NCBI RefSeq assembly: GCF_026210795.1
Contig: NC_089435.1
Span: 1,612,001-1,676,000 of the forward strand
Source: Rhizophagus irregularis
Taxonomy: Eukaryota
Direction: 5' to 3'
DNA: 64,000 bases
How positions within the stretch are numbered: position 1 is the stretch's first letter; every line of letters starts with the position of its first letter. A program made the translations under genes and the position numbers. Of this stretch, positions 1 to 64,000 are shown in pieces. The notes under the pieces were generated by a model. The model was not told the DNA's origin, ran no database searches, and saw only the letters and a list, made by a program, of their open reading frames with translations.

Positions 1-840
1 TGGTCCACGTGCATTTACAGCTTTATACGAAATAGTATAACTGTATTTTGATTTTGTTTCTTTTTCTAGAATTTTTTTAGTTGCTAAATTTATTTTTTCT
101 GTAAAATTTTTATAACTAGCAGGCCGAATAGTTAGAGTTTTTGCTGTAGGGATTTTTATATTATTATTTTTTACAACTAATTGTATTTTTATTTCCTCAA
201 TAATATCAACTTCTTCATATTTTTTATTGTCATTATCACTTTCTTCATCATAATCTCCATTATCATCGTCTTCTTCATAGTTTTCATCATTAACATCACT
301 ATCTTTGTCATAATAATCATCATCTTTATTATTAAAATCTTTATCATCGTCTCCTTCATCTTCTATTTCATTATCATTGTCTTTTTCGTTTTCTTTCTTA
401 TTATTATAACTTCCCACTTTTCTTTTACTATTTTCTGTTGGCAAATCATCTATTGAAATGATTTCTTCATTGTTTATCTGAGCTTTCCTATTGCTTTTTT
501 TGTTACTTTTTAGTTGAGATTTTTTATCACTAGTTTTTAATCGTTGAAGTTTACTATTACAAGCACTGCAAGTAGTATAGGAAAAGTTTTTTTCAAAATT
601 ATTATTGTAACCAAATTTAGTATTTATATCTAGTAAAAAATTATTGAGTTTTGGAAAAATTTGGTTTGTAGTATAAGCACGTTGATATATTTGTTGTCCA
701 TGCAGTGGTTTTTTAACTCTTGATATTTTATCTTTCTGACACTTGCACGGATTTTCTTGTGGAAGTTTGAAACAACGCAAACACTTTTGACATATATAAC
801 AAATACCGGGAAGGTAATTGCAAGTTAAATTTTCCGCCAT
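1..840 (-). CDS. Hypothetical protein (at least 280 aa, runs off the window edge): Cys-rich N-terminus, D/E/N-rich linker, globular C-terminal part
   Basis: Manual translation from ATG 840 is open to position 1: MAENLTCNYLPGICYICQKCLRCFKLPQENPCKC...TCSACNSKL...DEGDDDKD...EEIKIQLVVK...YTISYKAVNARGP. Absent from the ORF track, presumably because it has no stop inside the window. Confidence 0.75.
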   Translation of the reverse strand, partial: MAENLTCNYLPGICYICQKCLRCFKLPQENPCKCQKDKISRVKKPLHGQQIYQRAYTTNQIFPKLNNFLLDINTKFGYNNNFEKNFSYTTCSACNSKLQRLKTSDKKSQLKSNKKSNRKAQINNEEIISIDDLPTENSKRKVGSYNNKKENEKDNDNEIEDEGDDDKDFNNKDDDYYDKDSDVNDENYEEDDDNGDYDEESDNDNKKYEEVDIIEEIKIQLVVKNNNIKIPTAKTLTIRPASYKNFTEKINLATKKILEKETKSKYSYTISYKAVNARGP

Positions 841-1101
841 TTAAATAACTCCAAACGCGAAAAATTACTTCAACTTCTTTTTCGCGTAAGTATTATATAA
901 TCTATTTACTAATTACTATATTAAGTAAATGACCAGTTTTATAAAAAATTGACCAATAATTATTTAGAAAATTTTACAAGGAATATTTGCATGTGTTTTG
1001 GCTTATTTTTAGGTTGTTTTCGGTTATTTTCGGTGTTTTCAGTATTTTTTAATTATAAATGATCGACATCACCTGATCACAGTAATTCGAAAACGGCGAT
1101 A

Positions 1102-1700
1102 ATATTTTTCTTAGATTTATTTTTAATAATTTTTTTTTAGATTTTTTTGGTTAAATTTTTTTATCAACAATAAAGCATTTTTTTATTATCAATTTTTTTT
1201 TTTCTTAACATTTTTTTTCGCTGACATTTTTTTTTAATAACTAAATTTCTTTTTAAGGTAATTTTTTTTACTTAGATTTATTTTTTAAGTTAATAAGCTT
1301 TTTCTGTTAGATTATTTTTTTTCGGTTAGATCTATTTTACCAAAAATAAACTATTTTTTAATTTTTTTTTTTTGCTTTTTTGGCTTACATTTTTTATTTT
1401 TTTGATTTCTTTTTCGGGTTTAATTGTTTTTTTTTTTTTTAAATAATTTTTTTTTGTTGGATTTTTTTGATTAGACTTTTTTTACCAAGAATCTTTTTTA
1501 CCAAGAATTTTTTTTAATAATAATTTCCTTTTTTTGGTTTATTTTACCGAGAATCTTACAAGATATACTTTTTTTCTGATAATAAATAAACAAATGAGAT
1601 CTTTTTTTTTTAAATAAATAAAATTATGACATGTTAATTTTTTTGTTTTTTAGTAATTTTTTTATTTTTTAATAATATAGATTTAAATAAAATATAATAA
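1102..1700. repeat. T-rich low-complexity block, copy 1 (direct duplicate at ~3970-4600)
   Basis: Shared anchors GATAATAAATAAACAAATGAGAT (1578 and 4479) and TAATAATATAGATTTAAATAAAATATATAA (1670 and 4571). Boundaries approximate. Confidence 0.6.
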
Positions 1701-1896
1701 CCAATGATTTTTTTATTTTTAAATTAAATCTTCAGGTTGCATCTTTGGTTTTGAAACGGAAGATTCAAAAGGAGCAACCTTGCTGCGGGTGATAGTATAT
1801 TTTTTATTATTGATTGAACTAACTAAATAAAATAAATCCTGCGCCTAATCTATTCCATATTTTTATCAGATAGAGCTATTTATTTGATTGATAAAT

Positions 1897-3805
1897 TATG
1901 GCGCGCCAATGTGGACAGATTGGTATTTTATTAATACCAACTCCTGCTATTTAAATAATACTAGCTCTTGTATTTTAAAATTACTGATTTTGCCTAAAAT
2001 GGGGGTCATCTAAAGCCGTGTTCGATCATGTGACTTGACATTTTATGAATAAGCCATTTTTTTATGAACTAAGATTAATGTAAGTATGAAAGTTATAGAA
2101 TAAGTGTATTTTGGCCTGCTTTACAAGTTTACTTAGTGAAAAAAAGCTGGTTTTAAACACTGTTTTTGACTTTACATATGAATGAATAATCTTTGCCGAT
2201 CATATCCAAAAATGGATGACGAAAATGAAAAAATTCAAATAAGTCAAAAACGGTGTTCAAAACCCCATGTTGCGCACTAAGTAAACTTGCACAGCAGGCT
2301 AAAATACACATACTATGTGTAACTTGAAAGTTTTATGTATTGGCGAAAAAGTTTTATTTGTAAAAAATAAATTTTTACAAATCACGTGATCGAACATGGC
2401 TTTAGACGAACCCCTAAAATGGCAATTCCTTTTTATATTATTAGACAGATTTGTATTTATTTAATACCAAATTCCTCTAATTAAATATTACCAACTCTTG
2501 TAATTTTAAAATTAAAATTAGCAGATCTTTTTTCTTTAATAGACAGATTCATATTTTTATTGCCTCCTTTTTTCATTAGAAGATCTTTTTTCTTTAATAG
2601 ACAGATCTGTATTTTTTTATTATTAGCTCTGACGATCATTTTTATTCGCTAAATCTCACTGCAGGTGGTCCTTACCGCAGGTGATTTTATTCCGGCCAAA
2701 TTATAATTCCAGCTGGAGTTAATTGTGTAACCTAATAAAAAGTTTTTGACTTTTTTAGTAACAATGTGGTATAAAAATTGCACCGATGAGTTCGGAAGAT
2801 GCCCGTTTATAATCAAATATGCAGTTGAATTTTGTGTAGCCTCACTGCATAAATCACTTTACTTAAGAAATCTATTTCGTAATGGTCAAAAGTGGTCTAT
2901 TTGACCTTAAAAGTGGTCAAACTTGACCATTAGTTACCTTATTGATGGTTAAAAGTGATCAAATGACCATCAGTTGCCTTAATTGATGGTCAAAAGTAGT
3001 CTATTTGGCCTTAAAAGTAACCATAAACTACCTTACTAATTAATGGTTAAAAGTGGTCAAATATGCACTCGCCTTTAACTACCAATTTATATTAGTATAA
3101 CCAAACAGAAAATTTTCGAAAAATTCCTATGTGCTATATGACCACTTTCTAGAGTCAAATAGACCACTTTTGACCATCAATTAAGGTAGCTGATGGTTAC
3201 GTAATTCACGTTTGCCACTTTTAAGGTCAAATAGACCACTTTTGACCATTACGAAATAGATTTCTTAAGTAAAGTGATTTATGCAGTGAGATTACACAAA
3301 TTTAACTGCATATTTACTTATAAACGGGTATCTTTCGGATCCATTAGTGCAATATTTATACCACATTGTAACTAAAAAAAATCAGAAACTTTTTTTATTA
3401 GGTTACACAAATGAATTTGGCTGGAATTATAATTTGACCTGTGAAATCACCTGCAGTGAGATTTAGCAGATCTGCTAATGAATAAAAATGATCATCAGAG
3501 CTAATAATAAAAAAATATAAATCTGTCTGGTAAAGAAAAAAGATCTGCTAATGAAAAAAGGGGATAATAAAAAATATAAATCTGTCTATTGAAGAAAAAA
3601 GATCTGCCAATTTTAAAATTACAAGAGTTGGTAATATTTAATTAGAGAAAGTTACTAATAAATAAATATGAATCTGTCTAATAATGCAAAAAGAAATTGC
3701 CAAATCTGCCACTTGCAGTAATATTAAAATACATGAGCTGGTATTATTTAAATAGCGGGAGTTGGTATTAAAAAAATACCAATCTGTCCACATTGGCACG
3801 CCATA
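1897..3805. mobile_element. Foldback (long inverted repeat) non-autonomous element, ~1.5 kb excluding the nested MITE
   Basis: TATGGCGCGCCAATGTGGACAGATTGGTATTTTT at 1897 mirrors AAAAATACCAATCTGTCCACATTGGCACGCCATA ending 3805. Arms pair inward (AAATCTCACTGCAGGTG ~2651 / CACCTGCAGTGAGATTT ~3448) to a centre near 3120. ATAAATT occurs at both boundaries. Confidence 0.8.
2002..2413. mobile_element. MITE with long G-starting TIRs (Mutator-like), inserted in the left arm of the foldback
   Basis: GGGGTCATCTAAAGCCGTGTTCGATCATGTGA ... TCACGTGATCGAACATGGCTTTAGACGAACCC. Flanking duplication CTAAAATG (8-10 bp depending on boundary). Absent from the mirror arm. Confidence 0.8.
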
Positions 3806-3969
3806 ATAAATTCATGTTGATTATTAATGTATTTTTTGATTAGATTTTTTTGGCTAAATTCTTTTTTACCGAGAATAAACAATTTTTTTATTTACATTTT
3901 TTTTTTGCTTTTTTGCTGACAATTTTTTTTTACTGAGATTTTTTAATAACAATTTCTTTTTTGGGTTTA

Positions 3970-4600
3970 ATATTTTTTTACTTAGATTTATTTTTAATAA
4001 TTTTTTTTTAATGCGAACAAACTTTTTTTTTATTAACAATTTGTTTTTTTTTTGTTTTTTTTTGCTGCTATTTTTTTTTTATCAAGATTTTTTTTAATAA
4101 CTAAATTTCTTTTTAGGGTTTAATATTTTTTTTTATTTAGATCTATTTTTAAATTAATAGTTTTTTCTGTTAGATTAATTTTTTTTTGGTTAGCGAAAAT
4201 AAACAATTTTTTATTAGTAATTTGATTTTTTTTTTACTTTTTTGCTGACATTTTTTTTTATCAAGATTTTTTTTTTAATAACTAAATTTCTTTTTCGGGT
4301 TTAATAATTTTTCTTTTTGTTAGATTTTTTTGATTAGACTTTTTTTACCGAGAACAATTTTCTGATTTTTTTTTGCTTAGGCATCTTTTTTTACAAAGAA
4401 TTTTTTTTTAATAATATTTTTTTTTGGTTTATTTTATCAAGAAACTTCTTCATTAATTAACAAGATATATTTTTTTTTGATAATAAATAAACAAATGAGA
4501 TTTTTTTAAAAAAAAATAACAATAATAAAATTATAGACATATTGTTAATTTTTTTTATTAAATAATTTTTTAATAATATAGATTTAAATAAAATATAATA
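3970..4600. repeat. T-rich low-complexity block, copy 2
   Basis: Same anchors as 1102-1700; boundaries approximate. Confidence 0.55.
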
Positions 4601-5014
4601 GCTAAGGTCATATCACTTGAGTAGATAAACAAGATAATTTTTTGATATTCTTTTAGTTTAACTCAGATGAGATGGTTTGTTCAGGTGACACACCTGTATT
4701 ATGCCAATTTTTCTTTTCGTATTGTTCTTCATTGTTGCATAAATAATAACTGATTACTAATGCATCTTCAGATGAAATGCTCAGTTCGGGTGGCACACCT
4801 GTATTATGCCAATTTTTCTTTTTGTATTGTTCGTTATTTATTGAAGTACTTTTATACAAAAAAATTGACACGCGTTTTATATATTAGTATAAAGCAATTT
4901 TTTTAAAATAAAAAGTATATATAGATGTATTGACATTTCTCTATAAATTTATTCATTTATATCTAAGATTATTTCTATTAAAAATCAAAGCAAAATAAAT
5001 TTTAATAAAAAAAA

Positions 5015-5998
5015 ATGTATTGCAATTTAAATACAATCTGCTATATTGATCAACATAATGAGACAGTTAGAAAGTCAAGTTTTGCTATGAGCATTGTTAA
5101 TTCACAACATCAAAATATTAATATATATGTTCACGTTATTGCATTCTACCCAAAAGACATAATACGAGATAATGACTTAGAGAGATTTAACCAGGAAGAT
5201 ATTATCCAAATACAAGGAAATTTTCTGTTGTTGAAACAGAAGTGAATGATAATAAAACCAAAGTTATTAATGTATAAAACTAATAATTTTTATTCATCAG
5301 TTTTATTTAATCAAAATTTCTTTATACTAAAAAAAACTCGCTTTTTTTTAAAACAAAAAGGTATTGCATCTAGTATATGTGTGCTTAATCTAGATGAAGA
5401 AGATCTTCCTTATGCCCATTATCTGTTATACTAGAAGGTGTTGTATCTGATAATCCTGATATTGGTGATGATAAAATTATTTTAGGCTTGAATTCTAAAG
5501 AATACCTTGACAACTGGGATAATAACTCCCTGTAATTTGAACTATACCACTTCCCAAAAGATGTACATCTGTTACCAATTTCCAGTAAAATTTTACGTGG
5601 CTCTTCTTTGTACATAACAGGATATTTATCTATAATTGAAGATCTCCTCCTTATAAGAATAACCCAAATTAATTTTATTGAATCAACGCATAGTACATAA
5701 TCACACAAATCCTCAGGTTATGCTTGGGAAAAAAAGCAGACTGAGGATTCTTTTACTCAACAATCATCAGCTGAAATAGTTAATTCATCATCAATGAAAC
5801 AAAAAAAAAAGAGGAAAATGCCAAACATCAGTTTTATCTCATTCACAAAAGATTCCAAAGCTCCATCATTACCTGATGAAGATGATGATTCTCAAAATGT
5901 AATTAGTAACAAACAGGAGGAAGAAACCTTAACAGATAATACTGTAGATGAATAAAAAGAACAGAAAAAGAAAAGAGGAAGAAAAAGAAATAATTTAC
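5015..5998 (+). pseudogene. Disrupted two-exon gene, possibly an OB-fold ssDNA-binding-like protein with an acidic/basic tail
   Basis: MYCNLNTICYID...VHVIAFYP...IIQIQG, probable intron ~5272-5360 (GTATAA...AAAG), then IASSICVLNLDEEDLP...GSSLYITGYLSIIEDLLLIRITQINFI with in-frame stops and a frameshift. The fold guess rests on beta-strand patterning only. Confidence 0.45.
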
Positions 5999-6240
5999 TA
6001 AAGGAAACAATATTTTTTTTTATTTGTGGTTTTTTTCATTTCTTAACTTATTAACTATCTTAATTTATTATATAATTAAATTTAGAATTCTATATAAATC
6101 TTTAAATTAGATGCAATATTACAAATTTTATATTTATAATTAATTACAATTATTTAAGCTAAGAATGGACAACTGATTAAAAAAAAATAATTATTACAAT
6201 AAGTTAATTTAATATCCATCATTTATTTGTGTATTAACTG

Positions 6241-6276
6241 GCGGCAACACAGTCGCCGCACATCAGAATCCTCTAG
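6241..6276 (+). mobile_element. Helitron-type 3' terminus
   Basis: GC-rich hairpin GCGGCAAC-ACA-GTCGCCGC, 13-nt spacer, then CTAG followed by T. This is the canonical Helitron 3' signature in otherwise AT-rich DNA. Confidence 0.7.
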
Positions 6277-6454
6277 TTATAATATTATTTTAAGGCAATA
6301 AATAATACTGATAAGTTCTTAATCTTATGAATATTAATCATAACAAATTTCAAATAATTATTATATCTGTATTTAAAATATTTATTTTATAGTAAAAATT
6401 GAAATACAATAACTGACAAATAGCCCAACAAATAAAGAATAAATAACAAAATTA

Positions 6455-9400
6455 TTAAATATTAATTTCACATTCACCACAATCAGACATTTCTTCAACA
6501 CAATCAGACATTTCTTCAATACAATCAGACATTTCTTCAACACAATCAGACATTTCTTCAACACAATCAGACATTTCTTCAACTAAGATTTCAGTAAGTT
6601 TACGACTTGTATGGTATGCTTGTGCATGAGATTGTATAATAGAAGCATTTGCTTGCTCTTGAACTAAAGTTTTGTTTGATTCTACAAATTCAAACATATC
6701 ATCCCTTAATTTATTATCAATATTAGATACTTCAACTTTATAATTTCCATCTCTGTTTATTTTATAATGTTCATTAATACATCTAACCCACTCTGATATA
6801 ATATCTTCAAGCATTGTTATGGTTGGTCTATTGGAAGGATCTGAATCCCAACATCTTTTCATTAAATCTATATAACATTTTGGAGTATTTTCAATAATTT
6901 CAGGGCGTTCCCCTTTACAAACACTCAAAATAAGGAGATGATCATGTGCTACATGATTAAATGGAGGAATACCTGATGTAAATTCCCACATTATCATTGA
7001 AAAACTATAAATATCACTTGCTGGTGTATAGGGTTTTTGTCTTAATGTTTCAGGTGCCATATAAGGTACAATTCCATAAATTTCATTAATTTTATTGTCA
7101 GAATCTTGTAAATCATTTATAGGTTTACATAATCCTAAGTCAATAATAAATAACTCATTATAATTATCTGATATTAAAATATTGCCATCATGAAAATCAC
7201 CATGAGCTAAATTTGATTCATGAATTACTTTGAGCCCTAATACAATGTTTTTCAATAATTGTAACTTTTCTTGCCATTTAAATTTAATTATATCAGATAA
7301 ACAATTTTTCAAACTTCCTTTTTTTGCATAACTCATTACTATTATATAATTTAAAGTATTTGGATCTTGGGTAAATCCAAAGAATTGAATAAATTTTGAA
7401 AATGATTTTTTCTGACAATTATAATGATATTTCCACTGTATAAATAATAAAACAAAATTAATTTTTGTAAAAGAAAAAAAAATTTGCTAAAAAATATAAA
7501 TAATATATATACCTCATCCAGAAATTTACTATTTAAATTTGATGAATTATTAAGTGTTTTAAGAATAACCTCATAGCTTAATTGCCTATTCCATTGTTGT
7601 TTGTCAAAATTCCAACTAAAAATAGGCCCATCGAACCAGATAGCTTTATGAATTACACCAAAACCTCCTTTATCATGATAATTAATATTTGACAATTTAT
7701 TATAAGGTATCCATTCTAAAATTTCATAACTATTTTTGGCATTTAGTTGTGAATCTTGAATAAATTTATCAATAAATTCATTTTTACTGGTCCACTTTGA
7801 AAAATCATGTTGAAATTGTTTGGCATTACATTGTTGACACCACTGGTAATTAGTATATAGCTGATTGCATATATTACATAATTCATTTTTAAAACCTATT
7901 TTGTTACTTTCTGTTTTTTTTTGACGCCAATAAAAGGCTTTTTCTAAATTCTTTTCCGTTCCTACTCCATTTTTATAAAATATGGCTAAATTATGCATTG
8001 AATCAGTGAAACCATTTTCTGCTGCTTTTTGATACCAATAAAAGGCTTTTTCTAAATTCTTTTCCGTTCCTTCTCCATTTACATAACATAAGGCCAAATT
8101 ATGCATTGCTTTAGTATCACCATTTTCTGCTGCTTTTTGATACCAATAAAAGGCTTTTTCTAAATCCCTTTCTGCTCCTTCTCCATTTACATAACATATG
8201 GCTAAATTATGCATTGAATCAGGGAAACCATTTTCTACTGCTTTTTGATACCAATAAAAAGCTTTTTCTAAATTCTTTTCGGTTCCTTCTCCATTGTAAT
8301 AACATACGGCTAAATTATGCATTGCATTAGTAACACTATTTTCTGCTGCTTTTTGATACCAATTAAAGGCTTTTTCTAAATTCTTTTCTGTTCCTTCTCC
8401 ATTTTTATAAAATATGGCTAAATTAAACATTGAATCAGTGAAACCATTTTCTGCTGCTTTTTGATGCCAATAAAAGGCTTTTTCTAAATTCTTCTCTGTT
8501 CCTTCTCCATTGTAATAACATAAGGCTAAATTATGCATTGAATAAGTAAGACCATTTTCTGCTGCTTTTTGATGCCAATAAAAGGCTTTTTCTAAATTCT
8601 TTTCTGTTCCTTCTCCATTTGCATAAAATATGGCTAAATTAAACATTGAATCAGTGAAACCATTTTCTGCTGCTTTTTGATACCAATAAAAGGCTTTTTC
8701 GAAATTCTTTTTTGTTCCTTCTCCATTTTTATAACATATGGCTAAATTCTGCATTGAATCAGTGTAACCATTTTCTGCTGCTTTTTGATACCAATAAAAG
8801 GCTTTTTCTAAATTCTTTTCTGTTCCTTCTCCATTGTAATAGCAATTGGCTAAATTATTCATTGAAACAGTTAAACCTTTTTCTGCTGCTTTTTGATACC
8901 AATAAAAGGCTTTTTCTAAATTCTTTTCTGTTCCTTTTCCATTGTAATAACAACTGGCTAAATTATTCATTGAAAAAGTTAACCCATTTTCTGCTGCTTC
9001 TTGATACCAATAAAAGGCTTTTTCTAAATTTGTTTCTGTTCCTTCTCCATTTACATAACATATGGCTAAATTATGCATTGATTTAGTAAAACCATTTTCT
9101 GCTGCTTTTTGATACCAATAAAAGGCTTTTTCTAAATTCTTTTCTGTCCCTTCTCCATTGTAATACCTTTTTGCTAAATTATGTATTGAATCAGTAAAAC
9201 CATTTTCTGCTGCTTTTTGATACCAATTAAAGGCTTTTCCTAAATTCTTTTTTGTTCCTTCTCCATTGTAATAGCAATTGGCTAAATTATGCATTGAATC
9301 AGTGAAACTATTTTCTGCTGCTTTTTGATACCAATAAAAGGCTTCTCCTAAATTCTTTTTTGTTCCTTCTCCATTGTAATAGCAATTGGCTAAATTATGC

Positions 9401-10749
9401 ATTGAATCAGTGAAACCATTTTCCGCTGCTTTTTGATACCAATAAAATGCTTTTTCTAAATTCTTTTCCGTTCCTTCTCCATTGTAATAGCAATTGGCTA
9501 AATTATTCATTGAATCAGTGAAATTATTTTCTGCTGCTTTTTGATACCAATAAAAGGCTTTTTCTAAATTCCTTTCTGTTCCTTCTCCACCATAATATCT
9601 ATTGGCTAAATCATGCATTGCTTTAGTGAAACCATTTTCTGCTGCTTTTTGATACCAATAAAATGCTTTTTCTGAATTCTTTTCTGTTCCTTCTCCATTG
9701 TAATAGCAATTGGCTAAATTATTCATTGAATCAGTGAAATTATTTTCTGCTGCTTTTTGATACCAATAAAAGGCTTTTTCTAAATTCTTTTTTGTTCCTT
9801 CTCCATTGTAATAGCAATTGGCTAAATTATTCATTGAATCAGTGAAATTATTTTCTGCTGCTTTTTGATACCAATAAAAGGCTTTTCCTAAATTCTTTTT
9901 TGTTCCTTCTCCATTGTAATAGCAATTGGCTAAATTATGTATTGAATCAGTGAAACCATTTTCTGCTGCTTTTTGATACCAATAAAATGCTTTTTCTAAA
10001 TTCTTTTCCGTTCCTTCTCCATTGTAATAGCAATTGGCTAAATTATTCATTGAATCAGTGAAATTATTTTCTGCTGCTTTTTGATACCAATAAAAGGCTT
10101 TTTCTAAATTCTTTTCTGTTCCTTCTCCATTTGCATAAAATATGGCTAAATTAAACATTGAATCAGTGAAACCATTTTCTGCTGCTTTTTGATACCAATA
10201 AAAGGCTTTTTCTAAATTCTTTTTTGTTCCTTCTCCATTGTAATAGCAATTGGCTAAATTATGCATTGAATCAGTGAAACTATTTTCTGCTGCTTTTTGA
10301 TACCAATAAAAGGCTTCTCCTAAATTCTTTTTTGTTCCTTCTCCATTGTAATAGCAATTGGCTAAATTATGCATTGAATCAGTGAAACTATTTTCTGCTG
10401 CTTTTTGATACCAATAAAATGCTTTTTCTAAATTCTTTTCCGTTCCTTCTCCATTGTAATAGCAATTGGCTAAATTATTCATTGAATCAGTGAAATTATT
10501 TTCTGCTGCTTTTTGATACCAATAAAAGGCTTTTTCTAAATTCTTTTCTGTTCCTTCCCCATTGTAATACCTTTTGGCTAAATTAAACATTACTACTCTA
10601 TTACCATTTTCTGCTGATTTTTCTAAAGAGTTAATACATTCTTTACACCATAATTCTTCAGTAAAGGGTTTATTACTACAATATAAACAATTTTTGGGGT
10701 TTACTATATTAGTAACTGAGGTATTAGATTTACTGAGTTTGGTTTCCAT
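6455..10749 (-). CDS. Sel1-like repeat (25x) protein with C-terminal TKL-type protein kinase; exons 10749-7513 and 7435-6455, 1405 aa
   Basis: A 77-nt phase-0 intron at 7512-7436 (GTATAT...TACAG) joins FLDE to WKYHYNCQ. Kinase motifs KGGFGVI, EVILK, HGDFHDGN, DLG, YMAPE, DIYSFS, CWDSDPSNRP. Repeat unit MxNLAxCYYNGEGTEKNLEKAFYWYQKAAENG. Confidence 0.92.
6476..6583 (-). repeat. 21-bp coding minisatellite encoding (VEEMSDC) x5 at the kinase C-terminus
   Basis: CAATCAGACATTTCTTCAA(C/T)A repeated five times. Confidence 0.9.
7915..10600 (-). repeat. 108-bp tandem array, 25 units (Sel1 repeats)
   Basis: The TTGATACCAATAAAAGGC-type anchor recurs every 108 bp from 7921 to 10513. Confidence 0.92.
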
Positions 10750-10865
10750 TTAGAAATTTGTTTTACTAAAAAAATTATTATTTTTCTAGACAAATGTTTT
10801 TTTATAAGAAAACTTTCATGAATGAGTTACTTAAAAGGAATACTGATAACCAAAAGTAGAAAGTT

Positions 10866-10997
10866 ACAATAAAAAAAATATTTTCGGGCCATAATTTTTC
10901 CGATGCACCGATCTACAATAAAAGAAAATATTTTCGGATCATAATTTTTCCGATACACAATAAAAAAATATTTTCGGGCCATAATTTTTCCGATGCA
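10866..10997. repeat. Three ~40-50-bp tandem repeats upstream of the Sel1-kinase start
   Basis: AAAATATTTTCGG(GC/AT)CATAATTTTTCCGAT(G/A)CA x3. Confidence 0.8.
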
Positions 10998-13206
10998 GAT
11001 CTGCGTTTAGAAATTCCTTTAAAAATAAATACATTATGTAATGATAAAATTTGCCGTTCATGTGATTTAAATAAAAGGAAGTAATTGCATTTTCTTACAA
11101 AAATGAATATATAAAATACATTAAATTATTATTTAACGTATTTATAAAAAAAATTACTGTTAGTTTATAATTTTTTTTGTTACAGTCTTATATATATAAT
11201 TCGTTAACAACGAATATATAAATTCTAATATTATTTTGCGTTATTTTCTCAACAATTAGTGATCAAGATTAAATTAATTTTTTATTCTATAATATATAAA
11301 AAAATTTGACATCATTTAAATTAATAATCATTAAAAATAAATTTATAATGACGATTTCTATTTGTTTTTAAAACATGGGTTTCCAAAAAAGAAAATTTTC
11401 TATGCTGATCATTTAATGTTGGGCTGAATTAAATTTAACGGGAAAACAGAAGAAAACCAAATCTGTTAAACAAGTCAAAATTGACACTAAAAACAAATTT
11501 CGACGCTTTAAGTAAAATTGCAGAACAGAAAAAATACTCACACCATACTATGTTCCTTTTAAATTATTTTTTATTAAAATTTTTTTTTATATAATTTTTT
11601 TCTATAAAGTCACGTAATACGAGTATGAACAATGAATAAATTAAGAAATTTTCATTTACATAAATTAAGTATAACAAATTTTTGGGAACCGGTCACATTT
11701 TATATAAAAAAAAATAACGAAATCTTCTTACGCTAAAAACTTAAAAGAATATAGCTTAACATACTGAAAAGCATAAAGGAGGAAAAGAAAAAAAAATTGA
11801 TTGATAGATGTTCAGAAAATTATAAAAAATTGTTGCTTTCAATACTGTTTGTTTACTTGTGGGTATAATTTTCGAATTTATAATAATTATTTATTTAAGA
11901 AAATCAGTGCTTACCATAGTACCACAGAATCATGCTAAACCTAATCTGAACTAAGGGGAAAAAGAAATAATGTTAAAAATAAAAAAAACTGACACTTACT
12001 GTGAAACGAAGGAATATAAAGAAGATGGTCAATAAAAAAAAAAGAAACACATACATATTGTAAACAGTATCAAACTATATTTATAACTGTACAAAATTAA
12101 TTCAACGTTTAAAATGAAAACCGGTAAAATATATATACTATTAAACTTAACACTTTATTTCCTCCATAACTTTTTTATTGCTTTTATTACTTTTCTATTA
12201 ATCTTTATGTTTTTTTTTTTGAATTTATTAAAATGAATAGAATAAAGCAAAAAATAAAGTTTTTATTTCTGGTTTAAATTCACCCATGAAATATACCGTT
12301 CTAAGATATCATTTCTATAAAATAAATTAATTTGTCAAGAGGTAAGATAGTAAAATAAGTATGCCCGCGATATTTTTTAATTCATATTCAAAATACCTTT
12401 CCAAAAAAAGAAAAATGGTCAGACTTTGTTAAAGAAAGAAACTCCCAAAGAAAATCCCACTTACAAAGCGTACATCTGCATTTATAGTATAAAGTCGGTG
12501 GCTGCTTCGGGTTTATGTCAGGTAAGCGTATGGGCAATATACGTCGTAATCGTCGTATGTCAATAAATAAGGTCACGTGAGTTTGTCGAGAATCAGTCAG
12601 AATCACGTTGGTATGTTTATAAAAAACAACACGGAGTGGCTGAATTGTTGCAGATAATTAATCCACAACATAGTTTAGCGTGGTCTAGTTATCTCTATTA
12701 TATTATATGTGAGACTAGACTTATTTTTTTGTTTTTGTATATTTTGGTTCAAGTTTAATTTAATTGTTAATTAAACTTAATGAAGCTGTACATGTAAAGT
12801 ACACAAAAAGGTATTTTACAGCATATTTTTTTTTAAAGAGGGTTGATACATTTATTGATACGAAGCGAAGGCATTGTTAGTAATAGGTTTTAATAAAGAA
12901 GTTTCAAGAATTAACACAAATAGTGTCACGCTGATCATCTGATCATTTTAAAAAATTTCATAATTTCTAGATTTTTATTTTAAGCCCGATCCGGTCAGTG
13001 TTGAGTTTTCAAAAGGTAATGTGTGAATTATTTTCATTAGGCGGGCATATAATAGTAAAGGTGTCACTGTCTCACAGATCTCCATGCACATGTTCAAAGG
13101 GCTTTTTCATTTTTATAAATTTTTACGTAATATTTGTTACACAAAGAGCGTCCATATTGAGTATAAATAATGAAATTTATTCCCTTTTTTTTTTAAAAAA
13201 AAAAAT

Positions 13207-14590
13207 ATGTTGTATCTTAACAAAGACGTACTTTTTTTTATATTTGAAGAATTAAAAAATGATAAAAAGTCTCTTTATTCATGCATTTTAGTTAATAGAA
13301 CTTGGTGTGAAGTAGCGATACCGATGTTATGGAAAAATCCCATGCAAAATACATTATCTAAGAAAGCAGAAAGCAATTTATTTGATGTAATATTTTCACA
13401 TTTATCAGAAGAATCAAGAAATATTTTAAAAAATCGAGGAATTAATAACCTTATTATAGAAACAAATCAACGACCTTTATTTAATTATATTAATTTTTGG
13501 AAAGAATTGAATTTAAGTTTTTACAAATAATTAAATTTAATTCTTTTAGAAAGAGCAGATGTTTCAGAATTTATCGGAGAATCAAATTTACATATTATAG
13601 GAAATGAGATATTAAAAATATTTATTAATAAAAATACAAATTTTATTCAACTTTCAATTACACATGGTTTTGATTATATAAGCTACATCTTATTCCAGGG
13701 GCTGAATGTTGCTTATCAGAACTTGAATCCTTATCATTTGATTGTCATTATTATAAACCCGGTAAAAATGTTATAAATGGATTGGCTAGAATATGTAAAT
13801 CGATTAAAAAATTAAGATTAATTTATACAGTTGTACCGATAATTCTGGGGTCATTGAAGTACAAAAAAATCTAAATGATGTTGGATTCACTTATCGTTCA
13901 TGTGAAAGAAACTACAATGAATCATTTCACAAATCTCTTGAAGAAACTTTGTTTAAACATATAAATACTATAAAGTATTTAAGATTGGAAACCCATTACA
14001 AATATTTTTTCATTACCTTGTAAATTTATTAGGTTTAGAAATTGATAGTTCCATTATAAATTGGGATGATGAAAATTTATCATTCCCTACTTTAAAAATT
14101 TTAAAGGATTTCCATCTAAAATTTTAGCAAAATTAATTGAGAGCACAGAAGGAAATCTTTCCGAGATTAGTATTGATAGTGTAATTTATTAAAACTGTTC
14201 AAATCTTAGATATCTTAAATTATCAATTAATTGTATTGATTTATTCATTTCGGAAATTGAAAATTTATTAATTAATTGTAAATTATTAAATGAATTTATT
14301 TTTGAAATGTTGAATTTGTAGATTTATTTATTTGGGATGAATTGTTATTATATTAGCTAAGTCAGCACCAATTAAATTTAAGTTTATTCCATGATGTTTG
14401 ACTCAAAAGATTTTAAATTATTTTTGACAATTGGAAACCTATATTGTTAGAAATAGGTCTCAATGGTCCCTATGTTGACTCGTCGAAAAAGAGGCAACAA
14501 TCGGTAAATTTATTAGATTTATTCGAAAATTATAAAATAAAGGGGATTATACTCCAGAAGAAACTTTTATAAAATTTGAATGGAATAAAA
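13207..14590 (+). pseudogene. F-box/LRR (RNI-like) paralogue, frameshifted
   Basis: MLYLNKDVLFFIFEELKNDKKSLYSCILVNRTWCEVAIPMLWKNP...RPLFNYINFW, then stops and frameshifts with recognisable HLIPGAECCLSELESL, GLARICKSIKK, IEVQKNLN and a terminal FEWN. Confidence 0.85.
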
Positions 14591-14764
14591 AAAATCTCTA
14601 TGTATAAAATAATAATTTGTTGTAACAATTATATAAAACTTTATTTTTATTCATGTTTTTTATAAAGAATATATGTTAAAATTGAGACATAAAAAGTTTA
14701 ATTTTAAAGTATAAAGATCATAATTTTAATAGAAAAATTAATCCAATGAAAATTTGTTTTTTTT

Positions 14765-17675
14765 TATTTATTTATTTATTTTATGTGAAGACGGACAGAC
14801 TATTAACAGGACATAAACATAACCGTGCTATCCTACTTCTAGCTATCATCCCCCCGAAGACGGACCTGAACTTCTTTAAATCCAACGAACCGGAATGATC
14901 CCCTCCCCTACCAGAAAGGAACCAATGAACCGAAAGAAAAAAAATGAAAAAGGACATTGACTAAATATTAAGAAGTTGTGGCAATCTACACATTATAAAT
15001 AGCAAAATTAAAAGGACTATTATTAGTAATTACATTATTGAAAGAAAAAACTTCATCTAAATGTGAAAAGAAAGAACCACTATGTAAAAAATTCGATGAC
15101 GAAAATAAAATAAATAAAAATCTTTATCCAATTTAAAATTACGAAAGTCATTAAAAGGATTAATATATCCACGTTCCATGTCTCTATTATTGTCGATAAC
15201 TACCGGCCTATTAAAGGCAGCTGCGATTCTTTGATTGCGCGAGAATATATCCCGATATTTTGTAAAAGACTTTTTTGTGATTCCCCAGACGTCTCTTAAA
15301 GCTTTCCATTTCTGGTTGCGAGCTTTCCAAATATGAATTTTGATGAGGATACTACATTGGTGCATATAAGGCATAATTAATTTAACAATGTGTTTCATAG
15401 TATTAATATGTGCTCGAAAAATCCCTAATAAATCATTGGAAATATATGATTTAAGAAGTAAAAAAGCCGTAGGATGAATGGGTTCAGAACGATACGCCCA
15501 TCTGAAAGTAGGAGAGTATTTGATTGAATCAGAAATTACTAGAGATAGTCTGTCAGCATGAGATTTCAACAGGTTAATTAAAATGTCTCCCATTTGGATA
15601 AAAGAGGATTTGATAAGTTCATAATTATCTGAACATTCCCATAAATGAATATTTGTTTCAACGTGGTTTTGACATGATAGGCATTGTGTACGATCTTTAA
15701 TGAGTAGAGGGAAATTCCTATTCAATATATCCAAGGTTGGTAACGTGAGCGTTGAACATCTGATTTTCCATTTTAAATCTTTAGTGTGTAATGGTGATGT
15801 AGTATCATTACGGCCATTATAATTAAACCATTTGCTGGATAATGCCCAATTAATCAGAAGATTTTTGGTGTCGTTCTTAATTGATTCCAAAGAAGCGTGA
15901 TTGAGGTGATTATCTAAACGCCGATAATTTAGTATAGTACCGACACATTTACGAACATCCTTATCCAGGGGTATTTTGTTGTTCCAGTTTAAAGTGATAG
16001 TTTGGTTGGGTAAATGATCGTGTATGATCGTCGTAGGTATAGGTTGGGTGCGGCCTAATTTGGCTTGAATATCCGCAATGTCATTAAACTGGTGACCCGA
16101 ATGGGCTTTGACCTTCAAAAGTTTCACTTTCAATGATAAAGATTTTATGATGAAATGGATTGATGACCAAAGTATGTTGTTGTTAATTTTGTTGAAGCGT
16201 CTCGGCGATATAGTGTGTAAATTTTTTGATTTGTGAAACGAATCAATTGCTGCTTGTGAATCAGTATGAATGATAATTTTACCAAACTCTGGGCATACGA
16301 CCAACGCCGTTAAAATAGCCATAGTTTCCGCCTTGGTTGACGAAGGAAAGAATTGTAAAGATCCATTATAGGTGATGTTACCGTTGAATAAATTGGAAGT
16401 GGTCCAACCATAGCCCATAGGGAAACCTGCTTGGGAATTAGTGGAATCATAAGAACCATCAGTAAAAAATTCTAAATCAACGAAGGGCGCGAGCGTAGTA
16501 GCTATATCTTGTAAGTCTTCTGATATTTTAAGATCATCAAATAGTTTCGTAATTAGATCCATGTTGCGTAAAGTATTCGGAACATTAGAATTATCTTGAA
16601 TAGGAGGATTAATGGGTCAAAAATTCACAGTAGAGTTATAACCTCTCTGAATTAAATGATCATTAAAGGCCATAAGGCGGTAATTAGGATGACTATATTT
16701 AAGTAATTGAAAATCTTTAATCGGAACATTAGGACGAGGAAAGAGGTCTTCTTTTTTCTTTTTGGGTAATGCTTCAAGAAGAATCAAATCTTTATGCTTT
16801 ACTTGAATAATGCATTTTGGTCTCATGTCTCCGACATAATAAGAGAAATGTTGAGCACAACCTTGACAACGAATCAAAATATTGGGAGTTGAACGAGGTG
16901 AAGTGTGGAGTGAAGACGCCGATATATCTTTATGAACCCAGTGTTCCATATATGATACTGGACAACAATTAGGAAAGTTGTTGGTACTAAGAAGTTTTCC
17001 ATAAACAATATCTGAAAGATGCGGTATCCAAGATGTTACCCATTGTTGAGATCTTTTCGGGTGATGTAAGGTGTTACCATCGACCGGAGGGGTGGGAGGA
17101 CGTGGTGCCATAGGATTTTGAATGATCGGTTTATCTAGGTCGAAGAGTAGTCTTCCTTGATTGTTGATGGTAATATTTTCTTTTAGAAAAGTATACCAAC
17201 GGGGTATCTTGCCTCCTTTGTACTGGAGATTTTTCTTTATAGTATTATAGTCTTCCAGGAACGCATTATCTTTCATTATGATGTGGTCTAAGAACATGAT
17301 TCCTTTGTTTTTAAGGCTGTTCAAATGGGCAAAAAGAAATTTTTTGTCAATGACGAAATGTGCTACCGGATAAGAACCTCCTTTCGTAACAAATTTAAAA
17401 TTAGTTGATAAAGAAAGATTATAAAATTTAAAAAAAGTAAGTAAAGATTCTATTCTAGAAAAACAATTTAACGGTTTATCAAATAAATCAAAAAAATTAA
17501 TAAGAGAATCAGGTAAAAAAAATTTTTGTTGACATAATAAAAAAAGAAATTTTAAAGTATTAGAAGTATGTGGATTGTTTGCTTGTGCGACCAGTAAAGA
17601 AGATTGAACTTTTAATTGATGATCAAAAAAATTAATTATATGGGGATAAATGTTACTATGTAAAACCGAATTAAA
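14765..17675 (-). mobile_element. 5'-truncated non-LTR retrotransposon (LINE) with RNase H and C-terminal Cys/His motif
   Basis: (TAAA)n/poly-A tail at ~14765-14783 on the minus strand; 16-bp TSD AAAATTTGTTTTTTTT at 14749-14764 and 17676-17691. RNase H motifs FFTDGS, STKAETMAI, HTDSQ, KVKAHSG, NDIAD; also CLSC...ETNIHLWEC. Confidence 0.85.
15057..17660 (-). pseudogene. LINE ORF2 C-terminal portion (post-RT region, RNase H, zinc motif)
   Basis: Track ORFs 17324-16617 and 16562-15057 are in the same frame, separated by one TGA (16619-16617). The frame stays open upstream of 17324. A probable frameshift lies near 15110. Confidence 0.8.
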
Positions 17676-18246
17676 AAAATTTGTTTTTTTTACGAATTAA
17701 TCACAAGCACAAGCACATAATCGTTATTGTCATGTGTTATTCTATCATGGCAGATTTTGTAAATATTTGTTTAACATACTGGGCTGTTTAAGGGTTTATT
17801 GTTGTACTTCGTCACATGTTAGGCGTAAAGACGGACATTTTTGCGTTATCTTTGCCAAGATATAGTCCTTTGACTAATAAATCATCGGAATAATTTGTTT
17901 TAATATATTATAAATTTTTGTATTCACAATTCTTTATAAATTATTTTCAGATATTAAGCTAATACGATATCAATCCGTAAAATTAACAAATTCTTTCCCA
18001 AATTTCCAAATTCTCTTTTGGTTAGTAATAATCAACATTCGTAAAGTTTGGAGAATTTGAATAAAATCTGGTCAAGATTATTGTGTTTCCACTGTGTATT
18101 TTTACTAGTCTTTTTGATAATTTTGTGGAATCATTGCAACATAAAATAACGTTTAAGTCGTTTTCTTTTTCTTTATTATCTTTTTGTAGTTTTTTACATA
18201 CGAATTAAATAACAAATTTATTATTTTTTTTTTTGATAAATTTGAA

Positions 18247-19470
18247 ATGGAAAAAATTAAACATGTATTTTAGCAAATCAAAGATTTTAGTCGTTATCAT
18301 TTGACTAAAGAACAAAAATCGTTAGTTGATAAAGATAAACTAAGTGATGATGTATTTGATCAAATAAAAGAGTTTGATCATCACTTTTTGACTAAAGAAC
18401 AAGAATCGTTAATTGATAATCTAATAACAGACAAAGAATTAAAAGAACGGTATAAAGAAAATGGTTTATACAAAAAATGTAACCATCTGAGAAGAAATTT
18501 TTAAATTATTTTTATTGCAATTATTGACTTTTTCAAAAATTGGACTAATGGAAATCATGACGTTAGTAATGAGTATAAAATCATAGAGTAGATTGAATAT
18601 AATAAATTTGAAGATGTTGAATATTTAGCAAAAAGGATTTTTGAAGCAGTTTGGAGAGATGATCCTTGGGTACTAATAGATTATAAAATAATTCGATTGA
18701 AAAGAAAGGTGAAACGAAAGTTGCCTTAAAAAAAAAAATGTTTACATGACTCACAAGGCATTACAACAGAATTTTTAAAAGAAGTAAGATATTTCTTACA
18801 TATTTAGTATTATTGACCATTATAAATGTTAACTAACTACAATCTAAGGTTGAAATCAAATAGTTTAGTATATCATTCTGGTTATACAATTCGTTGTTTT
18901 GGATTTACCAAAGATCCAAAACAAATGATTTATAATGGTGATGGACTTAAAAAAAAGATAGTTTAAGACAACATTTAAATGACAACTTCATTTCAATGAA
19001 TTGGAAGAAAAACTTGTTTACTTTACATAGTATTGCATATGATCCTAATGATATTCATAATAAAAGATTAATTCATCAAGATTTTCATTGTGGGAATATA
19101 CTGTATTAAGCAATAATATCCATCAGGCTTATATTACCGACTTGGGATTATGTCAACCGGCAAATGACAAATCCTCTCAAAATAATAATAAAAAATTATA
19201 TGGAGTATTACCTTATGTAGCTCCAGAAGTTTTAAGAGGAAAAGAATATACTCAAGCAAGTGATATTTATGGATTTGGGATAATTGCATATGAAACTTGT
19301 ACAGTACGGGATTGCTTCCTTATTATAATATATCTAAATTTGTAAGGGTTGAGGTCAAAGTCTAATTATAAAATTCCTCAATTAATTTTTGACATTATTA
19401 ATAAATGTTGGGATGCAGACCCTTTAAAACGACCTAATGCTAGTAATAAATTATGTGAGTTAATTAATTA
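18247..19470 (+). pseudogene. Decayed TKL-type protein kinase gene
   Basis: Fragments DDVFDQIKEFDHHFLTKEQESLIDNLI, IHQDFHCGNIL, ITDLGLC, YGVLPYVAPEVLRGKEYTQASDIYGFG, CWDADPLKRP, with many stops and frameshifts. Confidence 0.85.
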
Positions 19471-19540
19471 TTTTTATTTTAATATATAATAAATTGCATT
19501 GGATAGTATAGCACGCACTATAGAATATACATATTTGCAT

Positions 19541-21010
19541 TTAATGAAAACATCTTTTCTTAATCCAAATAGATTCCTCTGAATCATTACTACACCAATC
19601 AATTTCCCAATCAATTTTTTTGACTATTCCTCTTGCTTCATAATATTCAATTAGTTCATATAATCGTTTAACTTCCTGTTCATCTTCTAGACAATAATTT
19701 ACTGGCCAAATTTGTAATAACATAGTATGTCTACCTTTCCAATTAGCAAGAAATGACCTTAATAATTTATATCTAGCCCCAAACTTTCGGTTAAGAGTAA
19801 ATCCAAACTTAATCAAACTACTTGGTGATGATTTATTTAATATTTTAAATAAATTCTTATATTGGAGACCTCCTTCACTCCTAATAACTAACCCAATTAA
19901 ATGTTGACAATTAATCAATAAACTTTCAAATTCAATAAGAACATAATCTTTAATTGGAAAGCTTAAATATTTAATATTTGGACAATTTTGACACATTGCT
20001 TGGAAAAATCTTCTAACATCTTCAAACTCACAATAAATATCATTAAAATGAATATCAATTACAGTAAGTTGTACATTTGCACTTTCAATTAATCTTGTCA
20101 ACATCATAAATGACACTTGATTAGTTTTTAGGATTTTTAAAGCAGGTAAAGACATTTTCTCTGATTGATTTAAATTTAGAATAGTATTGTTTGGATTTGG
20201 AGGCCCAAAAGATTCAATTATTTCTAAACTTTTTAAATTTACAAAATGTGAAAGAAATTTTAAATCAACATCAAAATTCCAATCATAACATAAATATAAA
20301 TTTTGGATAGTGATCGCTTTTTTAATTAGTACTTCTTCAATAGATTGCCAGGTTTCATAAATACGACATCCACTAATACGGACACTATCTAGATTTTTTT
20401 GAACTTCAATTAATCTAATGGTTCCAGAAATATTACAACCAATAACATCACAATTGAATATTTTAATCGATTTGCTTACTGTAGCTAATTCTTTTAGAAT
20501 ACTTTGATCAATATCATTACAAAAATAAAAGAATTTAAGATTTGAAAAGCATTGTTTATTCCAGTTTACTTGACATTTATAATCATTTGGAAAAATAAGT
20601 GAAATAAAATTTGTATTATTATTAACAAATAACTTAAATAATTCATTTCTCATCATAGATATGTCTGACTTATCAAAATTTCTGGAAATCATTCTGTCTA
20701 GAAGTTGTAGATCTAAATGTCTCCAAAAATAAATATAATTAAATGAAGGTGTCTGATAAATTTCAGTAAAAAGATCGATTCCTTGTTTCATCAAATTATC
20801 TCTAGATTCTTCTGAAAAATGCGAAAGTATTACATTAAATATTATATTTTCTGCCTTTTTAGTTAAAATAGCTTGTCCAGGAATTTTCCATAATAACGGT
20901 ACTATTGCTTCACACCAAGATCTGTTGACTAAAAGACAAGAATAAAGTGATATTCTGTCATTTTGAAAATTTTCTGAGATCATTAAAAGTAAATCTCTGT
21001 TGAGTTTCAT
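19541..21010 (-). CDS. F-box/LRR (RNI-like) protein, 489 aa
   Basis: Intact ORF; SLYSCLLVNRSWCEAIVPLLW, FNYIYFWRHLD, CQNCPNIKYL, NWKGR. Confidence 0.85.
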   Translation of the reverse strand: MKLNRDLLLMISENFQNDRISLYSCLLVNRSWCEAIVPLLWKIPGQAILTKKAENIIFNVILSHFSEESRDNLMKQGIDLFTEIYQTPSFNYIYFWRHLDLQLLDRMISRNFDKSDISMMRNELFKLFVNNNTNFISLIFPNDYKCQVNWNKQCFSNLKFFYFCNDIDQSILKELATVSKSIKIFNCDVIGCNISGTIRLIEVQKNLDSVRISGCRIYETWQSIEEVLIKKAITIQNLYLCYDWNFDVDLKFLSHFVNLKSLEIIESFGPPNPNNTILNLNQSEKMSLPALKILKTNQVSFMMLTRLIESANVQLTVIDIHFNDIYCEFEDVRRFFQAMCQNCPNIKYLSFPIKDYVLIEFESLLINCQHLIGLVIRSEGGLQYKNLFKILNKSSPSSLIKFGFTLNRKFGARYKLLRSFLANWKGRHTMLLQIWPVNYCLEDEQEVKRLYELIEYYEARGIVKKIDWEIDWCSNDSEESIWIKKRCFH

Positions 21011-21289
21011 AATTATTTTTTAAATAAGTGTAAGTAGTAAGCGCAATTTTATATTGTAACTTGGGATTTTCTAGACGAAGATCAGGATGATATATATGCG
21101 TATTTTTTAACTTATATGAAGATTGACAATAATAATTGGAATGTATTGTATTGTAACTGATTATTAATAGATAATCTTTTATGCTCATAATTAAATTGAT
21201 GATTGATACCATTTCTAGTTAATTTGAGGCTGATATTTAAATTAAACCCGTTTGGCTGACTCTTGCTTCATATGATCTACTCTGTAAAG

Positions 21290-21375
21290 GATATTGTACG
21301 GTGTTGTATTTATATTGGTTAACCGTTAACGTCACTTCGTGACGTTAACCAATTTAAATATCACCGTACAATATC
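21290..21375. repeat. 86-bp imperfect palindrome (mini-MITE-like)
   Basis: GATATTGTACGGTG...CACCGTACAATATC with a perfect inner hairpin GTTAACGTCAC-TTC-GTGACGTTAAC (21325-21349). Confidence 0.75.
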
Positions 21376-22914
21376 TATATTATCGTACGGTTAATGCAGA
21401 TCATGCTCAAATAAACTAAACCAGCATGATCCTATAGGGACGTGCGATAAGTCATGTTTATGATATTAAATATAAGAGATATACTTTTTTGATATTTATA
21501 AAAAAGCAAAGTAAAGATATAAAAGAAAAATTATTTTCCACTAATTTCTTTATTTATTTTTTTTTTCTCACGTTTATTTTAATACTTCTTTCTCATATTA
21601 TAAATTTTTTATTCTAAAACTTTTTTTTCAATATGAGAGTATGTCTTTTTTTAAAATTTATAAATAAGTAAACTTTAAGTATTTTTATGAATCATTTTTT
21701 ATAATTTAGTAGTTAGTATTTGTTAAATTTTATTAGTTAGATAATTGTAATAGTAAAGTTAAAGAACTGGAAGCACTCCATCATGGCCACTTTTTGTGAT
21801 AGCTTCCGGTCTGATAATCAGACTTGGAGTACGAAGGACAACCCTATATATATCAACTGGTTGTCGAACTGTGAATGTTGTTCTTATGATTTTACTTTAC
21901 TACTACTTACACTTTTACATGCTTATTCCTATTAGTACTTTTATAGATATTAAAGCGAACCAGAAGAAATTCTTGGCCATAGCGTGCAAATATTTATAAT
22001 ATTTCTAATATTGTCATATTGTGAATGACCTTTATTTTATTTTCTTTTTTAATTAAAATTTGTAAAAAATCTTATATGGATATGATACTGTATAAACATT
22101 TTCTCTTTCTAATTTCATGACTCTAAAATGAACTAATATGCTTCTTCTAAATTATTAATTTGTGATTTATATTAGAAAATTATGCAGGTTTCTAAATAAA
22201 AAAATGTAAATGTATTTGCATTAACTAGGAAAATTTCTTTTTCAATTGAATTATAAAGAATAAATTTTACTAATGATTACAGTTGTTATTATATTGCAAA
22301 TTAGTTTCTTTTCTTTCTTTTTCCGAGTGTTTTTTAAAAATTTATCTATTTAAAACTGGAATGCAGTGATATATATATATTTCTAACTATGTAATTACCA
22401 TTTTTAAATTATATAATTATTAATCCATGAATTTATATTAATTACTATTATTTATTTTTTCTTTTACAAAAAAAAAAAATTATCTTGAATATTATGTTAA
22501 ATTTTTATCTGACCAGACTATAAGTTTTTGCACATTCTTTGTATCGAAGTACTCTAGTGAGGTTCTTTTAAACTGCTGATCACAGTATAGGAGATACTCG
22601 CCATAATTAATTTTTAATGCCCCCAAAAAAAGCTCTGTAATACAAATTTCAGAGGGCCCGAATGACGAGAGACTGACAGGTCATATGACCGACACGCTTG
22701 ACCAGAAAAAAGCTGAATCATATAATTATATGTTTAGAAAAAAAAATCACTATGTTAACTTGCCTAATTTTTCATTTTATACACTTATTAAGATGCAGAT
22801 ACTATAAAGTAGAACAATGCCTGCCAAGAAATTCACAATATAAAAGTGCATCTACCAGAATCGGTGACTTACTTAGTTATAGATTCTGTTTTATAAATGA
22901 TCTTACAGCTTGTA

Positions 22915-23340
22915 TGGTGGCTGTCACCTATAAACCACACTAATATTAAGTGACTTCAAATTTTTATAAATTGTAAATTGAATAGTAAAAAGAAAAAACT
23001 AAACCGATAAAATGATATAGCAACATGTACTGAACATTTCTATCGGATTATTTTATAGAATTTAATAAGAATTTTAATTAATATTATGGGTTAAAGTTGG
23101 ATAATTTTAATAAGTAGCAATAATAAAAATATAAAATTCGGACTAGTTTTCATGTAATTTTTATGGATTTTACAAAAATACCATGGAAATCCACAAGAAT
23201 TCCATGTAATATGGCAAAAAAAAAATTTTGCCGCTCACGCGGCAATTAATATTTTGACAAAGTTAAAACATAAGTTACACAATATAAATAAATAAATTTC
23301 AAAATTTCGGACTATTGTTGTTTATAGGTGACAGCCACCA
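22915..23340. mobile_element. TA-flanked MITE (Tc1/mariner-like)
   Basis: TA|TGGTGGCTGTCACCTATAAAC ... GTTTATAGGTGACAGCCACCA|TA. Confidence 0.8.
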
Positions 23341-23419
23341 TACTATTTATTGTACGAATTTCACTTTGTAATAAATAAATAAACAAACCCTGTATTCAGT
23401 TTAAATTTGCATTAATTTA

Positions 23420-24345
23420 TTTCATTTACACATTTTCGTAATTAGTAAATTACATATCATAATAGAATTCAATAATTGATATCAGAATGTAAATTCGACT
23501 ATTTCTTTTAGATAATTGACAATTTCTTTTAAATTGAATTTTATGGCTACAAAATAGAGTTCAAATATTTCAGGTTTTCATAATCTTCTAAGCAAATATT
23601 CCAGAATACATATAGCTAGTGTGAAATAATGAATAAGCCAAATATTAATTAAATATTACTAAGTTTAACATTTTTTTTTTTGAACTTAAAGTCAAAAAAT
23701 ACTCACTTTAATAAGGTTTTAAAACATTGTGGTGAAACATCTGGTATAGAAATTTCATATTCAACTTTATTAGTTGACAGAACTTCCTGAAAAAAGGAAG
23801 AGCGTACATATAAAATCGTGGAATGCACTTCAAACACTTGTGTATCTGATACTCGAATTTTTAGATCACAACGTTGTTTTTGTTCAAATAGCAAACTTCT
23901 AATTAATATTAATCTAGGTGGAATAACTGGGATAATTATCAATAACTTATTAAATTATTAGTGTTTATCACGTTAGTAATTATCAATATTGTAGTTTATC
24001 AAAATTACTGTGTAGAATAATCATGAATCAATGTTTGGATAAATTGACATTGTGGTTGAATCCGTTGATCTTGTTGTCTTTGGGCCCATTGATATTCTTG
24101 ATTTTGGGCTCGTTGATCTTGCTCTTGTACCTGTGAATAATATAAATTAAATTTGTTAGGATTTTACAAAATATTACTGTATATATAAACTCTTTTAAGT
24201 TAACCTGTGGGGACAAATTAAAAAATTGTGTCACTTCAGCTAGATCCAAGGTACGTGCTAACCTTTCAGCCTTATTTGTAACCATCCCTCCTTCAGAATA
24301 GTAGACCTTATAGACAAACAGAAAAACTTCCAAATAGTGTTTCAC
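23420..24345 (-). pseudogene. BTB/POZ-domain gene, multi-exon, apparently disrupted
   Basis: CDLKIRVSDTQVFEVHSTILYVRSSFFQEVL...ISIPDVSPQCFKTLLK, intron (GTGAGT at ~23706), then YMYSG followed by stops. Exon-like segment upstream at ~24205-24340. Confidence 0.6.
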
Positions 24346-24769
24346 ATATTAAGTAAAGATCTCTACTTGCCTTTAATACTTAGAAAAATTTTTAGAGTAA
24401 TTTCTTTGATGTAAATATATAAACTTATCCAGAAAAAAAATAATATATAAAAAGAAAAAATTATTCGAGAGTTTGATGATTATTTTAAAAGAAAAAATTG
24501 TTTGAAGAGTTTGAAGAAAATTTTTAGGGGGATAGTTTATCGAATATGAGGTCATAGTGAAGAGCTTAACGTGTAGTTGTTATTACTTGACGCGTAATTA
24601 CTTTAAAAACGCGAAAAGTTTATAAATAACAGTAAAGATAATTCTAAGCCACAATTACACATGATCAGAGTTTCTTGAATTGTATTACCTAATAATAAAA
24701 AATGTGTTTGTGTGCCAGGTTTTTTCGATCTTAATGTGATGTTTACCTGTCACTGATCACCTTGATGTA

Positions 24770-24851
24770 CAGTGAGGGTACGATATTAACGTACAAACTG
24801 GCCGGAATTAACGTTAACGCTATCACATGCTTTAAAATAGTACACCCACTG
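24770..24851. mobile_element. Internally deleted copy of a ~120-bp MITE family
   Basis: CAGTGAGGGTACGATATTAACGTACAAACTGGCC...GTACACCCACTG; reverse orientation relative to the copy at 43900. Confidence 0.7.
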
Positions 24852-26080
24852 TACGTTAAGGATACCAATAATGCTGAAGCGCGTGTCTATGAAACGGGTA
24901 ACACCAAAAATGGATCTGATCAACATTTCCTTTTTGTGTAATGTTTTTTGAGCACTGGTGCGTACGTTAAGGAACCTCTGTGTTTTTATTGGCTAATTGC
25001 TTTGGTATTTCAGGTTCGACTAAATATCTTTGTCGTGCTAAATTTATTTTTGTGTATTTTCTTGTTGAATGGCTTACAAGTTGTGATTTATGATCATGAA
25101 TCTCCTTTTTAAGTGAATATACTTTGCTATTTTATTTTTTATGAATCATAATTACAGTTGATTGATGTTTACTAATTATAATTTAGAAATATGTGCAGAA
25201 CTTCTTTAGCTAATTTATTTTTAAATGTTCTTTTTTATCGATAATAAAATTTGAGGAAATTTTAGAATTTTGAACGAATCTTAATTTAATCACTCGTTCC
25301 CAAATTTGTATTTCGCTCCTTTGAAAATAATCGTTTTTAATAAGAGACATCAAAAGCTTTTCTAGAATCAAAGAAAAATTTGGGTGATTTGAATATTATA
25401 TCTGGCTTTTTGAATTTTTTGAAGTTCCAAGAAAAAATCATTTTTGAAATTTGTCTGATATATTAAATAAAAAATTTTATTCTACCCATTTTGTATTAGT
25501 AATTAGTAGTACAGTACCTAAAGTTTTAATTACATCTAGAGTATCATATTTCTCCAAAGAAATTCTTCCCCATAAATATATCTAGGAAAATTATATTACT
25601 ATATTCTAAAATAAAAAACAAAAAAAAATTGTTTTTTTTTTAAAAAAAAAAGAACTGAATAAAATACGAAAAAAATTAATAATATTAGTAAAAAAGACGT
25701 GAGAAAATCATGTGATCACTTACCAGTATCCTTAGTCTGGTCAAACCCAATAAAGCTAGGAAAAAGAAAAAAAAGATGATATTATTAATAAAAAAAATCG
25801 GTAAAGCATTATTCAACGTTAACGTTAACATTATCATAAGGTTAGTTTTCAAACGTTTTTCTTTTTTGGCATACCTCAAACCAAATCTAGTATCGATTAA
25901 CAACAACAACCGATCTTTATTGGTGTAAATCATCATGTTGCATAATTATCAATCATTGTTTAAGAATTACGTAATATTTGTTGCACAAATCTATTAATGA
26001 ATATAAAACAGACCGAACATACGGGGATTTTTTTTTTGTATTCTTTCGTGTAAATTCATTTTTTATTTTTTTAAAAAAAA

Positions 26081-27517
26081 ATGTCAAAACTCAACGAAGA
26101 CGTATTTTTTTTAATATTTAAAGAGTTAAAGCATGATAAAAATTCACTTTATTCATGTCTTTTTGTTAATAGAACTTGGTGTGAAACAGTAGTGCCTATT
26201 TTATGGGAAAATCCTGGTTATAGTTATCATAGTTCTAGTTCAATGAGTAAATTATTTAAGATAATAATTTTACTTTTATCGGAAGAATCAAGAGATACTT
26301 TAGGAATTAATAATAGTATTACAGAAACATATCAACGTCCTTTATTTAATTACATTGATTACTGGAAATATTTAGATATGTCTTTTATAGAAAATTTAAT
26401 TTCTCAAAGAAGTATTATTGAATATTCCAGCGCGTCTGTTATAAGAAACGAAATATTAAAGTTACTTATTGATAAAAATAGAAGTAAAAAATTCATAAAT
26501 CTTTCTATCCAAGATGATTATGGTTATTATGATTATCTACACCATATTTCAGGGGCTGAACATTGCTTTTCAAAACTTGAATCCTTTTATTGCAAACGAA
26601 ATGTTGATCAAAGTTTTATAAAAGGTTTAGCTAGGATATGCAAATCGATTGAAAAATTTAGATTTGAAGATGTTTCTAACTGTGTCGATAATTCTGGAAT
26701 TCTTAAATTGATTGAAGTACAAGAAAAACTAATTGATGTTGTTTTCACTGTTGATTACTATGGTAATGGTAATGAATCATTTTACAAGTCTCTTGAAGAA
26801 TCTTTGATTAGACACGCTGATACTGTCCATTATTTGAGAATTGATTGGAAACCTATTACAAGACTTCTTTCATGTCTTCCAAACTTATTAAGTTTAGAAT
26901 TTAATATAACTCATTCTGAATACTGGAATGAGTCAGATTATTTAAATGATTTATCATTATCTAATTTAAAAATTTTGAAGACTATTCAAGTTCCAGCTAA
27001 AAGTTTAGTAAATTTAATTGAAGGCACAAAAGGATATCTTACTGAAATTGATATAACTTATGAGGATGTTGATGATGAAATGCTTATTCAAGCAATATAT
27101 CAAAATTGTCCAAATCTTAGATATCTTAAGATATCATTAATGAATCATACTAATTCACTCATTTCAGAATTTGAAAATTTATCAATTCATTGTAAATTAT
27201 TAAATAAATTATTTATTGAAATATATAATAACTTTAGTTGGGATAAATTGTTTATTATATTAGCTAGGTCAGCACCAATTGGTTTATTTAAATTTAAGTT
27301 TCATTCCACGAGATTTGAATTGGAAGATTTTAAATTATTTTTTGACAATTGGAAAAATAGGAATCCTGTACTGTTAACAATAAGCTACACTCCTTTTTTT
27401 GTTAACTTGAGTGAACATCATCAATTAGTAGATTTATTTGAAAAATATAAAGTGAAAGAAATAATTAAAAAATACTACATTAGTGGTCATTTTGAAGAAT
27501 TTAGTAATAATTATTGA
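26081..27517 (+). CDS. F-box/LRR (RNI-like) protein, 478 aa
   Basis: Intact ORF; MSKLNEDVFFLIFKEL...SLYSCLFVNRTWCETVVPILW, YQNCPNLRYL, FFDNWKNR. Confidence 0.88.
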   Translation: MSKLNEDVFFLIFKELKHDKNSLYSCLFVNRTWCETVVPILWENPGYSYHSSSSMSKLFKIIILLLSEESRDTLGINNSITETYQRPLFNYIDYWKYLDMSFIENLISQRSIIEYSSASVIRNEILKLLIDKNRSKKFINLSIQDDYGYYDYLHHISGAEHCFSKLESFYCKRNVDQSFIKGLARICKSIEKFRFEDVSNCVDNSGILKLIEVQEKLIDVVFTVDYYGNGNESFYKSLEESLIRHADTVHYLRIDWKPITRLLSCLPNLLSLEFNITHSEYWNESDYLNDLSLSNLKILKTIQVPAKSLVNLIEGTKGYLTEIDITYEDVDDEMLIQAIYQNCPNLRYLKISLMNHTNSLISEFENLSIHCKLLNKLFIEIYNNFSWDKLFIILARSAPIGLFKFKFHSTRFELEDFKLFFDNWKNRNPVLLTISYTPFFVNLSEHHQLVDLFEKYKVKEIIKKYYISGHFEEFSNNY

Positions 27518-27894
27518 TTTAGATTTTTCAATTAAAACAATTGAACTTACTTTATGATATAGTATTTATATATACTAATAAACTTTGATGATGAAATATC
27601 TAAATCATATTACTTATCTAAATAAATTTTTAAAGATTTAAGAAAAATTATATGAAAATTTTGATACTTAAATTTTCACTTCATAATGTTACATCCATAC
27701 TATATTACTAATTTAGAACTTAATTCTTTAAATTTCATTTAATTTTGCAGAATAATCAATTTTTTCGGCTTATATAACAAGATAATGTATGATTTTTAGT
27801 AATAGACTCATTATCTAAAAAATTTTAATTAATAAAATTAGATAGAAATAATAAAAATAATTAGTACGAATTAATAAATTATTCATTGAAGATT

Positions 27895-28085
27895 AACTTA
27901 CCCAGGAAAGGTATTCTTCCAATATTCCACTTTGATAATAATCAAACCAACAAGCAAAGAATTTCAACCAATCCATCTGTTGGCGGTCTTTTATTAGGAT
28001 CGGAATCCCAACATTTTATATACTGGCGATGTACCTTCAACAATTTTCGGTCTTAATCCTTCACAAATATCTAAAGTAAGGTCAA
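27895..28085 (-). pseudogene. Kinase C-lobe remnant
   Basis: Minus strand reads LDICEGLRPKIVEGTSPVY and, after a frameshift, KCWDSDPNKRP. Confidence 0.65.
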
Positions 28086-28838
28086 GAAAAAATTAAGCAA
28101 AAAAATAAATAAATAAATAAAGGGAAAAAATACACATTAATATAGATTATAAAGAAAAATATAAAAAAAATTTCAGTTTGTTTTATAAAAAAAAACAAGA
28201 AATCAAAAAGGAATTATAAAAAACATTTTAATAAAGAAAAAAAAATTACAAAATAATAATTTTATAAAATTTATACCCATGATCTTTTTCCTTTTCTGCT
28301 ACAGGACTTTACATAATCTTTTTCTTCTTGTAATTCAGGCATCTCAACTTCAAACATTTCTTGAAGAGAAGTATCATTGGTTTCGACATAATGATATTAT
28401 GCATTTTATTTATGGGAGAATCAATACATTATATACTTTCACATGAAATAGGTATGACGAAAGTATTATAAATTTTCTTTTTATTAACTGTTAACATTAA
28501 TAATAATTATTAACAGTAAAAACATTAAAATAGGTATTAATTATATACTAATTACTATTAAAAAAAATTATATTAATTTTCAATTTAGACAAATAAATTA
28601 TCGATTCTATTTTTTTTTTTGACTGGATATGTTTTTTCATTTTTTACTAAGTAAAAAAATATATTTTATTTCAATTACACAGTGAAATTCGATAAACCGG
28701 ATATTCGATAAACCGGATTTGGGCCTAAACCGGACTTTTTTTCTGGAACCAAATCACGTATATTAAAATAGGCTCGATATACCGGAGTTTACTAGTAAAA
28801 GCTCGATATTCGCTATAACGGATCAATTTTCTAACCAG

Positions 28839-29463
28839 TGTAACACCTGAGCCCATAGAAAATTATGTTTGCCACCTCAGGTATTAACAAAATGACTCTT
28901 TATTAATAATATAAATAAATACAATAATATGCTTGGTTTAATAACATTAAATAATAAAATAAATAATTCATAACAAAATTCGTCCAATTTTCTCTCTCTC
29001 TCTCTCTCTGTCCTTTCCAAAAGGTGATCTTCACGCCCTTTTATGTTTGTTTTTGTGTAACTAAATTCATAATTTCGATTCATGGATTTAAATTATTAAA
29101 GTATTTCCATTGTTTTAAAGTATTTCCATTATCTTAATTTTGTATCCATTTGATCATCATGAACTCCTGAATTATGATTTATAATATTAACGTAGTGATC
29201 AACAAATTAATCACTTGACACCTCAGATCACTTGATTTCATTCAATTTAGTATCTTTCGGATCTTCATTTATCCTTAAATCTCGTGACTAATAGTTTAAG
29301 GTCATCACGGACCAATTACCTTGATCCATGTGATTATTAGTTTAACGACTTCTCGGTCCAATTAAAATAAAAATAAAAATAAGTTAAAATTTTATACACT
29401 AAGACTAAATGTAATACTGCGCCTCACAATTAATAAATTTACTAGGTATACTACGGCATTACA
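28839..29463 (-). repeat. 3' LTR (625 bp)
   Basis: TGTAACACCTGAG...CGGCATTACA. No difference from 38763-39387 seen by eye; both carry (TC)9 and give identical 68-aa translations in the track. Confidence 0.97.
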
Positions 29464-29475
29464 ACTATCCCCCAC
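29464..29475 (-). promoter_or_regulatory. Polypurine tract
   Basis: Minus strand GTGGGGGATAGT immediately precedes the 3' LTR. Confidence 0.8.
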
Positions 29476-29498
29476 ATAAAAATTTAATGCCCACATTA

Positions 29499-29568
29499 AA
29501 TTTATTCTAAGAATCGAACTCGTGTCTCGAAGTGGTAGGTGCGAATTATACCACTAAATCAAACATGC
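29499..29568 (-). ncRNA. Degenerate tRNA-Gly-derived sequence with Pol III box A and box B, inside the retrotransposon
   Basis: GCATGTT TG ATTT AGTGGTA TAAT T CGCAC CTACCAC TTCG AGAC ACGAG TTCGATT CTTAG AATAAAT follows the eukaryotic tRNA-Gly(GCC) layout; the anticodon position reads ACC. Stems are partly broken. A hairpin and T5 follow. Confidence 0.7.
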
Positions 29569-29800
29569 ATTGTCACTTGACTCAGTTGCGTTTTAAATAT
29601 TCCTTTTTGCTGCGTCTACATCTGCGGTTTATCATGTGTTTGTTAAGTCTACGGTTTTCCTGTACCGGATTTCACTTTGGTCTTTCTTAGGAAATTTTCA
29701 TTAGTTTTTCCTATTTTCGAAAATTATTTTTATGTCATGTGATTTTATTTCACATGATTATAAATTATCTTTATTTTTCTAAGTCCATTGATGATAGTTA

Positions 29801-31582
29801 TCATTTACTCATCGGTGTATGGTAAGTCTTTAATAATTCTCCATTTACAGGTATCTTCTTGATGACACCTTTAATATTTTTAATTCTATAAGCTCCATTC
29901 GGTAGTATTTCATGAATGTAAAATGGTCCCAACCATTTTGATTCTAATTTTCCCGATAGTTGTTGTGCTTTGGCTTTATCATAGAGTAGTATTTTATCTC
30001 CAATTCCAAAGGTGTGTTCTTTGATTATTTTTCTGTCATGATACTCTTTTTGTTTTGTTTGAGATTTCAGTATTTGTTCTTTGGCTTCATGTCGGGTTTT
30101 TGGTAGTTCTTCCAATAATCCAACTATTCTATCACTTAGGTTAATTTCTTTGATATTTTCATCCATTATTGTCCGTACATTTCTTCCGTATGTTAAATAA
30201 AATGGTCGAATTTTTGTTGAACTATGCTTTTTATTTCGGTAAGCAAATAATATGGGTGCTATCCTTTGATCCCAATCATCTTTGGTTGATAATTTCGCTA
30301 ATGCTTGACCTAATGTTCGGTTGAATCTTTCAACAAGTCCATTTGTCTCTGGATGATAACTTGTAGAAAAATTCCATTTAATTTTGAATTTTTCCATTAA
30401 TTCTTTAATCATTTCATTATTGAAATGACTTCCTCTATCACTCAATATTTTCATTGGACATCCATGTCTACAAATGATGTCTTCATAAATAAATTTTGAT
30501 ACTTCTTTGGCAGTTGCTTCCTTTACTGCTTTGGCTTCTGGCCATTTTGTAAAATAATCCATTGCTACTATGATGTATTTATTACCATTTGTTGTCGTGT
30601 TCAATGGTCCAACAAAGTCAATCCCGATTTGATACCATAGTTCTACTACTTTAATTGGGTGTAATTCATTTTTCCCTTGTGGTTTTCCTCTTCTTTGACA
30701 TTCGTCGCATGTCCTTACATATCTTTCAACGTCATTCAGCATATTTTCCCAATAATATTTATCTTTTAAATTATCATAAGTACTTTTGATTCCCATATGT
30801 GCCGATAATTCATGACTGTGAGCTAAATATAGTGCTCCCATCTTTTCAAAATCTTCTATTATTCTGATGTTTTTACCATTTTTCTCAATATGCTTTTTAC
30901 CATCAGTTACCCTGATGTTATCCTTAATCTCAACATTTTTAACCTCTATTGGTGGTTTATCTCCATCTAATTCTATTATTTTATTATATACTCTTTCCCA
31001 ATCTGTGTCATTATTTGATATTTTAATATTAGCATATTTTTCTCCTTCGTAAATATCTTGACATTCTTTAAATGATTTCACCATCTCCATATATCTTTCT
31101 TCATCTAATAATGGATATGATGTTTTATGTCCTTGATCCTTTTTCGAATATTCTCTACCTTTGTAATTTTCCCAACATTTTTCATTTTCTAAAAATATCA
31201 CTATTGATTCATCAATTATCCTTTTGTTCCTAAATACTTCCTTTTCTAATAGGTGGTTCTCATATCTTGTTATGTATCCTCTGTCGAATGATGGTGTTTG
31301 TTGATAAAAGTACTCACTATAGGGACTTTTATCTAATATTAACCAATCCTCATTATCATGTTCTTCCATTCTCCTGTTGATTTGTTCAACAACTTCCTTC
31401 CTGAATTCCCATTCTATACCTTTCTTTGGTATTTTATACTTATCATTGTCCTCTCTTTTCCTTTTAAAGGTGTTAAACCTCACACTTTGTCCTACTTTTT
31501 CAAATTCTTTTATAAGTTTATTTACAATGAATGTTTTTCCAGTACCATCAACTCCACATATGATTATTATTTTAGGTCCCAT
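29801..31582 (-). CDS. Fusion protein, 593 aa: thymidylate/dNMP-kinase-like P-loop domain (aa ~1-207) plus gypsy integrase
   Basis: IIIICGVDGTGKT and LILDKSPYSEYFYQ; then HHCC (AHSHELSAHMG...CDECQR), catalytic GIDFVGP / SDRGSHF / NGLVERFN, and GPF motif KWLGPF. Confidence 0.9.
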   Translation of the reverse strand: MGPKIIIICGVDGTGKTFIVNKLIKEFEKVGQSVRFNTFKRKREDNDKYKIPKKGIEWEFRKEVVEQINRRMEEHDNEDWLILDKSPYSEYFYQQTPSFDRGYITRYENHLLEKEVFRNKRIIDESIVIFLENEKCWENYKGREYSKKDQGHKTSYPLLDEERYMEMVKSFKECQDIYEGEKYANIKISNNDTDWERVYNKIIELDGDKPPIEVKNVEIKDNIRVTDGKKHIEKNGKNIRIIEDFEKMGALYLAHSHELSAHMGIKSTYDNLKDKYYWENMLNDVERYVRTCDECQRRGKPQGKNELHPIKVVELWYQIGIDFVGPLNTTTNGNKYIIVAMDYFTKWPEAKAVKEATAKEVSKFIYEDIICRHGCPMKILSDRGSHFNNEMIKELMEKFKIKWNFSTSYHPETNGLVERFNRTLGQALAKLSTKDDWDQRIAPILFAYRNKKHSSTKIRPFYLTYGRNVRTIMDENIKEINLSDRIVGLLEELPKTRHEAKEQILKSQTKQKEYHDRKIIKEHTFGIGDKILLYDKAKAQQLSGKLESKWLGPFYIHEILPNGAYRIKNIKGVIKKIPVNGELLKTYHTPMSK

Positions 31583-31811
31583 TTTTACATAATTCTGATA
31601 ATTTTAGCTTGTTTACTTTACTTAATATCACCTCTATTTGTAATATTTCCCCTTGAGTTTCCAATATTAATGGTCTTTCTTCACTATCTTCAAAATTTTT
31701 GGCTTTGAATTTATAGTTATAATTTATCCTGTTTAATTCCTTTGTTATACCTTCTAAATTTTCGATTATATCCTTTATTTTATGATTTGTATTTCTTACC
31801 ACTTGTTCCAT
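31572..31811 (-). CDS. Small predicted coiled-coil ORF (79 aa) between RNase H and kinase-integrase
   Basis: AAAAATGG start context like gag and the integrase ORF; heptad-like IKDIIENLEGITKELNRI; 11-nt overlap with the next ORF. Confidence 0.55.
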   Translation of the reverse strand: MEQVVRNTNHKIKDIIENLEGITKELNRINYNYKFKAKNFEDSEERPLILETQGEILQIEVILSKVNKLKLSELCKNGT

Positions 31812-31847
31812 TTTTATTTTTGAAAAGTAACTCTTTTACCCATCTAT

Positions 31848-33329
31848 TTATATTATTCTTGATAAGGCATCTGCGTTTTTATTTTCTTTTCCTGGTCTAT
31901 GGGTTATTTCAAAATCATACTGTTCCAATTCCATGACCCATCTTGATCTCTTTCCTTTTGGTACTTTTGCAGTCATTAATCCCTTTAAAGCTGCATGGTC
32001 TGTTACTACCTCAAATTTTCTATTGATCAAGTATTTATGGAAATGTTGTATTCCCCATACAATTGCATAACATTCTTGTTCGGTTATTGGCCATCTTTGT
32101 TCTGTCCTGTTTAAACTTTTACTGGCATATTCTATTACGTATTCTTGACCTTTATCATCTTTTTGAGCTAACACTGCCCCTAATCCTATTCCTGAAGCAT
32201 CTGTAATTAATATAAATTTCCTTAACCAATCTGGTTGTCTTAACACCGGTTCTTCGGTTAATTTCCTTTTTAATATTTCTAATGCTTCATGTTGTTTGAT
32301 GCCCCATTCAAACTTTTCATCTTTTCTCAATAAAGATGTTATTGGTTTTACTATTTTTGAAAAATCTTTAATAAATTTTCTATAATACGTACATAACCCC
32401 AATATTGACCTTACACCTTTTATATTTATAGGTGCTGTTAATTTTTGTATCTTTTCAACCTTTCCTGGACTTGGTTTTAATCCATTTTTACCAACTACAT
32501 GTCCTAAAAATTCTATTTCTGTTTTTCCAAATATACATTTCTTTAACTTTAGTATTAAACTGGCTTCCTTTAATTTTTCTAACACTAACTTTATGTGTTT
32601 CAGGTGGTCTTCAAAATTTTCTGAATATATCATTATATCATCAATGTATACTATCACAAATTCATTTAGGTACTCCTTTAATACTTTATCCATTAACCTT
32701 TGAAAACTTGCAGGCGCATTTGTTAACCCAAATGGCATGACATTATATTCATATAATCCTGCTGAGCATATAAATGCTGTTTTCTCAATATCTTCCTCAG
32801 CCATTTCTATCTGATTAAACCCTGATGCTAAATCTAGACTAGTAAACCATCTTCCTGAACTTATCCTTTCTAATTGTTCATCAATCCTTGGTAATGGATA
32901 TGCATCTGTTATTGTAACTTTATTTAATTTTCTATAGTCGATGCAAAACCTATAATTTCCAGACTTTTTTCCTGCTAAAGTCACTGGTGAAGACCATGGA
33001 CTTCTGGATTCTCTAATTTTTCCCAATTTTAACATCTCGTCAACCTCTTTTCTGATGAATTTACCTTTTTCATCATTTTCTTTGTACCTCTTTTGGGCTA
33101 TTGGTTCAGTACCCCCTTTTAATCTGATTTCATGTTTTACTAGGTTTGTCCTATTATATTTTTCACCATCATACTCAAATATATCCTTATATTTTTCTAC
33201 TAATACCTTTAATTTACCTTTTTGTTCATTGGTTATGTCCCCTACTTTAAATTTTTCAGTAAATTTTTCATGGTCACTTTTGTGCTTCTTTATCGTCTCT
33301 TCAGTATCATTCTGACCAAGACTTATACT
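31848..33329 (-). CDS. pol: Reverse transcriptase-RNase H reading frame (493 sense codons, no ATG at its 5' end)
   Basis: The frame opens at 33329 (SISLGQNDTEE...LVEKYKDIF...KHEIRL...EVDEMLKLGKIRES). Motifs SPWSSP, RFCIDYRKLN, MPFGLTNAPASFQ, YIDD, TDAS, EQEC, TDH, NADALSR; TAA at 31850-31848. Confidence 0.92.
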   Translation of the reverse strand, partial: SISLGQNDTEETIKKHKSDHEKFTEKFKVGDITNEQKGKLKVLVEKYKDIFEYDGEKYNRTNLVKHEIRLKGGTEPIAQKRYKENDEKGKFIRKEVDEMLKLGKIRESRSPWSSPVTLAGKKSGNYRFCIDYRKLNKVTITDAYPLPRIDEQLERISSGRWFTSLDLASGFNQIEMAEEDIEKTAFICSAGLYEYNVMPFGLTNAPASFQRLMDKVLKEYLNEFVIVYIDDIMIYSENFEDHLKHIKLVLEKLKEASLILKLKKCIFGKTEIEFLGHVVGKNGLKPSPGKVEKIQKLTAPINIKGVRSILGLCTYYRKFIKDFSKIVKPITSLLRKDEKFEWGIKQHEALEILKRKLTEEPVLRQPDWLRKFILITDASGIGLGAVLAQKDDKGQEYVIEYASKSLNRTEQRWPITEQECYAIVWGIQHFHKYLINRKFEVVTDHAALKGLMTAKVPKGKRSRWVMELEQYDFEITHRPGKENKNADALSRII

Positions 33330-33862
33330 TTAAAATTTTCATCTTCCTGACCTTCATGGTCATCTTCATATATGTTATACAATTCATCCTGGTATAATTC
33401 TTCTAATATTTCCTCTTCATCAAATGTTTCTTCAAACCCTTTAATGGTCCTTTGTGTGTATTTCACTGGTATATCCATAGTTTCATCATTCATTCTAATT
33501 ATTATTGTTTTATCCGTGTAATCTATATTCGCCTTAAACATATCTAATACTCCATTTCCTAACACAATTTCGTTTTTTCCTGAATCAATTACTTCAACCT
33601 TAATGGGTATCTCCTTATCCCCAAATTGTATGTATATTGTCGTGGTACCCCTAGATGCTAATTTATCCTCATTTATCATCACACATCTTACTGTACTTGG
33701 TTCCTCAATTTTTAGGTCCATTTCATCCATTATCTGACTAGTTATTACATTTACTGCTGCTCCTGTATCAAACATTACGTCCTTTAATTCTTGGTTTATT
33801 ATTAATTTACCCCTTAATGCAGTTAAGTGTTCTGCTTCAATGTTGTTCATTGATTCTTGTAG
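33323..33862 (-). CDS. pro: Retropepsin-type aspartic protease, in frame with gag behind one TGA
   Basis: VMFDTGAAVNVI and IVLGNGVL; junction GAT TGA CTA CAA GAA TCA ATG. Confidence 0.88.
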   Translation of the reverse strand, partial: LQESMNNIEAEHLTALRGKLIINQELKDVMFDTGAAVNVITSQIMDEMDLKIEEPSTVRCVMINEDKLASRGTTTIYIQFGDKEIPIKVEVIDSGKNEIVLGNGVLDMFKANIDYTDKTIIIRMNDETMDIPVKYTQRTIKGFEETFDEEEILEELYQDELYNIYEDDHEGQEDENFKV

Positions 33863-36800
33863 TCAATCTGTTTGTGGATACCTTCTCATTCCTTCATGAT
33901 ATATTTTTCTTTGCTCTGGACTTATGTTTATAATTTGTGAAAAGGTTGCATTTGCTCTGGTATTTTTCATATCCTCTAATACGTTATATTCTGGTGTGTT
34001 CCTCTGAAATGCGCTTGTCCTATGGATACCTTCAACACGTTCATTTTTACATTGTTTTGCATAGTGACCTCTTTGTCCACAATTTCCACATGTATTATTA
34101 TTTCTCCTTGCTTCTTGTGCTTTCCTCAGACTTTCATCAGTGAATCCTCTTTTTGGTAATGCTGCTGCCCTTTCCTCTTGGCTTGCATATTTATTATTCC
34201 TTCTTCGTGCTTGTTCTTGGTCAATTTCCATATCTATATCTCGATTACTTGACCTATTTTTTATGTTACTTCTCGTTTGTCTTTCACCAATATAAAAGTC
34301 TTGATCAACATGGTTAAATGTTACATCATTATCTTGATAATACGGGTCGTCATAACTATATCCTTGATCATAATTATCCTGATAATCCTGACTATCATAA
34401 TCATATTGGTCATATTGATCATTATAATTATCATATTCCACTACATTGAATCCTCGATTATTGTTTTGGTGGTTTGGTGGTCTGTTATAGTTATTTGGTC
34501 TTCCATTATAGTTATTTGATCTTCTATTATAATTTTGATTATTTGGTCTTCCATAGTTTCTTTGACCATTATTTACCCTACATTCATTTGCATAATGTCC
34601 TGGTTGTTTACAATTATAACATGCTCGAGGTGGTGGTCCTTGTCTATTGTTATTGTTTGGTGGTCTCTTTTGCCCTCCAAGTTGATTTACTAGTTTTACC
34701 TCTAATTTTTTAAACATGTCGGCAAGGTCATCCTCATAATTTTTCTCCAATGGTTTTTCAAATATATTCTTTGGCTTGTCATCTTGTATATCGATTCCTT
34801 TTCTTTGGGTACTAACTGATATACCACGTGTCTTTCTTATTAATTCATTAGTAGCTTCCTCCTCTCTTCTTGCTGTATTCACCGCATCATTTAGATTTGC
34901 TGGGTTTTGTCTTCTGACTTGATATCCCAATGTTGGTGTTAATCCTTCGATATAATTATCCACTTGTAATTCATCATCTAATGCATGGCCTCTGGTAGCT
35001 ATCCTTAATATTTGTCTAAACCTTATCGTATATGCCTCAACATTTTCATTTACTCCTTGTGTTATTTTCCTTAATTCTAACATTTTCCTTTTTCTAACAT
35101 CCTCTCTGGTAAATCTTTGTTTAACTCTATGTTTCAAATCATTATCATCATCATTGTCTGCCCAATTTACTAAATGTCCATTATTTGCTTCCTTCTTTTC
35201 ATTATACCATTGTGCTGCTGCACCTTTCAAACAGGTAGCTGCCATTGCTGCTTGTCTAGCTCCATTTACTCCTGCTGCTTTTCCTATGGCAGTGAATGCT
35301 GTTTCAAATTGTCTTACCCAATCATTAACATCTTCTTCTTCTTTTCCATAAAAGTGTGGCAAACTAATTATTCCTCCAGCTGCGTTTCCTGCATCCTCAA
35401 TTGCATTTGCTAATGGGTTGGCTGCGATTAATCCAGCCCAATTACCTCCTATATCATGTCCTGTTGTTGCTAGTAAAGCCGCTCTAACATCTTCCCTTAC
35501 TTCAGCTCTTGTTGCTCCCATAATTATTGGTACTATTGGTGGGATTGGTGGTATCGGTGGTGTTAAAGGTGTTTCAAATAAATTTTCTATATTATAATCA
35601 GATATTTCACTTTTATCCTCAGAATTTGATTCTGAACTTTCACTTGAGTCAAAACCGGGTCTATTTATAATGTTTTCTTCATAAGGTTCTTCAAAATTTT
35701 CATTGCTATCGGTATCATTTGGATTTAAAATTTCTCTATTCTTTTCAGATCCATCTGATTCTTTTTCAGATCCATCAGATTTTTCGTTATCAGATTCATT
35801 TCCACTGCTTTCACTATCCCCAATTCCAGCTTGCTGTTTTAGAAATTTATCTAATATCCGCCTTAAATTTTTCTCCAAATCATTTTTATTTCCTTGGAAT
35901 ATTTCAATAAATTCTTGATCCAATATTTCTCCATCAGTATATCCCATACTGATTAACCTTAATAACTCTCCATCAGTTATTTCTATTTTATTATCATCAC
36001 ATATTTGTTTTAATCTTTTGACCCTGATATCAATTTCATTTTCGTCATTCTCACAATCCCTACACTTGGTTTTTCCTTCGTCAAATTTATTGTTCATCCA
36101 TCTTATTCCACATTCATCACAAAATGTGGTATTTTCATTTATCCATTCATATAATTTTGTCCTTAATTCTTTGTCATTCGTATCAATTTCCTGAAAATAT
36201 TTTTCCATAAATTCCGTTGTTAATATTATACTATTGCTTATCCTGAATTTTCTTATTCTCTCTATTTCTGACACATTTAATTCGTATCCTAGTTTTTCTA
36301 AGTCATCCTTTAATTCTAATAATTCTTTTTGTTCACAATTTTTACATTGTCCAATGTCTGCTATCATATCAGGTAACTTTCTATTCCTACAATTTCCACA
36401 TATTAATGTTTCTTTTGTTAACCATTCATTTATTTCATCTTTTAATTTTTCATCACTTAGTCTCATTAATTCGAAAAATGTACCTAAAAAGTCCTCTGTT
36501 AATATCAATTCTATCCTTATCCTTAGGTCCCACATCCTTTGTATATCTTTGTCGGTGAACCTTCCACCCATTTCTTCAATTTTTCTTTTTAATGATTCTA
36601 CTGTCCATTCGACATCATCCTCTATTTTTATTTCATAATGTATACTACCATCACTGTCCTCTAATTCATAACTTTCAGGACTAGCACTTTCTGGGTCCTC
36701 AGGTTCCCTTGTAAATTGTTTGGTATCAATAAATCTTTGTCTTACTTTTGATACATATCTTACCCATGCATCACCTCCTTCTTGCGTGTCTACCTCACAT

Positions 36801-37450
36801 CTATTTTGATATTCTATCTGGAGTAATAATTCAATTACCTCTTCTTTCCTCAACAGATCTTCTGTTTCTTCATATAATAGATCCCTGAATAACTTCATTG
36901 CTAACTTCTTAACATGTATTGCTTTCATTTCATTTTCCAATATCGTGTTATACCAATCCCAAAATTTTTGAAACCTATTTTCAACATCCCAATCTTCTAA
37001 AATGTATCCATGTTTCATTATTTCTGGGCATCCTATTAATCGATCAAATATTTCATTTTCCAAGTTTCCTTCAATACAATCCCTTACAATTACTACAATT
37101 ATTATTCTCAATCCTTTTTCCTTCATTTTTGGTTGTTGTCTGTACCTTATTGATTCAATTATTCTATCTACTATATTCCTACATTTTCCCTTATGTATTG
37201 TATCCTCCCTTTCTCTATTGTCCATACTTAATAAATTCAATAATTCTTTATGTGTTACATTATTGTACATTAGTATTGTATCCTCGAATTTAAACAAAGC
37301 ATCCCAAAATTTCTTGAATGCCGCTGATACTTCTCTTTCTATTGGGTTACATATTTCACATGCTAAACATTCCTCTGGTTCTATCACTCCTAGGTCATGT
37401 TCTTGTTTATGGTTTATATATTCAGCGTTCCAAACATGGTACCATTCCAT
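33863..37450 (-). CDS. gag: Gag with ~640-aa N-terminal extension; capsid-like domain and two CCHC knuckles, 1195 aa
   Basis: LPHFYGKEEEDVNDWVRQFE...LKGAAAQWY...ITQGVNENVEAYTIRF; CYNCKQPGHYANEC; CGNCGQRGHYAKQC. Confidence 0.9.
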   Translation of the reverse strand: MEWYHVWNAEYINHKQEHDLGVIEPEECLACEICNPIEREVSAAFKKFWDALFKFEDTILMYNNVTHKELLNLLSMDNREREDTIHKGKCRNIVDRIIESIRYRQQPKMKEKGLRIIIVVIVRDCIEGNLENEIFDRLIGCPEIMKHGYILEDWDVENRFQKFWDWYNTILENEMKAIHVKKLAMKLFRDLLYEETEDLLRKEEVIELLLQIEYQNRCEVDTQEGGDAWVRYVSKVRQRFIDTKQFTREPEDPESASPESYELEDSDGSIHYEIKIEDDVEWTVESLKRKIEEMGGRFTDKDIQRMWDLRIRIELILTEDFLGTFFELMRLSDEKLKDEINEWLTKETLICGNCRNRKLPDMIADIGQCKNCEQKELLELKDDLEKLGYELNVSEIERIRKFRISNSIILTTEFMEKYFQEIDTNDKELRTKLYEWINENTTFCDECGIRWMNNKFDEGKTKCRDCENDENEIDIRVKRLKQICDDNKIEITDGELLRLISMGYTDGEILDQEFIEIFQGNKNDLEKNLRRILDKFLKQQAGIGDSESSGNESDNEKSDGSEKESDGSEKNREILNPNDTDSNENFEEPYEENIINRPGFDSSESSESNSEDKSEISDYNIENLFETPLTPPIPPIPPIVPIIMGATRAEVREDVRAALLATTGHDIGGNWAGLIAANPLANAIEDAGNAAGGIISLPHFYGKEEEDVNDWVRQFETAFTAIGKAAGVNGARQAAMAATCLKGAAAQWYNEKKEANNGHLVNWADNDDDNDLKHRVKQRFTREDVRKRKMLELRKITQGVNENVEAYTIRFRQILRIATRGHALDDELQVDNYIEGLTPTLGYQVRRQNPANLNDAVNTARREEEATNELIRKTRGISVSTQRKGIDIQDDKPKNIFEKPLEKNYEDDLADMFKKLEVKLVNQLGGQKRPPNNNNRQGPPPRACYNCKQPGHYANECRVNNGQRNYGRPNNQNYNRRSNNYNGRPNNYNRPPNHQNNNRGFNVVEYDNYNDQYDQYDYDSQDYQDNYDQGYSYDDPYYQDNDVTFNHVDQDFYIGERQTRSNIKNRSSNRDIDMEIDQEQARRRNNKYASQEERAAALPKRGFTDESLRKAQEARRNNNTCGNCGQRGHYAKQCKNERVEGIHRTSAFQRNTPEYNVLEDMKNTRANATFSQIINISPEQRKIYHEGMRRYPQTD

Positions 37451-37976
37451 TTTTAATAAAATTCTCTAAAAATTTTCACGTCTTTTACTTTTTATCCTTC
37501 TTTTATATTTTATTTGACCTATACTGGGCTTGCCTTTACCTCACTTGTTCATTACTGAGTATGGTAGTTTACAGGTTTGTACAAATAAATTTACATTTTC
37601 CTTGAAATTCCCAACCTAAAGTTGGAATGTGATTCCATATTTGATTTCATTAATTTCATTATGTATCTTTAATTTAACTCCTTTTATACACGTATTTTCC
37701 CAATTCTTCTTCAGTTAAATTGATTTTATGTACAATCATTTTAATTTCTTGTTATAATTATTATTATTTTATTATTATCGTTATTTTGTTATATTTTGAA
37801 ATAATAAGTGGGAGATCCAAATCTCCCTCCTATATTTATATTTTTCCTTGGTCATGTGATTTTTGTCAATCTTCCTATTTTTATTATTTTTAATTCATCC
37901 TTAACTTTTATATATTTGTCCAGCAAATATTATTTTAATTTTTGTTAACGTTAATCATGATTTTTCTTGGGTACCC

Positions 37977-38169
37977 TCACACAGAATTGTTTTTGGAAGT
38001 TCACACAGAACTATTCTCAATTGATCACACAGAATACCTCAATTGAGTTCACACAGAAAAAGCTCACACAGAACTATTCTCAATTGATCACACAGAAAAC
38101 CTCAATTGAGTTCACACAGAATTATTCTCAATTGATCACACAGAAAACCTCAATTGAGTTCACACAGAA
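37977..38169. repeat. 24-bp-period tandem array in the retrotransposon leader (9 copies of TCACACAGAA)
   Basis: Cores at 37977, 38001, 38025, 38049, 38064, 38088, 38112, 38136 and 38160. Confidence 0.9.
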
Positions 38170-38742
38170 TTACCCTACCATCGTATTTATAGTGTCGGTT
38201 TTTGGGTACACTTTTTATCCTTAACTTAACCTCAATTATTCATAAAAATTATTTTTAATCCTTAATTCATGGAACTTATTTACAATATTCTATTAAAACC
38301 CCTTCTAACTTGATTAGCCTCGCATTTCCCTTGATAATCAATTACTACCATACATATTTGGTTCATATGTATGAAAATTATTATAATAATAATTTTTCAT
38401 TGACTTATCAGCCGGTGGTCAAGTTAGATCAAAAATTTAATTTTTAACATTATCTCTTTATACATTTATGGTCATACTTACCCAAATTAATACCTTTTAC
38501 CTTGGTAACCATTATTTTCACGTATCCTTTAAAATATTTAACTTTATTTTATTAAAATTTAACGTTAATACACCTTAAATTCTTTTTTAACCAAGACTTA
38601 GAACTTTTAATTTTATAATTCCTTAACTTCGTCGATCCTTTATTTGTAACTTCTAATGATCACGTGGGGGTGATCATTTTCTTTTCTCAGAGATCCTATA
38701 CTTATAACCTGTAGTGATCATGTGAGGATGATCACTTTTCCT

Positions 38743-38760
38743 TTCTCGGAGCATGCACCA
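38743..38760 (-). promoter_or_regulatory. 18-nt primer-binding site, probably tRNA-Gly
   Basis: Minus strand TGGTGCATGCTCCGAGAA begins 2 nt after the 5' LTR. Its complement TT-CTCGG-AGCATGC-A-CCA reads as T-loop end, T-stem, acceptor strand, discriminator and CCA. Confidence 0.85.
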
Positions 38761-38762
38761 CT

Positions 38763-39387
38763 TGTAACACCTGAGCCCATAGAAAATTATGTTTGCCACC
38801 TCAGGTATTAACAAAATGACTCTTTATTAATAATATAAATAAATACAATAATATGCTTGGTTTAATAACATTAAATAATAAAATAAATAATTCATAACAA
38901 AATTCGTCCAATTTTCTCTCTCTCTCTCTCTCTGTCCTTTCCAAAAGGTGATCTTCACGCCCTTTTATGTTTGTTTTTGTGTAACTAAATTCATAATTTC
39001 GATTCATGGATTTAAATTATTAAAGTATTTCCATTGTTTTAAAGTATTTCCATTATCTTAATTTTGTATCCATTTGATCATCATGAACTCCTGAATTATG
39101 ATTTATAATATTAACGTAGTGATCAACAAATTAATCACTTGACACCTCAGATCACTTGATTTCATTCAATTTAGTATCTTTCGGATCTTCATTTATCCTT
39201 AAATCTCGTGACTAATAGTTTAAGGTCATCACGGACCAATTACCTTGATCCATGTGATTATTAGTTTAACGACTTCTCGGTCCAATTAAAATAAAAATAA
39301 AAATAAGTTAAAATTTTATACACTAAGACTAAATGTAATACTGCGCCTCACAATTAATAAATTTACTAGGTATACTACGGCATTACA
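38763..39387 (-). repeat. 5' LTR (625 bp)
   Basis: Same sequence as 28839-29463. Confidence 0.97.
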
Positions 39388-41055
39388 CCAGCTATAGTAA
39401 AAATGATTCGATAAACCGGATCACGTGACTGAGAACCAATAAAATTTAAGTAACGTGATGCGGTAAATCTTAAATTTGGTCGGAATTATAAAAATCTTAA
39501 TTCCGGCTGAAGTTAAGTATTACTTATATATTCAATTAAAATATTTTATATTCATTTTCATGACCTCTATAACTTAAAACTAGATGAAAAAATCAAATTA
39601 TAGTGTATATTAGTTTTATTAGCATGAAAATTTTTTAAAAATTCAATATAATAGATTTTCAATATATCGAAATTTTTTCGCTAAACCGGATATCCCGATA
39701 AACCGGATATTTTTAGTGGAACCGATAGATCCGGTTTATCGAATTTCACTGTGTATATCACAGCACTATTGACTTCGATCAAAACCTAACGCTAAAAGGT
39801 GCACAAAATAAAAAATAATTAGGAAAAAAATCCAAATCTAAGGGGTGAAAGAATGAAAAAACTAAATTAGCAAAAAATAATTAGATAAAAAAATTATTAT
39901 TAAAAATAAGTATCGAAAAAAAGGTGCTTAGTGTAACATCGCATCGAGTCATCAAAAAGTAGTTGTTATTTTATTTGAATATCGTAATTTTATTTTTCTT
40001 AAATTTAATTTGGATTCCGAGTTGTAGAATCGTTAAGGTGTTAGAAAATTCATATAATATAGCGAAAAATAAAATATTAAAAATAGATATTCATTCATTA
40101 AATAAGATTTCAGGTGAAGAAGGTATTAGGAATAATATATATTTTTGAGGGAATATATTAGATTTCTATAATGTTATATAATACTTTTTTCTCATTTTAT
40201 TCAGTAGGAGAAATAGAGAATTTGTAAGGAGGGTTGTGCAGGTGAAAAACAAGGTTGGCAAGTCTAGGATATTCAAATCTTAGCCAGGTAGAGGTGCTGC
40301 ATTGGAGGGGAGTTATCACTGATTTAATTATTTCCGTTGTTGTAGTTGTCTGTAATGTATTATTTTGTAGTATAGTTATGTACCTTTTCTCTTCAAAATT
40401 GTATCATTTCTGGATTTTCAAATTCTCGTTTAATGAAAAATGAAAATAAAAATAAAATAAAAGTTACACAATTAATTGATCATCAATTATGCCCGAAAAT
40501 ATAGGTTCTTTTTTCCAAAAAAAAAAGAAATTAGTAATCAAAAACTGTTAATAAAAAGAAACAAATAAATTATTGATAAGAATAAGAAAACCAAATTTTT
40601 TATTATGCTACGAAATAATTTATTGTTCTAGATGGATTAAAGGTCATAATATCATACTTAATAACTTTTTTCATTGTTAAATGTGTAATAATACATATGT
40701 CACCTCAATCTAACAGCTGGTCATATTTACAAAATTGAAGCAATATTCAAAGTATCAAAGAAATTTGACTGACTTTTAAATTATTTAGGCCATATTCCTA
40801 GTTTTTAGTTGACAATATTTATCTTGTTTGCATATAAATTATTAATTATTTCAGTTATATTTATTATGTATAATGCAATCTACAAGAAATAATAATTATA
40901 GTATTACTCTAAGATATGCAATAATACTAATAACAAATTGCAAACGCAAATAAAAATATAAATAAACATCGTTTCAATAATTATCATACTTGTTACTTTA
41001 TTGTAAAAACTGCAAAAATACATAATAATAATGTTTTCTTTATAATAAATAATAG

Positions 41056-41996
41056 AATTATTAATCTTCAATCTTACAATCAAAGCCCTGTGACTCTTCT
41101 TGAACTGAAATTCCAGTAAATCTACGACTTGTATAATATACTTGTGAATGATATTGTATAATAGAAGCACTTGCTTGTCCTTGTACTAAAGCTTTGTTTG
41201 CTTCTACAAACTCCAACTTAATTGATTATCAATATTAGTTACTTCATATTCATAATTTCCATCCCTGTTTATTTCATAATAATCACTAATACATCTAATC
41301 CATTCAGATATAATACATTCAAGCGTTATTATGGTTGGTCTATTGGAAGGATCTGAATCCCAACATTTTTTCATTAAAATCTATATAACATTTTGGAGTA
41401 TTTTCAACAATTTCAGGGCGTTTCCCTGCACAGAAACTCAAAATAAGGAGATGATCATGTGATATACGATTAAATGGAGGAATACCTGATGTAAATTCCC
41501 ACATTATCATTGAAAAACTATAAATATCACCTGCTGGTGTATAGGGTTCTGGTCTTAATATTTCAGGTGCCATATAAGGTAAAACTCCATAAATTTCATT
41601 AGTTTTATTATCAGAATCTTGTAAATCATTTATAGGTTTACATAATCCTAAATCAATAATAAATAACTCATTGTAATTATCTGATATTAAAATATTACCA
41701 TCATGAAAATCACCATGAGTTAAATTTGATTCATGAATTACTTTAAGTCCTAATACAATTTTTTTCAATAATTGTAACTTTTCTTGCCATTCAAATTTAA
41801 TTATATCAGATAAACATTTTCTTAAATTTCCTTTTTTTGCATAACTCATAACTATTATATAATTTAAATTATTTGGATCTTGGGTAAATCCAAAGAATTG
41901 AATAAATTTTGAAAATGATTTTTTCTGACAATTATAATGGTATTTCCACTGCATAAATGATAAAAAAAATTAAATTTTGCAAAAAGAAAAAAAATT
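41056..41996 (-). pseudogene. Truncated paralogue of Sel1-kinase exon 2 plus part of its intron
   Basis: CAG|TGG AAA TAC at 41948; close match to 7435-6600 (HGDFHDGN, DLG, YMAPE); frameshift near 41370; no exon 1 upstream. Confidence 0.88.
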
Positions 41997-42006
41997 GTAT
42001 GAACAA

Positions 42007-42099
42007 GAATTAGTAGATTTATTCGAAGAATATAAAGTGAAAGAGATAATTGAAGAATACTTAATTAGTGGTCTTTTTGTAGATTTTGAATGGAATTAA
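42007..42099 (+). pseudogene. Orphan 3' end of an F-box/LRR paralogue
   Basis: ELVDLFEEYKVKEIIEEYLISGLFVDFEWN*; downstream 42126-42213 matches 14609-14703. Confidence 0.75.
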
Positions 42100-43794
42100 A
42101 AAAAAAAAATCTTTAATGCATAAGATAATAATTTTGTTGTAACAATTATACACGGTTTTATTTTAGAAATTTTTTCGGAATATATGTTAAAATTGAGACA
42201 TAAACAGTTTAATTAAAGGAAATAACTTTTATTATTACTTTTATTTGATACTTTCATTTTGCAAATTTTAAATTTTAATTAAACATTATTATGTTCTTTG
42301 TTAAAAATATTTTTAACCAATGAGAATTATTTTTTTAAAGTACTAACAAAAAGCGAAGATTTTTTTATGAATGGGAAAAAAATTATTTAATAATTCGCAA
42401 ATGACAATAATCTGATTTATATTTTTTAATTTGATATGAATATAACTTTTAACTAATTCATTTAGAGTCTGGTTAATTTCACTGACAGACAATCACTTTT
42501 CCGAAAATGTTTCATCGACAAAAAGTTCTCTTCGACATTTCATTTTTTCCGGTTTATTTTAGTTTCGATACCTTTATAACTTTTTATTTTTTGTTCATCA
42601 CAGCTAAAATAATAAAACTGGTGAATGATAAAGAAACTTGAGTCTACGTACAGTACATATTAAAAATTAGGTCAATATTAAAAAGAGAAAAAATTATTTT
42701 ATTTTTATACAAAAGATAAATTATATAGTATAATTATATATATACATATATTTTTTAAAAAAAAGACTTTATATTTTGATATTCGAAACTAAAATATGAA
42801 CTGTCGGTGAGATGATGAAACGTTTTTCGATTAAACGTTTGTCGGTGAAGAAGTTGTATGTGAGGTGAATGCGTCCCATTCATTATTTGATAATCCTTAA
42901 AATAAATTATACATTATATGTAATATGTTAGTTAAAACAAGTTATCATAAAACTGATCTGGTACAAATGCTATAATAACGTGATAATATAAGTCTGGGGA
43001 AAATTTTTTAATTCGCCTGTATCAATTTTTCGAAAATCTGTGAATTTTTTTTCATATTAAATTTTTTTTTTTTTTAACGAATTTTACATGACTCACATAA
43101 GCAATATATTGTTTTATTAAGTACTAGTACATTTATACAATAATTTCGTGGATTGAAATATAGTATTTTTTTTTGTTCGTTTCTTTTTGCCAGAAGTTGT
43201 TGCATATAACATCACGACAATAATAATATCCTTGATTTTATCGATTCATCACATACATTTTCTGGCACTTTTTCACACTGGAAAAATGATTTCCATAGGA
43301 CGATCACATAAACAACTTTATTAAAAATTTATCCTACATAATCATTACTAATTATATATATAATGTGATATACTGCACAATAAAAAAAAAGAATTATATA
43401 TGCATAAAAATTGATGTTACGAGGATCTAAGAATTTTTTTTTGTCCGGTATAATAGCAGCAGCTAGAATAGGCAGAATTCGATATGGCGAATCCTCCGTC
43501 CATATGATAATAAGTCGTTATGATATCAAGTAATCGATAAAACAAATATCATTTCATTACATATGAGTAAATTCTATAAAATTCCAGTCTATTAAAAATT
43601 TTTTTTTTTATTTATGATAATTTATTTTAATATGCTTGTAAAAATTATTTTATTAAAAAAAGCAAAATTCCTAATCATTTAACTGATAATGGTTAAATAT
43701 TCTAATTCACAATTAATTTCAGACCAAAATTTATAGCATGAAATTAACATAAAATTAATAAAGGCATAGTATGGCCGTATGGGTTAAGTAATAG

Positions 43795-43876
43795 TTATTT
43801 CACGGGAACTGTGGATATCAATGGTTTTCACGGCGCAGCCGTGATATCATGATATTCCAGTGACTCCGTGAAATAA
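43795..43876. repeat. 82-bp imperfect palindrome
   Basis: TTATTTCACGG...CACGGC-GCA-GCCGTG...CCGTGAAATAA. Confidence 0.65.
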
Positions 43877-43899
43877 ATACCATGGGCGTCCTTAACTTA

Positions 43900-44019
43900 C
43901 AGTGGGGTGTACGATATTAACGTACGAACTAGCCCGAGTTTGGGAGTTATGCACTTACACGCGATAGCGTTAACGTTAATTCTGGCCAGTTCGTACGTTA
44001 ATATCGTACACCCTCACTG
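43900..44019. mobile_element. ~120-bp MITE
   Basis: CAGTGGGGTGTACGATATTAACGTACGAACT...AGTTCGTACGTTAATATCGTACACCCTCACTG. Confidence 0.8.
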
Positions 44020-44643
44020 TTACATCATCAATGAATAACTAAAATATTCACCGGAGTCTTGGGGTCCCCCTGAGGGAGGGAGTTTCATGGAATAACAGGC
44101 TTATCTCATTGTGTATTATGTATACACCGATGGATTTTATACTTTTTTATACTTTTTTTATACCGGTGGAGAAGTTGATAAAAATTCATTGGTGTATACA
44201 TAATACCGATGCGATAAATATATGTCATATTAAAATTAAGGTAATGAGAAAATCGGTTCATACAAAATCATTTATAAGTCCTGACTTTAAATTTTTGAAA
44301 AATTTATTTATTATATTAAAAAGTAATACAAATGAGTGATAGAAAAATCATTTATTGGATATATTCATCGAATGATTTCAATTCTTTTTATTTTTAATGC
44401 AATATCATCTCCGGAAAATAATAAAGGCGCCGGCTTAAATTATGATTTGTACACTAATCCTTAACTTTACTTTATATAGAAAATATGATGTCAATCATAT
44501 CAATGATCTTTATATATAATGTCCAATTATATTCAAGAATTTTTTCCGTTCATGAATTCTAAACGTAATATTTGTTACACAGCTCTATCCCGTCATGGAA
44601 TATAAACAAAGGAAATGCGGGAATTATTTTTTTTAAAAAAAAA

Positions 44644-46155
44644 ATGTCAAAACTCAACAAAGACGTACTTTTCCTAATATTTGAAGAATTAAAATTTGAT
44701 AAAAAATCACTTTATTCATGTCTTTACGTTAATAGAACTTGGTGTGAAACAGTGGTACCTATTTTATGGAGAAATCCTGGTCAATATCTTACGACCATTA
44801 ATTCTTGTACATCAGTACCTATTTTATGGAAAATTCCTAGTCAATATCTTATATTATTTAATGTAATATTTTTACATTTATCAAAAGAATCAAAAGATAT
44901 TTTAAAGAAACAAGAAATTAATAATCTTATTACAGAAATATATCAACGACCTTTATTTAATTATATTAATTTCTGGAAATATTTAGATTTATTTCTTATA
45001 GAAAATATAATTTCTTCAAGTAAGATTGAGGAGTCTAAAAAGTTTGATATAAGAGACGAGATATTAAAATTATTTTTTAGTAGTAATGTGAAGTTTATTC
45101 ATCTTTCTATTCCACAAGATTATGATTTTCAATTACATCATATTCCAGGAGCTGAACGTTGTTTCTCGGAACTTGAATCCTTGTCTTTTTGTTGTGATTT
45201 TGGAAATTGTCAAAATATTTTGAATGGATTGGCTAGAATATGTAAATCGATTAGAAAATTTAGAGTTGATAATGTGCATTTCTGTACCAATAATTCTGGA
45301 ATCAATAAATTAATTGAAGTACAAAAGAAATTAAATAATGTTAGTTTCATTGGTCCTTATAAAGGTTCACGCGCTATAATAAACATAATAGAAGATGAAT
45401 CAATTTACAAATCTCTTGAAGAATCTTTAATTAAACATGTAGATACTATTCAATATTTGAGAATGGATTGGATACCTATTACAAGAATTCTTTCATACCT
45501 TGTAAACTTATTTCGATTAGAAATAAGTACATGTTTACCTTATCCTACAAACTGGAATGAATTAGATTATTTAAAGGATTTATCATTACCTAATTTAAAA
45601 ATTCTAATAACTCGACAAGTTCCAATCAAAATTACAGCAAATTTAATTGAAATTACAAAAGGACAACTAACAGAAATTAGTGTACTTTATAATGATGCTG
45701 ATAGTAAAAATCTTTTTAAAGCAATTTGTCAAAATTGTTCAAATCTTAAATATCTTAACTTATCATTATCTAATAATACTAATTTACTTACTTCAGAATT
45801 TGAAAATTTATTAATTAGTTGTCAACTTTTAAATAAATTAATTATTGATGTGGTAGATTTTGATATTATGTTTAATTGGGATAAATTATTATTAATATTA
45901 GCTAAATCATCACCAACTAGTTTATTTACGTTTGAATTTCATTCTGGGAGGATTAATTTGGAAGATATAATATTATTTTTTGATAATTGGACAAATAGGA
46001 ATCCTATGTTATTGGAAATAGATAGTGATAATTATTGTAATGAATTTGGTGATAAGAAGCAATTAGAAGATTTAATCGAAAAATATAAGGTAAAGGGAAT
46101 AATTAAAAAATGTTCTGTTCATTCTAATACTAGAAGTAGATGGTTATTTCTTTAA
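44644..46155 (+). CDS. F-box/LRR (RNI-like) protein, 503 aa
   Basis: Start placed at ATG 44644 (MSKLNKDVLF) by comparison with paralogues, not at the TTG start of the track; intact ORF. Confidence 0.88.
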   Translation: MSKLNKDVLFLIFEELKFDKKSLYSCLYVNRTWCETVVPILWRNPGQYLTTINSCTSVPILWKIPSQYLILFNVIFLHLSKESKDILKKQEINNLITEIYQRPLFNYINFWKYLDLFLIENIISSSKIEESKKFDIRDEILKLFFSSNVKFIHLSIPQDYDFQLHHIPGAERCFSELESLSFCCDFGNCQNILNGLARICKSIRKFRVDNVHFCTNNSGINKLIEVQKKLNNVSFIGPYKGSRAIINIIEDESIYKSLEESLIKHVDTIQYLRMDWIPITRILSYLVNLFRLEISTCLPYPTNWNELDYLKDLSLPNLKILITRQVPIKITANLIEITKGQLTEISVLYNDADSKNLFKAICQNCSNLKYLNLSLSNNTNLLTSEFENLLISCQLLNKLIIDVVDFDIMFNWDKLLLILAKSSPTSLFTFEFHSGRINLEDIILFFDNWTNRNPMLLEIDSDNYCNEFGDKKQLEDLIEKYKVKGIIKKCSVHSNTRSRWLFL

Positions 46156-49100
46156 TCCTAAAATAAATTATTTTTATGAGAAATCATGAATAAGAATATT
46201 ATTCCTATGTATATATTAACGTAAAATTTACTTTAATTAAATAAAGTTTGATATTGAAACATGATAATTTATTGTATAACATAAAGTTTCATTGGGAAAA
46301 TAATTCTTTTTTTTTATTATTATTATCGTTATTATTTCAAATATTACGATAAACATATAATGTTAAAAATATATAAAGTGCAACCGTATACATCGTTGGA
46401 AAAAATAAATTCTTTACTTCTTACAAAATGTTAAATGTTAAAATAAAATTTTTTCAATTAACGTAGTAAACTTGAAATTACTTTCGACTACAATAATATA
46501 GTCACGTCAAATCAGGACATATAATCATATTAATTATAGTTTTTCTTTTTTTGAATATGCGTAGAACTGCTTTTTTTTTGGCAAAATTAGGACTATTAGG
46601 AAATCATTGGACGTTTGGTTATAAATTTAGGAAAATAACTTTTGCCCTCAGCAAAACCACTGTCTGTCAGCATGATGTGAAGTAAAATTGATTATTGGGA
46701 ACTATAATTATAAAGTGGGAAGTTATTATCTAATGCAATGATTTCGCATTATATCTTTTTTTGGAGAAATTGTACGTACAGACTCCGGCGAAGATAGTGT
46801 CGGTCAATTTTTTTAATATAACACATAAACTTTATTATAAAGTTGTGGAATTTTTGGAGTCCAAAAATACACAAATTTTATTATTATTTAATTAATATTT
46901 GATTTAACCTTCATCTATCAACACATGCTTCAATTTGATTTATTTGCATTAATAACTTCGCTAACAATAACTATTATATTTTCAAAAAATTATTTTATTC
47001 CTTCCTAAATAAATTAAATAAATTGAGAAATGGCTCATTACATTTTTTTCCTCTTTTTTGTATTACCATTTTCTTAATATATTGCTTCAAAGGCAATCCA
47101 AAATTCTCATTAGGATTCGAAGTCTGAGCTTAAAAATGAACGAGAAAATCTTATTATTGAAAGAAAAATTTTCATACCACCTCAAACATCATAGGAAGTT
47201 GCTATTTTATATCTTCACCATAATAAAAAGCTCTCGAATAGTCTATAAAATTATTTAGTTACTCAAAAATATGCGTATTCTGTGAAATAATCAATCATTT
47301 TGACTAGCAGTATTTTTTTAAGGATAACTTTAGTGTAACATTTAGACATTTTTTCGTTTTTTGTAAGAGGGAGATAAATTGCTTATAGAAATGCAAAATA
47401 TTTCCAGTTCCCTAAAATTTTGTTTCAAGAAAAAATTAACAACTTTATAAATAGATTTAATCGTAGCGGTAGCCATTTTGAGTATGAAATTACATTTTTC
47501 TACTGCTTTTTAAATGAGTATTCCATTGCTCAATTTGATGTAATAAGCAATAATCTATTCGGGATAGTAATGAAGTTGTGACCAAATTAAGAAGCGGTAT
47601 TCTAACATCAATTCGCTGGGACTTTATTAAAGTTCCGTTAAAACATCGATATCACCAATCATCCAATAATATGTGAATTTTAGTTTTTGTAGGTATTATA
47701 ACCCAAACCCGACCATATCCCAAATCCAACTGAATAAATTTTACGACCGAAACTGTATTTTAAACTAATTTTAAGCGAACGCCTTAACCTCGTTCGATTT
47801 GGGTCATTCCAAACTGGATTGAGTTTGTGCTATGTTAGTAAACATTATTGATGCTAAATTTAATGAATTATAAGGTATGGTCTGTTCCAATTCTGGAACA
47901 GATTTGAAGCTTGGAACCGGTTTAAATTAGAAAGAATCATCATCGAGTTTGTTTGACAAAAAAAATTTTATTTAACCGATCAGCATCACACATTCTATCT
48001 TTAACTTTATGCATTTATTTTATAAGAAACGCAGAACCGAAAACATATCGTGACCATCCCTATTAAGAATAAATGAAGCAAATATAATTATCAAATAATA
48101 AAGTAAAGAATGTCCAAAAATTATATGCATATTATATGACGCATGTAAATTTCAAATACATTTATTAATTCTTACATGATTTAATTAATGTTTATTATGC
48201 CTGAGTTGACCTGGGTTAATTGACCCGAATTTCTAATCAGACGACCCGTGACCCACATGAACTTGATAAAACCGTCGAGTCGGATCATGACCCTGAGACC
48301 CGAATATTTTTATTGTATTTTTTAATTAAAAATTTTATATTAGACCCGGGTTACCTGTGATCGAGTCGGGTTCTAATATACACTATAAATTTGAATAAAT
48401 AATCACATTAATGTTTTTTTTATTTTTATTTTATTTTATTTTGTTTTGTTTTACTGTAAAGTAATAAATACTAGATTCCAGATTTTCGTAATATTCATTT
48501 ATAATAAGAACATTTTTAGTCAACAATAAACTTAAAAATATTAATAAATAATAAAAAAAAAAATTTTGGTTAGTACATTTACCGTTTAATTTGTTACATA
48601 AAAAATATAACGTAATCATTTAATCATTTCGTGTGAAAAAAAAAATTTTTTATCCGAAAATGATTTTCAGAATATATAATGTAAAATTTATATTATTTAC
48701 TAAAGTATCTAACTTAAGCTTTTCCATTTTAAGTTAAAATATTGTGTAAATCAGGGATGTGTACCGGATGTTATCGCCGTTTTTAGAATTGTGCTACCCA
48801 CGCAAATTTACCGAAAATTACCAAATTACATGACGAAAAAAAAAAAATTAAGTGGACGATTTCGTCCGGATTCCTGAGCAATTATTGAATAATTATCAGA
48901 TGATAAACGGAAAGTTATTGGATATTAAAAATTTTAGTATAACAAAATATAACACAATCCCGAAATCCGATAAATGGTAAACTGCGATAAATTATTTTAT
49001 TTTTAAATTAACTGCGAATAAATTAAATTTAATTTAATAACTACATTAAATTAAATTAAATTTAAACATGTGATTTCTCTTAAGAAATAATTTTACAGTT

Positions 49101-49300
49101 TTTTTGTAACATAGTCTAATTATTTCATACTGATCTTCATGCATCATGTATGTTCATTATGTTTTCACGATGATGATACGTGATGTTTGTTACACGAATA
49201 CGCCGCCCGCATTAAATATGTAAAACAAAGTTAAAATTTTTCTTCGGTCTTTTTTTTTTTATTTATTTATTTTTATTTTTTTTTTAAAAAAAAAAAAAAA

Positions 49301-50791
49301 ATGTTGGGAATCAACAAAGATATACTTTTCTTAATAATAGATGAATTGAAAGATGATAGAAAATCCCTTTATTCATGCCTTTTGGTTAATAGAATTTGGT
49401 GTGAAATGACTGTACCAATATTATGGAAAATTCTTGGAAGATATACGTTAACCGAAAATGCAAAATTTATGTTATTTGATGTAATACTTTCACATTTACC
49501 AGAAGAATCAAAAGATATTTTAAAGAATCAAGGAATTGATATTTTTTCTGAAGAATATAAACGACCTTTATTTAATTATATTAGTTTCTGGAGATATTTA
49601 GATTTATTTCTTTTAGAAAGTATGATCGTTTCTAAAAGGGATATTAATAAATCTGATATAGCTATTATAAGAAAAGAAGTATTAAATTTATTTGTTAATG
49701 CAAATACAAAATTTGTTTATATTGATATTCCAGAACATTTTTATTATCAATTACACAGTATTTCAGGCTCTGAACAGTGTTTTTCAAAACTTGAATGTCT
49801 TCATTGTGATGATAAAACCAATCAAAATATTTTAAAAGGATTGGCTAGAATTTGTAAATCTATTAGAAAATTGAAATTTTATATTATGCAATATGATAAT
49901 AGTGATAATTCTGGAATCGTTAAATTAATTGAAGCTCAAAAGAATTTAAATGAAGTATATTTTGTCTGTTTTACTAATAAGAGAAATGAATCATATCGTA
50001 AAACTTTAGAAGAAACTTTAATTAAGAATGCAGATACCATCAAATATTTAAGAATTGGTTGGAATCCTACTACAAAAATTCTTTCACATCTTGTAAATTT
50101 AATAAGTTTAGATATAAGCGTTAGTTTATCAATCGTGACAAATTGGAGTAATTTAGAAAGAGTATCTTTACCTTTTTTAAAAATTTTAAGAGCTCAATTG
50201 GTTCCATCTAAAATTTTAACAAGTTTAATTGAAAACACAAAAGGTCATCTTACTGAAATTAGTATACTTTATGAAGGTGATGATAATAGAAGACTTATTC
50301 AAGCAATTTATCAAAATTGTCCTAATCTTATATATTTAAAATTATTATTTAATAATAATAATATTTTAGAATTAGAAGAATTATTAACTAAATGTCAATA
50401 TTTGAGTGGGTTGGTTATTTTTACTGATGAATTGAATGAACCTGATTGGAATGATTTATTTGAGATTTTGGCTAAATCTTCACCAATTGGTTTGTTTAGA
50501 TTTAAATTCTCTTCTATTTGGTCACTTAAATTATTAGAATCTTTAAAATTACTTTTTGATAATTGGAAAGGTAGACATCCTATATTATTACAAACAATTC
50601 CAATTGATAAATATTATACAAATATAGAAGCAGAGTTACAATTACAATTGCAGAAGCAAACAGAAGATTTAATTAAAATATATAAAATGAAAGGAATAAT
50701 TAAAAAATATGATACTGATTTAAATGAAGCCATTTTTGAAGAATTTGAATGGATTCAGAAGAAATCTGTCGCTTATTTAATGGGAAGTTAA
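49301..50791 (+). CDS. F-box/LRR (RNI-like) protein, 496 aa
   Basis: Intact ORF; SLYSCLLVNRIWCEMTVPILW, RPLFNYISFWRYLD, YQNCPNLIYL, DNWKGR. Confidence 0.88.
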   Translation: MLGINKDILFLIIDELKDDRKSLYSCLLVNRIWCEMTVPILWKILGRYTLTENAKFMLFDVILSHLPEESKDILKNQGIDIFSEEYKRPLFNYISFWRYLDLFLLESMIVSKRDINKSDIAIIRKEVLNLFVNANTKFVYIDIPEHFYYQLHSISGSEQCFSKLECLHCDDKTNQNILKGLARICKSIRKLKFYIMQYDNSDNSGIVKLIEAQKNLNEVYFVCFTNKRNESYRKTLEETLIKNADTIKYLRIGWNPTTKILSHLVNLISLDISVSLSIVTNWSNLERVSLPFLKILRAQLVPSKILTSLIENTKGHLTEISILYEGDDNRRLIQAIYQNCPNLIYLKLLFNNNNILELEELLTKCQYLSGLVIFTDELNEPDWNDLFEILAKSSPIGLFRFKFSSIWSLKLLESLKLLFDNWKGRHPILLQTIPIDKYYTNIEAELQLQLQKQTEDLIKIYKMKGIIKKYDTDLNEAIFEEFEWIQKKSVAYLMGS

Positions 50792-51828
50792 ATTATTAAT
50801 AATTATTTTTTTATTTTCTTTGTAAAAAAAAAAAGGAATATGTTTTATATATATATATATACTTTTTTTATTATTTGTTTTTTTATTATGTATGTTTATT
50901 GTATTGTAGATTTTATTTAATAAGAATTTTATTATTTTTTTTTTCTTAGTTATAGAAATTTTGTATACTGTATTTTTTTTGTATTCAATTCATATTCAAT
51001 CTTGTTATTAAATAAAGTTATTACACTCACTATAACGTTTTAGTTTATTTAATATACCATGGAGGAGGTCGTGATACGGTTTAAAAACTACTGGTTCACT
51101 AACATTTCCAGTGAATAAAATCATCTAAATTGAATAGTTGATATTCTGAGATCATATTCAAAAGTAAGGATCGGAAAAAAGCACGTACGAAACTATGTAT
51201 CATAGAAAATGTTGTATCGTAGCAATTAAAACGCGATTATAAATTATTACCATTGTGAGTTAGTTATATATATTCATTTAAAGAATATTTCTTATTTATA
51301 ATCAATATAATATGTTTTATTATTCCTGGTTGATTGCTCGTCCGGTAATTTCATACATCATGACGATAAATAGGTTAATCTAATAAGAATTTTTTCTAAA
51401 ACTGAGTTTGTTTTTGCATCATTTTCAAGAAGACGACTTCATTATGGAAGAACTTCATCAATGAGTCGATACGAGGTTTGAAATCTGCATAATTATTATT
51501 ATTCTTCTTACGTGAAAAAAATTATAATTTTCATCATACAACATTAAGTATTCATTGCAAATATTAACGTTAATTAAATTTACGACTTTATTGATACACT
51601 AAATATTAATACAATGGTTTTCTAAAGAAATAAAAATTCTTTATTACTCCAATTAGGTTTCAATCAAAACCAAGTTCAAACTCCCTCAATCTCCAATATG
51701 TTTTATACATGATGCTAAATAATCTTTCTAAAATATGTCATTATTTGGGATATGTAATCAATTTTTTCAATTTATCTCTACAATTAAGGGCAAAATGGTA
51801 AACCGAATAATAAAATTATTAAAATGTT

Positions 51829-52005
51829 TACAAATATTAGATAAACTCCTCCAAGGTTTTCATCAAAACTACAAGGTCGAATTAGGTTAAGATTAAGATC
51901 GTAAACATATTATTAATAAATTCAAAAAAATAAATACAAATATTAGATAAGTTCCTCAAAGGTTTTCGTCAAATTCACAAGGTCGATAATTAAACCTTAA
52001 GATCG
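51829..52005. repeat. Diverged two-copy tandem duplication, ~106-bp period
   Basis: TACAAATATTAGATAA...AAGGTTTT...ACAAGGTCGA at ~51829 and ~51935. Confidence 0.65.
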
Positions 52006-54545
52006 ATCTGAAATACTAGTAAAAGTATCTTAAAAAAATATTAATGATTAATTTTACTGCTTCGTTTCAAAGCAATGTTCAAGAATAATATATGTTATAA
52101 TTCATTACAAAGAAACTAACCGATTTATAAAGTTTCAAGTTTTCCAAACGTTCTGATTTTGATTGTAAGTTTAAATAAATGGTTTGATCAAAATTCCAAG
52201 GAATGAGTTGTTTTTTCTTTCATATCACTATTACTTTAAGATGTATTCTCATTAAAGCGTTATTATTTGATATAAAAGCTTGATATAAACCTATTCAATT
52301 CACGAATAACAGTTAGATTATGGTAAATAATATTGATTCAATAATATCAATCGCAAAATAAATATACCTTAGGTTAAAAATTCTATCCAATTCCGATCTC
52401 GTTAAATTTTTGCGTTCGGCTTCTGCATCAAACGTACATTTAAACACAAGTTAGAAATATTTGACAAGTCAATGGTCAAATTCTTGTCACACAGTTACAG
52501 TATGTGTTACGTAACATTGATTAAGTTGATTAAGTTTTTGCGCATTTCACTTGTTCCTTCGTACATTTTCAATATCTTCTTGATCGAATTCTCATATAAT
52601 TTTCCATCAGGATCTTAATTATTTGAAGTGTTTCCTGCAAGATTACATTTGGTGTTGCTAATACATCCCACATTGCTCAAAGGAATTAATGAATAATTTC
52701 AGCTTCATTAACGCAAGAGAATAAAGTATTTTTTGGAATCTAAATAATAAAGTAAAGGGATAAAAAGTATATATCAATATCATAAATAAACAATCTTATA
52801 TCTTAAAGAATAATACCACATTGATTTTATAAAGAATCTCTCTCGCGGTTGATCCTTCTTTCTTCTTTTTTAATGTTTTCTTACCCTCCACCCTTTTTTA
52901 ACAAACAATAATAATATAGTTAACTTACATGTGTTGCTGCTACACATTTAAATTTGACGGTCTCAGAAGTTTGAATATCGAATATGTAAAACCTATTCTA
53001 CTCCTTCTCATTCTCTAACAAAGCTCATCTTAAATACAAATACGATGAGACTTGCATTTCTCGAATAACCCCGGACATTAACAACTTAAACTGCATCAAT
53101 AGCTTCTTGATGTTCTCCTTTTGAATATCACAAACTGATTCGAGCTAGAGCTTGATGTGGTTATTAGAATCTATGATCAATAATCCGCCGATAAAAATTT
53201 TTTAACCTAAAAAATGATCACTGACAAATTTCAAAAAAATATTTACCAGTATCATTAATTCTTTTCAAGTATTCTAAATTTCAATTCATATTCAGCTCAA
53301 AAATTCCTCGTAGATATTGTAATCACAAAATTATCCAAAAGTCCAATAAATTTACTGGTTTATCACGTCTAGATACTTTCGGCATCTAAAAAAAAATCAA
53401 ATATTAATTTGTTAATTACTGGTAAGTTTACGAATCCGATTATCAACTAAAAAGAAGAAAAAAGATATTGATTACGTTATTGTTCGAGTTATAAGTCTAA
53501 CTACCTTTGAAAATTGTTCGATGAACTGCCTGAAAATCTATAATTAATTATAATTCATTTTGAAACGTTAAAGCCAATAAATAAATGAGACTTGATAAAC
53601 GAAAATAACTTACAAAATAATAATTATTAATGTTAAATAATTCTCGATATCTTCCATCAAAATGTGTTGATGCCTAAAAAAAAATAAGAAAAAAAATGGA
53701 ATAAAATAAAAAATCGATATTAAACATAACTATTAATAGCCCAACTTCATTCATAATTACGACAGAATAGACGAAAAGAAAATAAAAATCCACGCTGAGC
53801 ATCAACTTTTTACGAGCCTATAGCATGGCGATAATAGTAAGCTCCAAATTACCTGGCAGGAAACAGTTATACCAGCTAAACATTCATATAAAGATAACAA
53901 AAAAATGGTTAAATCGAGAGAAGGAATTGATAATTACTTTGAAAAATAACAACGTGCCTAAATATATTAAATTTACCTTATTAAAATAGTTTACGTTTGT
54001 GTAAATTTTTTTTTTTTACGCTAAGCTTGTAAGCCAATTTATTAAAGTAATAAAGTAAAACTATTGATACAAAAAATTACAAACTAAAAAGAACCCTATT
54101 TACCATAATAAGCTACCCAGAAAGACGAACCCAGCCTTGCCAGAAGCTTTCACCCATGCTACCGCCAACTTTACATAAATTATTATTATGACACATTCTT
54201 GTTTTTTTTGTTGTAAAATGTATTGGAGTGATATAGTACATGATCGGCGATCTTGTGAATTTTTATAATAGTAGGTTAATACATGTATCTTCCATGGACT
54301 CGCATTCGTGACTCAAGTGCACGTGATTGGTAATGCCGACCAGAACTATAGTAATGTTACCGTTAGAGAGAAAATCGAAGAACATAATTTACTTTTCGAT
54401 TGTTATAGATCCGTGTTATCCAATATAAGCAATAACAATACAGAAATAACGTGTAGATCCTTCCTTTTTTGATAATGCTAGGCGGAATTATGTAATATTG
54501 GCCCCGAAGAGACGCGTAGATATTGCTCGGGGCATCCTTAACGTA

Positions 54546-54666
54546 CAGTAAGGGTGTACAATATTAACGTACAAACTGGCCCGAGTTTAGGAGTTATGCA
54601 CTTGCACGTGATAGCGTTAACGTTAATTCTGGCCAGTTCGTACATTAATATCGTATACCCCCACTG
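54546..54666. mobile_element. ~120-bp MITE, same family as 43900 and 24770
   Basis: TA|CAGTAAGGGTGTACAATATTAACGTAC...GTACATTAATATCGTATACCCCCACTG|TA. Confidence 0.8.
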
Positions 54667-55531
54667 TACATTAAGGAATCCCTGGGTCCTATTAAAGTGG
54701 TATAAGAATTTAATAAATTTAATTAAAATAATACATAAAACTAGATTTCAGTTCTCAAAAAAAAAATGATTGCTGTTTATTGTATACTATGATCACTTTG
54801 TGAATAAAGTGAAATAAGGATGTGATAAAATATATGTATAAACTAGTGCTTCGATCCGGATTGATCCGTTGATTATGTATGGCATTATAGGAAAATCCGA
54901 AATGTTACAATTATTTAGTGCTACTAGTACATTGTTTTAACTTTAACTCTTATTGTAATGCTAACTACTAATTTTATTTACTTCTTATAATTTTATTGTG
55001 ATACTAATGCTAATTTACTAATTCTAATTTTGTAATACTGACAGTTAACTACTAATTTTATTTACTTTTGTAACACTAATTTTTTGTAATGCTTGTTTCG
55101 TAATGCTAATACTAATTTTATTTTTTTTTTATAATGCTTATTTACTAACTAACTTTATAGTACTACTGATGCTAATGATTTAACATTTACTAATTAAACA
55201 AAGCTAAATTTTCCTAGTATATATAGAAATTTGAATTACAAATAAGTGTTGTGGTTTTACTTGTCCTTAATTTTACACTTTTATTAATAATGCTTATAAT
55301 TTTTTATTTTTATTTTTATTTTTTTTGGGGGTAAAAGGAATATCTTTATTATTCGTATGACAGAGAACATACAGACAAGCACTTCAGTATTTACTTTGTT
55401 AAACAGTTCAGACTACCCACTCAGTCATGTTTGATTTTCTTGGTTCCGATTGGGCAAGATTTTTTTTTTTGTAAATTAGAGAAATCAAAAATTTTTTGCT
55501 AGCTAAAAGAAAAGTAGCGGAAGGAACCAGT

Positions 55532-55652
55532 AAAAGAAAAAGTTTAACTTTTGCAGAAAAAAAAAAGAATTATGCGAGTGGAAAAGGGATAATCCATCAT
55601 ATAATCAGGAAGATCTTGCTAAAAAATTTGGTATATCAAAGCCACAAGTTCA
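55532..55652 (+). pseudogene. CENP-B/pogo-type N-terminal HTH remnant (transposase fragment)
   Basis: KRKSLTFAEKK, frameshift in the A-run, then ELCEWKRDNPSYNQEDLAKKFGISKPQV. Confidence 0.7.
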
Positions 55653-56206
55653 ATAATGGAGAATGGGATAACGCAACAGGAGGTAAGCATAATTAAATAT
55701 TTGATATTTTGTTTTTATATCTAAAGATAATACAAAGTTAAATTATTCGTTTTTATTAAAAAGATTTTATTAAACAGTAAACAAACAAAAAATAAACCAT
55801 TGCGTTTGGTGAATACCACGCACCTCCCGCTTTACATCACCTTCGTTCTATACGACGAAGCCATTACCTGCTACATGTCATAACGAACCCATAAATAATA
55901 AATAAAGAATAATAAAGAAAAACGGACCATAGAGCTAAAACCTTTTACCTATGTGAAACAAAAAAATAATACACCACCAAGGTATATTTCAACTAGTGTA
56001 TGTAAATAAAATAATAGTTAATATAATATATTGTATTATTCATATTTGTAAATTTGAAATATAATGAATTTTAATCATTGCATAATACTTGACAATTATC
56101 GATTATTACATTAACATACATGATAACATTGATTACATGGATGGTATAATGATCGTAAAGTCATGTCAAAAAAATTGGCCTTGACAGTAAAGTTGGTCAG
56201 TATGAA

Positions 56207-56865
56207 AGGACCCCGAACAATACTAATATAGGTAGGAGCTGAAGATGCGTCGTCATCTTAGTAGCTCTCAATATGTTAGAATTTGGGAATGCGTACAATC
56301 ATCAAAAAATTTTGATAAGGTTAGAATTTGATTTTGCGTAATTTTGATTGGATTTTAGGATGGTAAGATTTATTTTTGGTATATTTTTGGAAATAAGTAA
56401 TAATAATTAATTTTATTTAACGATCATCTTAAAATAAATTTTTTTTTTTTTCGAAAAAAATCTTTTCTGTATTGCATACATAATGTTTCATTGGAAATAT
56501 GGTAAAGAGTGATTGGCTAACATAAATACGTTACTCATATTGTTAATGCAAAAAAAGTAGTATGTATATGTGGGAAAGGAATCAAATTAAACCACAGGTA
56601 TGAAGAAGATTATTTAAATAGACATGTAGCATGTTCAGGATGTAAAGCAGACGAAGACAGAGAACAATTTGATACAACTAATAAAAGAGCCAATTAAAAT
56701 TTTAAAAACTGACTTGAAGTTAGAGGATTAAAATGCGTATTTTGTAAAAATTTCAGGGGTTAGGAGCTATAAATGCGTACTGATCATAGTCAAAAGTGCT
56801 GCGTACAGCTAATAGTAAAATTTTTTTTTCTGGACCTTACCTATATCAGTATTGTTTGGGGTCCT
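56207..56865. mobile_element. 659-bp non-autonomous DNA transposon with 8-bp TSD
   Basis: TIR AGGACCCCGAACAATACTAATATAGGTA / TACCTATATCAGTATTGTTTGGGGTCCT; TSD AGTATGAA (56199-56206 and 56866-56873); internal zinc-finger-like remnant CICGKGIKLNHRYEEDYLNRHVACSGC. Confidence 0.85.
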
Positions 56866-57159
56866 AGTATGAATAGCAAAATGTATGGTTTTATATGTAA
56901 ATTGAAACAATCTCTGAGTTAATATAAACAAACATGACTCATCATGAGCAAAAAATGAACCATTTTCTCCGAATGCTGCCATCGTACTTTACCAAAACCT
57001 AACCAATACTTTAAAGCATAAATTAAGGGTGCATTTTTCGTAGTTTGACTAATATAAAATGATAGCGTTTTATCTTTTTCATTAGGGAAAAAACCATCTG
57101 CTTCGATAAGGTTTTTTTTAAATAAATTAACTCTTCCAAAAAGCCTCTTAAACTAAGAA

Positions 57160-58560
57160 ATGTCATCTCTAAACGTAGACGTGCTTTTTTTAGTATTCGG
57201 AGAATTAGAAAGTGATAATAAATCTCTCTATTCATGTATTTTAGTTAATAAAGCTTGGTGTGCAACAGCGATACCAATTTTGTGGAGAAACCCTGGACAA
57301 TATTTAATTAAAAAACATTCAAAGAATATACTATCAAATGTAATACTTTCACATATACCAACGGATATTTTAAAATTTCTTGATTCCGAATTTTTTGAAA
57401 AAACATATCAACGACCTTTTTATAATTACATTCATTTCTGGAAATATTTGGATATAACTTATATAACTAACATATTTTCAAAATTTTCAACAGATAAATT
57501 CAATGAGATAATAAAGTTATTTATTAATAAGAATACAAAAATTAGTCATCTTACTATAGGCTATGGTTTTGATTGTCATGATTGTCGACTACATCTTATT
57601 CCGGGTGCCGAATGTTGCCTTTCAGAACTTGAATCTTTGCATGTTAATGTTGACATGAGAATAGATATTTTAGAAGGATTAGCTACAATTTGCAAATCAA
57701 TTAAAAAATTAAGAATTGATAGTTTATGTAGCTTTTATAACTCATATTACGGAATTATTAGACTAATTGAAGTACAAGAAAACCTAAATGATGTTGATAT
57801 TAGAAGACCTCTAATTGGTTGTGATGATTATAACAAAACCTTTGAAGAATCATTGATAAAGCATGCAGATACCATCAAATATTTGAGAATAAATTGGAAG
57901 CCTAATACAAGTATTCTTTCATATCTCGTAAATTTAGTGAGTATAGATTTAAAAGATACTCGTAAAGCAGATTGGAGCCAGTTAGAGGAAGTATCTTTAC
58001 CTCTTTTAAAAATTTTAAAAGCTAAAGCAATTCCATATAAATATATAGAAAATTTAATTAAAAGCACTAAAGGAAATCTTTCTGAGATAAGTATATGTTA
58101 TGATTCTCTCAATAGTAGAATGCTTATTCAAATAATTTATCACAATTGTCCAAATCTTAGATATCTTAAACTAGTATTGCTTGATAATATTGATTCATTA
58201 TTTATCAAAGCATTTGAAATTTTATTAACTAATAGTCAATTTTTGAATGAATTAAATATTAGAGTGAATAACGATACTTTTGGATGGAAGGAATTATTTG
58301 AAATTTTGACTAAATCATCATCAATTAATTTGTTTAAGTTTTATTTTTATTTTAACAAGAAATTTAAGTTAGAAGATTTAAAATTCTTTTTTGATAATTG
58401 GAAAGATAAAAATCCTATGTTGCTAATTATCAATACTTTTTCTTTAGTCAATAAAGTAAAACAAGAATCAGAAGATTTAATGCAAGAATATAAAACAAAT
58501 GGAATAATTAAGAGATTTGAGGTTTATAAAAATCATTATAAAGATTTTGAATGGAATTAA
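57160..58560 (+). CDS. F-box/LRR (RNI-like) protein, 466 aa
   Basis: Intact ORF; SLYSCILVNKAWCATAIPILWRNP, HNCPNLRYL, FFDNWKDK, ends FEWN. Confidence 0.88.
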   Translation: MSSLNVDVLFLVFGELESDNKSLYSCILVNKAWCATAIPILWRNPGQYLIKKHSKNILSNVILSHIPTDILKFLDSEFFEKTYQRPFYNYIHFWKYLDITYITNIFSKFSTDKFNEIIKLFINKNTKISHLTIGYGFDCHDCRLHLIPGAECCLSELESLHVNVDMRIDILEGLATICKSIKKLRIDSLCSFYNSYYGIIRLIEVQENLNDVDIRRPLIGCDDYNKTFEESLIKHADTIKYLRINWKPNTSILSYLVNLVSIDLKDTRKADWSQLEEVSLPLLKILKAKAIPYKYIENLIKSTKGNLSEISICYDSLNSRMLIQIIYHNCPNLRYLKLVLLDNIDSLFIKAFEILLTNSQFLNELNIRVNNDTFGWKELFEILTKSSSINLFKFYFYFNKKFKLEDLKFFFDNWKDKNPMLLIINTFSLVNKVKQESEDLMQEYKTNGIIKRFEVYKNHYKDFEWN

Positions 58561-58959
58561 AAAAAATTTTATATTTATCAACTAAATATACAACAGACAA
58601 CAACATATTCAATGATTGGTATATGCAAACTTTTACAAATATAAGATGGAAATTATGCATTATTTATTATTTTACAAATGTTAAAGAAAGTAATTTGGAC
58701 ACACTTAAATAAAAATTTGTTTGTTGTGTTTAAAGCTTCAAAATAGAATTGTTAGTGTTAAAAAAACGAAATACATGATCATGACTTATCATTGAATGTA
58801 AGCTATTACTGATAATAATAGTGATTTCTGAATTTTTTAACTTAAATAAGTAATTCTAAAATTACTGTATATGAAATTTACAAATAGTAACGGCAACTTC
58901 ATGGTAAATTACCTTTTTTGTTATTAGCGAGTGCTGCACTTCTGTTACTAATATCAGAC

Positions 58960-59545
58960 AGTATACTGGATCTTTGTCAAATAATAATACTAATATCTAT
59001 TGTCCATAAAAGCTATTACATTAAAAGAAATCGATAAATTTTCTTTCGTTTCTTCATTAAAATCTAAATCTCTTTCTTCTTTAATTTCATAACTTACTTC
59101 TTCTTTTACTTCTTCTAACCTTGCTAAAAGAGCATCATAAAAACTCCTCCATAAAATTGGCGACCAAACTTCTCCTTGATCTATTCTATCTTGCACATAA
59201 TACTCTTCCGTCATACTATTATTATTTACTATTACTTGTTAAATCTATTTAAATTTATATCCATCACTAAGTTAATGAAACTTTCCGGTAATCTTATTCT
59301 TTTCATACCTTTTCTAACATTGTTGTACTCGCTGAATCATAAGCTTTAGAAATATCCATTAATAAAATCCAAGCTTCTTTCTAATATTTATTCACGTCTT
59401 CAATTATACCTTGTATTATTTTTAAAGGTTAAAAAGTACTTTCATTCTTTAACGCTGCATAATTTGTATTAATTAAAAATTTTTTCTTTTGTTAAAATTT
59501 TACTTAACCTATTGACTAAGATTTTCAAAGAAAGCTTCCTAGCTG
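58960..59545 (-). pseudogene. Decayed LINE reverse-transcriptase fragment
   Basis: EAWILLMDISKAYDS, QGEVWSPILWRSFYDALL, NVIAFMD, with stops and frameshifts. Confidence 0.8.
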
Positions 59546-59892
59546 ACATCTGTCCGTACTAAATTATAAGCGCTAAGACATCCTTATAAGAGTCCTACAT
59601 ACTAATAAGATTTATAGTCCTGAGATAAGCTTGAAAACACCAATTTAACATTGCAATTTTCCAGAAACTGATTCATGAGAGAGTTTTTCTTTATTTACAA
59701 GACGTTAAAATTGGTCGCATTTTTAAAATTTTGTATTTATGTGTGATAACAATTTAATAGCAACTATTAAAAAAAAAACGCCACAGAATGCATTAGCATT
59801 GTATATCACTTTATCACACGATAAATACGACAAATTAAATTTCCACGCGTTATTTTGTTATATTTTGTTAACTGTTATGTAAATTATTTATG

Positions 59893-59923
<31 letters not shown>

Positions 59924-61619
59924 TAAATTTTATGACTCCTTAGTTATTAAAGTTTCTTAAAATTTTTCTTCTAAAATTTATATGTCTTTTTCTTCCCTAT
60001 TATTTTATTAGTTTACTATCATTGTATTTGTAGCATTGAGTTCAATAGGTTTTATACGATAAGCCATTAACCACGATTTATTAAATGGAATTAGTTTTTA
60101 TTTACATAAACGAAGAAGTTTGTGCGATCGATCAAGAGGGAACAAGGTTTGAAGGAACGAAGCGAAGTTAAATCATGGGCGATGAAGACGAATAACTTCT
60201 TGGTGCTGAGTTAGAAAATCATCAGTATGGCGAAACAAAGTGAAATAATGCACGAATACACCACGCTCAATGATGATTTCACAAAAAGGCTCAAGGACGA
60301 AAATTGCAAACAAGATGAAAGAGAAGTGGGAGAGAAAAGGCCGATGTTAGAGTCACCATCACCGCGAAAACCGAAAGAGTCGGAGGAAAAAAAGAAGACA
60401 AGAAGACAAGAAGAAGAATTTGGAAACTGGCATCTTATAATCTAAGTCACGTGATTTCGCGTAAAAAATTTTCCAATAAAAAAAAGATGCAAGTTTTTAG
60501 CTAGGAGAAATAACAAAAGATAAGGAACTAAATGTGGGGAAGAGGTCAACATATATACACTAGTTAGCATTTTTTTACTAGATTAGCGAGAGCTTCTCTT
60601 AATTTTAGTTTCTTAGTTTAGTTTAGTGTTATCTTTTAGGTTTTTAGTAGAGTTTAATTTAGTTAGGTCCAATATTGGTTTAGTTTTTACAGGTTTGTAT
60701 TTTTATTTATTTCTTTTTCGTCTCGTGTCGCACGAACGATTTCTAGGTATTTCTGAAATTGGATATTATCTATCCTTAATAAAGAGATGCGTTACAGTTT
60801 TTTTTTTAAAAAAAAGGAATAAGTTCTTATCATGAATCATATGCATAGTCTGCAAAGTCCGTGATAATTCTCTAAATCAGATATATCGATAATCGATATA
60901 CGTATCGGATAACCTGCATCTGTACCGACTGTACGTAATATTCGTAATAACGTAATCAATAGGCTATTGCAAATCATGTGATATTCTTTGAGAAATTCTT
61001 ATTTATATCACATGATATCAATTTTTTGTCAAAATAGAAAAAAAAACTTAAGAAAGAAATTCCATCTATTTAATGCTTATTGAACTTATTGAGAAAGGAG
61101 ACAATGTGAATTTCGCTCAGACTATTTCGCGTGATTTACACATAACAACAAAATCAAGGGTTGTTTTATTATTATTATTATTCGGTTGGGGATTAGTATC
61201 AAAAATATCAAAATTGTTATTTATTAGAGAAATGTATATTGATCATAAATAGGCTGAAATTATTTTAGGTGTGACAAAAATAACAAAAATAACAATTTTT
61301 TAATTAACTAAAAACGAAATAGGATTTTTCTTTATGAAAAAAAATAAGTACAACAATAAATAGTTGCTATAAAATTGTAGTGATCTGTAAATCAACTACG
61401 AAATTGTAAAATAGGTCCGCCATGAAAATAATGTTATTATATATAATAGTATAACAAAAGGTCGAAAGGTCCTCCTTTTTTTATAAAAAAAAAAAAATTT
61501 TTGAAAAAAATATATATTTTTTTTCTTTTTTGTTCTCCTAAAATAATTTTTCAATTATATCATTTTTTTCATTTTTTTTTTAAAAAAAAAAGGCTTTTAA
61601 CGTGTTTTAAAAAATCCTG

Positions 61620-63210
61620 GAAATAAAGATTCATTACCAGCAACTAATCCTCAACAATTGACAAAACCTTCATCCATATTAGGTGCTGCGGGATTTGCTT
61701 TTCAAAACTAATAGCCTAGGATAAAATCTTTTTCAACAGAAGATGAAGGAAGTGATAGTTCCGAAGATATAGATGACGAAACAACAGGTAGTGACTCAGA
61801 TGATTCTGTTACTAGAGAAAACCGGTTAAGCCAAAATCCAATATCCAAAATAAGAATAACAAGTTTGTCAATAATGTAAATGATAATCGGGATGACAAAG
61901 CGCCATCTATAATAAATAAAAAGCCTCACGCAACGAATATTATTTCAAATTTTAATAATTTTGAATTTCATTCTAATTTAAGAGCGTTAGAAGGTAGAGC
62001 AGGAAATGAAAATTATTCACAATCAGAAATTTCTTTTAGAAATAAAAAATCAAAATAAAATAATTTAAAACAATATGATGACAACTGAGGAACAAAGTTA
62101 TAATCGTTCAGATATTCGATCAGATGTTTCCTGGGGAAATGATCCATGTCAACAACAGCAATCATCACGGCAAGTAAAAAGTCCGACCGTAAAAATTAAT
62201 CCTAATTTTATTATAGAAGGTCAAGGGTTTACACCTAAATTATCTTTTTATATTAATAATAATGCAACCTTCTTGTCGTTATACAAATACAATGAATGGA
62301 GTACAAAATCATTCGATTCTCGTTTGGAAATCATGTATGAAGGAAGAGATAATGATAAAGTAGTATCTTCTAGGCATATTAACCCTATAATTAGAAATCC
62401 AAGGTTTAATTCATAGATAGGAATTCCAAAGACTATGTTAGATGTAACTTAGCAACCTAAAGAATTAAGAACAGAAGCTTCTAATTATGATAATCCCGGA
62501 TATCCTTCTTACGGAGGAAATTTATATCAACGTAAACCAACTGATGAAAGTACTTCTTATTCTGGTACTAGGTTATAAATCAACAATACAAAAACATAAA
62601 CCAAAGGTTTTTGTTGAACCACAAAGGAAAGTCTCTTCTTTTGCTCAATTGAATAAAGATGATGAGGATAATCTAGTAAAAATGAAGAAGAAAAGAAAGA
62701 AGAACAAGATGAAGAGATAGAAGAATTAATTAATATGACAGACGATGAAAATATTTAGAGAAAGGTAAATTGTAATTATGTTTCTAAATTCAAATAAAAA
62801 GCTTAACAAACATTTTATTTTTTCTTTAGTTACTTGAACTTCACCTTTCTGATAAGGAACTTCTTTCGTTAAATAAGCCACTTGAAGAACAAATTAATGA
62901 ACAATCATCTGAACTCGAAAACCTTTCATCTTTGAGTCATTGATAAAAACTCAAAAAGAACAACTTGAACATATAACTAATCTTGAAAATATAATAAAAG
63001 ATTTAACTACTAAATTATTTGAGCAAGAAACTCAAATTAAAACGATTAATGATGACAATGAAGAAAATAAAAAGGTTAGTTATTTATTATTAAATAAGCA
63101 AATCAAATAAAAAATTTATGAAATATCTATTTCACTTAGACAAAGGCGACATTATTTTATGATCCGAGAAATCTTCCTCTTCATACTTGCCAAGAATTAT
63201 ATTTGATAGA
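61620..63210 (+). pseudogene. Degenerate multi-exon gene of unknown function (acidic and coiled-coil segments)
   Basis: Coding-like stretches (STEDEGSDSSEDIDDE; LLELHLSDKELLSLNKPLEEQINEQ) with intron-like gaps at ~62765-62829 and ~63075-63139 and in-frame stops. Confidence 0.35.
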
Positions 63211-64000
63211 GGTGAGTAGTAAATATATGTAATTTAAATTTTTATAATAAACTTGTAGATACTAACTAAAAATTTATACTTTAATAATTTATGACGATTT
63301 GTCCATTCTTTATTTAGTTATCAAATCACTTCTGTATACTTTTTATATATTTCCAATATTAATATTTTTTAGAGTTACAAGAAACTTTTATGAAAAATCA
63401 AAGATTAAATTTATGGAAATTACTGCCGAATAAATAAATATTTTATCTATCTATATAGAATAGTAGAAGTTAAATTTGGATTTTTTCTTTGTAAAGGACA
63501 TTTCTAATACGTTGGCCGGTATTTAGGTTTTTCGCTTAGTCCTAATAAACTTCTCGTAATGACGTATATTCATTAAAGATATTAATAATATTTTAGTCTA
63601 TGGCGGTCTATTAATTTAATAATAAAAGTATTGCGTCATTAATTAATATATTATTTATTAATTTGACAATATTTAATATTTAATTCCAAATAATTTAGAA
63701 CTTTGTAATATATACTGTATTTAACAAATAAACAAATTTTAAAATATTAAAATTGGGATATATTTTAAAAGTGTACATGATTACATTGCCTTATAACTAG
63801 ATGTAGTGGCGCGATGATACGATTCATTACTTGAATAATTAAATAATTAATTGATGATATTTACTTTTTTTTGCTAAAATTGAATTGAACCAATTAGGGA
63901 TTAGAAACTTGAAAGATTCGATTTTCAATTCCAACGCCTAAGAGGCAGTAAGAGCCAATATTTCTTAAAAACAATTAATTAATTCATTAATCTGAAAATA

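Follow-up and report, generated by a model that had tools for sequence, protein, structure and literature searches.

The window, the 64-kb stretch of Rhizophagus irregularis DNA analysed here, contains an LTR retrotransposon that is complete and occupies positions 28839-39387 of the − strand, and the sequence of interest, hereafter the cassette, lies within the 3′ untranslated region (UTR) of this element (Table 1). The element is 10,549 bp long, coding and autonomous, and its two LTRs are identical to each other. Its termini are those of a Ty3/gypsy element, with an LTR pair, a 4-bp target duplication, an 18-base primer-binding site (PBS) separated from the 5′ LTR by two bases, and a polypurine tract (PPT); its gene order, gag-protease-reverse transcriptase (RT)-RNase H-integrase by Pfam matches, is likewise that of Ty3/gypsy elements. 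The integrase is 98% identical to an R. irregularis protein cluster of 47 members. The identical LTRs and open frames indicate a young copy, suited to biochemistry.

Table 1 Features of the element and of the cassette, in window coordinates, ordered along the element from 5′ to 3′
Feature	Position	Strand	Basis or remark
Target duplication, 4 bp, 5′ LTR side	39388-39391		
5′ LTR, 625 bp, TG...CA	38763-39387	−	Sequence comparison of the LTR pair
PBS, 18 bases	38743-38760	−	Complementary to tRNA-Gly positions 59-76; fits the loose end of the host contig
gag ORF	33863-37465	−	Retrotrans_gag, Ty3_capsid, zinc knuckles
Aspartic protease ORF	33323-33862	−	In frame after the gag stop
RT-RNase H ORF	31848-33329	−	
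Integrase ORF, separate	29801-31603	−	N-terminal P-loop kinase-like domain
Sense copy of primer tRNA-Gly positions 1-62 (cassette), drifted, no recognisable acceptor 3′ strand	29510-29568	−	Host tRNA contigs
D-arm stretch resembling box A, altered at tRNA position 10	29551-29561	−	Host-contig variant at 29559
Conserved 18-base core, tRNA positions 43-61	29511-29528	−	14 copies in 12 related loci
Box-B-like stretch, inside the core	29511-29521	−	
Pre-PPT hairpin, perfect, 10 bp	29480-29503	−	z −4.3; equivalents with different stems in LTR-type relatives
T run and PPT	29464-29482	−	Directly precedes the 3′ LTR
3′ LTR, 625 bp, TG...CA	28839-29463	−	Identical to the 5′ LTR
Target duplication, 4 bp, 3′ LTR side	28835-28838		

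Several other features of the element and its surroundings were recorded. The gag stop codon (33863, − strand) is in frame with the protease ORF, and read-through is possible; the RT ORF overlaps the protease ORF in a different frame, and 244 bases separate the RT-RNase H ORF from the integrase ORF. The P-loop domain of the integrase matches AAA_28 with an E value of 4e-5, below the curated cut-off; a precomputed thymidylate kinase match exists in a relative (P0004), and agreement of the N-terminal domain with solved structures is limited to the P-loop. A nucleotide kinase would be an unusual component of a retrotransposon. Downstream of the PBS, the 5′ leader (37973-38169 and 38650-38740, − strand) includes tandem 24-base repeats and two similar hairpins, and base 29474 of the PPT differs from nearly all public contigs aligned in four runs. 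The element is flanked by a perfect 27-base inverted repeat (28676-28702 and 39729-39755), and was probably inserted into a small DNA transposon. Elsewhere in the window, an ORF with 25 Sel1 repeats of 108-base period (7351-10749, − strand) adjoins a kinase ORF, an arrangement typical of this fungal group.

Origin of the cassette

The initial annotation described a tRNA-like sequence of 70 nt with boxes A and B, followed by a hairpin, five Ts and the PPT. The letters, the box-like stretches, the hairpin, the T5 (29478-29482) and the PPT are all in place on the − strand, and the tRNA-like sequence is present, although it is 59 bases long (tRNA positions 1-62) rather than 70. The pairing reported between the cassette and the tRNA implied by the PBS is also correct: GCATGTT forms 7/7 pairs, one of them G-U, with the PBS-implied acceptor strand, and the 5′ strand of the T stem forms 4/5 pairs with its PBS-implied partner.

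A host tRNA ending in the complement of the PBS, which the same annotation had predicted as the source of the cassette, is present in public contigs. The host contig aligns solely to 29532-29568, matching at 33 of 37 positions with four differences; this similarity is beyond chance (~1e-13 per site). The alignment was obtained in three of four runs (X1, X5 and X14), and X17 shows the same loose end, a stretch of 34-37 bases comprising the anticodon stem, variable loop, T arm and an acceptor strand that ends in the PBS complement. Similarity starts exactly at the first base of the cassette, G1 (29568, − strand); the upstream flank of the host contig is unrelated, and the flanks of the host tRNA contig and the cassette differ on both sides. 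The host primer tRNA is 71 bases long without CCA, and its anticodon reads xCC, indicating that it is a glycine tRNA. Only one of the four differences, at tRNA position 10, is displayed in the alignment; we infer from stem pairing that the remaining three are at tRNA positions 6 and 29 and the first anticodon base. The core, which spans the variable loop, the 5′ T-stem strand and the T loop, is identical to the host tRNA at 17/18 positions and differs at position 49. Given the match to the host tRNA and the unrelated flanks, we conclude that the cassette almost certainly derives from the primer tRNA-Gly predicted by the PBS, of which it copies positions 1-62 in sense orientation. The 12 bases that follow the copy are identical to the host acceptor strand at 4/12 positions, and six of the eight differences, counted by eye, are C>T or G>A; hence, these bases could be a decayed acceptor strand.

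As a tRNA, the cassette is degraded. ARAGORN detected no tRNA in the 64-kb window and Rfam gave no tRNA match to the cassette even at E 10, such that neither identified a cloverleaf with an acceptor stem; the anticodon stem and the T stem are both broken, each with 3/5 pairs. The initial annotation had named a lack of covariance-model similarity as an argument against tRNA ancestry. Although such similarity is formally lacking, the direct alignment to the host tRNA overrides this argument. We also considered that drifted bases refold the 5′ part of the cassette into a new hairpin, and rejected this: the fold holds for the isolated sequence but not in its 137-base context.

Within R. irregularis, the cassette is the same in the dominant contigs of four runs, down to the bases at which it departs from the host tRNA. 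A diverged subfamily (X14 and X17) shares 29508-29582 with seven differences; the six that are displayed are all C>T or G>A, and four of them are at the four CpGs of the cassette. Both the hairpin region and the upstream sequence of this subfamily differ from those of the window, and a third variant (X1 and X17) diverges at 29591. The long copy is common to at least three subfamilies, by selection or block transfer.

The 18-base core in related elements

A metagenome search with an integrase alignment yielded 494 confirmed stretches, of which we examined the best 80 loci (49-64% integrase identity). Thirty-seven of these are LTR-type loci, in which a PPT and the start of an LTR follow the integrase. 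In the other 43 (e.g. L026, L033, L042, L062 and L072), the integrase is not followed by a PPT and an LTR; these loci were separated by eye as another element type. Several of them have an additional ORF immediately beyond the stop, and seven that were included in the integrase tree form their own clade; they are possibly integrase-type DNA transposons. L060, a locus without LTR features, has a tRNA-like sequence downstream of the integrase (3174-3252) with good acceptor and T arms and a T-rich anticodon arm. Genome contigs yielded ten loci, none of them informative, and viral contigs contained no relatives.

Among the best 80 loci, the equivalent of host tRNA positions 43-61, GAGACCCGAGTTCGATTC, occurs as 14 copies in 12 loci with ≤3 mismatches. 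All 14 copies are in the sense of the element, and none was found in antisense at this threshold. Copies are located before the PPT in L024 (twice), L030 and L036 (twice), 56-132 bases before the LTR, and inside the LTR in L003, L004, L009, L010, L016, L017, L021, L034 and L040, 104-181 bases before the PBS where the PBS is visible. Placement before the PPT is the minority arrangement (3/37 LTR-type loci plus the window). The 14 sense copies fall within 24,298 bases of 3′ UTR and LTR, where 0.0014 would be expected, and the 90,178 bases of internal sequence, the 11,632 bases that follow the PBS and the 128,025 bases of the 43 other-type loci contain none; local shuffles gave 0 matches at three mismatches and 1.4 at four. 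The query was taken from L030, but the test is not circular, since the motif equals the letters of the host tRNA. The 5′ half of the tRNA and box A were found in none of 81 loci. The initial annotation had proposed comparing the cassette across related elements; part of the tRNA (positions 43-61) is present in them, whereas box A and the 5′ half are not.

The motif is missing from 25 of the 37 LTR-type loci, most of which are sequences that stop before the end of the LTR; L014 has a deletion that extends from the motif to the PBS. In an alignment of 14 rows, ten columns of the core are invariant, four of them outside box B, and the invariant box-B bases are G53, T54, C56, G57 and A58. Position 55 varies, being T in 9/14 copies and in the window, and A in 5/14. 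Carriers of the core belong to seven lineages of the integrase tree, the deep branches of which are open, plus the window element, which has a long branch and an unsure place; across lineages, the flanks of the core are unalignable. On its own, the core is not specific to Gly across life, since a 17-base version matches 34 viral stretches, 13 of them in tRNA genes, which are of seven kinds, and 21 elsewhere. We conclude that the core is likely conserved and functional.

Presence of the core is linked to primer identity, with 9/11 loci that have a visible Gly PBS carrying the sense core. L006 lacks the motif despite its Gly PBS and complete LTR. L066, which also has a Gly PBS, carries an antisense copy of tRNA-Gly positions 43-60 (2974-2991 region) with four mismatches, 27 bases after the PBS; this copy resembles a primer activation signal, and its polarity is opposite to that of all other copies. 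Neither of the two loci with a different PBS, L020 and L022, which form one well-supported clade, has the motif. Judging from the acceptor letters, the primer of these two loci is probably tRNA-Ala; we searched for a sense copy of this presumptive primer, and none was found at ≤3 mismatches in a fitting place. The PBSs of L003, L004 and L009 have one or two extra bases in the middle, which suggests that the PBS may not be re-copied from the tRNA in these loci.

The hairpin and T run do not belong to the tRNA-derived piece. The hairpin is a stable structure (0/200 shuffles are as stable), and three of the five Ts belong to its 3′ arm. In most LTR-type relatives, the T run and PPT are immediately preceded by a short hairpin whose loop is rich in purines; its stem letters vary by lineage, and it occurs whether or not a tRNA piece is nearby, making the hairpin and T run a clade-wide pre-PPT feature. 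The hairpins of the relatives come from single folds, with 4/26 windows mis-anchored, and in a MAFFT alignment of 17 rows the pair count was 61.5% paired versus 63.2% when slid by one, the rows being out of register. The hairpin is likely a PPT-processing or packaging signal, and likely not a Pol III product of the cassette.

Possible functions of the core

Since the core is identical to the tRNA, not complementary to it, it can pair with the primer only via minus-strand DNA. Positions 44-58 of a tRNA lose their partner once a PBS takes positions 59-76, and annealing of tRNA-Gly to the PBS would therefore free this stretch. At both of its locations, the core is copied early by the minus strand, before the plus strand reaches the primer. 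After RNase H has cleared the template, the minus-strand copy of the core would be the sole complement of the freed stretch, on a DNA strand covalently joined to the primer at its own 5′ end. The hybrid would then stall RT or be cut by RNase H, resulting in plus-strand strong stop and primer removal without m1A58. Our preferred reading, which we hold with slightly less than even confidence, is that the core acts at the DNA stage, with the minus strand pairing with the exposed T arm of the primer so as to block or trim it. More doubtful is the wider proposal that a fungal Ty3/gypsy clade has replaced the m1A58 stop by a self-encoded DNA guide that directs the RNase H cut. Of the options in the initial annotation, a structural element for strand transfer comes nearest to the preferred reading.

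The pairing reading is supported by the match to the host tRNA, the sense-only copies, the two early-copied positions, the recurrence of the core in several lineages despite unalignable flanks, the invariant columns beyond box B alongside a variable T55, and the link with the Gly PBS. The complementarity of the minus-strand core and the primer amounts to −25.7 to −33.2 kcal/mol (RNA parameters). In the leaders of the elements themselves, no partner for the core was better than shuffles (0/10), and refolding of the core copies into a T arm gave 1-3 of 5 pairs. According to PMC13191261, the plus-strand stop of retroviruses is set by m1A58; on an unmodified tRNA, copying runs on to the 5′ end. 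Ten modifications are given for yeast Gly-GCC in Table S16 of PMC10791586, none of them m1A, although this may not hold for the present fungus; the 21 m1A rows of that table include no Gly tRNA. The same absence of a block on the primer would allow RT to copy the tRNA to G1, which would explain the longer copy in the window: RT would have switched from the core onto a packaged tRNA, copied it to G1 and returned. This switch-and-return step is unsure, because an acceptor strand may once have occupied the next 12 bases and decayed since.

Other observations weaken the pairing reading. The Ala-like clade has no copy, even though yeast tRNA-Ala is likewise absent from the m1A rows (PMC10791586, Table S16), and this otherwise-primed control is a single clade. 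L006 does without the motif, the recurrent change of T55 to A is unexplained by pairing alone, and the relatives are metagenome loci. Moreover, the first plus strand of Ty3 is described as a dead end, with the PBS not inherited, and Ty3 recycles its PPT, making a precise first stop less critical (PMC5371799). The PBS variants of L003, L004 and L009 suggest that the situation in this clade is as in Ty3, in which case the clade would have less need for a precise stop.

The main rival to the pairing reading, although unlikely, is that the core is a TFIIIC box B site that serves as a DNA-methylation boundary or, in the window family, as part of a Pol III promoter whose transcript ends at the hairpin and T run. 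The five invariant box-B bases, the T55 kept in the window and in most relative copies, and the box-A-like stretch and T5 of the window all fit such a site, and the LTRs of Helenus elements retain tRNA-derived boxes, according to PMC10886601. However, conservation of the core also covers tRNA positions 44-50, outside the box; the copies are strictly in sense orientation, and they are missing where the PBS differs. The box B consensus requires T55, yet five of the copies have A at this position. No relative has a box A, and that of the window is changed; taken with the changes at T55, this speaks against the selective keeping of boxes A and B that the initial annotation envisaged. A still less probable explanation is neutrality: RT would have switched templates repeatedly onto the packaged primer tRNA, leaving unselected relics whose ends reflect the PBS duplex and the anticodon stem. 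Neutral relics could account for the variable positions of the copies, the doubled copies in L024 and L036, the lack of a pre-PPT copy in many relatives and the drift of the 5′ part of the window copy, but not readily for a core with ≤3 mismatches across lineages of 49-64% integrase identity and unalignable flanks. Furthermore, the fixed variants A49 and A55 indicate that the core is not re-copied in every cycle, and the diverged R. irregularis subfamily retains 29508-29582 with mostly CpG decay while both flanks differ.

Sense orientation would also suit a signal in the RNA of the element, in which RT, nucleocapsid or glycyl-tRNA synthetase would bind the core as a mimic of the T loop, to the benefit of packaging or primer placement; a tRNA-like element of HIV-1 is described as binding LysRS (PMC4810235). 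We consider this improbable, given that no copy is able to form a T arm, that an 18-base identity to one tRNA exceeds the needs of a loop mimic, and that the fold of the cassette is context-dependent. We give very little credence to descent from a once complete, self-encoded primer tRNA gene, as the initial annotation had suggested, even though the copy in the window family extends over positions 1-62 and the 12 bases that follow it may derive from an acceptor strand that has decayed. The acceptor 3′ strand is missing from the window and from all 14 relative copies, none of which has a 3′ end complementary to the PBS. There is no intact copy in the LTR-type loci, whose 3′ UTRs contain no intact tRNA, or in subfamilies from six runs; no gene flank was carried along, and a host gene exists, with a depth in X1 as high as that of the element.

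Relation to known systems and implications

The feature described here is neither a bipartite PBS, a Helenus element, a tRNA gene nor a self-encoded primer. It resembles the bipartite PBS of Ty3 and Ty1 in being a second stretch that corresponds to the T arm, close to the 3′ end and distant from the PBS; as described in PMC5371799, however, the RNA of those elements is complementary to the tRNA and pairs with it at initiation, whereas here the RNA is identical. L066, antisense at four mismatches, alone shows Ty3-like polarity, against 14 sense and 0 antisense copies at ≤3 mismatches. The lentiviral primer over-extension sequence and the strong stop at m1A58 (PMC13191261) involve the same tRNA bases and the ending of plus-strand copying beside an 18-base PBS. 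According to that source, the over-extension sequence is antisense, abuts the PBS and tolerates read-through; in contrast, the core is sense, lies at least 100 bases away and would prevent read-through. Helenus and TRIMp3, which include fungal examples, are LTR elements with a non-working tRNA-derived stretch; Helenus elements are described as non-coding, <1 kb, with boxes A and B in the LTR, and their tRNA piece is described without a link to the primer (PMC10886601). The element studied here is 10.5 kb long and autonomous, its relatives have no box A, and the window copy is outside the LTR. The U3-R region of HIV-1 reportedly contains a tRNA-Lys3-like sequence, a copy of its own primer close to the 3′ end, for which a role in strand transfer has been proposed; this sequence is said to be complementary to the tRNA at the RNA level, opposite to the polarity of the core. 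Cer7 of C. elegans is said to encode its own primer tRNA, with a tRNA-like sequence before the 3′ LTR that matches the PBS, whereas the priming 3′ end is missing from every copy here. Neither a sense copy of a primer nor the PBS of this clade was described in the literature searched, which did not extend to most subscription papers or to Repbase.

For annotation, these findings call for caution, as such pieces are neither tRNA genes nor SINEs. The additional contacts known between retroelements and their primer tRNAs involve complementary RNA. A sense copy that is conserved can pair only through cDNA, and points to an undescribed step in reverse transcription. The system offers a direct test of plus-strand termination on primers without m1A58, with natural controls in the two positions of the core, one antisense case, one loss and a primer switch. 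If the DNA-guide proposal is true, it would represent a third kind of primer-template contact, made by cDNA rather than RNA, and tRNAs without m1A58 could serve as primers.
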